Source of the DNA: Eledone cirrhosa
Taxonomy: Eukaryota
Direction: 5' to 3'
Assembly: GCA_964016885.1 (NCBI GenBank)
Contig: OZ024742.1
Coordinates: forward strand, 24,676,001-24,740,000
Length of the DNA: 64,000 nt
Part shown: positions 1-64,000 of the stretch, piece after piece
Layout: each line of letters begins with the position of its first letter
How positions within the stretch are numbered: the stretch's first letter is position 1
Notes under the pieces: generated by a model
Databases searched by the model: none
Told to the model about the DNA's origin: nothing
Seen by the model: only the letters and a program-made list of their open reading frames with translations
Position numbers and translations under genes: made by a program

Positions 1-9
1 TGTGTCATG

Positions 10-52
<43 letters not shown>

Positions 53-60
53 ATGTGTAC

Positions 61-104
<44 letters not shown>

Positions 105-250
105 ATATATGTATATATATATCTGTGTGCGTGTATATGTGTATATAAATATATATATGTGTGTATATGTGTATTTATATATATATATGTGTGTATATAT
201 ATATATATGTGTGTGTGTGTGTATATATATATATGTGTGTGTGTGTGTGC

Positions 251-288
<38 letters not shown>

Positions 289-310
289 GCACACATATAC
301 ATACATATAG
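1..310. repeat. Mixed (TA)n/(TG)n microsatellite
   Basis: Directly visible dinucleotide runs; explains the YI/VC-rich spurious ORFs. Confidence 0.97.
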
Positions 311-626
311 CTTAGTCGTTATACATACATACATTATTATATATACACATCCAAACACAAACTTATAGCTTACATAGTTTGCCAAACATATATGTATACA
401 CATTCATACTACTTTTCTGTTTATATATAATCACAGACACCTTAGATAGTTATGTGTTACTTATATACACACACATATGTACACACAAATATATATATAT
501 ACACAGAACAGTTAAGTAGCTGTTTGTTATTCAAACATGCATTCAACTTTGGTAGTTTTATGTATACACAGAATTTAACAAGATTGTTACATATATACGC
601 ATATGTATGAATATACACATACAGAT

Positions 627-957
627 GGAGGCACATGGCTTACAATCGAAAGGTTGTGAGTTCAATTCTCAGACCGGGTGATGTGTTGTTTCCTTGAGCA
701 AGACACTTTATTTCACATTGCTCCAGTTTACTCAGCTGTAGAAATGAGATGATAGGGCCTAGGGTCCCTATCATTCCACTGCAAAGTGGTCGTGGAGGTG
801 CCACGGCAGAAAAGCACCCAGCAGTCACTGTAAATGAGGTTGGTGTTAGGAAGGGCATCCAGCTGTAGAAATCAAGCCAGAATCAGTTCCCGTACCACCC
901 TTGCAAGCAGGGAAAAGTGGACATAAAATGAAATGATGATGATGATGAAATGATGAT
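627..957 (+). mobile_element. tRNA-derived SINE (family A; CORE-like centre, RTE-type (GAT)n tail), copy with a deletion in the tRNA head
   Basis: B-box-like GAGTTCAATTCT; CORE-like 'tgtttccttgagcaagacacttt'; 3' part 'ggtgttaggaagggcatccagctgtagaaa...(gat)n' shared with the RTE LINE 3' UTR; near-identical to 7567-7908 but lacks ~21 nt of the head. Confidence 0.85.
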
Positions 958-1211
958 TTGTATATTTAAGATAGTAGTTGGTTATATATACACACATCAG
1001 TGCATGGGGGAGTGTAGAACTTTAGATAAATTGGGGTAACCACAGATTATAAGGTACTCAATACATTAGTAGAGTGTAAACAGCATTATTTGATACAGAA
1101 ATGGCTTCTACAGGACTAAAACTGTTTCATTTGTATGAAATTATCAGGAATGCCTGGGGATTTCATATGAATGAAACTGTTCTAATTTTGTAGAAGCAAT
1201 TTCTATATGAA

Positions 1212-1400
1212 ATAATTGTTTCTACTTTAGGCACAAGGCCAGCAATTACCCAGTGCATTACTGGTACTTTATTTTATCGACCCCGTAAGGTTGAAAGGCA
1301 AAGTCAACCTCGGCGGGATTTGAACTCAGATCGTAAAGGGACATAACTATGCTGGAAAGCATCGCGTCCGACCCTCTACCGATACTGCCAATCCACCGCC
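1212..1400 (-). mobile_element. tRNA-derived SINE (family B) with target-site duplication
   Basis: On - strand: 'ggcggtggattggcagtatcgg' head, B-box 'gagttcaaatccc', central 'gactttgcctttca..ccttacggggtcgataaaataaagtaccag', (ATT)n tail; flanked by direct repeat caatttctatatgaaat (1198-1214 and 1401-1417). Confidence 0.88.
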
Positions 1401-1434
1401 CAATTTCTATATGAAATTTCTATATGAAATAATG

Positions 1435-1468
<34 letters not shown>

Positions 1469-1489
1469 GTCTGTGTGAGATGTGCGATT

Positions 1490-1928
1490 CTGCATAGTAG
1501 TGAGACATGAGCAGCAACTACAGTGGATATGCAACAGCTGGAGAAATGAAGCAAGCATGCTCCGTTGGATGTGCAATGTCAATGTGCATGAACGACCAAG
1601 CATACATGAGTTGAGAGAGAAACTGTGAATAAGAGGAATAAGTTGTAGTGTGTGGGAGAGAAGACTGCATTGGTATGGACATGTGATGCACATGGAGGAT
1701 GACCACTCGGTAAAGAAGTACCAAGATATCCCAGTAGAAAGAAGATGCAGTAGAGGAAGACTACGGAAAACATAGGCGGAGGTGGTGAGAGCGAACCTCA
1801 GATTGCTGAAGCTTACGGAGGAGATGACGAAGGACTGTGAGAAGTGGAGAGATGCTGCGCTGAATAGGACCCATCCCACCTTTGCAAGCAGGAAAAAGCG
1901 GACGTAAATTGATGAGGATGATGATGAT
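1490..1928 (+). mobile_element. Degenerate 3' fragment of an RTE-clade LINE
   Basis: Interrupted 'NEASMLRWMCNV...RRLHWYGHVMHM...RGR' remnant ending in gacgtaaa...(gat)n; similar fragments at ~8255-8515 (+), ~18040-18400 (+), ~23010-23165 (-), ~35715-36075 (-). Confidence 0.8.
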
Positions 1929-2004
1929 ATATATGTCATAAACAGGTAAAATTCCAGAGTAACAAGACTCTCTATTTAGCCTTTATAAAATGAATTTATG
2001 ATAA

Positions 2005-2190
2005 TAACAATGTTTCTACTTTTAGCACAAAACCAGCAGTTATCCCAGTGCATTACTGGTACTTTATTTCATCAACCCCCATAAGGAAGAAAGGTAAAGT
2101 TAACCTCGACGGGATTTGAACTCAGAAAGTAAAGGGCCATAACTCTATGCTGCAAAGTATGGCGTCGTACTTCCCTATACTACCAAACCA
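2005..2190 (-). mobile_element. SINE family B copy
   Basis: Same sequence as 1212-1400 with substitutions. Confidence 0.85.
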
Positions 2191-2227
2191 ATGGGTATAA
2201 ATCCAAGTTGAAGCTACAATATAGCGC

Positions 2228-2261
<34 letters not shown>

Positions 2262-2263
<2 letters not shown>

Positions 2264-3879
2264 GTAGCTTTTGTAGACCTGGAAAAAGCCTTTGACAGAG
2301 TCCCCCACTCCATTATCTGGTGGGCTCTTAGAAAACTAGGTGTAGATGAATGGATGTGAGAGCTATACAAGCTATGTATAATGAAACAGTCAGTAAGGTT
2401 AGAATTAACAATGAATATTGTGAAGAATTTAGTGTAAAAGTTGGTGTTCACCAAGGCTCTGTCCTTAGCTCCCTTCTATTTATTATTGCCCTTCAGGCTA
2501 TAACAGAGGAGTTCAAGACCGGCTGCCTATGGAAACTCCTATACGCAGATGATCTAATGCTCATAGCTGAATCAATGGCTGAACTAGAAAAGAAATTCCA
2601 AACATGGAAACATGGCCTAGAATCAAAAGGCCTTAAAGTTAACTTGTCTAAGACTAAAGTCCTAGTTTGTAGAAAGGAAAATAAGGCACAGGTACCCTCA
2701 GGGAAATGGCCTTGCTCGGTGTGTAGGAAAGGAGTAGGCAGAAATTCAATTTTATGTCCCAAATGCAAAGTATGGGTACATAAAAGATGTAGTGGGATCA
2801 CAGGTAAACTATCTAAGAATGTAGACTTTATATGTTGCCGATGCTCTGGTGCAATAGGTAGCAAGTGTCCACAGGATATTAGGCCCTTCTATTGCCCAGA
2901 TGGTTCTATAGAAATAGTAGACACTTTCTGTTACCTGGGTGATGAAATCAGCAGAGGTGGAGGGTGTTCTGAAAGTACAGTAGCCAGAGTCAGAACGGGA
3001 TGGAAAAAGTTCAGAGAGCTTATACCGCTATTGGCCACAAAAGGTTTCTCTCTAAAAATGAAAGGCAGATTGTATGATGCTTGTATACGAAAAGCAATGC
3101 TACATGGCAGTGAGACATGGGCATTGCATGCAGAGGAAAGGAACAAAGCATGCATGCTCTGTTGGATGTGTAATAGTAACATACGTGAACGGCAAAGCAT
3201 AAATGAACTAAGTGAGAAATTAGGAATAAGAGGGATCAGATGCTGTTTACTCAAGAGAAGACTACGTTGGTATGGCCACGTGATGCGCATGAAAGATGAC
3301 AGCTGTATAAAAAAGTACAGGGCGATCAAAATTGATGGTAGTTACGGAGTAGGTAGACCCAGAAAAACATGGGACGATCTGATAAATTCTGACCTTACAC
3401 ACTTGCACCTCTCTAAGACAATGTCACTGGACCGAGATCTTTGGCGCTACGCAGTAATACAGAAGACCCGCCTTGCCTATGTACAAAGCGAAACCTACAG
3501 TCAGTAGGCACCTCTTAACCAAATATACACCCCAATCCACTACCCCTACCCTATCCTCCCACTCCCACCAACACCACCCCTCTCTATAAAGTTGGTACCA
3601 CAACATCCAGTCCAAATAAATGAGATAAATGAGATCGAGATTGTGTAGGTGTCACGAGAAAAAACACACAGTCCACGCTGTAATGTGACCGTGTAGGTAG
3701 CACGGTAAAAGGTTCCCAGTCCCACACTGTAAATGTGGTTGGTGTTAGGAAGGCATAAAGCCATAGAAACCCTGCCAGATAGTACTATATGAGTGAGACA
3801 CGGTCACCTGACCAACCATGCCTCAAATGGGACAACTCCCGTCTAACCCATGCTAGCGTGGAAAGTGGACATTAAACGA

Positions 3880-3883
<4 letters not shown>
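2262..3883 (+). mobile_element. 5'-truncated RTE-clade LINE (RT C-terminal half plus 3' UTR)
   Basis: 'AFVDLEKAFDRVP' at the start; ORF 2350-3507 has GVHQGSVLS, LLYADD, YLG and RRLRWYGHV motifs; 3' UTR ends 'ggacattaaacga'; colinear with 26470-28040. Confidence 0.95.
2350..3507 (+). pseudogene. Partial RTE reverse transcriptase ORF with an internal Cys/His (PHD-like) finger
   Basis: 385-aa ORF from the track; YADD catalytic motif; C-x2-C...C-x2-C-x4-H-x2-C...C-x2-C insertion; 5' part missing. Confidence 0.9.
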
Positions 3884-3936
<53 letters not shown>

Positions 3937-4027
3937 CATGAAAAGTTATATTTAAAATTGTTGGGTTACAACTAGTAAATATTTATAACTGATATAAAAG
4001 CACTCGACAAATATTTGGAGTATATTT

Positions 4028-5280
4028 ACAATATTAAATAAATGGAAACTATATTTATAAAACCATATTTATTTCATTATATATATTTCAGGGATATCAT
4101 ATTAACAATATGCTATGCCTTCCTCAGACAAAATACAATATAAACAGTTTTATAGATAAATAGATTCGACATACCGTAATAACATCGACTTGCATTTGAA
4201 GAGGTTGATATGGCAGTGAAAAAATTGTACACAGAGAGAAAGAAAGAGAGAAAAAAGAAAGAAAGACAGAAAACGAAGAAAAGGAAGAAAAAGAAGAAAT
4301 GCATGGAACAAAATAGAGAGATGGAAAGATAGATAAAGAGAAGAACTTCATGTAAAGAAACAGAAAGAGATATATATATATATAGAGAGAGGAAATAGAG
4401 ATAGATACATATATATATAGAAAATTAGGTAGTGGGAGGTCTGTTGAGTAAATGTATCAATGATACATTTATTTATTTATTTATTTAGCTCTAGTATTAA
4501 TGTAAGGGAGATATATATAGAGAGAAAAAAATATAGAGAGAGAAAAAATATAGCAAGAGAAAAAATTTAAAAATAACCAGATATATGCGAGGCGCAAAAA
4601 CCCTATGTTTTAATGTAGAGGTATTAGTATTTATAAAACATCCACTATATTGTAAATATCAGTATTCCTGAATGAGACAAGTATCCATAGTGTGTGAAAA
4701 TTAATGAACTTATGTTTAGTTTTTTAAAAAAATTCACATGTTTATGTAATAGCTACAAACATCCATGTGAATCTACATGATCAATTCTGCAAAGCCTAAG
4801 TTCACGGAAAACATTCTCAATGTGGTATAAAAATTTGAGTATACATATATGAGTATTATTATTCCTGTCTTTACTCTACAAGATTATCTATCAAGCAGAA
4901 ATAGAGAGCAGATTTCAATATACTAATAAAAATATATATCAGAAACAAAACTAAAAAATAACAATAATAATAATAAGTAATAATAAAATAGAAAACTAAA
5001 AAAATATTACGAAAGAATATTACATATTAAAAATATTACGTATTAAAAAATTTACTTATTAAAAATATTAAAAATAAAAATATTAGAAAATACTACAATA
5101 ATAAAAAAAAATAATATTAGAAAATACTACAATAATAAAAAAAATTAAAATAAACCACAAAGATCAACCCTTCAAAATTAATTGACAATATATTGCCAAG
5201 TTCATTATAAGCATCAGAGTCGAAAAACAGACAAAGCCAAAAATTATCTATCAAATCACATCTAGCAAAGATCATTTCAA
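4028..5280 (-). repeat. Left arm of a ~1.25-kb inverted repeat (inverted pLTR)
   Basis: Reverse complement of 6066-7316 with only a handful of substitutions seen by eye; mirrored ORFs 4124-4351(-) and 6993-7178(+) give the same peptide. Confidence 0.97.
4070..4135 (-). ncRNA. Type I minimal hammerhead ribozyme (intact core)
   Basis: Minus strand: UAUUUUGU-CUGAGGA-AGGCAUAGCAUAUUGUUAAUAUGAUAUCCCU-GAAA-UAUAUA-UA-AUGAAAUA. Has CUGANGA and GAAA cores; stem II closed by AGG/CCU with an inner CAUAUU/AAUAUG hairpin; palindromic stem III; 8-bp stem I with 2 G-U pairs. Confidence 0.8.
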
Positions 5281-5830
5281 TAGACATACAATAAAATTAA
5301 CCTACTCATCCACCAAAAATTTAGCACAAAATATTAATAGAATAAATAATAGGAACTTAAAACCTAGTGATAATAGCATAAATAATATACAAGTTAACAA
5401 ATGTAACTGTAGAGATAGATCTAAATGTCCGTTAAATAACAACTGCTTAGTTAAAAATATAGTATACAATTGTAATGTTAATACTGACTCTAATTCTTTT
5501 AACTACGTCGGTTCCACATCGACGGAATTTAAACTTCGCTATAATAACCACAAGAATTCTTTCACAGATCCAAGCAAAAAATCCTCAACGGCACTATCAG
5601 GCGTACTCTGGCAACTTAAGCTAGATAACGTTAGATATTCGACGGCTTGGAATATAGTCTCAAGAGGGATTCCTTTTAATTCATCCTCTGAGACATGTGA
5701 CCTCTGCGCAGAGGAGATATTCTTTATACTAAAATCTAAAAATTCCCTTAATCTACGGACAAATTTATTCAGTTGTTGCAAACATAGATTAAACTCAACG
5801 TTTAAATATAAATTTAAATTTAAAATGTAG
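5276..5830 (+). pseudogene. PLE C-terminal linker plus GIY-YIG endonuclease (open frame, no start codon, 5'-truncated)
   Basis: Manual translation: FNRHTIKLTYSSTKNL...KCNCRDRSKCPLNNNCLVKNIVYNCNV...FNYVGSTSTEFKLRYNNHKNSF...TALSGVLWQLK...AWNIV...CDLCAEEIFFILKSKNSLNLRTNLFSCCKHR...KFKM* (TAG ends at 5830). IVY/YVG dyad plus the conserved R, H, E and N positions of PLE GIY-YIG domains. Confidence 0.9.
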
Positions 5831-6065
5831 TATATTTAGTTTGATTTATATTTATATGGGAAACTAGCCGATAAATCTTTGATTCCTTCTTTTTATTCTT
5901 TTTTATTTTTTATTTTAATTTTATTTTTATTTAATCATTCCTCATGAAAAATTAAGCTACCCTAAAAGCTGATGCTCCAAATATTTCGAATAAACGTTAC
6001 ACTAGATAAACTTCTATATTAAATATAAGAACACATGTAGACCAAATTTGGGCATCCTAAACTTT

Positions 6066-7908
<1,843 letters not shown>

Positions 7909-8565
7909 ATATATATATTTATAATAATAAGGTTTGATGGACCCAGCATATTTATCAATGCCAGTACCTGTTGTGTCTCAGCGCACTCAATGGGCAATGT
8001 AAGATACATTACCAGAGTATACACATAGTTATTTGCCTCAACACAACACACGTAAAACGGGTGCCTATAAGGTTCCCAGACATGAGTTTCTGCCGCACTA
8101 ATGCAGCAGTAATATATATATATATATATGATGTGTTGTTTTCTTGAGCAAGACACTTTATTTCACATTGGTCCACTTTACTCAGCTGAGAGAATAGGGA
8201 AAAAGCGGACTTAAAATGAAATGATGATGATGATATATATATATATATATATATGTATATGTATATTTTGGTGTAAGAGGAATCAAGATTAGTGTTCAAG
8301 ATAGAAGGCTTCACTGGTTGTGGAATTGTGTTGTATATGAAGTACAAGGAGTTTTCTGTGGAATAAAGCTGCAGAAAAAGAAGACCAAGGAAGACTTGGG
8401 TAAAAATGAGAGCAGATCTCAGAACACTGAACATCAGAGGGGTTGAAGGAACATGACAAATGGAGGGAGGCTGTGTTGGAGTGGACCTATCCAACACATA
8501 AAGAAGAATGATGATATAATTTGTGTATTATACATAAACACCCTCATGGACATGGTTAGACTTTT

Positions 8566-8987
8566 GCACACACACACACACACACACACATGCACACATA
8601 CTTTCACACACATGCACACACATACTCACACGTACATACGCACACACACACACACACACACACAAACACATGCACACATACTCATACACACACATGCACA
8701 CACATACTCACACACACACACACACTCACATAGACTCACGCACATATAGACATACTCACACTCTCACACACACATACACACGGATACTCACACACACACA
8801 CACATTCACACACATACTCACATGGTCGCACATTTGCACTGACACACCCATTCTCAGACACACTTGCTCTTACGTACACACATACTCAGGCACACACACT
8901 GACACACACTCCAAACAATGGATTAAAGTGTAATGTAATATTTCCAGGAATTATTCCATGTCTTTGAATATTTGGTAGCTGTTACTG

Positions 8988-9034
<47 letters not shown>

Positions 9035-9113
9035 GTTACTACTGTTACTACTCCTACTACTACTACTGTTACTACCACTACTAGTACTGTTACTACTACT
9101 ACTAATACTACTG

Positions 9114-9165
<52 letters not shown>

Positions 9166-9182
9166 CATTACTACTGCTGCTG

Positions 9183-9227
<45 letters not shown>

Positions 9228-9347
9228 TTGTTACTACCACTACTACTACTGTTACTACTACTGCTACTACTACTACCACTACTACTACTACTGCTATTAC
9301 TACCACTACTAGTACTGCTGCTGCTACCATTACAACTATTTCTACTG

Positions 9348-9412
<65 letters not shown>

Positions 9413-10005
9413 ATCATTACAACTATTTCTACCTCTGCTGCTACTACTACTACCAAAATAACTCAGATAATATCAATAAAACATCAAAAATCAATATTAA
9501 CAACATCATTTGTTATAATAACATTGTAATTATTATTATTATCATTATTATCATTATTATTATTATTATTATTATCATTATTATTTACATAATGGCTGTT
9601 GTGGATGATGATGATGATGATAATGTAATAATTATCATTATTATTTCATTCATAATGCAGATCTTAATCATAATAATTATTCTAACTTTAATAACTCATA
9701 ACCATTGTAATAATTACCACCACCACAGCTACCACCACAGTAACCACCAACACCACCAGCACAGCTACCACTACAGCTACCACCACTACCAACACCACAG
9801 CTACCACCACCACCACTACAATCATCACTACCTCAACTACCATTGTTACAACCCACAACCACCACTGTTACCACCACCACCACAATCACCCTGCCCCCAC
9901 CACAACCACCACTGTTACCACCACCACAACCACGACAACCCCCCCCCCCCCAGCACAACCACCACCACTGTTGCTACAACCACTACTGTTACCATGACCA
10001 CTACC
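8566..10005. repeat. Cluster of simple repeats: (CA)n 8566-8910, (ACT/GCT)n 8980-9453, (ATT)n ~9530-9585, (CAC)n ~9715-10005
   Basis: Directly visible; accounts for the poly-T/V/L/H ORFs. Confidence 0.95.
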
Positions 10006-10129
10006 ATCCAATGCTATATTTGTCATCTCCATAACACCTCATCCCTATTCTTTTTATTACTTTAATGCTCCTCATAATTGTCAACATGTCTGGGCTTTTT
10101 CCTGTAGCAATAATACAGTTAAAGAGATG

Positions 10130-10790
10130 TTGAAGTGCTTTGATAAGTGGTTCACAACTCACAATCTACAACCAGCAAATTGCTCAAGTTACGAAGTTTG
10201 TATATCTCGGTCACAAACTATCTTTAAACAACAATGGAATGGTTGCTGCGCAGTATCGCATCGCTCTAGGTTGGGCAGCTTTCAACAGGAACAAGGAAGT
10301 ACTAACATCAAAACGAGTTTCCTATCATTTGAAGGCTAAGATCTTTGATACTTACATCCTACCAGTTGTGTTATATAGTCTTGACTGTGTTAATTGGACG
10401 ACAAGGTCACTTCAGAAGCTCCCTACATTCCCGAACCACATCATGAGACTTATGACTGGCAAGCAGCTCAACGATCGTATCTGTATCAGTGAGCTGCTCA
10501 ACATTACCAGACTTAGACCAATTACATCAATTGTCAAGTCAAGAGTACTCAAACTATACGGTCATATAAAAAGATCAACTCGTGGTGTGAGTAAGTTATG
10601 TCTGGGCGGTAGGTTGGCTGGTAAGAGAAGCAGAGGCCGGCAGCCAAAACGATTGGCTTGGCAATGTCAACTTATGGAGGACTGGACTTGATCTTTGCTC
10701 TTTAAACTCTGTTGCTGGTGATTGAACTTTGTGGAGAAAAATATCTCATGTTGATGCGCAGACTGCAACTGGTGGAGTTTAGCACCACAA
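10130..10790 (+). mobile_element. 3' fragment of a different RTE-like LINE
   Basis: ORF 10140-10691: 'VTKFVYLG...RIALGWAAF...KAKIFDTYILPVVLY...LKLYGHIKR...GKRSRGRQPKR', the typical post-RT C-terminal region of RTE elements. Confidence 0.85.
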
Positions 10791-10809
10791 GAAGAATCAT
10801 TGTCAAAAT

Positions 10810-10993
10810 CATTACCGCCACCAGCATCACCACCATCACCACCATCATCATCATCACCACCATCATCATCACCACCATCATGATCATCATCACCACCATC
10901 ACCACCATCACCACCACCACCAGCATCACCACCACCATCAGCATCACCACCACAACCAGCATCACCACCACCATCATCACCATCATCATCACT
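10810..10993. repeat. (CAT/CAC)n microsatellite
   Basis: Directly visible. Confidence 0.95.
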
Positions 10994-11003
10994 GCAAGTG
11001 CTA

Positions 11004-11400
11004 TAATAATAATAATAATTGTTTCTACTTTTGGCACAAGGCCAGCAAATTTACCCAGTGCATTACTGGTACTTTATTTTATCGACCCCCGTAAGGATGA
11101 AAGGCAAAGTTAAACTTGGCGGGATTTGAACTCAGACCATAAAGGGCCATAACTCTTTGCTGCAAAGCATGGCGTCCGACTCTCTACTGATACTGCCAAT
11201 CCACCAATAATAATAATAATAATTGTTTCTACTTTTGGCACAAGGCCAGCAATTACCCAGTGCATTACTGGTACTTTATTATATCGACCCCGTAAGGATG
11301 AAAGGCAAAGTCAACCTCGGTGGGATTTGAACTCAGATCGTAAAGGGACGTAACTATGCTGGAAAGCATGGCGTCCGACTCTCTGCCGATACTGCCAATC
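11004..11400 (-). mobile_element. Two tandem SINE family B copies (11004-11206, 11207-11400)
   Basis: Each has the B-box, central domain and (ATT)n tail on the - strand. Confidence 0.88.
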
Positions 11401-11402
11401 TA

Positions 11403-13000
11403 ACCACAAGGCTTTACACAAAGTAGACATTAAGGACGGTACAGGACAATACAGGATGGTACAAAAGGGCATTTCTTCGTGTAAAAAACAAAAAAAACAG
11501 AGGATGTAATAATAGAACAATGAAAAAATTCCCCAATAGGGGGGAGACTTCCGAGGGCCATTGTGGAGAAAGCCCATTAAAAAGCCACGGTGACCCTCAC
11601 CACCAGGGCAATTGTCCTCTCCCAGTTTTCCACCTTCAATTTACAGGCATATACTCAGAGTAGGTCCACTCACTCGGGCCATTCTTGCCTCTCTCACTAT
11701 CTTTCAACAAAATGCTGGGAAGAGAGCACCTCCCTCTTTACCCTGATTTTCCTTTTCAAATGAAATTGGAAAAAGTTAATCAAGGCATCACCGAAGAGGT
11801 AAGTGCTAGTCTTCAACCCTTTCGGACGTGTCCACCATACTATCTCTTTCGCCATGGCCACCAGACAGATAAACACTGCCTGCCCTTCCCGGCTAAAGGA
11901 TCCATTCTACATGCGATAGCAGGTGTTCAACATAAACCCACAAGTCAGCAATGCTCGGACACTGGACGAGTGCATGCAGGACGGTCTCGTCGCCCTGTGC
12001 GCATCTCGGACATGCTCGGCTGATGGTACCTCCATGCCTGTAGAGTTTATCCCAAACTGGCAAAGCTCCTTGGTAGCACTGCCGAGCCAGGGATTTCTGG
12101 AAGTTGTCCATAGGTCCCGGCCCAAAAGTTCTTCCAAAGAGATTGGCTAGTTGATTTTTGTCGACGCCTAGAGTTTCCCCAAGTACGTCGTCGCTCTTCC
12201 CCTCCACTAATCCTCTATAGAACGCCAAGGTGGAGTTTCGACCGATCACATTGCCCGACTGCTCGAGGGCTGTGAGCGCCTGAAGACATTCCAGTCTCCA
12301 AGCGCTCCCTCTCGGTCTTCACTTGACCCAGGACTGCAACTCCGTCAAGGAGACGAGCTGTGGAAAGACGCATCTAGCAAATGGCGACCACACCTGATCA
12401 CCTTCGAGGAAGAGGTGGAGATGTCGTAGCCTGAGCGCATGTCTGCGCATCATTAGCCACGGCATGCCCAGCCCTCCGCGTAGCGGGTGTTGACAACAGA
12501 TAGACCGCCTGACCATTGGAGCGTGTCCCTTCCACAAAAAGCGAAAGAGCAAACGCTCCAGCGCAGTCGGCAGGGCTTAGGACAAGGTACGATGGCCAGG
12601 CGGTAGTAGATGATGGACGCGATGTACGCGTTAGCCACCTCTGCTCGACCTTTCAGGGATAGCTTCCTCTCCGCCCATTTCTGGGTGAGAGAAGCTACCC
12701 TGCTCGTCACCTCGTCCCAGTTTTTGTCTGTCTGGAGGTCTCATAGGGCAGACCATACAAACCAGGTGATTTACCCCTTGTGCAGCCAGTCATTACCTCC
12801 CATACTTCAGCTGCTGTTATCGGCTTTTTGCAACACTCTGCCTCAGTGGCCGAGAGCCGCAGCAGTCCGTCGAGGTAGATACTAAAGTCCATCCCTCGAT
12901 CCGGCCCGCCGCTGCCCCCGAACAGCTGAGCGAAGTGTCGCTGAAAAGCTTCACACATTTGCCCAGGATCGAGTAGCATGCGCCCGTCGTGATAATAATC
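11403..13000 (-). mobile_element. L1/Tx1-clade LINE 3' fragment with the RT core deleted
   Basis: Minus-strand remnants: 'GKSPGLYGLPYE' (RT N-term) joined directly to 'KWAERKLSLKGRAEVANAYIAS', 'FRFLWKG...GGLGMP' and zf-RVT-like 'CPRCAQGDETVLHALVQCPSIADLW'; frameshifted; higher GC than the flanks. Confidence 0.88.
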
Positions 13001-13724
13001 AATAGATGTTATCACCATCCTCTCCTTCATCTTCACTGATGTTCTAATTCCTTGTTTAACACTTTTGATACCCAGGGAGTCAAACTCCCCCTCCCACCTC
13101 TGGTTCTATGAAACAAATCCAACCATGTATGATCCAGTTCAATCAACAGCCTGCCTGTGAAATTAACATGCTAGTGGCTGAGCATTCCACATTGTACACT
13201 TAACTAAATTATCATGGAGATTCAACATGACATAGTGTGTGTTTGTGTGTGTGTGTGTGTGATGAGGTTGAGCCTTTGGCATTTAGCTAGAGTCCATCAG
13301 ACTATGTTGATCCTTTGCCTGACAGCTACAGTCTAACTAGGTTATCCCTGTTGGCTTAGCTATACAGTCTATCTGACTAGGTTGACCCTTTGTCTTACAT
13401 ATAGAGTTCATCAGACAGGCTTCAAAACAGTGTTCAACTCCTCAGTTTTATCACAAGGCATTAGTTGACCCAAGGTTATAGTATATGGTATTTGCTAAAA
13501 ATGCCAGGCATTAGGATCAAACCCAGGATCAAACTGATGACTATGATGACTAACTTCTTAACAATTTGGCCATGTTCATCATCACCATCATCGTCGTTTA
13601 ACGTCTATCTTCCACGCTAGATGTTAAACGATGATGATGATGGTGATGATGATGACCATGGCCAAATTGTTAAGAAGTTCATACCATATTTATCAGTTTA
13701 TTCACATAATTGGTAAGTGGTTAC

Positions 13725-13980
13725 ATCTTCATAGACTGAGGCAAATTTTGCTCTATCCCTTCTACATGTACATTACTGTTGTAGCTTACACCAGATGGTG
13801 GATGTGTACCTGTTCACATCTAGATAGACTGAGGCAAATTTAACTCTATGCCATCTGTTTATATCTAGATAGACTCAGGCAAACTTTGCTCTAATCTGTC
13901 TTCATATACTATACTGTTGTAGCTTTCCCCATGATGGGCAGATGAGGTTTGTACCTGTATACATTTAGATAGACTGAGCC
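13725..13980. repeat. Degenerate tandem repeat (recurring 'atagactgaggcaaa'); a second degenerate ~35-40-bp repeat lies at ~13265-13417
   Basis: The motif recurs four times with intervening similar 'actgttgtagctt...tgtacctgt' segments. Confidence 0.65.
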
Positions 13981-15207
13981 ACATATTGTTGTGTATAGTA
14001 TTGGTGCCTGGAGGATACGTGCCATCGTTTCCTGATTTCTCTGTTGTCCAACAATTTACTGAATCAGCAACAAAACACTTCACTCAATAAAGAACTTCAA
14101 TTGAGAATCTGCAGCAGAGATAATTCTGTGAAGAAAATCTCAACTGGTTTTTTCCTTTTGTTTAAATCCCACTTAAATTGTTCAGATTGGTGGAATTAAA
14201 GAGATGATTAGTAAAATTCAATGAAAAACTGCTAGATGGCTTGCTTAGAAATATTGAATTCCATTACAGAGTTGTGTAGAATTACTTCCAACACGCTGAC
14301 AATGTTCAGAATTCATTGTAGATCTAAGAAATACTCTCACTCTCTACCCCCTTCGTTCCCTCTCTCTCTTTCTCTCCACAGTATTTCTTTATCGTATGTC
14401 ATTCTAATCTTTTTTTTGTGTGTAGAAAAAACAACAAGAAATCTCCCAAACAAACTGAACATATCTTTTGAAGACTACCATAGTGTTTGAGTGTTGTGAG
14501 CTATTTTCAACTACCAGCTTACTTGTGTTGTAAACAAGTTACCACTCCACTTGACCTTTCACTCAATCTCATTCTTTGCTCCTCTCTCTCATCTCCTCTC
14601 TCACTGCCAGATATTTTGCACAGAATGAAATGCTGGTTATCCACAGTGGCGAAACTATACAGACTGGGTGAGAGAGACCACGATTCATTAAGCAATTTCT
14701 ACTTTGGAATTGGCTAACTCATTAATCTCATGCTAAAACTGAAATAAATTCTTGAATTGATCAATCAAGGCATAAAATAATTCTTTTGTTTGATTTCATT
14801 TTCTTTTCCACTATTTTTTCCCTTCTACTTTGCCTGTTTCTCTGTCTTTCTTTCTATTCCATCTTTAGCAATACTCTGTGAAGACTTCCATCAATATACT
14901 AAAATTTAGCCTAACAAATGAAGCATATTTTTTTTCTATTCTATTTTTATTTCATTCTTCTCTTATATATCAGATGCAAAAAAAAAAAAATTACTTTTAT
15001 AATTTTCTTTAAGCATTCTCTTTCAATACTTCCTATATAATATTAATAATGATGATGTTGATGATAATAATAATAATAAAGTGTTCTGTATTTTTTCCCC
15101 TCATTCATGTCAAAATATAATACATGATATTTTAAAGTATGACAAATAGATATGTTGTATATTTATTTTTTTCTGGTCCATATTTTTTGTTTCTTCATTG
15201 TTGTCTT

Positions 15208-15211
<4 letters not shown>

Positions 15212-15290
<79 letters not shown>

Positions 15291-15296
15291 GTGTGT
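15212..15296. repeat. (GT)n microsatellite
   Basis: Directly visible. Confidence 0.98.
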
Positions 15297-16980
15297 TTTC
15301 TCTATCTTTTTTTTTTCAGATTTGTATCAAATAAATTTTATCAGAAATTTTATCAACCCAAATTATTTTTAGTTATTCAAGAAAGAAAAAAATATTGAAA
15401 ATGTATTTTTATGAAATTGAATGAGAAGCAAAGAAAATTTATTTACAAGCTATTTAAAAGTAATTCTTATTGAAGAAGAAAAAAGTTGTATGATTGTTGA
15501 GTATATATCAGTTAGCTTCTTATAAATAGTCTCATTAGTGAGTTTATCAAACAATCTAGTTTATTTCACAGAGATATGACCTCTTAGTTATATTCAGACA
15601 ATGTCCTTCGACTAACGTAGTCCTAGTTTGAGTATTTAAACATTGCATATATGTTTGTATGTGGCTGGATCAATAGGGTATTGGATAAACAGTGAAGTAA
15701 AATAGCCAACAGTTTATATCTTGTTACATTGTCATCATCATCATCATTATTATCAACATTAACATTGTTTCAATGTCTGTTTTCCCTGTTGTGTGTAAAT
15801 TGATTATTGCATTTAACACTGAAATGGCTCATGCCACCTAGTTGATAAATAGGTACCAGCAATTATTGTTTTGTTAACTGATCTCTATGTAACTGACTTA
15901 TCCTTCTAAAAACTACATGAGAACAAAGTCTTTTGCTGTGGTCACTGAATCAAGGGACACCATACTGAAGAATCTTTAGTTTTCCATGACGTAGAAAGCT
16001 TGCCAAACAAAGGGTTGGAAGGACACTTTAGTTGTATTAAGGACATGACAACCTCCATAGTGCTGATGATTTACACAATAAAAGCACCCAGTACATGCTC
16101 TAAAGTGCTAGGTGTTATGAAGGGCATCCAGTCATAGAAAGCTTGCCAAGTAGTTGGGAGGACCTTTCAGTTTGTGTCAAAAGACATGAAAACTTCCCCT
16201 ATGCTCTCCGTAGAATGTATGACCATACATAGGCCAAAGGGTCAGCATCTTGCTTTTCTAGTAGGTCAGTAGACCCACTTTGTACTGACCTGGCCTATGT
16301 AAATCCATCTAACACTTGCCTCCAGAGAAAGTTGACATTAAAAAGATGATGATGAAGGCAATCTCATGAGTGCTAGTACCAAAATAAAATGCACATACTG
16401 AACATCATCATTTAATGTCTGTTTTTCCTACTAGAAAGTGTTGGATGTGTAGTCATAAACCATGTCTGTACTTAATCAGAGCTACTGATCTCTGACAGAC
16501 CAAGAGCCCGCATCTTGCTTGCATATGCTCCTGAACTCAAGAAAACGCAGCAGGTGCATTTTATTGTGACACCAGCATAAGCGAGGTTGTCATATGTTTG
16601 ACACAGCTTAAGAATCTTCCTGACCCTTTATTTGGAAAGGTTTCTATGGCTAGTGCCTTTCCTATCACTAACCACAGATATTTGTGTAAGAAATGAAATG
16701 CCAAGATTCTGCATGGTTAGTCGATATCCTCATATGATGTGGCCCAGCATGTAAGTGACTACACGAAAGAATTGGTTCCATGTTAGGAAATAATTTACAG
16801 GAGCTCTGACAAAGTGGATAAGACATTGTACATACAGAGAATTCATAAATCTCTGCAATGTAGAAGGATCTCCATCACATATATTGGCCCTTAAAATTAA
16901 CATACAAATGATACTGTTGCTGCAAAACTTTGAAACAAACTTCACACTATTTTGAATATAACCAAGAGTTGGGAGTGATT

Positions 16981-17313
16981 TAGTAAAATAACTTTGACAT
17001 TATTTTAAAAAAGTTGATACAATGCAGTAGAAATATGTAACAGGTGAAAGATGACAAATAAAACAAAACTAATGTTTTTGCCTGGTATATTTCAACATAT
17101 TTCAGATTTTCAAATCTAAAAATGAATATGTTTCAAAACAAAACGAATGATTGATGTGTTCTTCCTTAACCATGGAAAATAAAGTAATAACCCTGAAATA
17201 TGTTGAAATATACCAGATAAAAATATCTTTGTTTTGTTTTATTTGTCATCCTTTACCCTTTATATATTTCTATCACATTTTACTGGCTTTTTAAAACTTA
17301 TCAGTCATTTATT
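16981..17313. mobile_element. Foldback/MITE-like element with long imperfect terminal inverted repeats
   Basis: 'gatgacaaataaaacaaaac...ctggtatatttcaacatatttcag' versus 'ctgaaatatgttgaaatataccag...gttttgttttatttgtcatc'; a second diverged copy lies at ~39693-39928. Confidence 0.7.
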
Positions 17314-17519
17314 ACAATACTTCATATCAAATATACTATTTTAACTAACTTTGATAATAATAATTTTTGTTTTTGTTTGTTTTCTATTATTATAACTCAG
17401 CAAATATTTTTACATAAAATTATGATGGGAGGTATTTAGATGAATATAAACAATTTCAAATAAGAAGTTTTATTTATCATAGAATTATGTGCATTTGTTG
17501 TCAAATGAATCGTGGCATT

Positions 17520-17930
17520 TCAGCCAGAGTTGTTTCAGATGATAGATTCTTCTTATCGTGTCTACAAGAGTATCAGCTACAGAGCTTGGCTAGATATGGT
17601 TCTGCCACAGCTGAACACATTGCTGTCCTTTCTCATTAAACTCTGCCAAGTCCAATGCTGTGCAGGGGTGTTCCAGCAGGGGGCATATCAGGAAGGACTA
17701 CATAGTCTGTAGTTCGATGCCACAGTCACACACAACATCTCCATCCTTTAAATATCCCTATTTTGCCAGATTGACTTGTGCATGTCCAACACCAGATCCT
17801 AGTCTGTTTAAGCATTTCAACACTGCATAGTTTATATCTATGCCGGGGGATAGTGCCTCGCTTGCCTTTAGCTCCATTGATGTTACAGATGGGAGGTTAA
17901 GATTTTCTGCACATATACTGGAGTATATAT
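17520..17930 (-). pseudogene. Highly decayed non-LTR RT N-terminal remnant
   Basis: Minus strand 'LNLP...ELK...SPGIDINYAVLKCL' and a frameshifted 'QC.FSCGRT' resembling QxGFRxGRST. Confidence 0.45.
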
Positions 17931-18697
17931 ATTGATATGTTATTGTCACATAGATAGTCTCATGTGCCACTAAGTAGAGAACAATTGAACTGACATGTTG
18001 TAGACTGATGTTGTGGTACCAAGAAATGAGTAAAAAGATGACATACATCAATAACAAAATATTGCAGACTGAAGAGAAATGACATAAACATGCTTCGATG
18101 GATGTGCAATGTTATTGTCAGAGAACAACAGAGCTTGGATAAACTGAGAGAAAAACTGAGTATAAAAGGAATAAAAAGTAATGTTTAAGAGAGAAGACTG
18201 CATTGTTATGAACATGTGATGCACATGGATGGTGATTACTGGGGGAAAAATTGCCAAGAAATCTCAGTGGAAGGAAGCCACTGTAGAGGAAGGCCAAGGA
18301 AGACCTGGGTAGAGGTGGTGAGAGCTAATTTAAAATCGCTGAGACTCACAGTGGAGATGATGAAAGGTCGCAGCATGCAAGTGTGAAAAAACGGACATAA
18401 AGACGGTATTTCAATAAAATTGATATATGTTTAGATATAGATTCTTCTTTCTCATCCTTGTGATTATAATTTTTAAATTAAGATTTCTTAGCTTACTAAC
18501 TAATAGTAAAATGTTTGCTTATGAAGGCTGTCTTCAGGTTAGCTGGTATCTCCTGGTAATTTCCCTCAGTCATTCCTCTTCCTTCTCATCATCTTTATCA
18601 CCACCACCTGTCAGCTTTTCTAGCCTTGCTTGGGTTGGATGGAACTTTTCCAGTACTACACCTCTCTCCCTCATTGGGGCCATTTGTCACCTCTACA

Positions 18698-18870
18698 GTC
18701 TGGTCGGCTGACCATGCCTTGCTCATACAGGAACTGAAATCAAGCCAGATCAGTTCCTGTATGAGCAAGGCATGGTCAGCCGACCAGACACTGCCCACAA
18801 CAGGACAACCCGTCTAACCCATGCTAGCGTGGAAGAACGGACGTAAAACGGTGATGATGATGATGATGAC
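18698..18870 (+). mobile_element. 5'-truncated SINE/RTE tail with a perfect 40-bp fold-back at its 5' end
   Basis: Arms 18698-18737 and 18750-18789, 12-nt loop; continues into 'acccatgctagcgtggaagaacggacgtaaaacg(gat)n'. Confidence 0.85.
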
Positions 18871-18982
18871 AGTGAACTTCTTCAGAATTTTGAGATTGCC
18901 TCTCACTACCTCTGTTATTTGAATAGTATAGTTTAGTAGTATAGTATGACAGATTGTCTACTATGTCAATAATGGTGCAGAT

Positions 18983-19038
<56 letters not shown>

Positions 19039-20325
19039 ATAAATATATGCTCTTTTACTCTTCTACCTGTTCCAGCCATCCGGCTGAGGCCATGTATATA
19101 TATATGTATACATATACACATATATGTATACATATATATATACATATATATATACATATATATATACATATATTTATATCTGTGTGTGTACACACACACA
19201 AACACACACAGATATGTAATATATATATATATATATTATGTAAACATACATACATACAATGTCTAGCAAAGTGAACAAGCTGCCACTAAGATGATGTTTA
19301 AAGTCAGCAATGTTTACATACAACTAACTATACAGTGGAGATGGTTGTGTAACATGCTAGTATTTAGTGAAGCATGACATGACAAGCAGATAAATGAAAG
19401 TACACATGAGCTGCACTTATAGACCAATACATATGCATAAAGCAACCACCATGAGAAGCTAGCTATGAAAAGAACAATGCTAGAATGTTCTCTTAACACA
19501 TTCTACATATTGATGTCAGAAAGAGCAAATAACACATGTCATATTAATTGGATATTTTCATATTAAGCTTTCATATCAATTAACCTTCCTATGATAGTCA
19601 CTTCTAACTTGTAACATTGCAACTGTTTCTTCACACTTCACTCATAAATGCAGAACATTTCAAACCAATATTTGCATACTTTCACACATATACACAAACA
19701 CACTCACATACGCACACACTTTCACACACACATATATAAAAGCACACACATGCACTCTCACACACACACTGTCACGAACATACTCCCACACACTCACAAA
19801 CATATTCTCTCACACAAACTCACAAACATACTCTCTCACAAACACATTCTCACAAACACTCACATAAACACTCACACAAATACTCTCTTAAACACTTGCA
19901 CAGACACTCTCAGACACTCACATGCACACATTCACACACACACATATGGAAGTATTTGTATATAGACCTAAAGTACTGATACATTGAAGCAATGAACCAT
20001 TGTCTATTTTGATGTTGAGTGTTCCAGTTCCTTGATCAACAGAGTAACATGTTCATGAAACTAACATGTAACTGACTGACCACTTCACAGACATGTGTAC
20101 CCTTAAACCATTAGTATTTACATTACTCTATATTCTTGGTAAAGGCTTTACCTCACATAATATCGAATCTACAAGATTTTCATATGATTTACTTTCAAAA
20201 CAATAACTTAACATAAGTGGCTGATTATGGCCCGATTGAAAAGAAAAAGGTGAAAGAATGCTGCTTGAATACAACCGGTTTAAATGGTAAATGTAATTCT
20301 CAACAAGATTCAGCACAACACACTC

Positions 20326-20583
20326 TAAAGTGGTCGTGGAGGTGCCACGGCAAAAAAGCACCCAGCCCACACTGTAGAGTGGTCATGTAGGCGCCACGGA
20401 TAAAAAGCACCACTGTAAATGAGGTTGGTGTTAGGAAGGGCATCCAGCTGTAGAAATCAAACCAGAATCAGTTCCCGTATGAGCAAGACAAGATCAGCCG
20501 ACCCAGACACTGCCCACAACAGGACAACCCATCTAATCCATACTAGCGTGGAGGAACGGACGTAAAACAGTGATGATGATGAC
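20326..20583 (+). mobile_element. 5'-truncated SINE family A/RTE tail nested in an older repeat
   Basis: 'aagtggtcgtggaggtgccacgg...aggaagggcatccagctgtagaaatcaa...(gat)n'; the flanks resemble the repeat at ~13130-13280. Confidence 0.75.
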
Positions 20584-20754
20584 GCCATATGTGACAGGGC
20601 TGGCTCTTTGAATTACAGAAACAGTAAATCCAATGAGCTTCCAAACAATTTCTGTTTACCCAGTTTCTCTTACAAGGTATGAGTTGATTTGAGACCATAG
20701 TAAATGGCTCTTACCCAAAATGCCATGCAGTGGGTTGAAACCAAAAACCTATGG

Positions 20755-21480
20755 AAGGTGATGAAGTCATGGTGCTGTTTTCATTGAATGTGATGCAGTC
20801 ATGTTGCTGTTTTTATTGAATATGATACAGTCATGTTGCTGTTTTTATGGAATGTGATGTAGTCATTTTTTGCTGTTTTTATGGAATGTGATAGTCATGT
20901 TGCTATTTTTATGGAATGTGATGCAGTCATGTTGCTGTTTTTATGGAATGTGATGCTATTATGTTGCTGTTTTTATGGAATGTGATGCTGTCATGTTGCT
21001 GTTTTTATCGAATAGGATACAGTTATGTTGCTGTTTTTATGGAATGTGATGTAGTCATGTTGCTGTTTTTATGGAATATGATCTAGTGTTGTTGCTGTTT
21101 TTATTGAATGTGATGTTGTCTTGTTGCTGTTTTTTTTGTTTTATTAAAGGTGATACAGTCATGCTGCTGTTTTTATGGACTATGATGCAGTCATGTTGCT
21201 TTTTTTATGGAATGTGATGCAGTCATGTTGCTGTTTTTATGGAATGTGATGTAGTCATGGTGCTGTTTTTATGGAATGTGATGTAGTCTTGTTGCTGTTT
21301 TTATTGGATGTGATGTAGTCATATTGCTGTTTTTATTGAATACGATGCAGTCATAGTGCTGTTTTTATTGAAGGTGATGCTATCATGGTGCTGTTTTATG
21401 GAATGCGATGCTGTTTTTTCCATGTGATACAGTTGTAGTGCTGTTTTTATGGAATGTAATGTATTCATAGTACTGTTTTG
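20755..21480. repeat. Minisatellite, 32-bp unit (ggaatgtgatgcagtcatgttgctgtttttat), ~22 copies
   Basis: Directly visible periodicity with scattered substitutions and indels. Confidence 0.95.
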
Positions 21481-22487
21481 TGCTGGATATTAAGTATTAA
21501 TGATGAACCAGCATAGCAATACTTATGGCAAAAGTTCAGATGATTTTAAACAAGTTTCATACAAATTCTAACCTTGATCAAGTCTTCTTAGCTCCTTAGA
21601 TGTCACTTGCAGGTATATTGAACCACTTAGTTACCAATTCTGTCTTCAATTGTCTTGTATCTTTCACTCAGATCATCTAAAGTAGTTCTTCTTATTCTAT
21701 ATTCTAATCCAGACAGATTTCTGTGATGAAACAACAAAACACTGTAAAGGATTTCATCTGATAATACAGAAAAATACTGAGTAACAATTAAAAAAAATTA
21801 CCAGCGAGGTAGAACGGATGTTAAATGATGATGATGATGATGATGATGAATTAGAAAATATTAGAATAGAAAAAACACAAAAAAATAACATGACACAAAG
21901 ATAATGATTCAATTTGAACAAATTTAAAAGTAAAATATTAAATTAAAATTTCAATATCAGAAACAATTTCTTGAGTAATTTTTTTCTTTTTCTTTTAATT
22001 TTTCTTTTTCTACATTCGTATTTTCAAAATTGATCATTAAAATTAATTTCAACTGAAATGAAGAAGTGTTGCATTTTTAATGTGAAAGGTATAAATATAG
22101 TAAGATGATGATGGATTAGATGATGATAATGAGGGGGAGGAGAGGGTGGAGGAACAACATGATGATTATGATGATGATGATAATGATGATTCTAAAAAAA
22201 TGTCAATAAAATTTAGCTAAAAATCAACATTGATGAATCAGCAGAATTCGGGGAAAATTACATCTAAATGGAATATATTATAAAAACCCCCCCAAAAAAA
22301 AGAAATATTTAGATAATTAAAAAACAATATTTAAAGACCAATTAATGGATATAGGGCAGTTAGTAATGTCTGATAATATAACGAGAGGAAGATATTGTCA
22401 GTCAGTAGGTTTGTTTGGTCAATGTTTGATTACATACTTCATTCACCTGTCATTGATGAGTATATGATTCACTTCTCACTGATTTCA

Positions 22488-22805
22488 CACACACTCTCTC
22501 TCTCCTCCTCTTTCCCCCCTCTCTCTTTCTCTTCCTCTTTCCCCCTCTCTCTTTCTCCCCCCTCACGTTAACCCCCTCCCTCACTCTTTCTCCCTTTCTC
22601 TCTCTCTTTCTCCCTCTCTCTCTTTCTTCCGTTCTCTCTCTCTTTCTCCCCCTCTCTTTTTCTTCCTTTCTCTCTCTCTTTCTCCCCCCTCTCTCTATTC
22701 CCCCCTCTCTCTCTATATATATACACACACACATATATACATACATATATATATGCACATACACACACATATATATATTCACATATATGCACATACACAT
22801 ATATA
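22488..22805. repeat. (CT)-rich then (TA/CA) low-complexity tract
   Basis: Directly visible. Confidence 0.95.
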
Positions 22806-23659
22806 CCGACTGGCATACTCAGTATTCCCTAGGTTTATTAACACTTAATGTCCTGGACAACATAAAAGGTGATTAGTAAAACATTCTTAGAAAGTACAAA
22901 ACAACGTTATGACTGATTAACTCTAATATTTATAATAATTTTCATGTTGATCTATCCAACCTATTTTTATATATTTCTACTAAATTATAACACATTATAA
23001 AGTGTTAATGTCATCATCACCATCATCATATGTCCACTTTTCCCTGCTTCCAATGGTGGGACGGGTCCTATTCAGCACACCATCTCTCCACTTGTCACGG
23101 TCCTTCATCATCTCCTCTGTGAGCTACAGCAATCTGAGGTCTGCTCTCACCACCTCCGCCCATGTTTTTACTTGAAATAAAATATTATCTCATGCATTTG
23201 TCGCATCTAAAATAAATTGATTTAAAAAGATAGTGACACTCTTCTGTTGGTTCAGAAATGTTGATTTATTCAGAACTATTGCATACAGACCAGAAAAGGG
23301 TTCAAGTTAACCCTTTCATTACCATATTTCTAATGAAATGCTCCCGGTCTCAATTAGTTTTTTCTTTTTTTTTTTTCAATTTAGAAATTTAATTCACAAA
23401 GTTGGATTAAAACCCATTGATGATTACATAAATAATCATGCTAGCATGGAAGAACGGACGTAAAACGATGATGATGAAAGATAAAAACACAATTAAGTAA
23501 TGAAAGAAAGGAGATAGGGGTAAAGAAGGGCAGATCTGGTTGTATGGGAAATTTGAGGAAAGGACTACAAATGCTGTAAATGAGAGGAAAAGCGGGAAAA
23601 ACAAAGACCCTTAAGTTGCAAAAGAGAGGGAGGGGGATGAGTAGTGGGTGATGGGCCTA

Positions 23660-23985
23660 GGGCAGAGCGGTGTTTGGGCTGTGCCCTGTGGATAAAACTG
23701 CAGAGGCATTTCTGCGGACAATGGCCAGCAACAGCCAGCCCAACTTGCATGGCTCCTTCCTCAGAAAGGCTGCTGATGTTCCAATTTTGTGGAGAAGCTC
23801 AGCAGTATGGGTTCTGAGGGAGTCTGACATCTCGATTACCAGTATGAAAAAGAAGCAGCCAGACATGCTCTGGTATTTGTTGGTCCTCCTATCCTTTGCA
23901 ATGTTGGCCACAATACTGAGGTTTGTGGCTGAAGCAACTAAATTGGATGTGGGAGAACATATCACAACATGTGGTGTCCGTTGAG
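23660..23985 (-). pseudogene. Decayed restriction-like endonuclease C-terminus of a CRE-like non-LTR retrotransposon
   Basis: 'DTTCCDMF' (shifted frame) then 'ANIAKDRRTNKY...FFFILVIE...LLHKIG...EP...WL..LAIVRRNASAVL', resembling the CRE pattern wDaTc.Dt...Ae..K..KY...F.P.a.Et.G...aiqRGNa..vl. Confidence 0.6.
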
Positions 23986-24559
23986 AATGTTGAGGGATTT
24001 ACTAAATTATTTCATTACTAAAAATAGTAACATATAGTTCTTATATAAACATATTTTTATTTAAACCTATTAACATATGGTTCTTATGTCAAAATATGTT
24101 GGAAAATATAAATTCAAATACAATTTTACTTCAACATTTTTTTTTTTTTTTAGGAAAACATGTTTTCTTTTTCAAAAGATTGTACTAATCTACGTAATTA
24201 TTCTAAATCAATTATATTTCTGATCATAATATTCTTACTTTTTGTCTCAGCTCCTAAAAGAAGAAATATCTGAAAAAGTATCTATGTTTATAAACATTTC
24301 TTTCAAAAGATATGCCCCGTACAACATCTCAGCTTCATAGGTGCAGAATTGCCAGATATATACATATACACAAATGCTTTATCCAAAATTAGTTAGGTTG
24401 GAGAAGCACATCCACTGTTCCATTTTTGGTGTAGTTTCTATAGCTAGATACCCTAACACCAATCACTTTACAGAGCCTACTGGCCATTTATTATTTGGAC
24501 CAATCATAAGTCAGCGGCCTATGCTATCACTTCTTCTGGTTGCCTTTCGATATGATGGA

Positions 24560-27500
24560 TGGACTAGGGAATTCTGGAGAGTCTGAAAAATCTGAACACT
24601 CAGTGACAATGCCAAAGATAAAGACAAATTCACCTCATGCTGCCGGACGAAAAGGCAAGGACTCCTCCTATTTATTTCGGCCGCGGATGGCCAACATAAC
24701 CCCAGCCCCGCGCCCCACCATTTCCACCCACCAAACGCAATCCAAAACTTCAGAGTTGGCACCTTAAAAGGTCGCTCTAACGAGGTTGTAGAAATGCTTG
24801 AACGTAAGGAGGTTAATATTTGCTGTATCCAAGAGACCAGGTGGAGGGGTGGGTCTGCTAGATTCATTATGGGTAAAAAACGATGCTAAAAGATTTTCTG
24901 GGTGCGAAATGACAATGGGCTGGGTGGGTAGGAATCATGTTAGCAGAAAAATGGGTAGATAAGATAATAGATGTAAATAGAGTGAACGATAGAATAATTA
25001 AAATAAGACCTGTCCGAAATAGAACTACTGTGACAATAATATCGGCGTACGCGCCCCAATCCGGACTGCCTAGCGTTATAAAGACAGATTCTATGAGACA
25101 TTGATGCTCACTACCTCCCAAATAACCGACAGTGACTACATAATTATTGCTGGCGACCTAAATGGTCATGTTGGACAACATTGTGATGGCTATGACGGAA
25201 TCCATGGAGGCTATGGGTTTGGTACTAGAAATGAGGAAGGCTCCACAATCCTGGAATTCTGTGATGCAAATAACCTAACTATCTGTAACACTAGCTTCTA
25301 AAAACGAGACAATCACTTGATCAGGGGAACACGCCAGTCAGATACATTATATCCTTACCAGAGGACGAGATAGAGTGTCTGTTGTAAACACTAAATCCCT
25401 CCCCCATGAAGAATGCACCTCCCAACATAGACTCATAGTCAGCGACCTCATAGTCAGGACAAGACGTACTCGACAACACAGCCAGTAATAAATTTAAAAG
25501 CATATTACTTGATGCTTTTGACAGTAAGGAAGAGCAATTAGAGTCGTACAATATAGAGGAACAGTGGGTATTCCTGAAAGCTAACCTGCTAAAGGTGGCA
25601 GATGAAGTCTGTGGCTGGAGCAGGCCTATAGGCATGAGGAGAGTAACGTGGTGGTGGAACAGTAAGGTGAAGGAGTCAATTAAGGCCAAAAAGCAGGTTT
25701 GGAAAGTATGGCGGGATGGGGGAAGCAGAGAAGACTATCAAATGGCCAGGAGGGAAGCTAGGAGACAAGTGTACTTCGCAAGAAGGGAAACAGGAAAGAA
25801 AGTTCAAGCATGTTCTACAACGCGATGACCAAAAATGCGAGGTGTTCAGGATTGCTAGGCAATGTATCAAGGAAAACCGTGATATTGTCGGGGAGAAGTG
25901 TGTCCTTAATGATGATGGTGGACTTGCCATCACTGACGCTGATAAGAAGGTAGCTTGGAAGTGTCACTACGAAAGGCTACTAAATGAGGAGAATAAATGG
26001 GAGAAAGACAGTCTACCCCACATCGATCCAATAGAGGGACCAACAGTGCAAGTTGAAGGTAGTATAATAAGTAAGGCAATCAAAGATATGAAGACGGGTA
26101 AGGCGGCTGGGCCTTCGGAAATAGTTGCTGAAATGCTGAAAGCATCTGGAACGGTGGGATACACTATGGTCACCCGGATAGTAAACCAAGTCATACAGAA
26201 TGGGGTCGTTCCGAAGGACTGGCGTAGCATCATCATCATTAACTGCTACAAGGGTAAAGGAGATGCTCTAGACAGGTGTAACTATAGAGGCATTAAATTA
26301 ATCGACCAGGTCATGAAGGTCACAGAAAAAGTAATAGCGCAACTAATCAGAGAGCGAATTGATCTAGATGAAATGCAGTTCGGGTTTGTGTCAGGTAAAA
26401 GTACAACAGACGCTCTTTTCATTGAACGACAACTACAGGAGAAGTACCTAGCTAAAAGTAATCCCCTATACTTAGCTTTTGTTGAGTTGGAGAAAGCCTT
26501 TGACAGAGTCCCCCGAATGGCTTGTGAGAGCTATACAAGCCATGTATAAAGAAACAGTGAGCAAGGTTAGAATTAACAACGAATATAGTGAAGAGTTTAG
26601 CGTAAAAGTTGCTGTCCATCAGGGCTCCGTTCTTAGCCCTGTACTATTTATTATTGCCCTTCAGGCTATAACAGAGGAGTTCAAGACCGGCTGCCCATGG
26701 GAACTCCTATACGCAGATGATCTAACGCTCAAAGCTGAATCAATGGTTGAACTAGAGAAGAAATTCCAAACATGGAAGCATGGCCTAGAATCAAAAGGCC
26801 TTAAAATTAACCTGTCTAAGACTAAAGTTATAGTTTGCAGGAAAGAAAATAGGGCACCGGTCCCATCTGGGAAATGGCTATGCTCAGTGTGTAGGAAAGG
26901 AGTAGGCAGAACTCCATTTTATGTCCCATATGCAAAGTATGGGTGCATAAAAGATGTAGTGGGATCACAGGTAAGCTAACTAAGAATATAGATTTTATAT
27001 GTGGCCGGTGCTCTGGTGCAATAAGTAGCAGCAAGTGCCCACAGAATACGAGCTCATTCCATTGCACAGATGGTTCTATAGAAATAGTGAACACCTTCCG
27101 TTACTTGGGTGACAAAATCGGCAGTGGTGGAGGGTGCTCTGAAAGTACAGTAGCTAGAGTCAGAACAGGATGGAAAAGTTCAGAGAGTTTATACTACTAT
27201 TGGCCGCTAAAGGGTTCTCTCTAAAAATGAAAGGCAGGCTGTATGATGCTTGCATACGAACAGCAATGTTACATGGCAGTGAGACCTGGGCATTGTGTGC
27301 AGAGGATATACGCAGACTGGAGAGGAACGAAGCTTGTATGCTCTACTGGATGTGTAATAGTAATATACGTGAACGGCAAAGCATAAACAAACTAAGGGAG
27401 AAATTAGGAATAAGAGGGATCAGATGTTGTTTACTCGAGAGAAGACTACGTTGGTACGGTCACGTGATGCGCATGAAAGACGACAACTGTATAAAAAGTA

Positions 27501-28040
27501 CAGGGCGATAAAAATAGATGGTAGCCACGGAGTAGGCAGACCCAGAAAAATCTTGGATGACTTGATAAATTCCGACCTCACACACTTACACCTCTCAAAG
27601 ACAATGTCACTGGACCGAGATCTTTGGCGCTACACAGTAATACAGAAGACCCACCTTGCCTAAGTACAAAGCGTAAGCTACAGTCAGTAGTCACCTCTTA
27701 CAAAATACACCCCCATCCCACTACCCCCACCCCACCCACACCACCCCTTTAAATGTGAAGTTATGTTGGTACCACAACATCCAGTCCGAAACAAATGAGA
27801 TCGTGTAGGTGTCACGACAAAAAAACACAGTCCACGCTGTAATGTGGCTGTGTAGGTAACACGGTAAAAACCTTCCAGTCCACACTGTAAACGTGGTTAG
27901 TGTTAGGAAGGGCGTCCAGCCGTAGAAAACCCGCCAGACAGTCCTATACGAGCAAGACAACCAATCTTGCCTCAAGTGGGAACATTCCCGTCCAAACCCA
28001 TGCAAGCATGGAAGATGGACGTTAAACGATGATGATGATC
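24560..28040 (+). mobile_element. Near full-length but frameshifted RTE-clade LINE (APE endonuclease, RT, PHD-like finger, 3' UTR)
   Basis: APE motifs FRVGTL, CIQETRW, SAYAPQ, AGDLNGHVG; RT motifs KGKGDALDRCNYRGIKL, QFGF, EKAFDRV, HQGSVLSP, LLYADD, YLG; split over at least seven partial frames; (gat)n tail; probable ATG at 24609. 5' boundary approximate. Confidence 0.95.
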
Positions 28041-30166
28041 ATCATGACGACACACACACATGCACGCGCGCGTTCTAATTTTACTTGTTCATATATTAAT
28101 GGTTCTTAATTAAACTATTTAACTATTAACACCATCTAATGATTTAGCAGAAAATATCTAAAAACTTATTTGCTAGTTCAAATACTTATAGTATCATTAC
28201 TAGTAGACAGATTGTTGGGAGAATTTGTAGTATTAGAGTAAAGACTTAAGTTTTAATGTGATGCAGTCATGATAACTTCTAACAAATGAGCAACAGCATT
28301 GACAGTTACTTCCCCTGGTTTTGCTGAGACTAAGGATGTGTGATGGTGGTCACAACTTTTTAAAAAATCCATAGCAGAAGGCTGTCAAATATTTTTCATA
28401 AACATCCTATAAACATGTACAGCCATGTTTGTATAGGGGAGAAATATACAGAATCTGTTAAAATGTTACCAGACATGTAGAAGTAATATTTGGACTGGAA
28501 TAGGAAATAAAATGTTCACAGCTATTCTAGGTATGTAAACTAAGTTACTTTCTATATGTTTTGTATCTACTTTTCAAGAATGTTTTGTTAATGCAGTTTC
28601 ATATTGTACAGTATGTTAAAAGTTAATGTTGCCATATATCCAATGTGATATCCAGTTTCTATTTCCTGAATCTGGCACACATGTTCTTCAAATGGCAGAA
28701 ATGCTAAGTTCTGATTATTTAAAATCATTGAAGCTGAAATATGGATTTGGTTCACTGATTCACTTGTCTCTGTTTAGATAATTCTGTGTTTTTAAATTCT
28801 TCACTTTTGTTTTAGTGCCAATGTTTCAACGTATTAGCAGAAGGTATTATGTATTTCTTGAGACTATTTCCGATGCTATTTGGCTACCAAAATTGATTCC
28901 ATTAGGAAATGTCTATTTCTTGTGAGATGGTTAAGTGGATAAACTATTGGATTAAACATCTAGAGTGGCTTAGGACTTGTAATCTTCTGCAGCTTTCTCA
29001 TGGTTATCGGCATAAACAAAGTTTCAGAGGCTTTCTCTTTATTGTCTAGTTGGGGAGAGAAGGGATTCTTTAGTTGGGGCCACAGGATAAGGTGCCATGG
29101 CTGATGTCTTCAAACAGATGATCTGTTTTGAATACTGGCAACAGTGTAGGATCCATTAAAGGCACCCCTGGGCTAGATGGTGATGTTAAACTGGGTAATG
29201 GCTTCAAGTTTACCACCCAAGTAAAATACAGCTGGATTTGAACTCCGAATGCAAAGATCCAGAACAAATACTCTACTGATGCTCTAACAATTTCACTGGA
29301 TTGGTGCTTTATTTTCTTGACCCCTAAAAAGATGAAATGTAAATTTGACCATTGTAAGATTTGAAGATAGTGGGTTGTAATCCTGAACAAATTTCATCTA
29401 TGTTCTAAGATCCTTCTCCTCCTCATCATCATTTGAAACTCTTTTCCCTGCAGACATATGTTGGACGGTTTGCCAGGTTCTAAATCCAGATAGCCAGGGT
29501 AATCCATCTTGTTATATTCCATATCTAGAATATGTTTTCTGGATGGATGCCCTTCTTAATTCCAACTGCTTTGCAGGGTGTACTAGGTGCATTTTTCATA
29601 GCATCAGCACTGCCACTTTAAAGAGTGCACTGACTGCATTTTATCAGGCAGCAACACTAACATTTTCCATAGTGTAATAGATTCATTTTATTTTGGCACC
29701 AACACTAAAGAAGTTGTCACATGTTATGCCAGACAGAAGAGTCCTCACAGACCCTAAACTATTTCCATTTAATCGCCAAATATTGTAATTTCTGGTCTCT
29801 CATCATATTTATTTCTACTGTTATAGTGTCTGTAATGGCATATATATATATATATATATGTTGTACCAACTATTTTGATGCTATAAACATATGGTTTTTA
29901 TAATATAAGTATGTCTCTTTTGTTTTGAAGTTGTTTGCTGTCTAGACAATGTTATACCAATACAAGATAATTTATTTCAATATTTCAGAAACACAAGTAT
30001 ATTTATAAGACTTATGCTTACTGGTGACTAATGACTGTCTTAATTTACTAATTAACCATTTTAATTATGTTAATTGGCATTTGTTTTCCTTTGTAATATG
30101 AAACTACAGCCTTAGCATGTTTTTCTTCTAAAATGTATGTTTCCTTGCAATGCTAACTTAATATAC

Positions 30167-30521
30167 TATATATTTCGTTTCTGAATTTGTTTAGCAAGAT
30201 TCTTTATCTGAAATCGTGTGTTGAAACCGGATGTGGCGCATGTGCAGACTGAGCACACAACACACACACAGAAACAAAATGGCGTAGGACAGAACAAAGG
30301 AGAGGCACATAAACAAAGAAAGGAATCCCCAGTCACTGAAGAGGTCACAGAGTGTGTGACGAAAGAACTATGACTATATATAAACAAATATCTGGTTGTG
30401 GAACCAACCAACCAACCAGAAATTTATAAATTTATAAATTTATAAATATATAATAAATTGAAGTGAAAGCAACTGGTGCGTGCGTTTCTTATTGGCAACA
30501 TGACCCTCCCAAAGTATAACA
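30167..30521 (+). mobile_element. Solo LTR-like/pLTR-like unit carrying a hammerhead motif
   Basis: Ends in ...TATAACA; flanked by ATAC (extendable to a 12-bp direct repeat atactatatatt at 30163 and 30522); TATATAAA ~30377 and AATAAA ~30452; the 5' TG is not intact. Confidence 0.55.
30331..30375 (+). ncRNA. Type I minimal hammerhead ribozyme (near-canonical)
   Basis: AGUCA-CUGAAGA-G-GUCACA-gagug-UGUGAC-GAAA-GAAC-UA-UGACU: perfect 5-bp stem I and 6-bp stem II (one unpaired G), very short stem III. Confidence 0.72.
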
Positions 30522-30664
30522 ATACTATATATTATTATACCTAAATATAATTTGTATGATGCAAAATGTGGTTTTTAGCCTGTATAAGCATTGAACTGTT
30601 TATGGTGTAATATGATTTAAATAATTTTATTTTGATCTATATGTATGATATATATACGTGTGTG

Positions 30665-30695
<31 letters not shown>

Positions 30696-31888
30696 TTCTC
30701 TCTCTAGTCACATTTGATAGTGCTGGCACAAGCAGTGATGGTTATTTATGTACAACATGAACAGAAGTTGCAAAGCTTAGTGGCTAACTGTGCAGAGAGC
30801 TATACCTTATATACAAAAATCATTTTTGGTTAATGTCAGAAAGGGCATCTGGCCATACATTTCTGCTTTAGAATGTCTCATCCACCTCATAGCTTCATCG
30901 AAAATTGCTCATAATAATAATGGTGATGTTAATAATACTGATACTTATTTTATGGGTTTAGTCTTGAAAAAGAGATTCTGCCAATAGCCTCTGCAGTTCC
31001 TCAACAACCAAACACTTTCAGAAACCCCAACTAAATACAGAATCAACGTGATTCAAAAGATAATTAAAGAAAGTAAAAATATTAATGAGACAAACATTTT
31101 GGGAGAATGAATGGGGATGGGTTTGTGAGAGGTGTAAGTTTATTATAGAAAGAAATTTCTGCAATTTTTAATATGCTTCTTATTCAACAACTGTTTTTTG
31201 TTTCCTTGTGTTATTTGGAAATTTGATGAAGAGCTTTCTACAAGATCTCTCTAGCTTTTGTCTCGCTACTGCTCCAAGAGAAGTACTCCAAATGTGAGGA
31301 GTAACATATTAGACAATCAACACGATGATAATGATGATGATGATGATTATCAGCACTTGTCAATGTCAAAGATAGATGAAAATTCTATAAAAAGCAATTT
31401 TTAATTATGTCTCTGAGAGTTATGATAAGATATTGTACAGTATTTAAGTGTCAGCTGTCATCTTTTATCAGCATTGTTGTTGTTGTTATTATTATTATTA
31501 TTGTTGTTGTTATCCTCATTATTATTGTTATTTAGTGTTTTGTATGTTTTTAGTTTTGCTTGGCTCCTTTTATTTCTTTTTTCTGCTTTAGATCTTTTTA
31601 TGGAATGTTGTAGGTTTCTCTCTACCAAATATATTGGTAGCTGTTGTAGTATAAATAGCCATTCTCCTATTTTACTTTGGCTGGTCTTGTTGTTAATGAT
31701 CACTGATATATCATCATCATCATCATTTTAATGTCTGCTTTCCCTGCTGGCAAGTGTAGGACAGGTCTACAAAACCAAGTTAGTAGCGAAGCGGAGCCAC
31801 TAATCTTCCAGGAAGGCCAGGGCTCTGTTTCTCACTTACTTAGTGTCCCACATTCCACCAAGTGTACAGAAGAGGTTATCCTGTCTTT

Positions 31889-31931
<43 letters not shown>

Positions 31932-31933
<2 letters not shown>

Positions 31934-32033
31934 GGGTGTCCCCCAAAATGTATACACACCTTGTTTACCTGTGCAGGCAATATTTGTTAAAATGCTATTG
32001 AAGTATGTATACATGTTTTGGGGACACCCTCTG
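31932..32033. mobile_element. Tiny Tc1/mariner-type MITE remnant
   Basis: TIRs cagggtgtcccccaaaatgtatac / gtatacatgttttggggacaccct within a TA/CA microsatellite. Confidence 0.7.
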
Positions 32034-32735
32034 TGTGTGTGAGTGTATATATATATATATAATATATGTAAATATAATTTACCTTAATTATTATTGGAAG
32101 AGTCATTAGAACATCATTTAAAATGCTTTGCTGTATTTATTCTGGCTTTCCGAGTTCAAATCCCACCAAAGTCAATGTTGTCTTTTATTATTTCAAGGTT
32201 AATAAAATAAAGTACTATTCACGCACAGGGGTTGAGTTGGTCGACTTTCCCCCCAAAAAAAATTGTTGGCCTTGTGCCTAAGTCAGAAACCATATTATTA
32301 CTATTATTATCAATGATAACAAAATCATCAGTATCCTTAATTTTTTTAAATATTACTTTGAAGAACAAATTTTCCATAAATGGTCATAAGAAACAATTAT
32401 TCAAGTCTTCAGCTAATTTAAAAAACAAAATACACCGATAGATTTTTTTTTTTTTTTTTTGTATATATGAATTCTTACCACCTTGCTAAATAACATAATT
32501 ATGCCTTTTTTTATTCCGATTTAAATTATCATGATCGTTTATACAGCCTCTTTTCCATGTTTAAAATATTTGTTTTTGAACTGTCTATATCTGCATCCTC
32601 TGATTCTTATTAATCTTAGTTTCTGAAGATCACATATAAGGGTGAAGTCAGAAATTGTTTGCTTAAACTTTCAATCTGTGCTAATAAAAATATATTTGGT
32701 CTACAGGCTTATATATACATATATGTATAAATATA

Positions 32736-33047
32736 TCATCATCATCACCGTTTAATGTCCATTTTTCTGCACTAGTATGATTTAGACGAATTGCCACGTT
32801 GTGAGACAAGCCAGCTCTGATAACCATGACTTGCTCATACAGGTGGACCTGTAAAAGACATAGCAAAAAGTACCCAGCACACACTGTCAATGTGGTTGGC
32901 ATTAGGAAGGGCATCCAGCCATAGAAAACCAGACAGAAATACCCCTATATGAGCGAGACACGGTCACCCGACACAACTTGCCTCTAAATGGGACCCATCT
33001 AACCCATGTAGCGTGGAAGATGGACGTTAATTGATGTTGATGATGAT
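32736..33047. mobile_element. Head-to-head pair of RTE/SINE 3' tails
   Basis: Minus-strand tail ((atc)n...gtttaatgtcc) joined to a plus-strand tail (aggaagggcatccagcc...ggacgttaa...(gat)n). Confidence 0.7.
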
Positions 33048-33214
33048 TATATATATATATATATATCTATATAACTCTTATCAAGTTGTCTCTGGATGTT
33101 GGTCTTTGCATTTATTATTACTACTGTGTGTTTATGTATGTATGCATGTATGTATGTATGTATGTATGTATATATGTATGTATGTATGTATGTGTGTATG
33201 TATGTATATTATGT

Positions 33215-33825
33215 CAGGTCACCAGTTGGTGCTACTGGTAACATGTATCCCAGTACAACCTGTCTCATGGTCGGGTCGTTGGCGACTAAACTGGCAACCC
33301 CACCAAGGTTTCTTGGTGAGGAGGGTGACTTTGGACATCCTGCAGGACTAAAAACAAAACCTGTCAAAGGGCAAAGGAGCTCTTAAGAGTCAATGGCCAT
33401 CCAAAATCACCGGGAGAGATGACCCCTTAGCCTTTGTCAAGGCAGAATTCTAGGAGAAGGAAAACTCTGATATAACACCTGCAACCCTGATGGTATCCAA
33501 TGATGTTGACTTGTTCTTCTTTTTGGTAAATATCATCTTGGTTAAGAGAGTGGGACTGGCTTTGTGCAGTGCCTTTGCTCACTATAAAAGCTTCACGGCA
33601 CAGGGATTGCTTTGTATCTGGAGATCTCTCTGCACTTGTCGTCACATGGTACCATGGGCCCAGCACTATGTGTCAATAATTGTCACAGGTGTAGTGTTTG
33701 TACCAAAGTTTTCAAGTCGCTGGCTGGACTAAAAAGTCAGTCGTTCAGCACATCGGTGGGGGTTCTCCTACATGGATATAAAGTAGTGGCCGTACTCGAA
33801 AACGAGTTGGCAGCTACAATGTATG
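33215..33825 (+). mobile_element. Internally deleted (bipartite) RTE-type non-autonomous element
   Basis: GC-richer 5'-UTR-like part followed by a C2H2-like remnant 'HRCSVCTKVFKSLAGLKS', typical of RTE C-termini, and an (atgt) tail; no EN or RT. Confidence 0.5.
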
Positions 33826-33856
<31 letters not shown>

Positions 33857-34076
33857 CCTATTGGAAATTGTAATACTAACTGATCATTATAAATAATAGT
33901 TCAGAAAATCTGGTAAAGTACACCAGGAGCTGGAAGAATGTAGACAACATTTTGTAATTCTGTTTTCATATTATTTTTTGGACTCTTTTAATCATTTTTG
34001 TTGTTTTTATCTAAATATAGTGTTTCAACTTAGTTTGTTTCTATTTTCTACTCCATTGTCTCCATGTGTGTATATA

Positions 34077-34470
34077 TCATCATCATCATCATCATCATCG
34101 TTTAACGTCCGTGTTCCACGCTTGCATGGGTTTGGACGGGGGTTTTCCCACTTGAGGCAAGAGTGATTGTCTTGCTCGCATAGGACTGTCTGGCAGGTTT
34201 TCTACAGTTGGATGCCCTTCCTAACACCAACCACATTTACAGTGTGGGGCTGGGAGGTTTTTACCGTGTTGCCTACACGGCCACATTACAGCGTGGACTG
34301 TGTGTTTTTTTGTCGTGACACCTACACGATCTCATTTGTTTCGGCCTGGATGGTGTGGCACCAACATAACTTCACATAGAAGGGGGGCGGTGTGGATGGG
34401 GTGGGGGTGGTGGGACGGGGGTGTATTTTGTTAGAGATGCCTACTGACTGTAGTAGGTTTTACTTTGTAT
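34077..34470 (-). mobile_element. 3' UTR of the RTE family at 24560-28040, reverse orientation
   Basis: Reverse complement matches ~27665-28035. Confidence 0.92.
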
Positions 34471-34904
34471 TTATATATATAAATTAGTTTTTTCATGTTT
34501 CTTTATCACATTCATCAGTCTTCCTCTATTTGTTTCTAAGTGTTTTTTTCCAGTTCAACTGATGCTATTTTATAATCGTTCTTTTATCTGTGTCAAGCAA
34601 TGTCCTCTTTGGGTCTAGGGTAGGCATATTCTGTTCATGTTTGTTGCTAGTTTCTTGCTTTTTCTGTCTACATTTTTCAGCTCACTTAGTTTGCAGTTTA
34701 TTGTATTCAAGCTATAATAGATAATTGGTATGATCAGCATATATATATATATCTTATTATTTCTGTCATTAAGTTCACTTTTAATACGTGGTTAACTCTT
34801 CAGTAGTATTCTTCCTAATTTCCTTTTCAAGTTCACCAATTATGGATGAGGCTTTCTTTTGCTTTTGAATTTTGTATACTTTATTTTCTTTCCATTTTGG
34901 AGTT

Positions 34905-35100
34905 TATTATTATCGTTTCTACTTTTAGCACAAGGCCAGCAATTACCCCAGTGCATAACTGGTACTTTATGTTATCGACCCCGTAAGGATGAAAGGCAAA
35001 GTTAACCTTGGCGGGATTTGAACTCAGACCATAAAGGGCCGTAACTCTTTGCTGCAAAGCATGGCAACAGACCCTCTACCAATACTGCCAATCCACCGCC
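34905..35100 (-). mobile_element. SINE family B copy
   Basis: Same as 1212-1400; older diverged relatives lie at ~32095-32300 (+), ~35122-35337 (+) and ~39500-39635 (-). Confidence 0.88.
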
Positions 35101-36668
35101 CATGGAGTTTATCATTATTATTGGTGGAATAGCAATATTTGTAGAGCATCAGACATCATACTTTGCTGCATATAGTTACATCTCTTTCCATTCTGAATTC
35201 AACTCCCACTTAGGTTTGCTTTGCCTTTCATCCTTACAGGATTAATAAAATAGTACCAGTAATGTACAAGAGTTGATTTAATCAACTTTTCCCTCCCTCA
35301 AAAATGTTGGTCTTGTCCCTAAATCAGAAACCATTATTTTATTTCTGAAGAAATCGAGCAGTTTTTCTTTACACTGACGATATATTCCTGTCTTATTTGT
35401 TTTTTCCGGAAACATTCATTTCATTAACATAGCACATTTTTAATTCTTTCAGATTAAAAAAAAAAATTAAACCAAACCATATAATATAATTAGTAAATCT
35501 GTTTAGTCATTTCCAGAATAATTTAAAATTTCTCAAGTGCTATTGACTTAATATTTTTAACTATAGAAAGGATTCTTTTAAAAGTTATTCTGTAACTGAA
35601 TTTTTAAAAATGAAGATTCTCATATAAACAAGAGTTATTAAAAAACATGTTCATACTAAATGTTTGAGTATTCTGTGCAAGAAGACACTTCTATTCTTAC
35701 TGGTGTAACATTTGCATCATCATTCTACCTCCCTTATTCCATGCTTGCAAGGGTTGGACAGGTCCTTTGCAGTACAGCATTTCTCCACTTGTGTTCCTTT
35801 GTTATCTCCTCTGTGAGGTTTAGTGATCTGAGATCAGCTCCCACAACTTCCATCCTGGTCTTTCTTGGTCTTCCTCTGGGATTATTTGGCACATCTTCAC
35901 TCAGTGATCATCATCCATGTGCATCACATATCCATACCAATGCAGTATCCTCACCTGTCCACTACTTCTGATTCCTCTTAAACGCTGTTTCTCCCTCAGT
36001 TCATCCATACTTTGTCATTCTCAGCCATTACCATTGCACATCCACTGAAGCATGCTTGTCTCTTTTCTCTGCAGCTTCTGCTTGTCCTCTGCAGTCAGTG
36101 CATATGTTTAACTATCATGGCACTTTGCATACATGCATCATATCTGGATCAGAATAGATATTCTGTGTCCCTGCATTCAGTAAGAGATGACTAAAATCAT
36201 TGAGGCTAGGAAGGGCTTATGGCTATAAAACATGGCCTCAATAAAATGATCTCATGGTGACTATAAAGTCTAAAATGGGGCCCACAAGACTATATTATCA
36301 GGAAAAAATGGCCTTAGTGTTTACTGTAGTTTATTACATTTCCTGTGATGCTGTAACACGTTAACAATTCTACACCATTAGATGATATATTGGATCATGG
36401 TTATTGATTCCTTTCATCATCATCATCATCATCATCTGTATTCCCACCTAGCAGAGGATGGACAGATCAGCACAGACCAAGTCAGAGTGACCAATATCTA
36501 ACTTGTATACATTCCTACACTTTCCAATGTGCACCTGGTGCATTTTATCATTGCATCAGTACTAGCAAGGTTGGCATGTCTTTGACACAGCTGAAAAACC
36601 TTTCTGATCCTTTGTTTGGCAAGTTTCTTATGGCTGGATGCTCTTATTACCAAGTACTTTGCAGAGTA

Positions 36669-36705
<37 letters not shown>

Positions 36706-38427
36706 GTGTGTGTGTGTTTTTGTAAATAACAGTCTACCGCATATAGTGATCTGGCACTACAGCAAAGCACCCACTGTACCTTGTGAGGTGGTTGTGCTGG
36801 TGATACGATAATAAAGCACCCAGTCCACACTTCAATGTAGTTGTCAATAGGAAGGGCATCCAACCATAGAAACCAAGTGCATCCAGCCATCGAAACCTGA
36901 CCTGAAATGTCTCATAATGTGACAATCTGGCTAACCCATGAATGTATGCAAAAATAGACATTACACAGTAATCATTACGATGATATAAATGAACTCTAAA
37001 GTTTTGAATGAGTTGAAATATTTCTAGAAATCAAGAAAATATAGAATGTAGGAGGAGATGTGTGAAAACATCTTTAGAAAGTTTGGTAAAAATACTACTA
37101 TAGATGGAAAAAGTGTAGCATTTACTGACTAAGTTTTCTGTCTGTACGGTTATTTTTCCTTGACTTTCTAAAGGTGTTTTCACAGCTATCCTCTTGCAAT
37201 TGAGATTTTCCTCATTTCTAGATGTGTGAGTGAGTGTGTGTACATACATTCCATGTCTCACAGGATACATTGCAGGCCAATAGTGAGTCTTTATAGCATT
37301 AGATGGAGACTGAAGACCCTCTAAATAAGGTCTGAATGTGTCTCTAATATGTAAAGGTTGATGCGGTATGGTTGCTTTTATTCAAGCTTACCTTACTCCT
37401 GCATTTGGTAGTCTTAGTTGCTCCAGTCACCAATTTAGTAATTTTCTCAGACCCACGAAAATTAGTCTTTTTTTAGAAGCAGCATTACTAGTCTAATCAT
37501 ACCTATATTGTTAGGTTGTGAGAGCTGTTTTAGTAAAGAACAGGTCACTGAGATCAGGTAGTGATATGGTCATCAGTTATGATAGATATTTGCAATATAA
37601 ATGAGCTCCTTGAAAATGAATAAGCAGCCTTGGAACAAACTGTGGAAAGCTACAAAAGGAGATGTATCAATGGGTGACACTGTAAGGAAAGGAGTTTTAT
37701 TTGTAAAAAAAAAAAAAAAATATATATATTTTAATAAAGCTGCCAATGTATGTATATGTATGTACATATCTATATATATGTTTGTTTATATGTGCACATA
37801 TAAGTATGAATATGGATTTGTATATTTATGGATGTATATATGTGTGTGTACAAATATATATATATATACAGGTATATGTGCATATGGGTATACGTTCATA
37901 TATGTATATGTGTATATATATGTATGTATATAAATGTGTGCGTGAGTGTGTGTGTGAATGCATGTATATGTGTATATGCATCATATTTATTTACTTTCTG
38001 TCAACATTCTTATTCAAATTTACATTAAAGACTTGAGTTTTATTTTCTACCTTGTTTCTAATTCACATATGCCAGCCATATCATACTGAATTCTCCAACA
38101 TGAAAAATATTCTACCAGTCATGTATTCTTTAAGTGCTTCTCACTTTATTGAGTTAAGAAACAAAATAATATAAAGAAAGAAAATACAACAACAATATAC
38201 AAAACTTGAATAAACACCATATATTGATAATAATGAAAATAATAATAATAGTAATAAGATAAATGCAACTATAGTAATAATAATAATAATGGTAATAATG
38301 TTAAAAGACTGAAATAAAACAGTTGTTGAAATGCGATAAATTATGATAAATTTCTGTAAAAAAAAAATCTCTCTCTCTCCCCCTCTCTCTCTCTATATAT
38401 ATATACTCACTCACACATACATATTCA

Positions 38428-38462
<35 letters not shown>

Positions 38463-38496
38463 TCACACACACACATACAGTCATATATGTGTAAAT

Positions 38497-38535
<39 letters not shown>

Positions 38536-40644
38536 TATGTATATACATATATATGTATACACATATATACATATATTTATATACTTACTTATATATATAT
38601 ACACACACACACACACTCACACATATACACACACACATATATATATATATATGAATTAAGGTATAAAAGAAAATCATCAAAGATAGCTAGATATAAAAGA
38701 ATTAAAAAAATATATATATTTTGGAATTCTATAGCATTGAACCGTTGATAAAATGTAAATAAAATGGGGGAAGAAAACAACAGTAAAATAAAAAGAACAG
38801 AAAAAAAATGGCATAAATTTTCTGAAATGTTCTTCAAATTTCTTTGAAATGTTCTGTTAGCAGCCAAGAGGTATTAGCATGTTAAAACAACAGTGTTGGC
38901 AAAATATATCGCTAAGTTTGCAAAGGAGGAATCTGACAGCTATGTTATTTAAATAATACAGATTTATTTTAGAAGACTTGGACGTCTTGTAGGGAATGGT
39001 GTTACTTACCTTGGGATATATAGTTCTTTCATCTGATTAACTATGTAGAATTAGTGGAAAAGAACGAACCTGATTTACACATAAGTGACATTGTAGCTGT
39101 ATGGTAGTTAAAGACCAAGGTGATATATGTGTGTACCTTGCTTTTAAGAATAGGTATGCCATATATTTTTGGCTTGATTTTATTTCACTTTCTCTGTATT
39201 TACAATGGGTAAATAGATACTACTCTATTTTCGATTCTAAGTTAGCAGATTTTCTTTCGAAATGTGTTCACTAATTCAATATGGGAATAGCGTTTTCAAC
39301 GTGTATGTATTTATGGACCTGTAACTCCGGATGGAATTGCAGGAGAGGCATAGTGACATATACCATGTCTGGAACATTTTTGAAACCTGGCAAAGTCCAT
39401 CTCCACACCATGTCTAAGCACAGTTGATTTCTTCCAGAGAAGGGGAAAGAGTGTGGTTTTAGAAACATGCTAAAGAGATATAGAGGAAGAATCAACCCCA
39501 TTACTGGTCTTATTGATCTTGAAAAGATGAAAAGTAATGTTGACCTAGTATGACTTTGAACTCAGAGCAGAGAGAGCCGAAACAAGTACCACAAAGCATT
39601 CTACCCAATGTGCTAACAAATGTGCCAATCCACAGCCTTGATTTCAAAGTAAGATTAATACATGAGGAATTATTTAATCCAAAAATATAGAAAGGCAAAT
39701 GATCCAAATGAAACAAAACAAAATAATGTTTTTCTTAGCCAGTATATTTTAACATAACTTTGATCAGTTAAGGAAGAAACATTGTTCAAAGATTGTTGAT
39801 TGTTCATTTTGTTTTGCATTACTTTTGTTTTTGCATTAGAATAGAAAGTATTGACCCTGAAATATTATGTTAGAATATACTGGGTACGAAAAGCATTACT
39901 TTGTTTTGTTTTATTTGTCATCATTTGTAATGTCAACAGTGTGAGCTTGCCTTATTAAATATAGATTTCCATCAGGTAATCAGCAAAAAGGTTTTTTCAG
40001 GGGAAATAGCAGTTAAAATAAAAATTGATAAATTTATTTCTTATAATAACATCTGGTTTTGTTTCTACTATTAGGCAATTTTTTCCTTTTGTTTATCTAC
40101 TTGCCATCTTGAGTTTTTGAAATGCAACTGTCATTTGCAGCAAGGAAAATCAAACATAGACAATGTAGGGTTTGAGCGGTTTGTTCAGTCCAGTCTAACA
40201 TCTCACAAAATTTCCCCGTGCCTGTGCGCAGTATACCTAGTGAAGTGTTAGTGTTGGTACTACTATAAGCTTCACCTAGTCAACACTGTAAAGTGGTAAT
40301 GCAGATGTCATGAAAAGTGTATCTTTGTTGGTGTCATGGAAAATGCACCCAGCACATTCAGTAAGGTGGTTGGCATTAGGAAAGGATCTAGCTGTAGAAA
40401 CCATGCTAAATATGGGATGTAACAAGCAAGATTGGTCACCCTGCCCGGAGTAGTGTTGGGCTATAACAACTTATCCAACCCGTACCATCAAGAAAAAGAG
40501 TGATAAAATGAAGATGACTTATAAGTGTTTCTTGTGTCAAACTAAATCCCATGTTCTAATTTATATTTCACAAAGTGATTTATCATCAACATCACCATTT
40601 AACATTAATTTTCTCATGCTAGCGTAGGGTATTATTATTTTTGA

Positions 40645-40826
40645 ATTGGCAGTATCGGTAGAGGGTCGGATGCCATGCTTTCTAGCATAGTTAGGTCCCT
40701 GTACGGTCTGAGTTCAATTTCCATCGAGGTTAACTTTGCCTTTCATCCTTACGGGGTCGAGAAAATAAAGTACCAGTAATGTACTGGGTAATTGCTGGCC
40801 TTGTGCCAAAAGTAGAAACAATTATT
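40645..40826 (+). mobile_element. SINE family B copy
   Basis: 'attggcagtatcggtagagggtcgg...gagttcaat...ccttacggggtcga...gtagaaacaattatt'. Confidence 0.88.
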
Positions 40827-41066
40827 TATTTCCTTCCAAAAATAGCCACAACCTTCACATTACTTCTGCTTTGAAGCAATACCTCTTATTTTCCTGTCTA
40901 TAGATAGATTTGCTCATTTGCAGGCACTGTTGGGAGTCTCAGGAGAACTTGCAACATATCTAGTGAGTGTAGTAGTGATGTTATCTGGCAGTTTACTTGT
41001 GAGGAGGTCAAGTAATATATCTTCTGATAATTTTGTCATTGGCTTCTCATCTTACTTGTAAGCAAA

Positions 41067-44000
41067 CAACCTATCTACTGAGGTTGGTAGTGTGGTTATT
41101 AGTGTATCATCTTATTTGTGAGGAGGACTAGCAACCTATCTACTGAGGAGGGTCGCATTGTCATTAGTGTATCATCTTATTTGTGAGAAGGACTAGCAAC
41201 CTATCTACTGAGGAGGGTAGTGTTGTCCTTAGTGTATCATATTATTTGTGAGGAGGACTAGCAATCTATCTACTGAGGAGGGTAGTGTTGTTATTAGTGT
41301 ATCATCTTATTTGTGAGGAGGACTAGCAACCTAACTGCTGAGGAGGGTAGTGTTGTCATTAGTGTATCATCTTATTTGTGAGGAGGACTAGCAACCTATC
41401 TACTGAGGAGGGTAGTGTTGTCATTAGTGTATCATCTTATTTGTGAGGAGGACTAGCAACCTATCTACTGAGGTTGGTAGTGTTGTCATTAGTGTATCAT
41501 CTTATTTGTGAGGGGGACTAGCAACCTATCTACTGAGGAGGGTAGTGTTGTCATTAGTGTATCATCTTATTTGTGAGGAGGACTAGCAACCTATCTACTG
41601 AGGAGGGTAGTGTTGTCATTAGTGTATCATCTTATTTGTGAGGGGGACTAGCAACCTATCTACTGAGGTTGGTAGTGTTGTCATTAGTGTATCATCTTAT
41701 TTGTGAGGGGGACTAGCAACCTATCTACTTAGGAGGGTAGTGTTGTCATTAGTGTATCATCTTATTTGTGAGGAGGACTAGCAACCTATCTACTTAGGAG
41801 GGTAGTGTTGTCATTAGTGTATCATCTTATTTGTGAGGAGGACTAGTAACCTATCTACTGAGGAGGGTAGTGTTGTCATTAGTGTATCATCTTATTTGTG
41901 AGGAGGACTAGCAACCTATCTACTGAGGAGGGTAGTGTTGTCTTTAGTGTATCATATTATTTGTGAGAAGGACTAGTAACCTATCTACTGAGGAGGGTAG
42001 TGTTGTCATTAGTGTATCATATTATTTGTGAGGAGGACTAGCAACCTATCTACTGAAGTTGGTAGTGTTGTCATTAGTGTATCATCTTATTTGTGAGGAA
42101 GACTAGCAACCTATCTACTGACGAGGGTAGTGTTGTCATTAGTGTATCATCTTATTTGTGAGGATGACTAGCAACCTATCTACTGAGGAGGGTAGTGTTG
42201 TCATTAGTGTATCATCTTATTTGTGAGGATGACTAGCAACCTATCTACTGAGGAGGGTAGTGTTGTCATTAGTGTATGACCTTATTTGTGAGGAGGACTA
42301 ACAACCTATCTACTGAGGAGGGTAGTGTTGTCATTAGTGTATCATCTTATTTGTGAGGAGGACTAGCAACCTATCTACTGAGGAGGGTAGTGTTGTCATT
42401 AGTGTATCATCTTATTTGTGAGGAGGACTAGCAACCTATCTACTGAGGAGGGTAGTGTTGTCATTAGTGTATCATCTTATTTGTGAGGAGGACTAGCAAC
42501 CTATCTACTTAGGAGGGTAGTGTTGTCATTAGTGTATCATCTTATTTGTGAGGAGGACTAGCAACCTATCTACTGAGGAGGGTAGTGTTGTCATTAGTGT
42601 ATCATCTTATTTGTGAGGGGGACTAGCTACCTATCTACTGAGGAGGGTAGTGTTGTCATTAGTGTATCATCTTATTTGTGAGGAGGACTAGCAACCTATC
42701 TACTGAGGAGGGTAGTGTTGTCATTAGTGTATGACCTTATTTGTGAGGAGGACTAACAACCTATCTACTGAGGAGGGTAGTGTTGTCATTAGTGTATCAT
42801 CTTATTTGTGAGGAGGACTAGCAACCTATCTACTGAGGAGGGTAGTGTTGTCATTAGTGTATGACCTTATTTGTGAGGAGGACTAGCAACCTATCTACTG
42901 AGGAGGGTAGTGTTGTCATTAGTGTATGACCTTATTTGTGAGGAGGACTAACAACCTATCTACTGAGGAGGGTAGTGTTGTTTTTAGTGTATGACCTTAT
43001 TTGTGAGGAGGACTAACAACCTATCTACTGAGGAAGGTAGTGTTGTCATTAGTGTATCATCTTATTTGTGAGGAGGACTAGCAACCTATCTACTGAGGAG
43101 GGTAGTGTTGTTTTTAGTGTATCATCTTATTTGTGAGGAGGACTAGCAACCTATCTACTGAGGAGGGTAGTGTTGTCATTAGTGTATGACCTTATTTGTG
43201 AGGAGGACTAACAACCTATCTACTGAGGAGGGTAGTGTTGTCATTAGTGTATCATCTTATTTGTGAGGAGGACTAGCAACCTATCTACTGAGGAGGGTAG
43301 TATTGTCATTAGTGTATCATCTTACTTGTGAGGATGATTAGCAACCTATCTACTGAGGAGGGTAGTATTTTCATTAGTGTATCATCTTACTTGTGAGGAT
43401 GATTAGCAACCTATCTACTGAGGAGGGTCGCATTGTCATTAGTGTATCATTTTATTTGTGAGGGGGACTAGCAACCTATCTACTGAGGAGGGTAGTGTTT
43501 TCATTAGTGTATCATCTTATTTGTGAGGAGCACTAGCAACCTGTCTACTTAGGAGGGTAGTGTTGTCATTAGTGTATCATCTTATTTGTGAGGAGGACTA
43601 GCAACCTATCTACTGAGGAGGGTACTGTTGTCATTAGTGTATCATCTTATTTGTGAGGAGGACTAGCAACCTATCTACTAAGGAGGGTAGTGTTGTCATT
43701 AGTGTATCATCTTATTTGTGAGGAGGACTAGCAACCTATCTACTGAGGAGGGTAGTGTTGTCTTTAGTGTATCATATTATTTGTGAGGAGGACTAGCAAC
43801 CTATCTACTGAGGAGGGTAGTGTTGTCTTTAGTGTATCATCTTATTTGTGAGGAGGACTAGCAACCTATCTACTGAGGAGGGTAGTGTTGTCATTAGTGT
43901 ATCATCTTATTTGTGAGGAGGACTAGTGCACCTATCTACTGAGGAGGGTAGTGTTGTCATTAGTGTATCATCTTATTTGTGAGGAGGACTAGCAACCTAT

Positions 44001-47000
44001 CTACTGAGGAGGGTAGTGTTGTCTTTAGTGTATCATATTATTTGTGAGGAGGACTAGCAACCTATCTACTGAGGAGGGTAGTGTTGTCATTAGTGTATCA
44101 TCTTTTTTGTGAGGAAGACTAGCAACCTATCTACTGACGAGGGTAGTGTTGTCATTAGTGTATCATCTTATTTGTGAGGAAGACTAGCAACCTATCTACT
44201 GACGAGGGTAGTGTTGTCATTAGTGTATCATCTTATTTGTGAGGAGGACTAGCAACCTATCTACTGAGGAGGGTAGTGTTGTCATTAGTGTATCATCTTA
44301 TTTGTGAGGAAGACTAGCAACCTATCTACCGAGGAGGGTAGTGTTGTCATTAGTGTATCATCTTATTTGTGAGGAGGACTAGCAACCTTTCTCCTGAGGA
44401 GGGTAGTGTTGTCATTAGTGTATCATCTTTTTTGTGAGAGGGACTAACAACCTATCTACTGAGGAGGGTAGTGTTGTCTTTAGAGTGTCATCTTATTTGT
44501 GAGGAGGACTAGCAACCTATCTACGTAGGTTGGTAGTGTTGTCCTTAGTGTATCATCTTATTTGTGAGGAGGACTAGCAACCTATCTACTGAGGAGGGTA
44601 GTGTTGTCATTAGTGTGTCATCTTGTTTGTGAGGAGGACTAGCAACCTATCTACCGAGGAGGGTAGTGTTGTCATTAGTGTATCATCTTATTTGTGAGGA
44701 GGACTAGCAACATATCTACTGAGGAGGATAGTGTTGTCATTAGTGTGTCATCTTGTTTGTGAGGAGGACTAGCAACCTATCTACTGAGGAGGGTAGTGTT
44801 GTCATTAGTGTATCATCTTATTTGTGAGGAGGACTAGCAACCTATCTACTGAGGAGGGTAGTGTTGTCATTAGTGTGTCATCTTGTTTGTGAGGAGGACT
44901 AGCAACCTATCTACCGAGGAGGGTAGTGTTGTCATTAGTGTATCATCTTATTTGTGAGGAGGACTAGCAACCTATCTACTGAGGAGGGTAGTGTTGTCAT
45001 TAGTGTATCATCTTATTTGTGAGGAGGACTAGCAACCTATCTACTGAGGAGGGTAGTGTTGTCATTAGTGTATCATCTTATTTGTGAGCAGGACTAGCAA
45101 CCTATCTACTGAGGAGGATAGTGTTGTCTTTAGTGTATCATATTATTTGTGAGGATGACTAGCAACCTATCTACTGAGGAGGGTAGTGTTGTCATTAGTG
45201 TATCATTTTATTTGTGAGGAGGACTAGCAACCTATCTACTGAGGAGGGTAGTGTTTTCATTAGTGTATCATATTATTTGTGAGGATGACTAACAACCTAT
45301 CTACTGAGGAGGGTAGTGTTGTCATTAGTGTATCATCTTATTTGTGAGGGGGATTGCAACATATCTACTGAGGAGGGTAGTGTTGTCATTAGTGTATCAT
45401 TTTATTTGTGAGGGGGACTAGCAACCTATCTACTGAGGAGGGTAGTGTTGTCATTAGTGTATCATCTTATTTGTGAGGAGCACTAGCAACCTGTCTACTT
45501 AGGAGGGTAGTGTTGTCATTAGTGTATCATCTTATTTGTGAGGCTGACTAGCAACCTATCTACTGAGGAGGGTAGTGTTGTCTTTAGTGTATCATATTAT
45601 TTGTGAGGAGGACTACCAACCTATCTACTGAGGAGGGTAGTGTTGTCTTTAGTGTATCATCTTATTTGTGAGGAAGACTAGCAACCTATCTACTGAGGAG
45701 GGTAGTGTTGTCATTAGTGTATCATCTTATTTGTGAGGGGGACTAGCAACCTATCTACTGAGGAGGGTAGTGTTGTCATTAGTGTATCATCTTATTTGTG
45801 AGGATGACTAGCAACCTATCTACTGAGGAGGGTAGTGTTGTCCTTAGTGTATCATCTTATTTGTGAGGAGGACTAGCAACCTATCTACTGAGGAGGGTAG
45901 TGTTGTCATTAGTGTATCATCTTATTTGTGAGGAGGACTAGCAACCTATCTACTGAGGAGGGTAGTGTTGTCATTAGTGTATCATCTTATTTGTGAGGAG
46001 GACTAGCAACCTATCTACTTAGGAGGGTAGTGTTGTCATTAGTGTATCATCTTATTTGTGAGGAGGACTAGCAACCTATCTACTGAGGAGGGTAGTGTTG
46101 TCATTAGTGTATCATCTTATTTGTGAGGGGGACTAGCTACCTATCTACTGAGGAGGGTAGTGTTGTCATTAGTGTATCATCTTATTTGTGAGGAGGACTA
46201 GCAACCTATCTACTGAGGAGGGTAGTGTTGTCATTAGTGTATGACCTTATTTGTGAGGAGGACTAACAACCTATCTACTGAGGAGGGTAGTGTTGTCATT
46301 AGTGTATCATCTTATTTGTGAGGAAGACTAGCAACCTATCTACCGAGGAGGGTAGTGTTGTCATTAGTGTATCATCTTATTTGTGAGGAGGACTAGCAAC
46401 CTTTCTCCTGAGGAGGGTAGTGTTGTCATTAGTGTATCATCTTTTTTGTGAGAGGGACTAACAACCTATCTACTGAGGAGGGTAGTGTTGTCTTTAGAGT
46501 GTCATCTTATTTGTGAGGAGGACTAGCAACCTATCTACGTAGGTTGGTAGTGTTGTCCTTAGTGTATCATCTTATTTGTGAGGAGGACTAGCAACCTATC
46601 TACTGAGGAGGGTAGTGTTGTCATTAGTGTGTCATCTTGTTTGTGAGGAGGACTAGCAACCTATCTACCGAGGAGGGTAGTGTTGTCATTAGTGTATCAT
46701 CTTATTTGTGAGGAGGACTAGCAACATATCTACTGAGGAGGGTAGTGTTGTCATTAGTGTATCATCTTATTTGTGAGGAGGACTAGCAACCTATCTACTG
46801 AGGAGGGTAGTGTTGTCATTAGTGTATCGTCTTATTTGTGAGGAGGACTAGCAACCTATCTACTGAGGAGGGTAGTGTTGTCATTAGTGTATCATCTTAT
46901 TTGTGAGCAGGACTAGCAACCTATCTACTGAGGAGGATAGTGTTGTCTTTAGTGTATCATATTATTTGTGAGGAGGACTAGCAACCTATCTACTGAGGAG

Positions 47001-50000
47001 GGTAGTGTTGTCATTAGTGTATCATCTTATTTGTGAGCAGGACTAGCAACCTATCTACTGAGGAGGATAGTGTTGTCTTTAGTGTATCATATTATTTGTG
47101 AGGAGGACTAGCAACCTATCTACTGAGGAGGGTAGTGTTGTCATTAGTGTATCATCTTATTTGTGAGCAGGACTAGCAACCTATCTACTGAGGAGGATAG
47201 TGTTGTCTTTAGTGTATCATATTATTTGTGAGGATGACTAGCAACCTATCTACCGAGGAGGGTAGTGTTGTCATTAGTGTATCATCTTATTTGTGAGGAG
47301 GACTAGCAACATATCTACTGAGGAGGGTAGTGTTGTCATTAGTGTATCATCTTATTTGTGAGGAGGACTAGTAACCTATCTACTGAGGAGGGTAGTGTTG
47401 TCATTAGTGTATCATCTTATTTGTGAGGAGGACTAGCAACCTATCTACTGAGGAGGGTAGTGTTGTCATTAGTGTATCATCTTATTTGTGAGCAGGACTA
47501 GCAACCTATCTACTGAGGAGGATAGTGTTGTCTTTAGTGTATCATATTATTTGTGAGGATGACTAGCAACCTATCTACTGAGGAGGGTAGTGTTGTCATT
47601 AGTGTATCATATTATTTGTGAGGATGACTAACAACCTATCTACTGAGGAGGGTAGTGTTGTCATTAGTGTATCATTTTATTTGTGAGGAGGACTAGCAAC
47701 CTATCTACTGAGGAGGGTAGTGTTGTCATTAGTGTATCATTTTATTTGTGAGGGGGACTAGCAACATATCTACTGAGGTTGGTAGTGTTGTCATTAGTGT
47801 ATCATTTTATTTGTGAGGAGGACTAGCAACCTATCTACTGAGGAGGGTAGTGTTGTCATTAGTGTATCATCTTATTTGTGAGGGGGACTAGCAACCTATC
47901 TACTGAGGAGGGTAGTGTTGTCATTAGTGTATCATTTTATTTGTGAGGAGGACTAGCAACCTATCTACTGAGGAGGGTAGTGTTGTCATTAGTGTATCAT
48001 CTTATTTGTGAGGGGGACTAGCAACATATCTACTGAGGAGGGTAGTGTTGTCATTAGTGTATCATTTTATTTGTGAGGGGGACTAGCAACCTATCTACTG
48101 AGGAGGGTAGTGTTGTCATTAGTGTATCATCTTATTTGTGAGGAGCACTAGCAACCTGTCTACTTAGGAGGGTAGTGTTGTCATTAGTGTATCATCTTAT
48201 TTGTGAGGCTGACTAGCAACCTATCTACTGAGGAGGGTAGTGTTGTCTTTAGTGTATCATATTATTTGTGAGGAGGACTACCAACCTATCTACTGAGGAG
48301 GGTAGTGTTGTCTTTAGTGTATCATCTTATTTGTGAGGAAGACTAGCAACCTATCTACTGAGGAGGGTAGTGTTGTCATTAGTGTATCATCTTATTTGTG
48401 AGGGGGACTAGCAACCTATCTACTGAGGAGGGTAGTGTTGTCATTAGTGTATGACCTTATTTGTGAGGAGGACTAACAACCTATCTACTGAGGAGGGTAG
48501 TGTTGTCATTAGTGTATCATCTTATTTGTGAGGAGGACTAGCAACCTATCTACTGAGGAGGGTAGTGTTGTCATTAGTGTATCATCTTATTTGTGAGGAG
48601 GACTAGCAACCTATCTACTGACGAGGGTAGTGTTGTCATTAGTGTATCATCTTATTTGTGAGGATGACTAGCAACCTATCTACTGAGGAGGGTAGTGTTG
48701 TCATTAGTGTATCATCTTATTTGTGAGGAGGACTAGCAACCTATCTACTGAGGAGGGTAGTGTTGTCATTAGTGTATCATCTTATTTGTGAGGAGGACTA
48801 GCAACCTATCTACTGAGGAGGGTAGTGTTGTCATTAGTGTATCATCTTATTTGCGAGGAGGACTAGCAACCTTTCTCCTGAGGAGGGTAGTGTTGTCATT
48901 AGTGTATCATCTTATTTGTGAGGGGGACTAGCTACCTATCTACTGAGGAGGGTAGTGTTGTCATTAGTGTATCATCTTATTTGTGAGGAGGACTAGCAAC
49001 CTATCTACTGAGGAGGGTAGTGTTGTCATTAGTGTATCATCTTATTTGTGAGGATGACTAGCAACCTATCTACTGAGGAGGGTAGTGTTGTCATTAGTGT
49101 ATCATCTTATTTGTGAGGAGGACTAGCAACCTATCTACTGAGGAGGGTAGTGTTGTCATTAGTGTATCATCTTATTTGTGAGGAGGACTAGCAACCTATC
49201 TACTGAGGAGGGTAGTGTTGTCATTAGTGTATCATCTTATTTGTGAGGAGGACTAGCAACCTATCTACTGAGGAGGGTAGTGTTGTCATTAGTGTATCAT
49301 CTTATTTGCGAGGAGGACTAGCAACCTTTCTCCTGAGGAGGGTAGTGTTGTCATTAGTGTATCATCTTATTTGTGAGGGGGACTAGCTACCTATCTACTG
49401 AGGAGGGTAGTGTTGTCATTAGTGTATCATCTTATTTGTGAGGAGGACTAGCAACCTATCTACTGAGGAGGGTAGTGTTGTCATTAGTGTATCATCTTAT
49501 TTGTGAGGATGACTAGCAACCTATCTACTGAGGAGGGTAGTGTTGTCATTAGTGTATCATCTTATTTGTGAGGAGGACTAGCAACCTATCTACTGAGGAG
49601 GGTAGTGTTGTCATTAGTGTATCATCTTATTTGTGAGGAGGACTAGCAACCTATCTACTGAGGAGGGTAGTGTTGTCATTAGTGTATCATCTTATTTGTG
49701 AGGATGACTAGCAACCTATCTACTGAGGAGGGTAGTGTTGTCATTAGTGTATCATCTTATTTGTGAGGAGGACTAGCAACCTATCTACTGAGGAGGGTAG
49801 TGTTGTCATTAGTGTATCATCTTATTTGTGAGGATGACTAGCAACCTATCTACTGAGGAGGGTAGTGTTGTCATTAGTGTATCATCTTATTTGTGAGGAG
49901 GACTAGCAACCTATCTACTGAGGAGGGTAGTGTTGTCATTAGTGTATCATCTTATTTGTGAGGAGGACTAACAACCTATCTACTGAGGAGGGTAGTGTTG

Positions 50001-53000
50001 TCATTAGTGTATCATCTTATTTGTGAGGAGGACTAGCAACCTATCTACTGAGGAGGGTAGTGTTGTCATTAGTGTATCATCTTATTTGTGAGGAGGACTA
50101 GCAACCTATCTACTGAGGAGGGTAGTGTTGTCATTAGTGTATCATCTTATTTGTGAGGAGGACTAGCAACCTATCTACTGAGGAGGGTAGTGTTGTCATT
50201 AGTGTATCATCTTATTTGTGAGGAGGACTAACAACCTATCTACTGAGGAGGGTAGTGTTGTCATTAGTGTATCATCTTATTTGTGAGGAGGACTAGCAAC
50301 CTATCTACTGAGGAGGGTAGTGTTGTCATTAGTGTATCATCTTATTTGTGAGGATGACTAGCAACCTATCTACTGAGGAGGGTAGTGTTGTCATTAGTGT
50401 ATGACCTTATTTGTGAGGAGGACTAACAACCTATCTACTGAGGAGGGTAGTGTTGTCATTAGTGTATCATCTTATTTGTGAGGAGGACTAGCAACCTATC
50501 TACTGAGGAGGGTAGTGTTGTCATTAGTGTATCATCTTATTTGTGAGGAGGACTAGCAACCTATCTACTGAGGAGGGTAGTGTTGTCATTAGTGTATCAT
50601 CTTATTTGTGAGGAGGACTAGCAACCTATCTACTTAGGAGGGTAGTGTTGTCATTAGTGTATCATCTTATTTGTGAGGAGGACTAGCAACCTATCTACTG
50701 AGGAGGGTAGTGTTGTCATTAGTGTATCATCTTATTTGTGAGGGGGACTAGCTACCTATCTACTGAGGAGGGTAGTGTTGTCATTAGTGTATCATCTTAC
50801 TTGTGAGGAGGACTAGCAACCTATCTACTGAGGAGGGTAGTGTTGTCATTAGTGTATCATCTTATTTGTGAGGAGGACTAGCAACCTATCTACTGAGGAG
50901 GGTAGTGTTGTCATTAGTGTATGACCTTATTTGTGAGGAGGACTAACAACCTATCTACTGAGGAGGGTAGTGTTGTCATTAGTGTATCATCTTATTTGTG
51001 AGGAGGACTAGCAACCTATCTACTGAGGAGGGTAGTGTTGTCATTAGTGTATGACCTTATTTGTGAGGAGGACTAGCAACCTATCTACTGAGGAGGGTAG
51101 TGTTGTCATTAGTGTATCATCTTATTTGTGAGGAGGACTAGCAACCTATCTACTGAGGAGGGTAGTGTTGTCATTAGTGTATGACCTTATTTGTGAGGAG
51201 GACTAACAACCTATCTACTGAGGAGGGTAGTGTTGTTTTTAGTGTATGACCTTATTTGTGAGGAGGACTAACAACCTATCTACTGAGGAAGGTAGTGTTG
51301 TCATTAGTGTATCATCTTATTTGTGAGGAGGACTAACAACCTATCTACTGAGGAGGGTAGTGTTGTCATTAGTGTATCATCTTATTTGTGAGGAGGACTA
51401 GCAACCTATCTACTGAGGAGGGTAGTATTGTCATTAGTGTATCATCTTATTTGTGAGGGGGACTAGCTACCTATCTACTTAGGAGGGTAGTGTTGTCATT
51501 AGTGTATCATCTTACTTGTGAGGATGATTAGCAACCTATCTACTGAGGAGGGTAGTATTTTCATTAGTGTATCATCTTACTTGTGAGGATGATTAGCAAC
51601 CTATCTACTGAGGAGGGTCGCATTGTCATTAGTGTATCATTTTATTTGTGAGGGGGACTAGCAACCTATCTACTGAGGAGGGTAGTGTTTTCATTAGTGT
51701 ATCATCTTATTTGTGAGGAGCACTAGCAACCTGTCTACTTAGGAGGGTAGTGTTGTCATTAGTGTATCATCTTATTTGTGAGGAGGACTAGCAACCTATC
51801 TACTGAGGAGGGTACTGTTGTCATTAGTGTATCATCTTATTTGTGAGGAGGACTAGCAACCTATCTACTAAGGAGGGTAGTGTTGTCATTAGTGTATCAT
51901 CTTATTTGTGAGGAGGACTAGCAACCTATCTACTGAGGAGGGTAGTGTTGTCTTTAGTGTATCATATTATTTGTGAGGAGGACTAGCAACCTATCTACTG
52001 AGGAGGGTAGTGTTGTCTTTAGTGTATCATCTTATTTGTGAGGAGGACTAGCAACCTATCTACTGAGGAGGGTAGTGTTGTCATTAGTGTATCATCTTAT
52101 TTGTGAGGAGGACTAGTGCACCTATCTACTGAGGAGGGTAGTGTTGTCATTAGTGTATCATCTTATTTGTGAGGAGGACTAGCAACCTATCTACTGAGGA
52201 GGGTAGTGTTGTCTTTAGTGTATCATATTATTTGTGAGGAGGACTAGCAACCTATCTACTGAGGAGGGTAGTGTTGTCATTAGTGTATCATCTTTTTTGT
52301 GAGGAAGACTAGCAACCTATCTACTGACGAGGGTAGTGTTGTCATTAGTGTATCATCTTATTTGTGAGGAAGACTAGCAACCTATCTACTGACGAGGGTA
52401 GTGTTGTCATTAGTGTATCATCTTATTTGTGAGGAGGACTAGCAACCTATCTACTGAGGAGGGTAGTGTTGTCATTAGTGTATCATCTTATTTGTGAGGA
52501 AGACTAGCAACCTATCTACCGAGGAGGGTAGTGTTGTCATTAGTGTATCATCTTATTTGTGAGGAGGACTAGCAACCTTTCTCCTGAGGAGGGTAGTGTT
52601 GTCATTAGTGTATCATCTTTTTTGTGAGAGGGACTAACAACCTATCTACTGAGGAGGGTAGTGTTGTCTTTAGAGTGTCATCTTATTTGTGAGGAGGACT
52701 AGCAACCTATCTACGTAGGTTGGTAGTGTTGTCCTTAGTGTATCATCTTATTTGTGAGGAGGACTAGCAACCTATCTACTGAGGAGGGTAGTGTTGTCAT
52801 TAGTGTGTCATCTTGTTTGTGAGGAGGACTAGCAACCTATCTACCGAGGAGGGTAGTGTTGTCATTAGTGTATCATCTTATTTGTGAGGAGGACTAGCAA
52901 CCTATCTACTGAGGAGGGTAGTGTTGTCATTAGTGTATCATCTTATTTGTGAGGAGGACTAGCAACCTATCTACTGAGGAGGGTAGTGTTGTCATTAGTG

Positions 53001-56000
53001 TATCATCTTATTTGCGAGGAGGACTAGCAACCTTTCTCCTGAGGAGGGTAGTGTTGTCATTAGTGTATCATCTTATTTGTGAGGGGGACTAGCTACCTAT
53101 CTACTGAGGAGGGTAGTGTTGTCATTAGTGTATCATCTTATTTGTGAGGAGGACTAGCAACCTATCTACTGAGGAGGGTAGTGTTGTCATTAGTGTATCA
53201 TCTTATTTGTGAGGATGACTAGCAACCTATCTACTGAGGAGGGTAGTGTTGTCATTAGTGTATCATCTTATTTGTGAGGAGGACTAGCAACCTATCTACT
53301 GAGGAGGGTAGTGTTGTCATTAGTGTATCATCTTATTTGTGAGGAGGACTAGCAACCTATCTACTGAGGAGGGTAGTGTTGTCATTAGTGTATCATCTTA
53401 TTTGTGAGGAGGACTAGCAACCTATCTACTGAGGAGGGTAGTGTTGTCATTAGTGTATCATCTTATTTGCGAGGAGGACTAGCAACCTTTCTCCTGAGGA
53501 GGGTAGTGTTGTCATTAGTGTATCATCTTATTTGTGAGGGGGACTAGCTACCTATCTACTGAGGAGGGTAGTGTTGTCATTAGTGTATCATCTTATTTGT
53601 GAGGAGGACTAGCAACCTATCTACTGAGGAGGGTAGTGTTGTCATTAGTGTATCATCTTATTTGTGAGGATGACTAGCAACCTATCTACTGAGGAGGGTA
53701 GTGTTGTCATTAGTGTATCATCTTATTTGTGAGGAGGACTAGCAACCTATCTACTGAGGAGGGTAGTGTTGTCATTAGTGTATCATCTTATTTGTGAGGA
53801 GGACTAGCAACCTATCTACTGAGGAGGGTAGTGTTGTCATTAGTGTATCATCTTATTTGTGAGGATGACTAGCAACCTATCTACTGAGGAGGGTAGTGTT
53901 GTCATTAGTGTATCATCTTATTTGTGAGGAGGACTAGCAACCTATCTACTGAGGAGGGTAGTGTTGTCATTAGTGTATCATCTTATTTGTGAGGATGACT
54001 AGCAACCTATCTACTGAGGAGGGTAGTGTTGTCATTAGTGTATCATCTTATTTGTGAGGAGGACTAGCAACCTATCTACTGAGGAGGGTAGTGTTGTCAT
54101 TAGTGTATCATCTTATTTGTGAGGAGGACTAACAACCTATCTACTGAGGAGGGTAGTGTTGTCATTAGTGTATCATCTTATTTGTGAGGAGGACTAGCAA
54201 CCTATCTACTGAGGAGGGTAGTGTTGTCATTAGTGTATCATCTTATTTGTGAGGAGGACTAGCAACCTATCTACTGAGGAGGGTAGTGTTGTCATTAGTG
54301 TATCATCTTATTTGTGAGGAGGACTAGCAACCTATCTACTGAGGAGGGTAGTGTTGTCATTAGTGTATCATCTTATTTGTGAGGAGGACTAACAACCTAT
54401 CTACTGAGGAGGGTAGTGTTGTCATTAGTGTATCATCTTATTTGTGAGGAGGACTAGCAACCTATCTACTGAGGAGGGTAGTGTTGTCATTAGTGTATCA
54501 TCTTATTTGTGAGGATGACTAGCAACCTATCTACTGAGGAGGGTAGTGTTGTCATTAGTGTATGACCTTATTTGTGAGGAGGACTAACAACCTATCTACT
54601 GAGGAGGGTAGTGTTGTCATTAGTGTATCATCTTATTTGTGAGGAGGACTAGCAACCTATCTACTGAGGAGGGTAGTGTTGTCATTAGTGTATCATCTTA
54701 TTTGTGAGGAGGACTAGCAACCTATCTACTGAGGAGGGTAGTGTTGTCATTAGTGTATCATCTTATTTGTGAGGAGGACTAGCAACCTATCTACTTAGGA
54801 GGGTAGTGTTGTCATTAGTGTATCATCTTATTTGTGAGGAGGACTAGCAACCTATCTACTTAGGAGGGTAGTGTTGTCATTAGTGTATCATCTTATTTGT
54901 GAGGAGGACTAGCAACCTATCTACTGAGGAGGGTAGTGTTGTCATTAGTGTATCATCTTATTTGTGAGGAGGACTAGCAACCTATCTACTGAGGAGGGTA
55001 GTGTTGTCATTAGTGTATCATCTTATTTGCGAGGAGGACTAGCAACCTTTCTCCTGAGGAGGGTAGTGTTGTCATTAGTGTATCATCTTATTTGTGAGGG
55101 GGACTAGCTACCTATCTACTGAGGAGGGTAGTGTTGTCATTAGTGTATCATCTTATTTGTGAGGAGGACTAGCAACCTATCTACTGAGGAGGGTAGTGTT
55201 GTCATTAGTGTATCATCTTATTTGTGAGGATGACTAGCAACCTATCTACTGAGGAGGGTAGTGTTGTCATTAGTGTATCATCTTATTTGTGAGGAGGACT
55301 AGCAACCTATCTACTGAGGAGGGTAGTGTTGTCATTAGTGTATCATCTTATTTGTGAGGAGGACTAGCAACCTATCTACTGAGGAGGGTAGTGTTGTCAT
55401 TAGTGTATCATCTTATTTGTGAGGATGACTAGCAACCTATCTACTGAGGAGGGTAGTGTTGTCATTAGTGTATCATCTTATTTGTGAGGAGGACTAGCAA
55501 CCTATCTACTGAGGAGGGTAGTGTTGTCATTAGTGTATCATCTTATTTGTGAGGATGACTAGCAACCTATCTACTGAGGAGGGTAGTGTTGTCATTAGTG
55601 TATCATCTTATTTGTGAGGAGGACTAGCAACCTATCTACTGAGGAGGGTAGTGTTGTCATTAGTGTATCATCTTATTTGTGAGGAGGACTAACAACCTAT
55701 CTACTGAGGAGGGTAGTGTTGTCATTAGTGTATCATCTTATTTGTGAGGAGGACTAGCAACCTATCTACTGAGGAGGGTAGTGTTGTCATTAGTGTATCA
55801 TCTTATTTGTGAGGAGGACTAGCAACCTATCTACTGAGGAGGGTAGTGTTGTCATTAGTGTATCATCTTATTTGTGAGGAGGACTAGCAACCTATCTACT
55901 GAGGAGGGTAGTGTTGTCATTAGTGTATCATCTTATTTGTGAGGAGGACTAACAACCTATCTACTGAGGAGGGTAGTGTTGTCATTAGTGTATCATCTTA

Positions 56001-59000
56001 TTTGTGAGGAGGACTAGCAACCTATCTACTGAGGAGGGTAGTGTTGTCATTAGTGTATCATCTTATTTGTGAGGATGACTAGCAACCTATCTACTGAGGA
56101 GGGTAGTGTTGTCATTAGTGTATGACCTTATTTGTGAGGAGGACTAACAACCTATCTACTGAGGAGGGTAGTGTTGTCATTAGTGTATCATCTTATTTGT
56201 GAGGAGGACTAGCAACCTATCTACTGAGGAGGGTAGTGTTGTCATTAGTGTATCATCTTATTTGTGAGGAGGACTAGCAACCTATCTACTGAGGAGGGTA
56301 GTGTTGTCATTAGTGTATCATCTTATTTGTGAGGAGGACTAGCAACCTATCTACTTAGGAGGGTAGTGTTGTCATTAGTGTATCATCTTATTTGTGAGGA
56401 GGACTAGCAACCTATCTACTGAGGAGGGTAGTGTTGTCATTAGTGTATCATCTTATTTGTGAGGGGGACTAGCTACCTATCTACTGAGGAGGGTAGTGTT
56501 GTCATTAGTGTATCATCTTACTTGTGAGGAGGACTAGCAACCTATCTACTGAGGAGGGTAGTGTTGTCATTAGTGTATCATCTTATTTGTGAGGAGGACT
56601 AGCAACCTATCTACTGAGGAGGGTAGTGTTGTCATTAGTGTATGACCTTATTTGTGAGGAGGACTAACAACCTATCTACTGAGGAGGGTAGTGTTGTCAT
56701 TAGTGTATCATCTTATTTGTGAGGAGGACTAGCAACCTATCTACTGAGGAGGGTAGTGTTGTCATTAGTGTATGACCTTATTTGTGAGGAGGACTAGCAA
56801 CCTATCTACTGAGGAGGGTAGTGTTGTCATTAGTGTATCATCTTATTTGTGAGGAGGACTAGCAACCTATCTACTGAGGAGGGTAGTGTTGTCATTAGTG
56901 TATGACCTTATTTGTGAGGAGGACTAACAACCTATCTACTGAGGAGGGTAGTGTTGTTTTTAGTGTATGACCTTATTTGTGAGGAGGACTAACAACCTAT
57001 CTACTGAGGAAGGTAGTGTTGTCATTAGTGTATCATCTTATTTGTGAGGAGGACTAACAACCTATCTACTGAGGAGGGTAGTGTTGTCATTAGTGTATCA
57101 TCTTATTTGTGAGGAGGACTAGCAACCTATCTACTGAGGAGGGTAGTATTGTCATTAGTGTATCATCTTATTTGTGAGGGGGACTAGCTACCTATCTACT
57201 TAGGAGGGTAGTGTTGTCATTAGTGTATCATCTTACTTGTGAGGATGATTAGCAACCTATCTACTGAGGAGGGTAGTATTTTCATTAGTGTATCATCTTA
57301 CTTGTGAGGATGATTAGCAACCTATCTACTGAGGAGGGTCGCATTGTCATTAGTGTATCATTTTATTTGTGAGGGGGACTAGCAACCTATCTACTGAGGA
57401 GGGTAGTGTTTTCATTAGTGTATCATCTTATTTGTGAGGAGCACTAGCAACCTGTCTACTTAGGAGGGTAGTGTTGTCATTAGTGTATCATCTTATTTGT
57501 GAGGAGGACTAGCAACCTATCTACTGAGGAGGGTACTGTTGTCATTAGTGTATCATCTTATTTGTGAGGAGGACTAGCAACCTATCTACTAAGGAGGGTA
57601 GTGTTGTCATTAGTGTATCATCTTATTTGTGAGGAGGACTAGCAACCTATCTACTGAGGAGGGTAGTGTTGTCTTTAGTGTATCATATTATTTGTGAGGA
57701 GGACTAGCAACCTATCTACTGAGGAGGGTAGTGTTGTCTTTAGTGTATCATCTTATTTGTGAGGAGGACTAGCAACCTATCTACTGAGGAGGGTAGTGTT
57801 GTCATTAGTGTATCATCTTATTTGTGAGGAGGACTAGTGCACCTATCTACTGAGGAGGGTAGTGTTGTCATTAGTGTATCATCTTATTTGTGAGGAGGAC
57901 TAGCAACCTATCTACTGAGGAGGGTAGTGTTGTCTTTAGTGTATCATATTATTTGTGAGGAGGACTAGCAACCTATCTACTGAGGAGGGTAGTGTTGTCA
58001 TTAGTGTATCATCTTTTTTGTGAGGAAGACTAGCAACCTATCTACTGACGAGGGTAGTGTTGTCATTAGTGTATCATCTTATTTGTGAGGAAGACTAGCA
58101 ACCTATCTACTGACGAGGGTAGTGTTGTCATTAGTGTATCATCTTATTTGTGAGGAGGACTAGCAACCTATCTACTGAGGAGGGTAGTGTTGTCATTAGT
58201 GTATCATCTTATTTGTGAGGAAGACTAGCAACCTATCTACCGAGGAGGGTAGTGTTGTCATTAGTGTATCATCTTATTTGTGAGGAGGACTAGCAACCTT
58301 TCTCCTGAGGAGGGTAGTGTTGTCATTAGTGTATCATCTTTTTTGTGAGAGGGACTAACAACCTATCTACTGAGGAGGGTAGTGTTGTCTTTAGAGTGTC
58401 ATCTTATTTGTGAGGAGGACTAGCAACCTATCTACGTAGGTTGGTAGTGTTGTCCTTAGTGTATCATCTTATTTGTGAGGAGGACTAGCAACCTATCTAC
58501 TGAGGAGGGTAGTGTTGTCATTAGTGTGTCATCTTGTTTGTGAGGAGGACTAGCAACCTATCTACCGAGGAGGGTAGTGTTGTCATTAGTGTATCATCTT
58601 ATTTGTGAGGAGGACTAGCAACATATCTACTGAGGAGGGTAGTGTTGTCATTAGTGTATCATCTTATTTGTGAGGAGGACTAGCAACCTATCTACTGAGG
58701 AGGGTAGTGTTGTCATTAGTGTATCATCTTATTTGTGAGGAGGACTAGCAACCTATCTACTGAGGAGGGTAGTGTTGTCATTAGTGTATCATCTTATTTG
58801 TGAGGAGGACTAGCAACCTATCTACTGAGGAGGGTAGTGTTTTCATTAGTGTATCATATTATTTGTGAGGATGACTAACAACCTATCTACTGAGGAGGGT
58901 AGTGTTGTCATTAGTGTATCATTTTATTTGTGAGGAGGACTAGCAACCTATCTACTGAGGAGGGTAGTGTTGTCATTAGTGTATCATCTTATTTGTGAGG

Positions 59001-61361
59001 GGGACTAGCAACATATCTACTGAGGAGGGTAGTGTTGTCATTAGTGTATCATTTTATTTGTGAGGGGGACTAGCAACCTATCTACTGAGGAGGGTAGTGT
59101 TGTCATTAGTGTATCATCTTATTTGTGAGGAGCACTAGCAACCTGTCTACTTAGGAGGGTAGTGTTGTCATTAGTGTATCATCTTATTTGTGAGGCTGAC
59201 TAGCAACCTATCTACTGAGGAGGGTAGTGTTGTCTTTAGTGTATCATATTATTTGTGAGGAGGACTACCAACCTATCTACTGAGGAGGGTAGTGTTGTCT
59301 TTAGTGTATCATCTTATTTGTGAGGAAGACTAGCAACCTATCTACTGAGGAGGGTAGTGTTGTCATTAGTGTATCATCTTATTTGTGAGGGGGACTAGCA
59401 ACCTATCTACTGAGGAGGGTAGTGTTGTCATTAGTGTATCATCTTATTTGTGAGAAGGGCTAGCAACCTATCTACTGAGGTTGGTAGTGTTGTCATTAGT
59501 GTATCATCTTATGTGTGAGAAGGGCTAGTAACCTATCTACTGAGGAGGGTAGTGTTGTCTTTAGTGTATCATATTATGTGTGAGAAGGACTAGCAACCTA
59601 TCTACTGAGGAGGGTAGTGTTGTCATTAGTGTATCATCTTATTTGTGAGGAGGACTAGCAACCTATCTACTGAGGAGGGTAGTGTTGTCTTTAGTGTATC
59701 ATATTATGTGTGAGAAGGACTAGTAACCTATCTACTGAGGAGGGTAGTGTTGTCTTTAGTGTATCATATTATTTGTGAGGAGGACTAGCAACCTATCTAC
59801 TGAGGAGGGTAGTGTTGTCCTTAGTGTATCATCTTATTTGTGAGGATGACTAGCAACCTATCTACTGAGGAGGGTAGTGTTGTCATTAGTGTATCATCTT
59901 ATTTGTGAGGGGGACTAGCAACCTATCTACTTAGGAGGGTAGTGTTGTCATTAGTGTATCATCTTATTTGTGAGGAAGACTAGCAACCTATCTACTGACG
60001 AGGGTAGTGTTGTCATTAGTGTATCATCTTATTTGTGAGGAGGACTAGCAACCTATCTACTGAGGAGGGTAGTGTTGTCATTAGTGTATCATCTTATTTG
60101 TGAGGAGGACTAGCAACCTATCTACTGAGGAGGGTAGTGTTGTCATTAGTGTATCATCTTATTTGTGAGGAGGACTAGCAACCTATCTACTGACGAGGGT
60201 AGTGTTGTCTTTAGTGTATCATCTTATTTGTGAGGAGGACTAGCAACCTTTCTCCTGAGGAGGGTAGTGTTGTCTTTAGTGTATCATCTTTTTTGTGAGA
60301 GGGACTAACAACCTATCTACTGACGAGGGTAGTGTTGTCATTAGTGTATCATCTTATTTGTGAGGAAGACTAGCAACCTATCTACTGACGAGGGTAGTGT
60401 TGTCATTAGTGTATCATCTTATTTGTGAGGAAGACTAGCAACCTATCTACTGACGAGGGTAGTGTTGTCATTAGTGTATCATCTTATTTGTGAGGAGGAC
60501 TAGCAACCTTTCTCCTGAGGAGGGTAGTGTTGTCATTAGTGTATCATCTTTTTTGTGAGAGGGACTAACAACCTATCTACTGAGGAGGGTAGTGTTGTCT
60601 TTAGTGTGTCATCTTATTTGTGAGGAGGACTAGCAACCTATCTACTTAGGAGGGTAGTGTTGTCATTAGTGTATCATCTTATTTGTGAGGAGGACTAGCA
60701 ACCTATCTACTGAGGAGGGTAGTGTTGTCATTAGTGTATTATCTTATTTGTGAGGAGGACTAGCAACCTATCTACTGAGGTTGGTAGTGTTGTCATTGGT
60801 GTATCATCTTATTTGTGAGAAGGGCTAGCAACCTATCTACGGAGGTTGGTAGTGTGGTCATTAGTGTATCATCTTATTTGTGAGGAGGACTAGCAACCTA
60901 TCTACTGAGGAGGGTAGTGTTGTCCTTAGTGTATCATATTATTTGTGAGGAGGACTAGCAACCTATCTACTGAGGAGGGTAGTGTTGTCATTAGTGTATC
61001 ATCTTATTTGTGAGGAGGACTAGCAACCTATCTACTGAGGAGGGTAGTGTTGTCCTTAGTGTATCATATTATTTGTGAGGAGGACTAGCAACCTATCTAC
61101 TGAGGAGGGTAGTGTTGTCATTAGTGTATCATCTTATTTGTGAGGAGGACTAGCAACCTATCTACTGAGGAGGGTAGTGTTGTCATTAGTGTATCATCTT
61201 ATTTGTGAGGATGACTAGCAACCTATCTACTGAGGTTGGTAGTGTTGTCATTAGTGTATCATCTTATTTGTGAGAAGGGCTAGCAACCTATCTACGGAGG
61301 TTGGTAGTGTGGTCATTAGTGTATCATCTTATTTGTGAGGATGACTAGCAACCTATCTACT
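41067..61361. repeat. Tandem satellite, 65-bp monomer (gaggaggactagcaacctatctactgaggagggtagtgttgtcattagtgtatcatcttatttgt), ~312 copies
   Basis: Strict 65-bp period over ~20.3 kb; point variants recur in ordered blocks; diverged monomers extend left to ~40940; the track shows no ORF here. Confidence 0.99.
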
Positions 61362-61591
61362 TCTATCTATCTCTGGGATGGACACACGCGTATAACTTGC
61401 TGAGTAAGTTCTGTTTAAATTTCTATAGAAATTCTTGTCTGATAACTTTAATTTTTGTACCACTTTGTAGAGGGACTGCCAGGTCAAACTTTGATCTGGT
61501 CAGTCTCTCAAAATATTCTACGCCTTTAGGCGAAATAGTTAAACAAAAAAAAAATAAGTTTTTTCTTGTTGAAAAGTCAATATTTTTTTAA

Positions 61592-63386
61592 ATGGCCGAA
61601 GCTTCTTCACCAAAATTCGAAGGAGGAAAGGGGAAGATGAACTTACAGCTTCCCCCTGCCACTGTCACAGTAGCAGAGGTCAAGAAGAAAGGTCAGCCAG
61701 AGGAAGAATTCTCTCCACCTGTTAACTGACAACTTGACGTTGCCATGGCAACAACCCAAAGAACCAGCAGCAACAGCAACAACAACAACAATGCGACGGA
61801 CGAAAACAACACCAATAACAATAACAATAACAACAACAACAAGACCAATAACGGTGACAACAACAACAATGATAACAACAACACCACCAACGACAACAAC
61901 AACACAAACAAACAAAATTTCTCCTTCGCCGAGACGACAAGGAAAACCCTCGACTATCTGCCAGTAGATATAACAAAAGCGAAGGAGCTACTGGCGGATG
62001 CGAAAAAATATATAGTGTACGGGGAAAATGGTTCATTCACAATCCATTCCCCCCCCGGAACTAAAAAGCCAGAGACTCCTAAACACGGTCATGTTTAGGA
62101 CAATCTCGAACAAAAGTAAAAAACCAGCTCAACCATCACAGAGCGAGATAGAGCTGGTTTTAAAAGACGTCATGAAGGACATCACCTTCATTCAGAAGGA
62201 TAGACTCTACGGGAGTCTATCCATTCTCATGAAGGACAGGGACACAGCAGTGAAACTGTTCATCAAACCAATCACATCCACCGCATACACCTTCTACCCT
62301 ACGTACATGGGTAGAAGAACACAAAAAATAAAAATCCACACCATCCTGCCGATTATGGACACATGGTGGGTTTTGACAGGTTTTCTGGACCTGGAGGATG
62401 ACATGCTGGTGTCCATGGGAAAGGCATCGGGTGACGCGTTCAGTGGAATGAGCCTCGAACTTGTAGTTCAAATGAGGCCCGAAAGGATCGCCCAGATCCC
62501 TGAACGCGTCATACTGGATGATCTAACCTTTATCAACATTACCGTTGAGGGTAGACGGCCCTCGTGTTACCTCTGCGGAACCAGAGGTCACCTGAGGGCT
62601 GTCTGTCCCCAACTTAATAAGAAAACCCCAATCCTGCCTACACCACCAACAACTGCACAACCAACACAATCACCACAACTACCACTACAAAAACAACCAC
62701 CACAGCTCAAACCAAAACAAAACAATGTCCAACCCATCCCCTCCACTCAAAAAACAAAAACAATTTCCAAAACACCCGTACCGCAAACACAACCCGAAAA
62801 TATACCCCTCCCCTCCAACGCGGAAGATGACCCTAGTTCGTCGTCAGACGAGGAGGAGCACTTCCACACAATCAAAAGAAAAAAAAGAAAACACACCTCA
62901 GACACACAAATGAAAAAAAACCCTCCCCAAAACATAACACTGACACCAACACAAAAGAGCTCACAACAACAGCAAACAAAAAACACCACACAAAAACAAA
63001 AACATGCATACACATACATAAATACAAGAAACAAAAAACTGTTAAACATTGTGTACAACAACAATCTAATAAAAACACAAGGGCCTAACTTCACCCAGGC
63101 AGGGGATTTCCCCCACCTCAAAATGATTAAGGCCCCACAGGACACCTATAAAACTTTAAAAAACAATTTTAAAGAGGACGTGGGTCCCCCCTGCGTCGGG
63201 CCCATTAACCGCGTCCTCCTAAAAAACTATCCCACCCCCTCCCCAAACACCCACACAACTCCAAGCTCCCTAACCACACAACACACTGATGCCCCCACAC
63301 TTCCACAAACCACCACCCCACCCAACAACCCATCCCCCACCATAATGGAAATTGTGCAGCCCGATACCCGGGATGCAGAGAGGTAA
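61592..63386 (+). pseudogene. LINE ORF1 (gag-like, single CCHC zinc knuckle), disrupted
   Basis: ATG 61592 (MAEASSPKF...) is in frame with ORF 61745-62098 across one TGA; apparent frameshift at the C-run ~62049-62057 into ORF 62028-63386, which contains CYLCGTRGHLRAVC. Confidence 0.8.
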
Positions 63387-63410
63387 GTGCCTTTTCTCTT
63401 CACCACCAAC

Positions 63411-64000
63411 ATGGCTATGCTAAGAGTAGGCTGTTTAAATGCGCGTGGCCTGGGCTCAACTTGGAAGCAAGCAATGCTTCTAAATGACCTCAGGTCACAA
63501 CGTATAGATGTGATGGTTATTTGCGAGGCCCGGATCAGCAACGTGCGACAGCTGGCCCCCACCTTTGATGACTTTGAGATGCACGCATCTCTCTGTCAGT
63601 CCGGAGGTGGGGGTGGAGTTGTTGTTCTGCTGCAAAAACATCTGGGTCTCGCAACACAGATGGTACATTTGGACCCGGAGGGTCGACTAGTGGTTCTGGA
63701 CCTTGGCAGTGGTAAAGGCGGAGCGTTTAGGTTGGTAGCCGCCTACGGCCCTTTCGGGTCAATGCGGCCGGACTTCTTCCATCGTCTGGAGACTTTTCTA
63801 GGGACGTCCCGCTCCTTGCTATTAGTGGGGGACTGGAATGGTATCCTAGATGCACGCTGGGACTACGTAGGGGCCTGCCCCGATAGAGAGGGGTGTAATA
63901 GCCTCAAAGGGTTAATCGGTCGATTTGACCTGGTCGATAGATATCGACTAGATTTTCCGACTGCGCCAACCTGGACTTGGGCAAATCGTAGCGGATCATC
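63411..64000 (+). CDS. LINE ORF2 N-terminal APE-like endonuclease (partial; open to the window end)
   Basis: Manual translation MAMLRVGCLNARGL...DVMVICEARI...GGVVVLL...DPEGRLVVLD...AAYGP...LLLVGDWNGILD...DLVDRYR...TWTW, with no stop seen; absent from the ORF track because it lacks a stop in the window. Confidence 0.9.
   Translation, partial: MAMLRVGCLNARGLGSTWKQAMLLNDLRSQRIDVMVICEARISNVRQLAPTFDDFEMHASLCQSGGGGGVVVLLQKHLGLATQMVHLDPEGRLVVLDLGSGKGGAFRLVAAYGPFGSMRPDFFHRLETFLGTSRSLLLVGDWNGILDARWDYVGACPDREGCNSLKGLIGRFDLVDRYRLDFPTAPTWTWANRSGS

What the first reader, a model, noticed from the sequence alone, without database searches (positions are those of the whole stretch)
4070..4135. Matched pair of hammerheads: intact on the minus strand, single core mutation on the plus strand
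Seen: the left arm reads CUGAGGA...GAAA-UAUAUA-UA on - (4070-4135); the right arm reads CUGAGCA on + (7209-7274). Known: G8 of CUGANGA pairs with C3 and is catalytically required, and PLE minimal hammerheads have palindromic stem III loops and may cleave as dimers. Inference: only minus-strand transcripts would self-cleave, giving a natural active/dead control pair. Stem II is long (31 nt) for a minimal hammerhead.
Basis: partly seen in the sequence, partly recalled or inferred. Interest (0 to 1): 0.72.

Follow-up and report, generated by a model that had tools for sequence, protein, structure and literature searches.

The report
Retrotransposon hammerhead ribozymes, inverted pair
The two motifs are the hammerhead-ribozyme sequence that a very abundant Penelope-like retrotransposon carries near its 3' end, seen twice because the insertion is a head-to-head inverted pair; the one-base core change in one copy is likely random decay, so the finding is real but of a known kind.

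Summary
On the minus strand, 4135-4070 reads stem I / CUGAGGA / 31-nt hairpin / GAA / AUAUAUAU / A / stem I. Its mirror copy at 7209-7274 (+) differs only by G8->C at 7222. Both lie in a 1.26-kb inverted repeat made of two 5'-truncated copies of one retrotransposon, inserted head to head in a (TA)n microsatellite.

The element is a Penelope-like element (PLE) of the Hydra clade. It has a 3.8-kb unit and one ORF whose model is telomerase-like, with a C-terminal nuclease-like part. At least 6,243 copies of this motif region occur in the 3.0-Gb genome.

Comparison supports a real hammerhead. In 18 related subfamily copies 94.9% of predicted pairs hold, with 5 compensatory pairs. Two families only 36-43% identical in protein carry the same architecture at the same place, one with the U3-A8 core covariant. 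A published octopus Hydra-clade hammerhead is built the same way.

Rfam models miss all of them, and no RNA data show cleavage. G8 is mutated in only 19 of 6,243 copies, so the "dead" twin is ordinary decay. Under the dimer model it would still be cut in trans. Inserted copies never end at the cut site.

Verdict: a new family member of a known kind, with an unusually long helix II.

The parts
3934..5280 (-). Inverted, 5'-truncated copy of the PLE: 3'UTR, hammerhead and a 144-nt stretch past the cut site. It corresponds to unit positions 2644 to 3798+144.
   Evidence: BLAST of the window against the full-length unit from L033; gapped arm alignment.
4070..4135 (-). Hammerhead motif with an intact core. 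Stem I 4135-4128 pairs with 4077-4070. Core CUGAGGA is 4127-4121. Stem II is 4120-4090. G12-A14 are 4089-4087. Palindromic helix III is 4086-4079. H17 is A4078, and the predicted cut lies between 4078 and 4077.
   Evidence: Sequence; descriptor hit; covariation in alignment A3; model R1 scores 91.8 bits, though this copy is a training sequence.
3934..4020 (-). The 87-nt 'tail', present on the left copy only. The left copy ends 144 nt past the cut site and the right copy 57 nt past it.
   Evidence: Copy ends fall in two classes, +55/57 and +139/144; window map.
5275..7323 (+). 5'-truncated copy of the PLE, unit positions 1846 to 3798+57. It holds the last ~185 codons of the ORF (the putative endonuclease part, stop at 5830), the 1.4-kb 3'UTR and the hammerhead.
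7209..7274 (+). Hammerhead motif with G8->C at 7222 (CUGAGCA). It is otherwise identical to 4135-4070.
   Evidence: It is one of the 19 of 6,243 copies with a non-G at position 8 (row C3:24683209-24683240).
3869..3933 (.). (TA)n microsatellite flanking the left end; the target sequence.
7324..7570 (.). (TA)n microsatellite flanking the right end; the target sequence.

Best explanation
The site at 4135-4070 (minus strand) is the type-I hammerhead motif of a Hydra-clade Penelope-like retrotransposon, and it is predicted, not shown, to cut its own RNA after A4078, most likely as a dimer. Shown here: the locus is one insertion made of two 5'-truncated copies joined head to head inside a (TA)n repeat, with 3' ends pointing outward, so each strand carries one hammerhead about 55-145 nt from the end of its copy. 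In full-length copies the same motif sits in the upstream pseudo-LTR, with the cut site 187 nt before the ATG, and again 1.4 kb after the stop codon. The two cut sites are 3,798 nt apart. Inferred: helix III (AUAUAUAU) is too short to close within one molecule but is self-complementary. Two copies, in a multi-unit transcript or in separate RNAs, would therefore pair through helices III and I, and each core would cut the other's site. This would trim read-through or tandem transcripts to unit RNAs with 5'-OH and 2',3'-cyclic phosphate ends. Shown: cleavage does not set the ends of new DNA copies. All copies examined read through the cut site at both ends and stop at two fixed points 55-57 or 139-144 nt beyond it, like the two internal reverse-transcription start sites described for another PLE. 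The right-arm G8C is a private, post-insertion mutation. It would inactivate that core but likely leave its cut site usable in trans.
For: Identity of the element. L033 holds a 745-codon open frame. It shows RW(R/K), DKT, LYRDD, a CxCX5C linker (CNCRDRSKC), Y-V-G...R...H, CxxC and CxH. These match the Hydra-clade description and the alignment rows of Craig et al. 2021 (PMC8557442; section 11 read whole, supplement rows). The AlphaFold model has pLDDT 83.9, and its best Foldseek hits are telomerase reverse transcriptases (3du5_A, E 9e-9). The nearest ESM Atlas clusters carry HTH_animal, GIY-YIG or RVT_1 in part of their members. All 38 copy ends examined abut (TA)n.

The motif itself. One descriptor hit in the window against 0.01 expected. 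The motif region occurs 6,243 times in the genome. Of the first 100 rows, 51 read CUGAGGA and 47 CUGAUGA, so the two large subfamilies differ at N7, the one free core position. The other 2 rows carry core changes.

Related subfamilies. 13 of 18 downstream regions pass the descriptor, against 0 hits in reversed-sequence controls. Three of the 5 misses hold the motif with one change. In alignment A3, which includes those 3, 94.9% of 411 cells pair against 30-57% when partners are slid. Five stem II pairs show compensatory changes, and 0 of 500 shuffles reach the covariation score. Model R1 finds two non-training variants: L101 at 55.5 bits and L096:354-432 at 45.9 bits. The latter has helix III ATGCGCAT, still a palindrome.

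Other families, 36-43% identical to this one in protein. Family A (L035) has a 7-bp stem I, CUGAGGA, a 26-nt hairpin, GAA and ACCACUGGU followed by A, 260 nt before its ORF. Family C (L046, twice, 3,548 nt apart) has UUGAGAA (the U3-A8 covariant), G10.1-C11.1, a 54-nt stem II, a 6-bp stem III and a GUC site. Its minimum-energy fold gives the three-way junction unaided.

Published parallel. Hydra-1_oBim of Octopus bimaculoides is listed with an A-U closed 7-bp stem II and helix III 'acca a tggt' (Craig et al. 2021, File S2 row).

Dimer. The double-hammerhead fold scores -18.4 kcal/mol, against -2.9 for each monomeric hammerhead fold.

G8C effect. It abolished cleavage in the Anolis PLE hammerhead.
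Against: No Rfam hammerhead model matches this site, the full element or families A-C. This held at gathering scores and at E<=10, even on 131 nt alone. The G10.1-C11.1 pair typical of hammerheads is A-U here, and A.A in one subfamily. A C.C mismatch sits in stem II of most copies. The monomer hammerhead fold (-2.9) is far from the minimum-energy fold (-9.4). The 79-nt RNA folds no better than shuffles (z +0.84), and the cofold optimum (-26.3) is not the active dimer. No RNA evidence exists: the 4 runs that hold the element are contigs of unknown kind. Genomic copies carry no footprint of cleavage. Of 42 alignments spanning the motif, none ends at the cut site: 18 end at +55/57, 20 at +139/144, 3 run on into the ORF and 1 stops at +15 where its locus ends. 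All 30 copies that hold the 5' region extend 8 to at least 1,299 nt upstream of the cut site. Family B showed no motif in 3 loci, even with a relaxed descriptor. From the literature: metazoan PLE hammerheads cleave poorly in vitro (Cervera and de la Pena 2014, PMC4209133, parts 1-2 of 4 read). In the Anolis PLE the hammerhead was dispensable for insertion in vitro, and no RNA-seq reads ended at its site.
Confidence: 0.72

Rival explanations
1. The motif is a hammerhead by descent, but cleavage plays no part in making new copies. It persists because it lies next to the reverse-transcription entry sites, as a passenger or as an RNA structure that the element's protein recognises. Any cutting in vivo is marginal.
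For: Copy ends lie at +55/57 and +139/144, never at the cut site, and all 30 copies that hold the 5' region read through it. A cut at the 3' hammerhead would remove those end points from a linear RNA. In the Anolis PLE the hammerhead mutants did not affect insertion in vitro and cleavage needed the protein. Craig et al. 2021 note that PLE clades without hammerheads proliferate well and suggest hammerheads may parasitise PLEs. The active fold has weak thermodynamics.
Against: The catalytic letters, not just a hairpin, are kept across families 36-43% identical in protein, including the paired C3-G8 to U3-A8 switch. The palindromic character of helix III is kept through four simultaneous changes, ATATATAT to ATGCGCAT. 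The H17 letter and the A15.1-U16.1 pair are kept as well. That pattern is what selection for catalysis predicts.
Confidence: 0.22
2. It is a chance hammerhead-like string in an AT-rich repeat, copied thousands of times with the repeat.
For: The region has a low-complexity, AT-rich context. Rfam gives no hit. The fold is unstable. Nearly identical copies of one young family say nothing about selection by themselves.
Against: Expected chance hits are 0.01 per window and 0 in reversed controls. There are compensatory changes in diverged subfamilies. Two distant families and a published octopus element have the same architecture at the same place.
Confidence: 0.03

Closest known systems
Hammerheads of Hydra-clade Penelope-like elements (Craig, Yushenova, Rodriguez, Arkhipova 2021, File S2), e.g. 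Hydra-1_oBim of Octopus bimaculoides
   Same: Both belong to elements with a C-terminal nuclease, (TA)n targeting and a hammerhead near the 3' end. Both are type I with a 4-8 bp stem I, the CUGANGA core and GAA. Both have a 4+4 helix III with a 0-2 nt loop that begins with A and ends with U, and cut after A or U. The octopus row also closes stem II with A-U.
   Different: Stem II here is 31 nt: 11 pairs plus two mismatches. The Hydra-clade rows I saw have stem II hairpins of 12-22 nt. The unit is 3.8 kb, whereas the paper says the elements are generally under 3 kb. This family is only about 36-42% identical in protein to the families I could compare. No tree was built.
Minimal hammerheads of metazoan PLEs (Cervera and de la Pena 2014)
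   Same: The motif lies in the pseudo-LTR. Helix II is larger than usual, helix III is tiny and palindromic, and a dimeric active form is expected. There is a U3-A8 variant in some families. Opposite-strand pairs a few hundred bases apart are reported there, as seen here.
   Different: Their consensus has a bulged base after A9 and a conserved G10.1-C11.1. Here an A-U pair, or a bulged A plus an extra U, sits in that place. Helix II is longer than their 6-8 bp.
Hammerhead of the Anolis Poseidon element PAc (Frangieh et al. 2024)
   Same: It is a PLE hammerhead in the pseudo-LTR. G8C kills it. Inserted copies end at two internal reverse-transcription start sites that produce a 'tail', not at the cut site.
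   Different: In PAc the ORF starts inside the hammerhead and the tail is 30-40 bp. Here the ATG is 187 nt past the cut and the two end points are about 87 nt apart. PAc belongs to a different PLE clade.
Rfam Hammerhead_1 and the other Rfam hammerhead families
   Same: They share the catalytic core letters and the three-helix topology.
   Different: No Rfam model reaches even E<=10 on this site. The likely reasons are the long helix II and the minimal helix III.
Animal non-LTR retrozymes (small tandem hammerhead repeats giving circular RNAs)
   Same: They carry type-I hammerheads with a short palindromic helix III. A 2026 preprint, of which I read the abstract only, proposes that they derive from PLE pseudo-LTRs.
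   Different: This locus holds truncated copies of an autonomous 3.8-kb element in inverted orientation, not a short direct tandem repeat.

Membership tests
Hammerhead ribozyme, type I | Core C3 U4 G5 A6 N7 G8 A9 ... G12 A13 A14, the A15.1-U16.1 pair, and H17 not G | tested here: met
   CUGAGGA, GAA, A4086-U4079 and A4078. The right arm fails at G8.
Hammerhead ribozyme, type I | Three helices around the core, supported by covariation | tested here: met
   In A3, 94.9% of cells pair and 5 pairs are compensatory, all in helix II. Helices I and III vary on one side only. Families A and C have different stem sequences with the same topology.
Hammerhead ribozyme, type I | G10.1-C11.1 closing pair of helix II | tested here: not met
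   It is A-U in this family and A.A in L087/L092. It is G-C in relatives L077/L080/L101 and in family C.
Hammerhead ribozyme, type I | Match to a curated Rfam hammerhead model | tested here: not met
   There was no hammerhead hit at gathering score or at E<=10.
Hammerhead ribozyme, type I | Site-specific self-cleavage giving 5'-OH and 2',3'-cyclic phosphate ends | not testable with these tools
   No RNA run was listed, and the contig runs say nothing about RNA ends.
PLE minimal hammerhead (Cervera and de la Pena 2014) | Located in the pseudo-LTR of a PLE, upstream of the ORF and again at the 3' end | tested here: met
   In L033 the two motifs are 3,798 nt apart and flank the ORF.
PLE minimal hammerhead (Cervera and de la Pena 2014) | Short palindromic helix III that allows a dimeric active form | tested here: met
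   AUAUAUAU here, AUAUGUAU (with wobble pairs) and AUGCGCAU in relatives. The dimer fold scores -18.4 against 2 x -2.9 kcal/mol.
PLE minimal hammerhead (Cervera and de la Pena 2014) | An extra base between A9 and 10.1 | tested here: inconclusive
   A4120 can be read either as that bulge or as the partner of U4090. The A.A subfamily favours the bulge reading.
Penelope-like element, Hydra clade (Craig et al. 2021) | Reverse transcriptase closest to telomerase RT | tested here: met
   The top Foldseek hits of the model are TERT chains. Sequence profiles found nothing in Pfam or the PDB.
Penelope-like element, Hydra clade (Craig et al. 2021) | C-terminal GIY-YIG nuclease without the CCHH motif, a CxCX5C linker, and CxxC and CxH motifs | tested here: met
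   Read by eye on the translation against the text and alignment rows. I saw CNCRDRSKC, only one Cys between the IVY and YVG motifs, CDLC and CKH. Pfam GIY-YIG itself does not hit.
Penelope-like element, Hydra clade (Craig et al. 2021) | RWK and DKT motifs in the N-terminal and RT part | tested here: met
   RWR in this family, RWK in family A, and DKT present.
Penelope-like element, Hydra clade (Craig et al. 2021) | Insertion into (TA)n | tested here: met
   All 38 copy ends abut TA repeats, as do both ends in the window.
Penelope-like element, Hydra clade (Craig et al. 2021) | Placement inside the clade on a tree with reference elements | not tested
   Reference sequences were available only as cut rows of a supplement, so no tree was built.
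Penelope-like element, Hydra clade (Craig et al. 2021) | Short element (generally under 3 kb) | tested here: not met
   The unit is 3,798 nt because of a 1.4-kb 3'UTR.

The most novel reading that the evidence does not exclude
The hammerhead does not trim templates. It makes circular unit-length RNAs that are the real template. The cut site lies upstream of both fixed 3' end points of the copies, so a cut linear RNA would lose its reverse-transcription entry site. A cut-and-ligated circle would keep that site. Copying it round and round from +57 or +144 would give what is seen in this family: fixed 3' ends, an intact hammerhead junction in every copy, and upstream pseudo-LTRs of any length. 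Its thousands of young copies would make this family a natural data set for testing the rolling-circle idea first raised in 2014.
Probability: 0.15. Interest if true: 0.6.

Novelty: new member of a known kind. Interest (0 to 1): 0.25.

Why it matters
By itself it matters little. Hammerheads in Penelope-like elements, their inverted insertion pairs and their (TA)n targeting are all in print, including for an octopus Hydra-clade element. Three things are useful. First, Rfam's hammerhead models miss this whole lineage (helix II of 20-54 nt, minimal helix III, A-U closing pair, U3-A8 variant). Genome annotations of such animals will therefore lack thousands of ribozyme motifs unless a dedicated model is used. 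Second, the family is very young and very abundant, with at least 6,243 motif copies. It has two clean 3' end classes and no copy ending at the cut site, which bears on the open question of what PLE hammerheads are for. Third, rare natural core mutants exist among near-identical copies and could serve as ready-made bench controls. They are decay products, not a built-in feature.

Tried and rejected
- Rfam found no hammerhead family. I ran gathering thresholds on the window and E<=10 on 3.8 kb, on 131 nt, on full-length copies and on families A-C. The only hits were microRNA-like matches to TA repeats.
- Minimum-energy folding of the monomer does not give the hammerhead and is no better than shuffles.
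- RNA evidence: no RNA holder was listed. Four contig runs of unknown kind from one study were laid on the element. They gave fragmented repeat contigs and no information on RNA ends.
- Pfam found nothing on the full ORF, the window's ORF remnant, families A and B, or homologue P0002.
- A profile search of the PDB found nothing.
- The search of earlier findings by sequence returned nothing.
- My first, strict descriptor missed families A and C because they have an odd-length helix III or the U3-A8 core. I found them by eye and then with a relaxed descriptor.
- Family B gave no motif in L045, L105 or L106, even with a relaxed descriptor. The motif may lie outside the stretches I fetched.
- MAFFT misaligned family A with this family, so the covariation counts use the 18 F0-lineage copies only.
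- I tested whether copies start or end at the cut site as a footprint of cleavage. None does.
- The paper by Lunse, Weinberg and Breaker (2017) on small PLE hammerheads that cleave as dimers is not in the library. I saw it only as a phrase matched in citing papers, and its content is recalled.

Full report
**What is there**

On the minus strand the window reads UAUUUUGU (4135-4128), CUGAGGA (4127-4121), a 31-nt hairpin (4120-4090), GAA (4089-4087), AUAUAUAU (4086-4079), A4078 and AUGAAAUA (4077-4070). The plus strand at 7209-7274 is the same except for CUGAGCA. The two sites lie in an inverted repeat that the repeat finder reports as 1090-nt arms, 99% complementary. A gapped alignment extends it to 5280-4021 against 6066-7323, with two 1-nt indels and 9 mismatches. 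G4122/C7222 is one of those mismatches. A hammerhead descriptor I wrote asks for the core, at least 3 closing pairs in stem II, a palindromic helix III, U-H, and at least 4 pairs in stem I. It hits only this site in both strands of the window, against a mean of 0.01 hits in 100 Markov shuffles.

**What the repeat is**

The 280 nt around the motif match at least 40 places in the 3.0-Gb genome at 99-100% identity, from 1,970 first-look candidates. Longer copies hold a single 745-codon open frame (L033). The frame runs from an ATG 188 nt after the predicted cut site to a stop at +2401, followed by a 1.4-kb 3'UTR and the motif again. The two cut sites are 3,798 nt apart.

Pfam, a PDB profile search and hmmscan see nothing in the protein. 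An AlphaFold model (pLDDT 83.9) has telomerase reverse transcriptases as its best Foldseek matches (3du5_A, E 9e-9). The nearest ESM Atlas clusters carry HTH_animal, GIY-YIG or RVT_1 in part of their members.

The translation shows RWR, DKT, LYRDD, the linker CNCRDRSKC (CxCX5C), Y-V-G...R...H, CDLC and CKH, with only one Cys between the two halves of the GIY-YIG motif. These are the marks of the Hydra clade of Penelope-like elements in Craig et al. 2021 (PMC8557442; section 11 whole, passages, supplement alignment rows). That paper also reports (TA)n targeting and 'canonical' hammerheads for the clade. All 38 copy ends I examined abut TA repeats. I built no tree, so clade membership rests on motifs.

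**Layout in the window**

The left copy runs 5280 to 3934 on the minus strand and covers unit positions 2644 to 3798+144. The right copy runs about 5275 to 7323 on the plus strand and covers unit positions 1846 to 3798+57. It includes the last ~185 codons of the ORF, with the stop at 5830. Both 3' ends point outward into (TA)n.

This head-to-head form is the rule, not the exception. By my hand count of the first 100 of 6,243 motif sites listed, 74 lie in -/+ pairs less than 10 kb apart. Craig et al. describe the same inverted 5'-truncated partner and a 'tail' at only one end. Here the left copy has the longer end (+144) and the right the shorter (+57). The other inverted pairs in my loci also combine one short and one long end.

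**Is it a real hammerhead?**

Copies of the young family are nearly identical: 44 of 46 hits in partly overlapping loci are the same. They are therefore uninformative about selection, and diverged relatives were needed.

- Within the motif region, the first 100 of 6,243 sites split into 51 CUGAGGA and 47 CUGAUGA, plus 2 with core changes. The two big subfamilies differ at N7, the one unconstrained core position.
- A search with a homologue from another species brought in older relatives of the family. I fetched their 3' regions. The relaxed descriptor hit 13 of 18 regions and nothing in reversed-sequence controls. Three of the 5 misses carry the motif with one change, and 2 have no alignable region.
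- An alignment of all 18 motif copies, misses included, gives 94.9% paired cells, against 30-57% when partners are slid. Five pairs show compensatory changes, all in stem II, and 0 of 500 shuffles reach the covariation score. The copies were partly picked by a pairing-aware descriptor, which inflates the paired percentage but not the compensatory changes.
- A covariance model built from them finds two variants it was not trained on. One has a 36-nt stem II and helix III ATGCGCAT, still a palindrome.
- Two other PLE families in this genome are only 36-43% identical to this one in protein, yet they carry the same architecture just upstream of their ORFs. Family A has a 7-bp stem I, CUGAGGA, a 26-nt perfect hairpin, GAA and ACCACUGGU followed by A. 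Family C has UUGAGAA (the U3-A8 covariant known from Cercyon elements), G10.1-C11.1, a 54-nt stem II, a 6-bp stem III and a GUC site. Plain energy minimisation reproduces the three-way junction of family C.
- The published hammerhead of Hydra-1_oBim (Octopus bimaculoides) has the same build, including an A-U closed stem II and helix III 'acca a tggt'.

**Evidence against**

- No Rfam hammerhead model scores any of these sites, even at E<=10.
- The G10.1-C11.1 pair is replaced by A-U in this family, and by A.A in one subfamily.
- The monomeric hammerhead fold is weak: -2.9 kcal/mol against a minimum-energy fold of -9.4, with z +0.84 against shuffles.
- Family B showed no motif.
- No RNA data could be had.

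**How it likely works**

Helix III cannot close within one molecule, since it would be 2 bp plus a 4-nt loop or a 0-nt loop. It is self-complementary, however. A double hammerhead, with helices I and III formed between two copies, scores -18.4 kcal/mol against -5.8 for two monomeric hammerhead folds. The cofold optimum of -26.3 is a different duplex. This matches the dimer model of Cervera and de la Pena 2014 (PMC4209133, parts 1-2 of 4 read), who found only low activity in vitro.

In that topology the core of one molecule cuts the site of the other. It follows, as an inference, that the G8C copy could not cut a partner but could itself be cut by RNA from any intact copy. G8C did abolish cleavage in the Anolis PLE hammerhead, and C3G/G8C partly restored it (Frangieh et al. 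2024, PMC11167929, passages read). Genome-wide, 19 of 6,243 motif sites have a non-G at position 8. The window's right arm is one of them. That rate is what random decay of a family about 0.3-0.8% diverged would give.

**What cleavage does not do**

Of 42 alignments spanning the motif, 18 end 55-57 nt past the cut site and 20 end 139-144 nt past it. Three continue into the ORF (upstream pseudo-LTRs) and one is cut off by the end of its locus. None ends at the cut site. Of 30 copies that hold the 5' region, all extend upstream of the cut site, by 8 to at least 1,299 nt. The templates of these insertions were therefore uncut at both hammerheads.

The two fixed ends resemble the two internal reverse-transcription start sites that create the PLE 'tail' in Anolis, where the hammerhead was also dispensable for insertion in vitro. 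Two readings remain. In one, the ribozyme acts on RNAs that are not templates, such as messenger or read-through RNAs. In the other, it makes circles that are then copied for more than one turn, as proposed in 2014. The data here fit both.

**Verdict**

The motif is a genuine PLE hammerhead by comparative evidence, in a typical inverted insertion. It is a new family of a known kind, and its long helix II (31 nt; 20-54 nt in relatives) is its only unusual trait. The 'dead' twin is ordinary decay.

Noticed in passing
L001-L030 and window 3934-4077 / 7267-7323: Copies of the family end at two discrete points, 55-57 nt (18 alignments) or 139-144 nt (20 alignments) past the predicted cut site. Inverted pairs combine one short and one long end. 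This looks like the PLE 'tail', but it is about 87 nt long rather than the 30-40 bp described in print.
   Followed up: partly
G000 genome-wide: There are at least 6,243 copies of the motif region. Two subfamilies of about equal size differ at core position N7 (G or U). By a hand count of the 100 rows listed, 74 lie in -/+ inverted pairs, some only 67-200 bp apart.
   Followed up: partly
Alignment A3, columns 23 and 47 (window 4117 and 4093): A C.C mismatch at the fourth position of stem II is kept in nearly all diverged copies while the pairs around it covary. It could be a conserved non-canonical contact.
   Followed up: no
L046:1198-1310 and 4746-4858; also G000:C1:437200471-437213154: A second PLE family (784-aa ORF in most copies) has a full hammerhead with the U3-A8 core variant, a 54-nt helix II, a 6-bp helix III and a GUC site. 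The family also occurs as tandem arrays with 3,531-nt spacing.
   Followed up: partly
L045, L105, L106: A third related PLE family (713-aa ORF) showed no hammerhead motif in the stretches I fetched. L045 has an inverted junction about 370 nt upstream of its ORF.
   Followed up: partly
L096:354-432: This variant hammerhead has helix III ATGCGCAT and a 36-nt helix II. It lies beside a standard copy of the family on the opposite strand.
   Followed up: no
window 2350-3507 (+): A 385-codon open frame carries a partial RVT_1 reverse transcriptase domain followed by a PHD finger. It is a fragment of a different retroelement, just left of the PLE insertion.
   Followed up: no
window 639-916 and 7600-7877: A 278-nt direct repeat (95% identical) starts right after a TA repeat in both places. 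There is a weak, sub-threshold tRNA-like Rfam match at 7569-7600, and ARAGORN finds no tRNA. It is possibly a SINE that also targets TA repeats.
   Followed up: no
window 8900-11050: There are long imperfect trinucleotide repeats (ACC/ACT-rich on the plus strand) that give open frames of low complexity in several frames.
   Followed up: no

What the first reader, a model, noticed from the sequence alone, without database searches (positions are those of the whole stretch)
30163..30533. ~350-bp LTR-like unit with an embedded hammerhead: possible animal LTR-retrozyme or ribozyme-bearing solo LTR
Seen: AGUCA-CUGAAGA-(G)GUCACA/UGUGAC-GAAA-GAAC-UA-UGACU at 30331-30375, directly followed by a TATA-like box and then AATAAA; terminus TATAACA; ATAC (or 12-bp atactatatatt) repeated on both sides; CCGGATGT (ETS-like) and AAAATGGCG (YY1-like) motifs upstream. 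Known: plant retrozymes have ~300-400-bp hammerhead-containing LTRs with 4-bp TSDs and yield circular RNAs, whereas described animal retrozymes are non-LTR tandem repeats. Inference: a solo LTR of a hammerhead-bearing LTR element, or alternatively a solo PLE pLTR. The sequence is unrelated to the PLE at 4-7 kb.
Basis: partly seen in the sequence, partly recalled or inferred. Interest (0 to 1): 0.75.

Follow-up and report, generated by a model that had tools for sequence, protein, structure and literature searches.

The report
Truncated Penelope retrotransposon end with hammerhead
This ~350-base unit is a broken-off tail end of an abundant Penelope-like jumping gene that carries the small hammerhead RNA motif typical of that class (its self-cutting is predicted, not tested), so it is an ordinary repeat and not a new kind of animal LTR retrozyme.

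Summary
My motif scanner found 1 hit in the window and 0 in 100 simulated windows.

The unit is not an LTR. Window 30227-30524 is the last 298 bp of a ~4.06-kb Penelope-like element (PLE). [quoted passage not shown]

Window ~30170-30229 is an inverted copy of the element's ~60-nt "tail". A 12-nt direct repeat flanks the whole unit, so this is a 5'-truncated, two-armed insertion.

The family is very abundant:
- 26,960 exact copies of its 3' end in the 3.0-Gb genome.
- 15,450 intact hammerhead cores, counting a sister family.

The hammerhead matches the published PLE "min-HHR" architecture. The sister family keeps the fold with compensatory changes in three base pairs.

No RNA evidence was available, and no excess of copy 5' ends lies at the predicted cleavage site.

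Side results: in 25 of 27 two-armed insertions exactly one arm carries the tail, and A-to-G hyperedited copies share their edits between both arms.

The parts
30163..30174 (.). Left copy of the flanking direct repeat ATACTATATATT (target-site duplication, 4-12 bp; its last 5 letters could equally be the end of the tail).
30170..30229 (-). Inverted arm: a reverse-complement copy of the element's ~60-nt 3' 'tail' (the L053 1128-1187 equivalent). It joins the direct arm through the shared letters CCG/CGG at 30227-30229.
   Evidence: The same piece lies in direct orientation after ...GTATAACAATAT in 14 of 29 other copies.
30227..30524 (+). Direct arm: the 3'-terminal 298 bp (3' UTR, also the pLTR) of the Penelope-like element. 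It is 5'-truncated and lacks its own tail, and is 97% identical to the copy in L053.
30237..30246 (+). CGCATGTGCA, a one-letter-decayed copy of CGCATGCGCA. That motif is kept in the pLTRs of both PLE families. The name 'NRF1-like' is recalled from memory, not tested.
30276..30284 (+). It is kept as AAAATGGCGTAG in both PLE families although the surrounding UTR does not align. Its function is inferred.
30331..30375 (+). PLE-type minimal type-I hammerhead motif: helix I 5 bp, core CUGAAGA, unpaired G, helix II 6 bp with loop GAGUG, GAAA, helix III of 2 bp with loop AA. The predicted cut lies after A30370.
   Evidence: architecture compared with PMC4209133.
30375..30384 (+). TATATATAAA run directly after the hammerhead. 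ACTATATATA is kept in both families.
30420..30453 (+). (AAATTTAT)x4.2 internal tandem repeat of the pLTR.
30499..30523 (+). Conserved 3' end CATGACCCTCCCAAAGTATAACAAT, the likely entry site for reverse transcription (inferred). The sister family keeps it with one change.
   Evidence: 26,960 exact genome copies, reversed-pattern control 0.
30522..30533 (.). Right copy of the flanking direct repeat ATACTATATATT.

Best explanation
[quoted passage not shown] It was likely made by target-primed reverse transcription on both strands of an AT-rich target.

Shown:
- The direct arm (30227-30524) is the last 298 bp of a ~4.06-kb unit with the order tail, leader, RT-EN ORF, 3' UTR.
- In partial tandems this 3' UTR also lies upstream of the next ORF, which is what defines a pseudo-LTR.
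- The left arm is an inverted copy of the unit's ~60-nt tail.
- A 4-12-bp target duplication flanks the pair.
- The hammerhead at 30331-30375 has the architecture published for PLE minimal hammerheads. The sister PLE family (family 2) keeps the fold with compensating base-pair changes.

Inferred:
- The two arms come from reverse transcription started at two neighbouring internal sites (the end of the UTR and the end of the tail), one on each nicked target strand. They were joined through the CCG/CGG microhomology.
- In transcripts of tandem copies the hammerhead would cut after UA (A30370), probably only as a dimer or with protein help. In this lone copy, with a 2-bp helix III, it is probably inert.
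- The conserved CGCATGCGCA, AAAATGGCG and TATA-like letters would belong to the pLTR's internal promoter.
For: Element structure and coding:
- Longer copies continue upstream of 30227 into an ORF with YVDD, and with CX4CX2C followed by VVYSIRC...YIGET...ERINEH.
- L053 shows the partial tandem: 1-1127 equals 4074-5186 at 98%, then tail 1128-1187, ORF 1444-4803, UTR 4904-5186, then (TA)n.
- ORF relatives: 169 proteins at E<=0.001. The best named one is an Octopus vulgaris protein at 70% identity.
- Among 25 aligned relatives, 8 touch Pfam RVT_1 and 2 touch GIY-YIG.
- The EN-domain model (pLDDT 82) has GIY-YIG nucleases as its 11 best PDB matches. I-TevI is first, with probability 1.00 and TM 0.73 by target, though E=0.004.

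Three kinds of 3' end among 29 other copies:
- 14 with the tail.
- 11 without the tail.
- 4 with an inverted tail at the 5' side, like the window.

Unbiased sample of 100 family-1 3' ends:
- 79 are 5'-truncated.
- 54 lie in 27 pairs with 3' ends outward, against 2 neighbours of the opposite order.
- 4 of the 19 lone truncated copies that lack a tail of their own have an inverted tail piece like the window's.

Hammerhead:
- The genome pattern gave 7,673+7,777 hits, and the reversed-pattern control gave 0+0.
- The structure count found 91.7% of cells paired, and 3 pairs changed on both sides between family 1 and family 2.
- The family-2 hammerhead is identical in 34 instances across subfamilies whose UTRs are ~89% alike.

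Literature:
- PMC4209133 (parts 1-2 of 4 read) describes PLE min-HHRs with helix II of 6-8 bp, helix I of 4-5 bp, an unpaired nucleotide between 9 and 10.1, G10.1-C11.1, and a tiny helix III.
- PMC8557442 (passages) describes 5' truncation, partial tandems, inverted adjacent copies, a tail at one end, and (TA)n targets.
- PMC11167929 (main text read) reports two internal RT start sites that delimit the tail, cleavage and extension of both strands, and AT-rich targets.
Against: - No Rfam hammerhead model matches, even at E<=10 on 501 bases.
- Pfam on the element's own ORF gives only RVT_1 at E=0.003, below its cut-off, and no GIY-YIG.
- The PDB sequence profile finds only weak RT hits.
- The fold-search E-values do not reach 0.001.
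- The isolated 49-nt RNA folds into helices I and II, but its energy is unremarkable (z = -1.3). In a 101-nt context helix I is lost.
- Family-1 copies are young (93-99% alike), so their conservation says little.
- The compensating changes amount to one event per pair, between two lineages only.
- Loop 3 of family 1 (AA or GA) is not palindromic, unlike the published criterion.
- Copy 5' ends show no excess at the predicted cleavage site: 2 of 100 within 4 nt, 0.96 expected, P=0.25.
- The tail is ~60 nt here, against 30-40 nt in the papers.
- Which strand was primed where is inferred and cannot be read from this one copy.
Confidence: 0.9

Rival explanations
1. Solo LTR of a hammerhead-bearing LTR element, that is, an animal counterpart of plant LTR retrozymes.
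For: - The unit is ~350 bp, contains a hammerhead, and has promoter-like and AATAAA letters.
- It is flanked by a short direct repeat.
- It is multi-copy.
Against: - Upstream of 30227, longer copies run straight into an RT plus GIY-YIG ORF, not into an LTR end.
- The left 60 nt are an inverted piece of the element's own tail.
- 5' ends are scattered, with 79 of 100 truncated at many places.
- 3' ends abut (TA)n with or without the tail.
- No paired direct copies around a non-coding interior were seen. Same-strand spacings in the first 100 hammerhead hits are 1.57 kb or more, and regular ones are ~4.08-4.15 kb, the size of the coding unit.
Confidence: 0.02
2. A non-autonomous, retrozyme- or SINE-like mini-element (inverted tail plus pLTR, or pLTR alone) that is transcribed from its own promoter and copied in trans by the PLE protein. 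On this reading the window copy descends from a short RNA, not from a truncated cDNA of the full element.
For: - 5' ends of truncated copies pile up at reference 866-884 (window 30262-30280), just before AAAATGGCG. That is 11 of 100, with 2.04 expected and P about 1e-5. This would fit a preferred RNA 5' end.
- Window-type copies recur: 4 of 29 and 4 of 100.
- bioRxiv 10.64898/2026.07.22.740005 (abstract and section 14 read) derives vertebrate non-LTR retrozymes from PLE pLTRs.
Against: - The window's direct arm starts at reference 831, not in the hot spot. Only 2 of 100 start at 827-835.
- The inverted-arm junctions of the window, L002, L009, L019 and L020 all differ, so they are separate events and not copies of one master.
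- The hot spot lies in a CA-rich stretch that could equally favour joining by microhomology.
- There are no short tandem arrays.
- No RNA data are available.
Confidence: 0.05
3. A solo pLTR left by recombination between the two pLTRs of a once complete tandem insertion.
For: Partial tandems with 98% identical pLTRs exist, so the substrate for such recombination is present.
Against: - Recombination would leave a pLTR with the upstream copy's own 5' boundary. It would not leave an inverted tail joined by a 3-nt microhomology.
- The two-armed, one-tail layout is the same as in 25 of 27 insertion pairs of all sizes.
Confidence: 0.03

Closest known systems
EN+ Penelope-like elements with C-terminal GIY-YIG endonuclease and both zinc-finger-like motifs (Neptune / Nematis type; Craig et al. 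2021, PMC8557442, passages read)
   Same: - A single RT-EN ORF.
- A CX2-5CxxC linker (here C-x4-C-x2-C) and two Cys inside the GIY-YIG core followed by His...His.
- Pseudo-LTRs formed by partial tandems.
- Frequent 5' truncation and inverted adjacent copies.
- A tail at one end, (TA)n or AT-rich targets, and a hammerhead in the pLTR.
   Different: - The clade was not settled by a tree.
- The tail is ~60 nt, not 30-40.
- The family itself was not found described in the papers searched. Their supplementary family lists were not opened.
Minimal hammerheads (min-HHR) of metazoan PLEs (Cervera and de la Pena 2014, PMC4209133, parts 1-2 of 4 read)
   Same: - Type-I order.
- Cores CUGANGA and GAAA.
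- An unpaired nucleotide between A9 and G10.1, and a G10.1-C11.1 pair.
- A long helix II (6 bp), a short helix I (5 bp) and a minute helix III.
- Location in the pLTR, mostly as single motifs in truncated copies, and close pairs on opposite strands.
   Different: - Loop 3 of this family (AA or GA) is not palindromic. The sister family's AU is.
- The paper stresses extreme within-genome variability. Here two young families dominate with nearly uniform motifs, as that paper reports for D. virilis.
Poseidon element PAc of Anolis carolinensis (Frangieh et al. 2024, PMC11167929, main text read)
   Same: - Two neighbouring internal 3' boundaries that delimit the tail.
- AT-rich targets.
- Products on both target strands.
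- No sign that hammerhead-cut RNA is the template.
   Different: - In PAc the hammerhead overlaps the ORF start and RT starts 111-118 nt inside the ORF. Here the hammerhead lies ~150 nt before the UTR end and ~465 nt before the ORF frame opens.
- The in-vitro work saw no strand difference in start site. Here 25 of 27 two-armed insertions carry the tail on exactly one arm.
Plant LTR retrozymes (Cervera et al. 2016, PMC4918200; seen only as a search listing, features otherwise recalled) and metazoan non-LTR retrozymes
   Same: A hammerhead within a ~300-400-bp repeat unit that also looks promoter-like.
   Different: - No LTR pair, no PBS/PPT and no non-coding interior.
- No short tandem array.
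- The unit is the end of a coding PLE.

Membership tests
Penelope-like element (EN+) | Reverse transcriptase domain in the single ORF | tested here: met
   - YVDD motif in L004 and L053 ORFs.
- Pfam RVT_1 at E=0.003 on the ORF, below its cut-off, and in 8 of 25 relatives.
- The PDB profile hits only reverse transcriptases (E=1e-5).
- The PLE/telomerase-like subtype was not tested by a tree.
Penelope-like element (EN+) | C-terminal GIY-YIG endonuclease | tested here: met
   - Motifs VVYSIRC...IVYIGET...R...ERINEH after the RT.
- Invariant Y97, Y113 and G115 in 32 aligned relatives.
- The AlphaFold model (pLDDT 82) has GIY-YIG nucleases as its 11 best PDB matches. I-TevI scores E=0.004, probability 1.00, TM by target 0.73.
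- Pfam GIY-YIG is found only in 2 of 25 relatives.
Penelope-like element (EN+) | Pseudo-LTRs from partial tandem insertion | tested here: met
   - L053 1-1127 equals 4074-5186 at 98%.
- Same-strand hammerhead spacings of 4,083 bp (family 1) and 4,145-4,147 bp (family 2).
Penelope-like element (EN+) | Optional 'tail' extension at one end; inverted 5'-truncated copies | tested here: met
   - 49 of 100 3' ends have the ~60-nt tail.
- There are 27 inverted pairs, and 25 of them carry the tail on exactly one arm.
- The window has the tail only on its inverted arm.
Penelope-like element (EN+) | Clade (Neptune, Nematis, Penelope/Poseidon, Hydra) | not tested
   Only motif reading: the CX4CX2C linker and CC..HH are present, which the text of PMC8557442 ascribes to Neptune/Nematis. 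No reference sequences were at hand for a tree.
PLE minimal hammerhead (min-HHR) | Conserved core C3-A9, G12-A14, A15.1-U16.1, H17 in type-I order | tested here: met
   -.
- The core columns are invariant in 24 distinct variants, except in visibly decayed copies.
PLE minimal hammerhead (min-HHR) | Nucleotide between 9 and 10.1; G10.1-C11.1; long helix II; short helix I | tested here: met
   - An unpaired G (family 1) or U (family 2).
- G-C closing pair in 23 of 24 variants.
- Helix II of 6 bp with 95.8% of cells paired.
- Helix I of 5 bp in family 1, and only 2+1 bp in family 2.
PLE minimal hammerhead (min-HHR) | Palindromic 15.2-16.2 and loop 3 (dimer formation) | tested here: inconclusive
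   G15.2-C16.2 is present. Loop 3 is AA or GA in family 1 (not palindromic) and AU in family 2 (palindromic).
PLE minimal hammerhead (min-HHR) | Self-cleavage | not testable with these tools
   - No RNA holder was listed.
- Only contigs of unknown kind could be laid.
Rfam hammerhead families | Score against the covariance models | tested here: not met
   No hammerhead hit at gathering score or at E<=10 on 30100-30600. No Rfam family gave a match to this motif.
LTR retrozyme (plant type) | Two direct hammerhead LTRs around a non-coding interior with PBS and PPT, and a 4-bp TSD | tested here: not met
   - The unit continues into an RT-EN ORF.
- There is no second direct copy in the window.
- The left end is an inverted tail.
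- The defining features are recalled, not read.
Metazoan non-LTR retrozyme | Short head-to-tail tandem array of hammerhead units | tested here: not met
   - There is no array of that period at 29-32 kb.
- None of the first 100 genome hits has a same-strand neighbour closer than 1,570 bp.

The most novel reading that the evidence does not exclude
Each two-armed PLE insertion is copied from one single RNA molecule, from two neighbouring internal start sites, with one start site used on each target strand. The window's copy is the minimal case: one arm holds the tail alone and the other holds 298 bp without it.

Supporting footprints:
- Exactly one arm carries the tail in 25 of 27 pairs (binomial P about 2e-6 against independent choice).
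- In two A-to-G hyperedited pairs (L218, L176) both arms share the same sense-strand edits. The arms are 97-98% alike to each other but 83-87% alike to the family.
- For L218 the only close match in the genome is its own partner arm.

If true, ordinary genome sequence would give an in-vivo read-out of the still unsolved PLE integration mechanism.
Probability: 0.35. Interest if true: 0.5.

Novelty: new member of a known kind. Interest (0 to 1): 0.2.

Why it matters
For the finding as posed, it matters little. It removes a candidate "animal LTR retrozyme" and files the unit as an ordinary truncated Penelope-like element with the hammerhead type already described for that class.

The family is nevertheless useful material. 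It is young and very abundant: about 27,000 3' ends, and many intact ORFs in the sister family. Its copies preserve clean junctions.

Three open questions about PLE integration can therefore be addressed by counting copies in this genome:
- Why tails sit at one end of an insertion.
- How inverted arms arise.
- Whether the hammerhead-cut RNA is the template.

My small samples already indicate three things:
- A one-tail-per-insertion rule.
- A single-template origin for both arms.
- No use of hammerhead-cut RNA as template.

Tried and rejected
- **Rfam:** no match at gathering score on the whole window. At E<=10 on 30100-30600 only chance-level non-hammerhead rows appeared.
- **RNA evidence:** no RNA holder was listed for 30227-30524.
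- **Laying runs:** The third laid contigs of four runs of unknown kind. Contigs cannot show RNA ends or strand, so nothing on expression or cleavage follows. They did show:
  - very high word depth;
  - letters differing at a fifth or more of the depth within the motif only at loop 2 (30352), loop 3 (30366, 30367), H17 (30370 A>T) and the outer helix-I pair (30375).

  By my rough estimate the absence of such sites from 31 constrained positions has P of about 0.07, which is not significant.
- **Endonuclease by sequence:** Pfam on the ORF, PHROGs and a PDB sequence profile did not name it. The protein atlas gave only a lead, with GIY-YIG on 13-19% of members of neighbouring clusters.
- **Third helix-II type:** a pattern requiring a purine-pyrimidine pair at the third helix-II position found 0 hits. 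Covariation therefore rests on two lineages.
- **Thermodynamics:** unremarkable.
- **Following-polymerase idea:** I asked whether the tail-bearing arm is the shorter one. It was rejected. By my count it is shorter in 11 pairs, longer in 7, and equal or not determinable in 7.
- **Cleaved-RNA-as-template idea:** rejected for lack of 5' ends at the cut site, 2 of 100 against 0.96 expected.
- **Earlier notes of this scan:** nothing by place or by sequence.
Full report
**1. Observation**

Read as RNA, 30331-30375 gives these parts:
- Helix I: AGUCA pairing with UGACU.
- Core: CUGAAGA.
- One unpaired G.
- Helix II: GUCACA pairing with UGUGAC, with loop GAGUG.
- GAAA.
- A 2-bp helix III (A-U, G-C) with loop AA.
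- U-A before the predicted cut after A30370.

A scanner I wrote for this architecture finds this one site in the 64-kb window and none in 100 first-order-Markov simulated windows.

The 12-mer ATACTATATATT occurs only at 30163-30174 and 30522-30533, against 0.09 expected by chance.

Against the motif:
- Rfam reports no hammerhead at gathering score, nor at E<=10 on 501 bases.
- The 49-nt RNA folds into helices I and II, but with an unremarkable energy (z = -1.3). In a 101-nt context helix I is lost.

**2. What the unit is**

The stretch is highly repeated in the window's own 3.0-Gb genome, with 961 first-look candidates.

*The direct part, 30227-30524.* Other copies match this stretch and continue upstream. 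They run into an ORF that reads ...YSRYVDDINIVV... and then ...C-x4-C-x2-C...VVYSIRCTEGQC...IVYIGETARSVGERINEH.... That is a reverse transcriptase followed by a GIY-YIG endonuclease.

*The left part, up to 30229.* This is the reverse complement of a ~60-nt piece. In 14 of the 29 copies that piece follows ...GTATAACAATAT in direct orientation. A further 11 copies lack it and run into (AT)n. The remaining 4 have it inverted at the 5' side, as the window does.

*A complete copy.* L053 shows the whole layout:
- A 5'-truncated upstream copy, 1-1127, 98% identical to 4074-5186.
- The tail, 1128-1187.
- A leader.
- The ORF, 1444-4803 (292 + 827 codons with one stop).
- The 3' UTR, 4904-5186.
- (TA)n.

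In partial tandems that UTR becomes a pseudo-LTR.

**3. Protein evidence**

- The ORF has 169 relatives at E<=0.001. The best named one is an Octopus vulgaris protein at 70% identity.
- Pfam touches RVT_1 only weakly on the ORF.
- Among 25 aligned relatives, 8 touch RVT_1 and 2 touch GIY-YIG.
- A model of the last 200 residues (pLDDT 82) has GIY-YIG nucleases as its 11 best PDB matches. I-TevI is first (probability 1.00, TM 0.73 by target length), but at E=0.004, so none reaches 0.001.
- The CX4CX2C linker and two Cys inside the GIY-YIG core are invariant in 32 aligned relatives. The passages of PMC8557442 that I read ascribe these motifs to the Neptune and Nematis clades. I made no tree.

**4. 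The hammerhead**

Cervera and de la Pena (PMC4209133, parts 1-2 of 4 read) describe the minimal hammerheads of metazoan PLEs as follows:
- type I;
- helix II of 6-8 bp;
- helix I of 4-5 bp;
- an unpaired nucleotide between A9 and G10.1;
- a conserved G10.1-C11.1 pair;
- a minute helix III;
- location in the pLTR;
- weak activity in vitro, probably as dimers.

The window's motif fits each point except a palindromic loop 3.

Genome-wide, the pattern CTGANGANGTN{10,16}ACGAAAGNNYTATG has 7,673 + 7,777 hits, and the reversed control has 0 + 0. By my count the first 100 listed hits are 61 of the window's type and 39 of a second type.

That second type belongs to a sister PLE family. Its ORF is ~72% identical in DNA and its UTR mostly does not align. 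It reads CA-CUGACGA-U-GUUGCA-GAUG-UGCAAC-GAAA-GAUU-UA-UG.

On 24 distinct variants the structure is paired in 91.7% of cells. Three pairs changed on both sides between the families:
- helix II C-G to U-A;
- helix II A-U to G-C;
- helix I G-C to A-U.

These are single events between two lineages, so the support is real but thin. A search for a third helix-II type found nothing. Within the sister family the 38-nt motif is identical in 34 instances across subfamilies whose UTRs are ~89% alike.

Besides the hammerhead, three other islands are shared by both families:
- CGCATGCGCA;
- AAAATGGCGTAG;
- the 3' end ATGACCCTCCC(A/C)AAGTATAACAAT.

**5. How the window's copy arose (partly inferred)**

The direct arm ends at ...CAAT(A) without a tail. 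The inverted arm is the tail alone. The arms meet at AAACCG|GATG, where CCG/CGG fits both. The flanking repeat allows a target duplication of 4-12 bp, because tail end, UTR end and target share AT letters.

To see whether this layout is typical, I sampled without bias. The exact 3'-end 25-mer has 13,484 + 13,476 genome hits, with control 0. I fetched all of the first 100 places and mapped them on the natural copy L053 1-1260.

Results for the 100 ends:

| Measure | Count |
|---|---|
| Long copies | 21 |
| 5'-truncated copies | 79 |
| Ends with the tail | 49 |
| Ends without the tail | 51 |
| Ends in (-,+) pairs, 3' ends outward, within 4 kb | 54 (27 pairs) |
| (+,-) neighbours within 4 kb | 2 |
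| Pairs with the tail on exactly one arm | 25 of 27 |
| Pairs with the tail on both arms | 2 |
| Pairs with the tail on neither arm | 0 |

The one-tail result has a binomial P of about 2e-6 against independent choice.

Of 31 lone truncated copies, 12 have their own tail and 19 have none. Among those 19, 4 carry an inverted tail piece at the 5' side like the window. Among the 12 with their own tail, none does.

This is the picture drawn in PMC8557442. It also matches the biochemistry of PMC11167929 (main text): two neighbouring internal RT start sites that delimit the tail, cleavage and extension of both strands, and AT-rich targets. I therefore read the window's copy as one such event, with one very short arm.

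**6. Does the hammerhead leave a footprint?**

If hammerhead-cut RNA were the usual template, copy 5' ends should pile up at reference 975 (window 30371). They do not: 2 of 100 within 4 nt, 0.96 expected, P = 0.25.

This agrees with the in-vitro finding that cutting is not needed for insertion.

5' ends do cluster elsewhere:
- 11 at reference 866-884 (window 30262-30280), just before AAAATGGCG. Expected 2.04, P about 1e-5.
- 5 at the 5' edge of the hammerhead. Expected 1.29, P = 0.01.

The first cluster could mark an RNA 5' end from a pLTR promoter, or joining favoured by the CA-rich letters there. I cannot tell which.

Of the 63 copies in the sample that span the motif, at least 39 are intact by a strict test. 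This is a lower bound, because some motifs fell outside my slice.

**7. RNA**

No RNA run was listed. Contigs of four runs of unknown kind could be laid on 30140-30417. They say nothing about expression.

**8. Comparison and novelty**

This is a member of a known kind. It is an EN+ Penelope-like element whose pLTR carries a PLE-type minimal hammerhead, seen here as a truncated two-armed copy. It is not an LTR retrozyme, and it is not a tandem non-LTR retrozyme.

A 2026 preprint derives vertebrate non-LTR retrozymes from PLE pLTRs.

My literature searches found no paper that describes hammerheads in cephalopod PLEs:
- Penelope-like, hammerhead, pLTR.
- Penelope, octopus, hammerhead.
- The Octopus vulgaris repeat paper lists Penelope-like elements but has no occurrence of "ribozyme" in its main text.

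Supplementary lists were not opened. Hence my rating is "new member of a known kind", with low interest.

**9. Side results worth keeping**

Two two-armed copies (L218, L176) carry dense sense-strand A-to-G changes on both arms: 43 of 57 and 31 of 41 mismatches in L218. The arms are 97-98% alike to each other. Among the 40 best-scored genome places, the only close match to an L218 arm is its own partner arm. The next best match is 83%.

Both arms thus stem from one edited template. Together with the one-tail rule this suggests that one RNA is copied from two start sites, one per target strand. This is the boldest reading my data allow, and it is not shown.

Earlier notes of this scan on the same genome report A-to-G-marked Penelope fold-backs and two-armed hammerhead repeats. 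They agree with these side results, but they are unchecked AI notes.

Noticed in passing
Genome sample, C1 0-19.5 Mb (loci L115-L139, L170-L224): In 25 of 27 inverted (3'-ends-out) insertion pairs of this PLE family exactly one arm carries the ~60-nt tail (both arms in 2, neither in 0). Binomial P is about 2e-6 against independent choice.
   Followed up: partly
L218 121-863 and L176 47-2392: Two-armed copies with dense sense-strand A-to-G changes on both arms (L218: 43 of 57 and 31 of 41 mismatches). The arms are 97-98% alike to each other but 83-87% alike to the family. The L218 arm's only close genome match is its partner arm. This looks like RNA hyperediting fixed by reverse transcription of a single template.
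   Followed up: partly
Reference L053 866-884, equal to window 30262-30280: Hot spot of copy 5' ends (11 of 100; 2.04 expected) just upstream of the conserved AAAATGGCG box. It could be a pLTR transcription start or microhomology joining in a CA-rich stretch.
   Followed up: partly
window 30237-30246 and 30276-30284; L053 841-850; L058 1763-1772: CGCATGCGCA and AAAATGGCGTAG are kept in the pLTRs of both PLE families although the rest of the UTR hardly aligns. They are candidate promoter elements (the names NRF1-like and YY1-like are recalled, not tested).
   Followed up: partly
window 4113-7231: A 214-codon frame (5186-5830) with GIY-YIG-like letters (IVYNC...YVGST...RYNNH) lies between ~340-bp inverted repeats (4113-4456 and 6888-7231). 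It has no Pfam or PHROG name and no similarity to the PLE family studied here.
   Followed up: no
L019 395-432 (-) and 537-574 (+): A canonical type-I hammerhead (CUGAUGAGUCC...GGACGAAAC) is present twice as the arms of an inverted repeat. It belongs to a different hammerhead family of this genome.
   Followed up: no
L103 509-553 and L105 5047-5089: A third hammerhead type with a palindromic CUAG helix III. The two copies differ by a compensating change in helix II (GUUGU/ACAAC against GAUGU/ACAUC).
   Followed up: no
G000 C1:14381865-14394339 (-): Four sister-family hammerheads spaced 4,145-4,147 bp apart, that is, a head-to-tail array of full units. Many sister-family ORFs are open for up to 1,217 codons, so that family looks recently active.
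   Followed up: no
window 2350-3507 and 25454-27511: Two related LINE-type reverse transcriptase frames (…LLYADDL…). The finding lies in repeat-rich DNA, with no host ORF of 110 codons or more within 24-37 kb.
   Followed up: no
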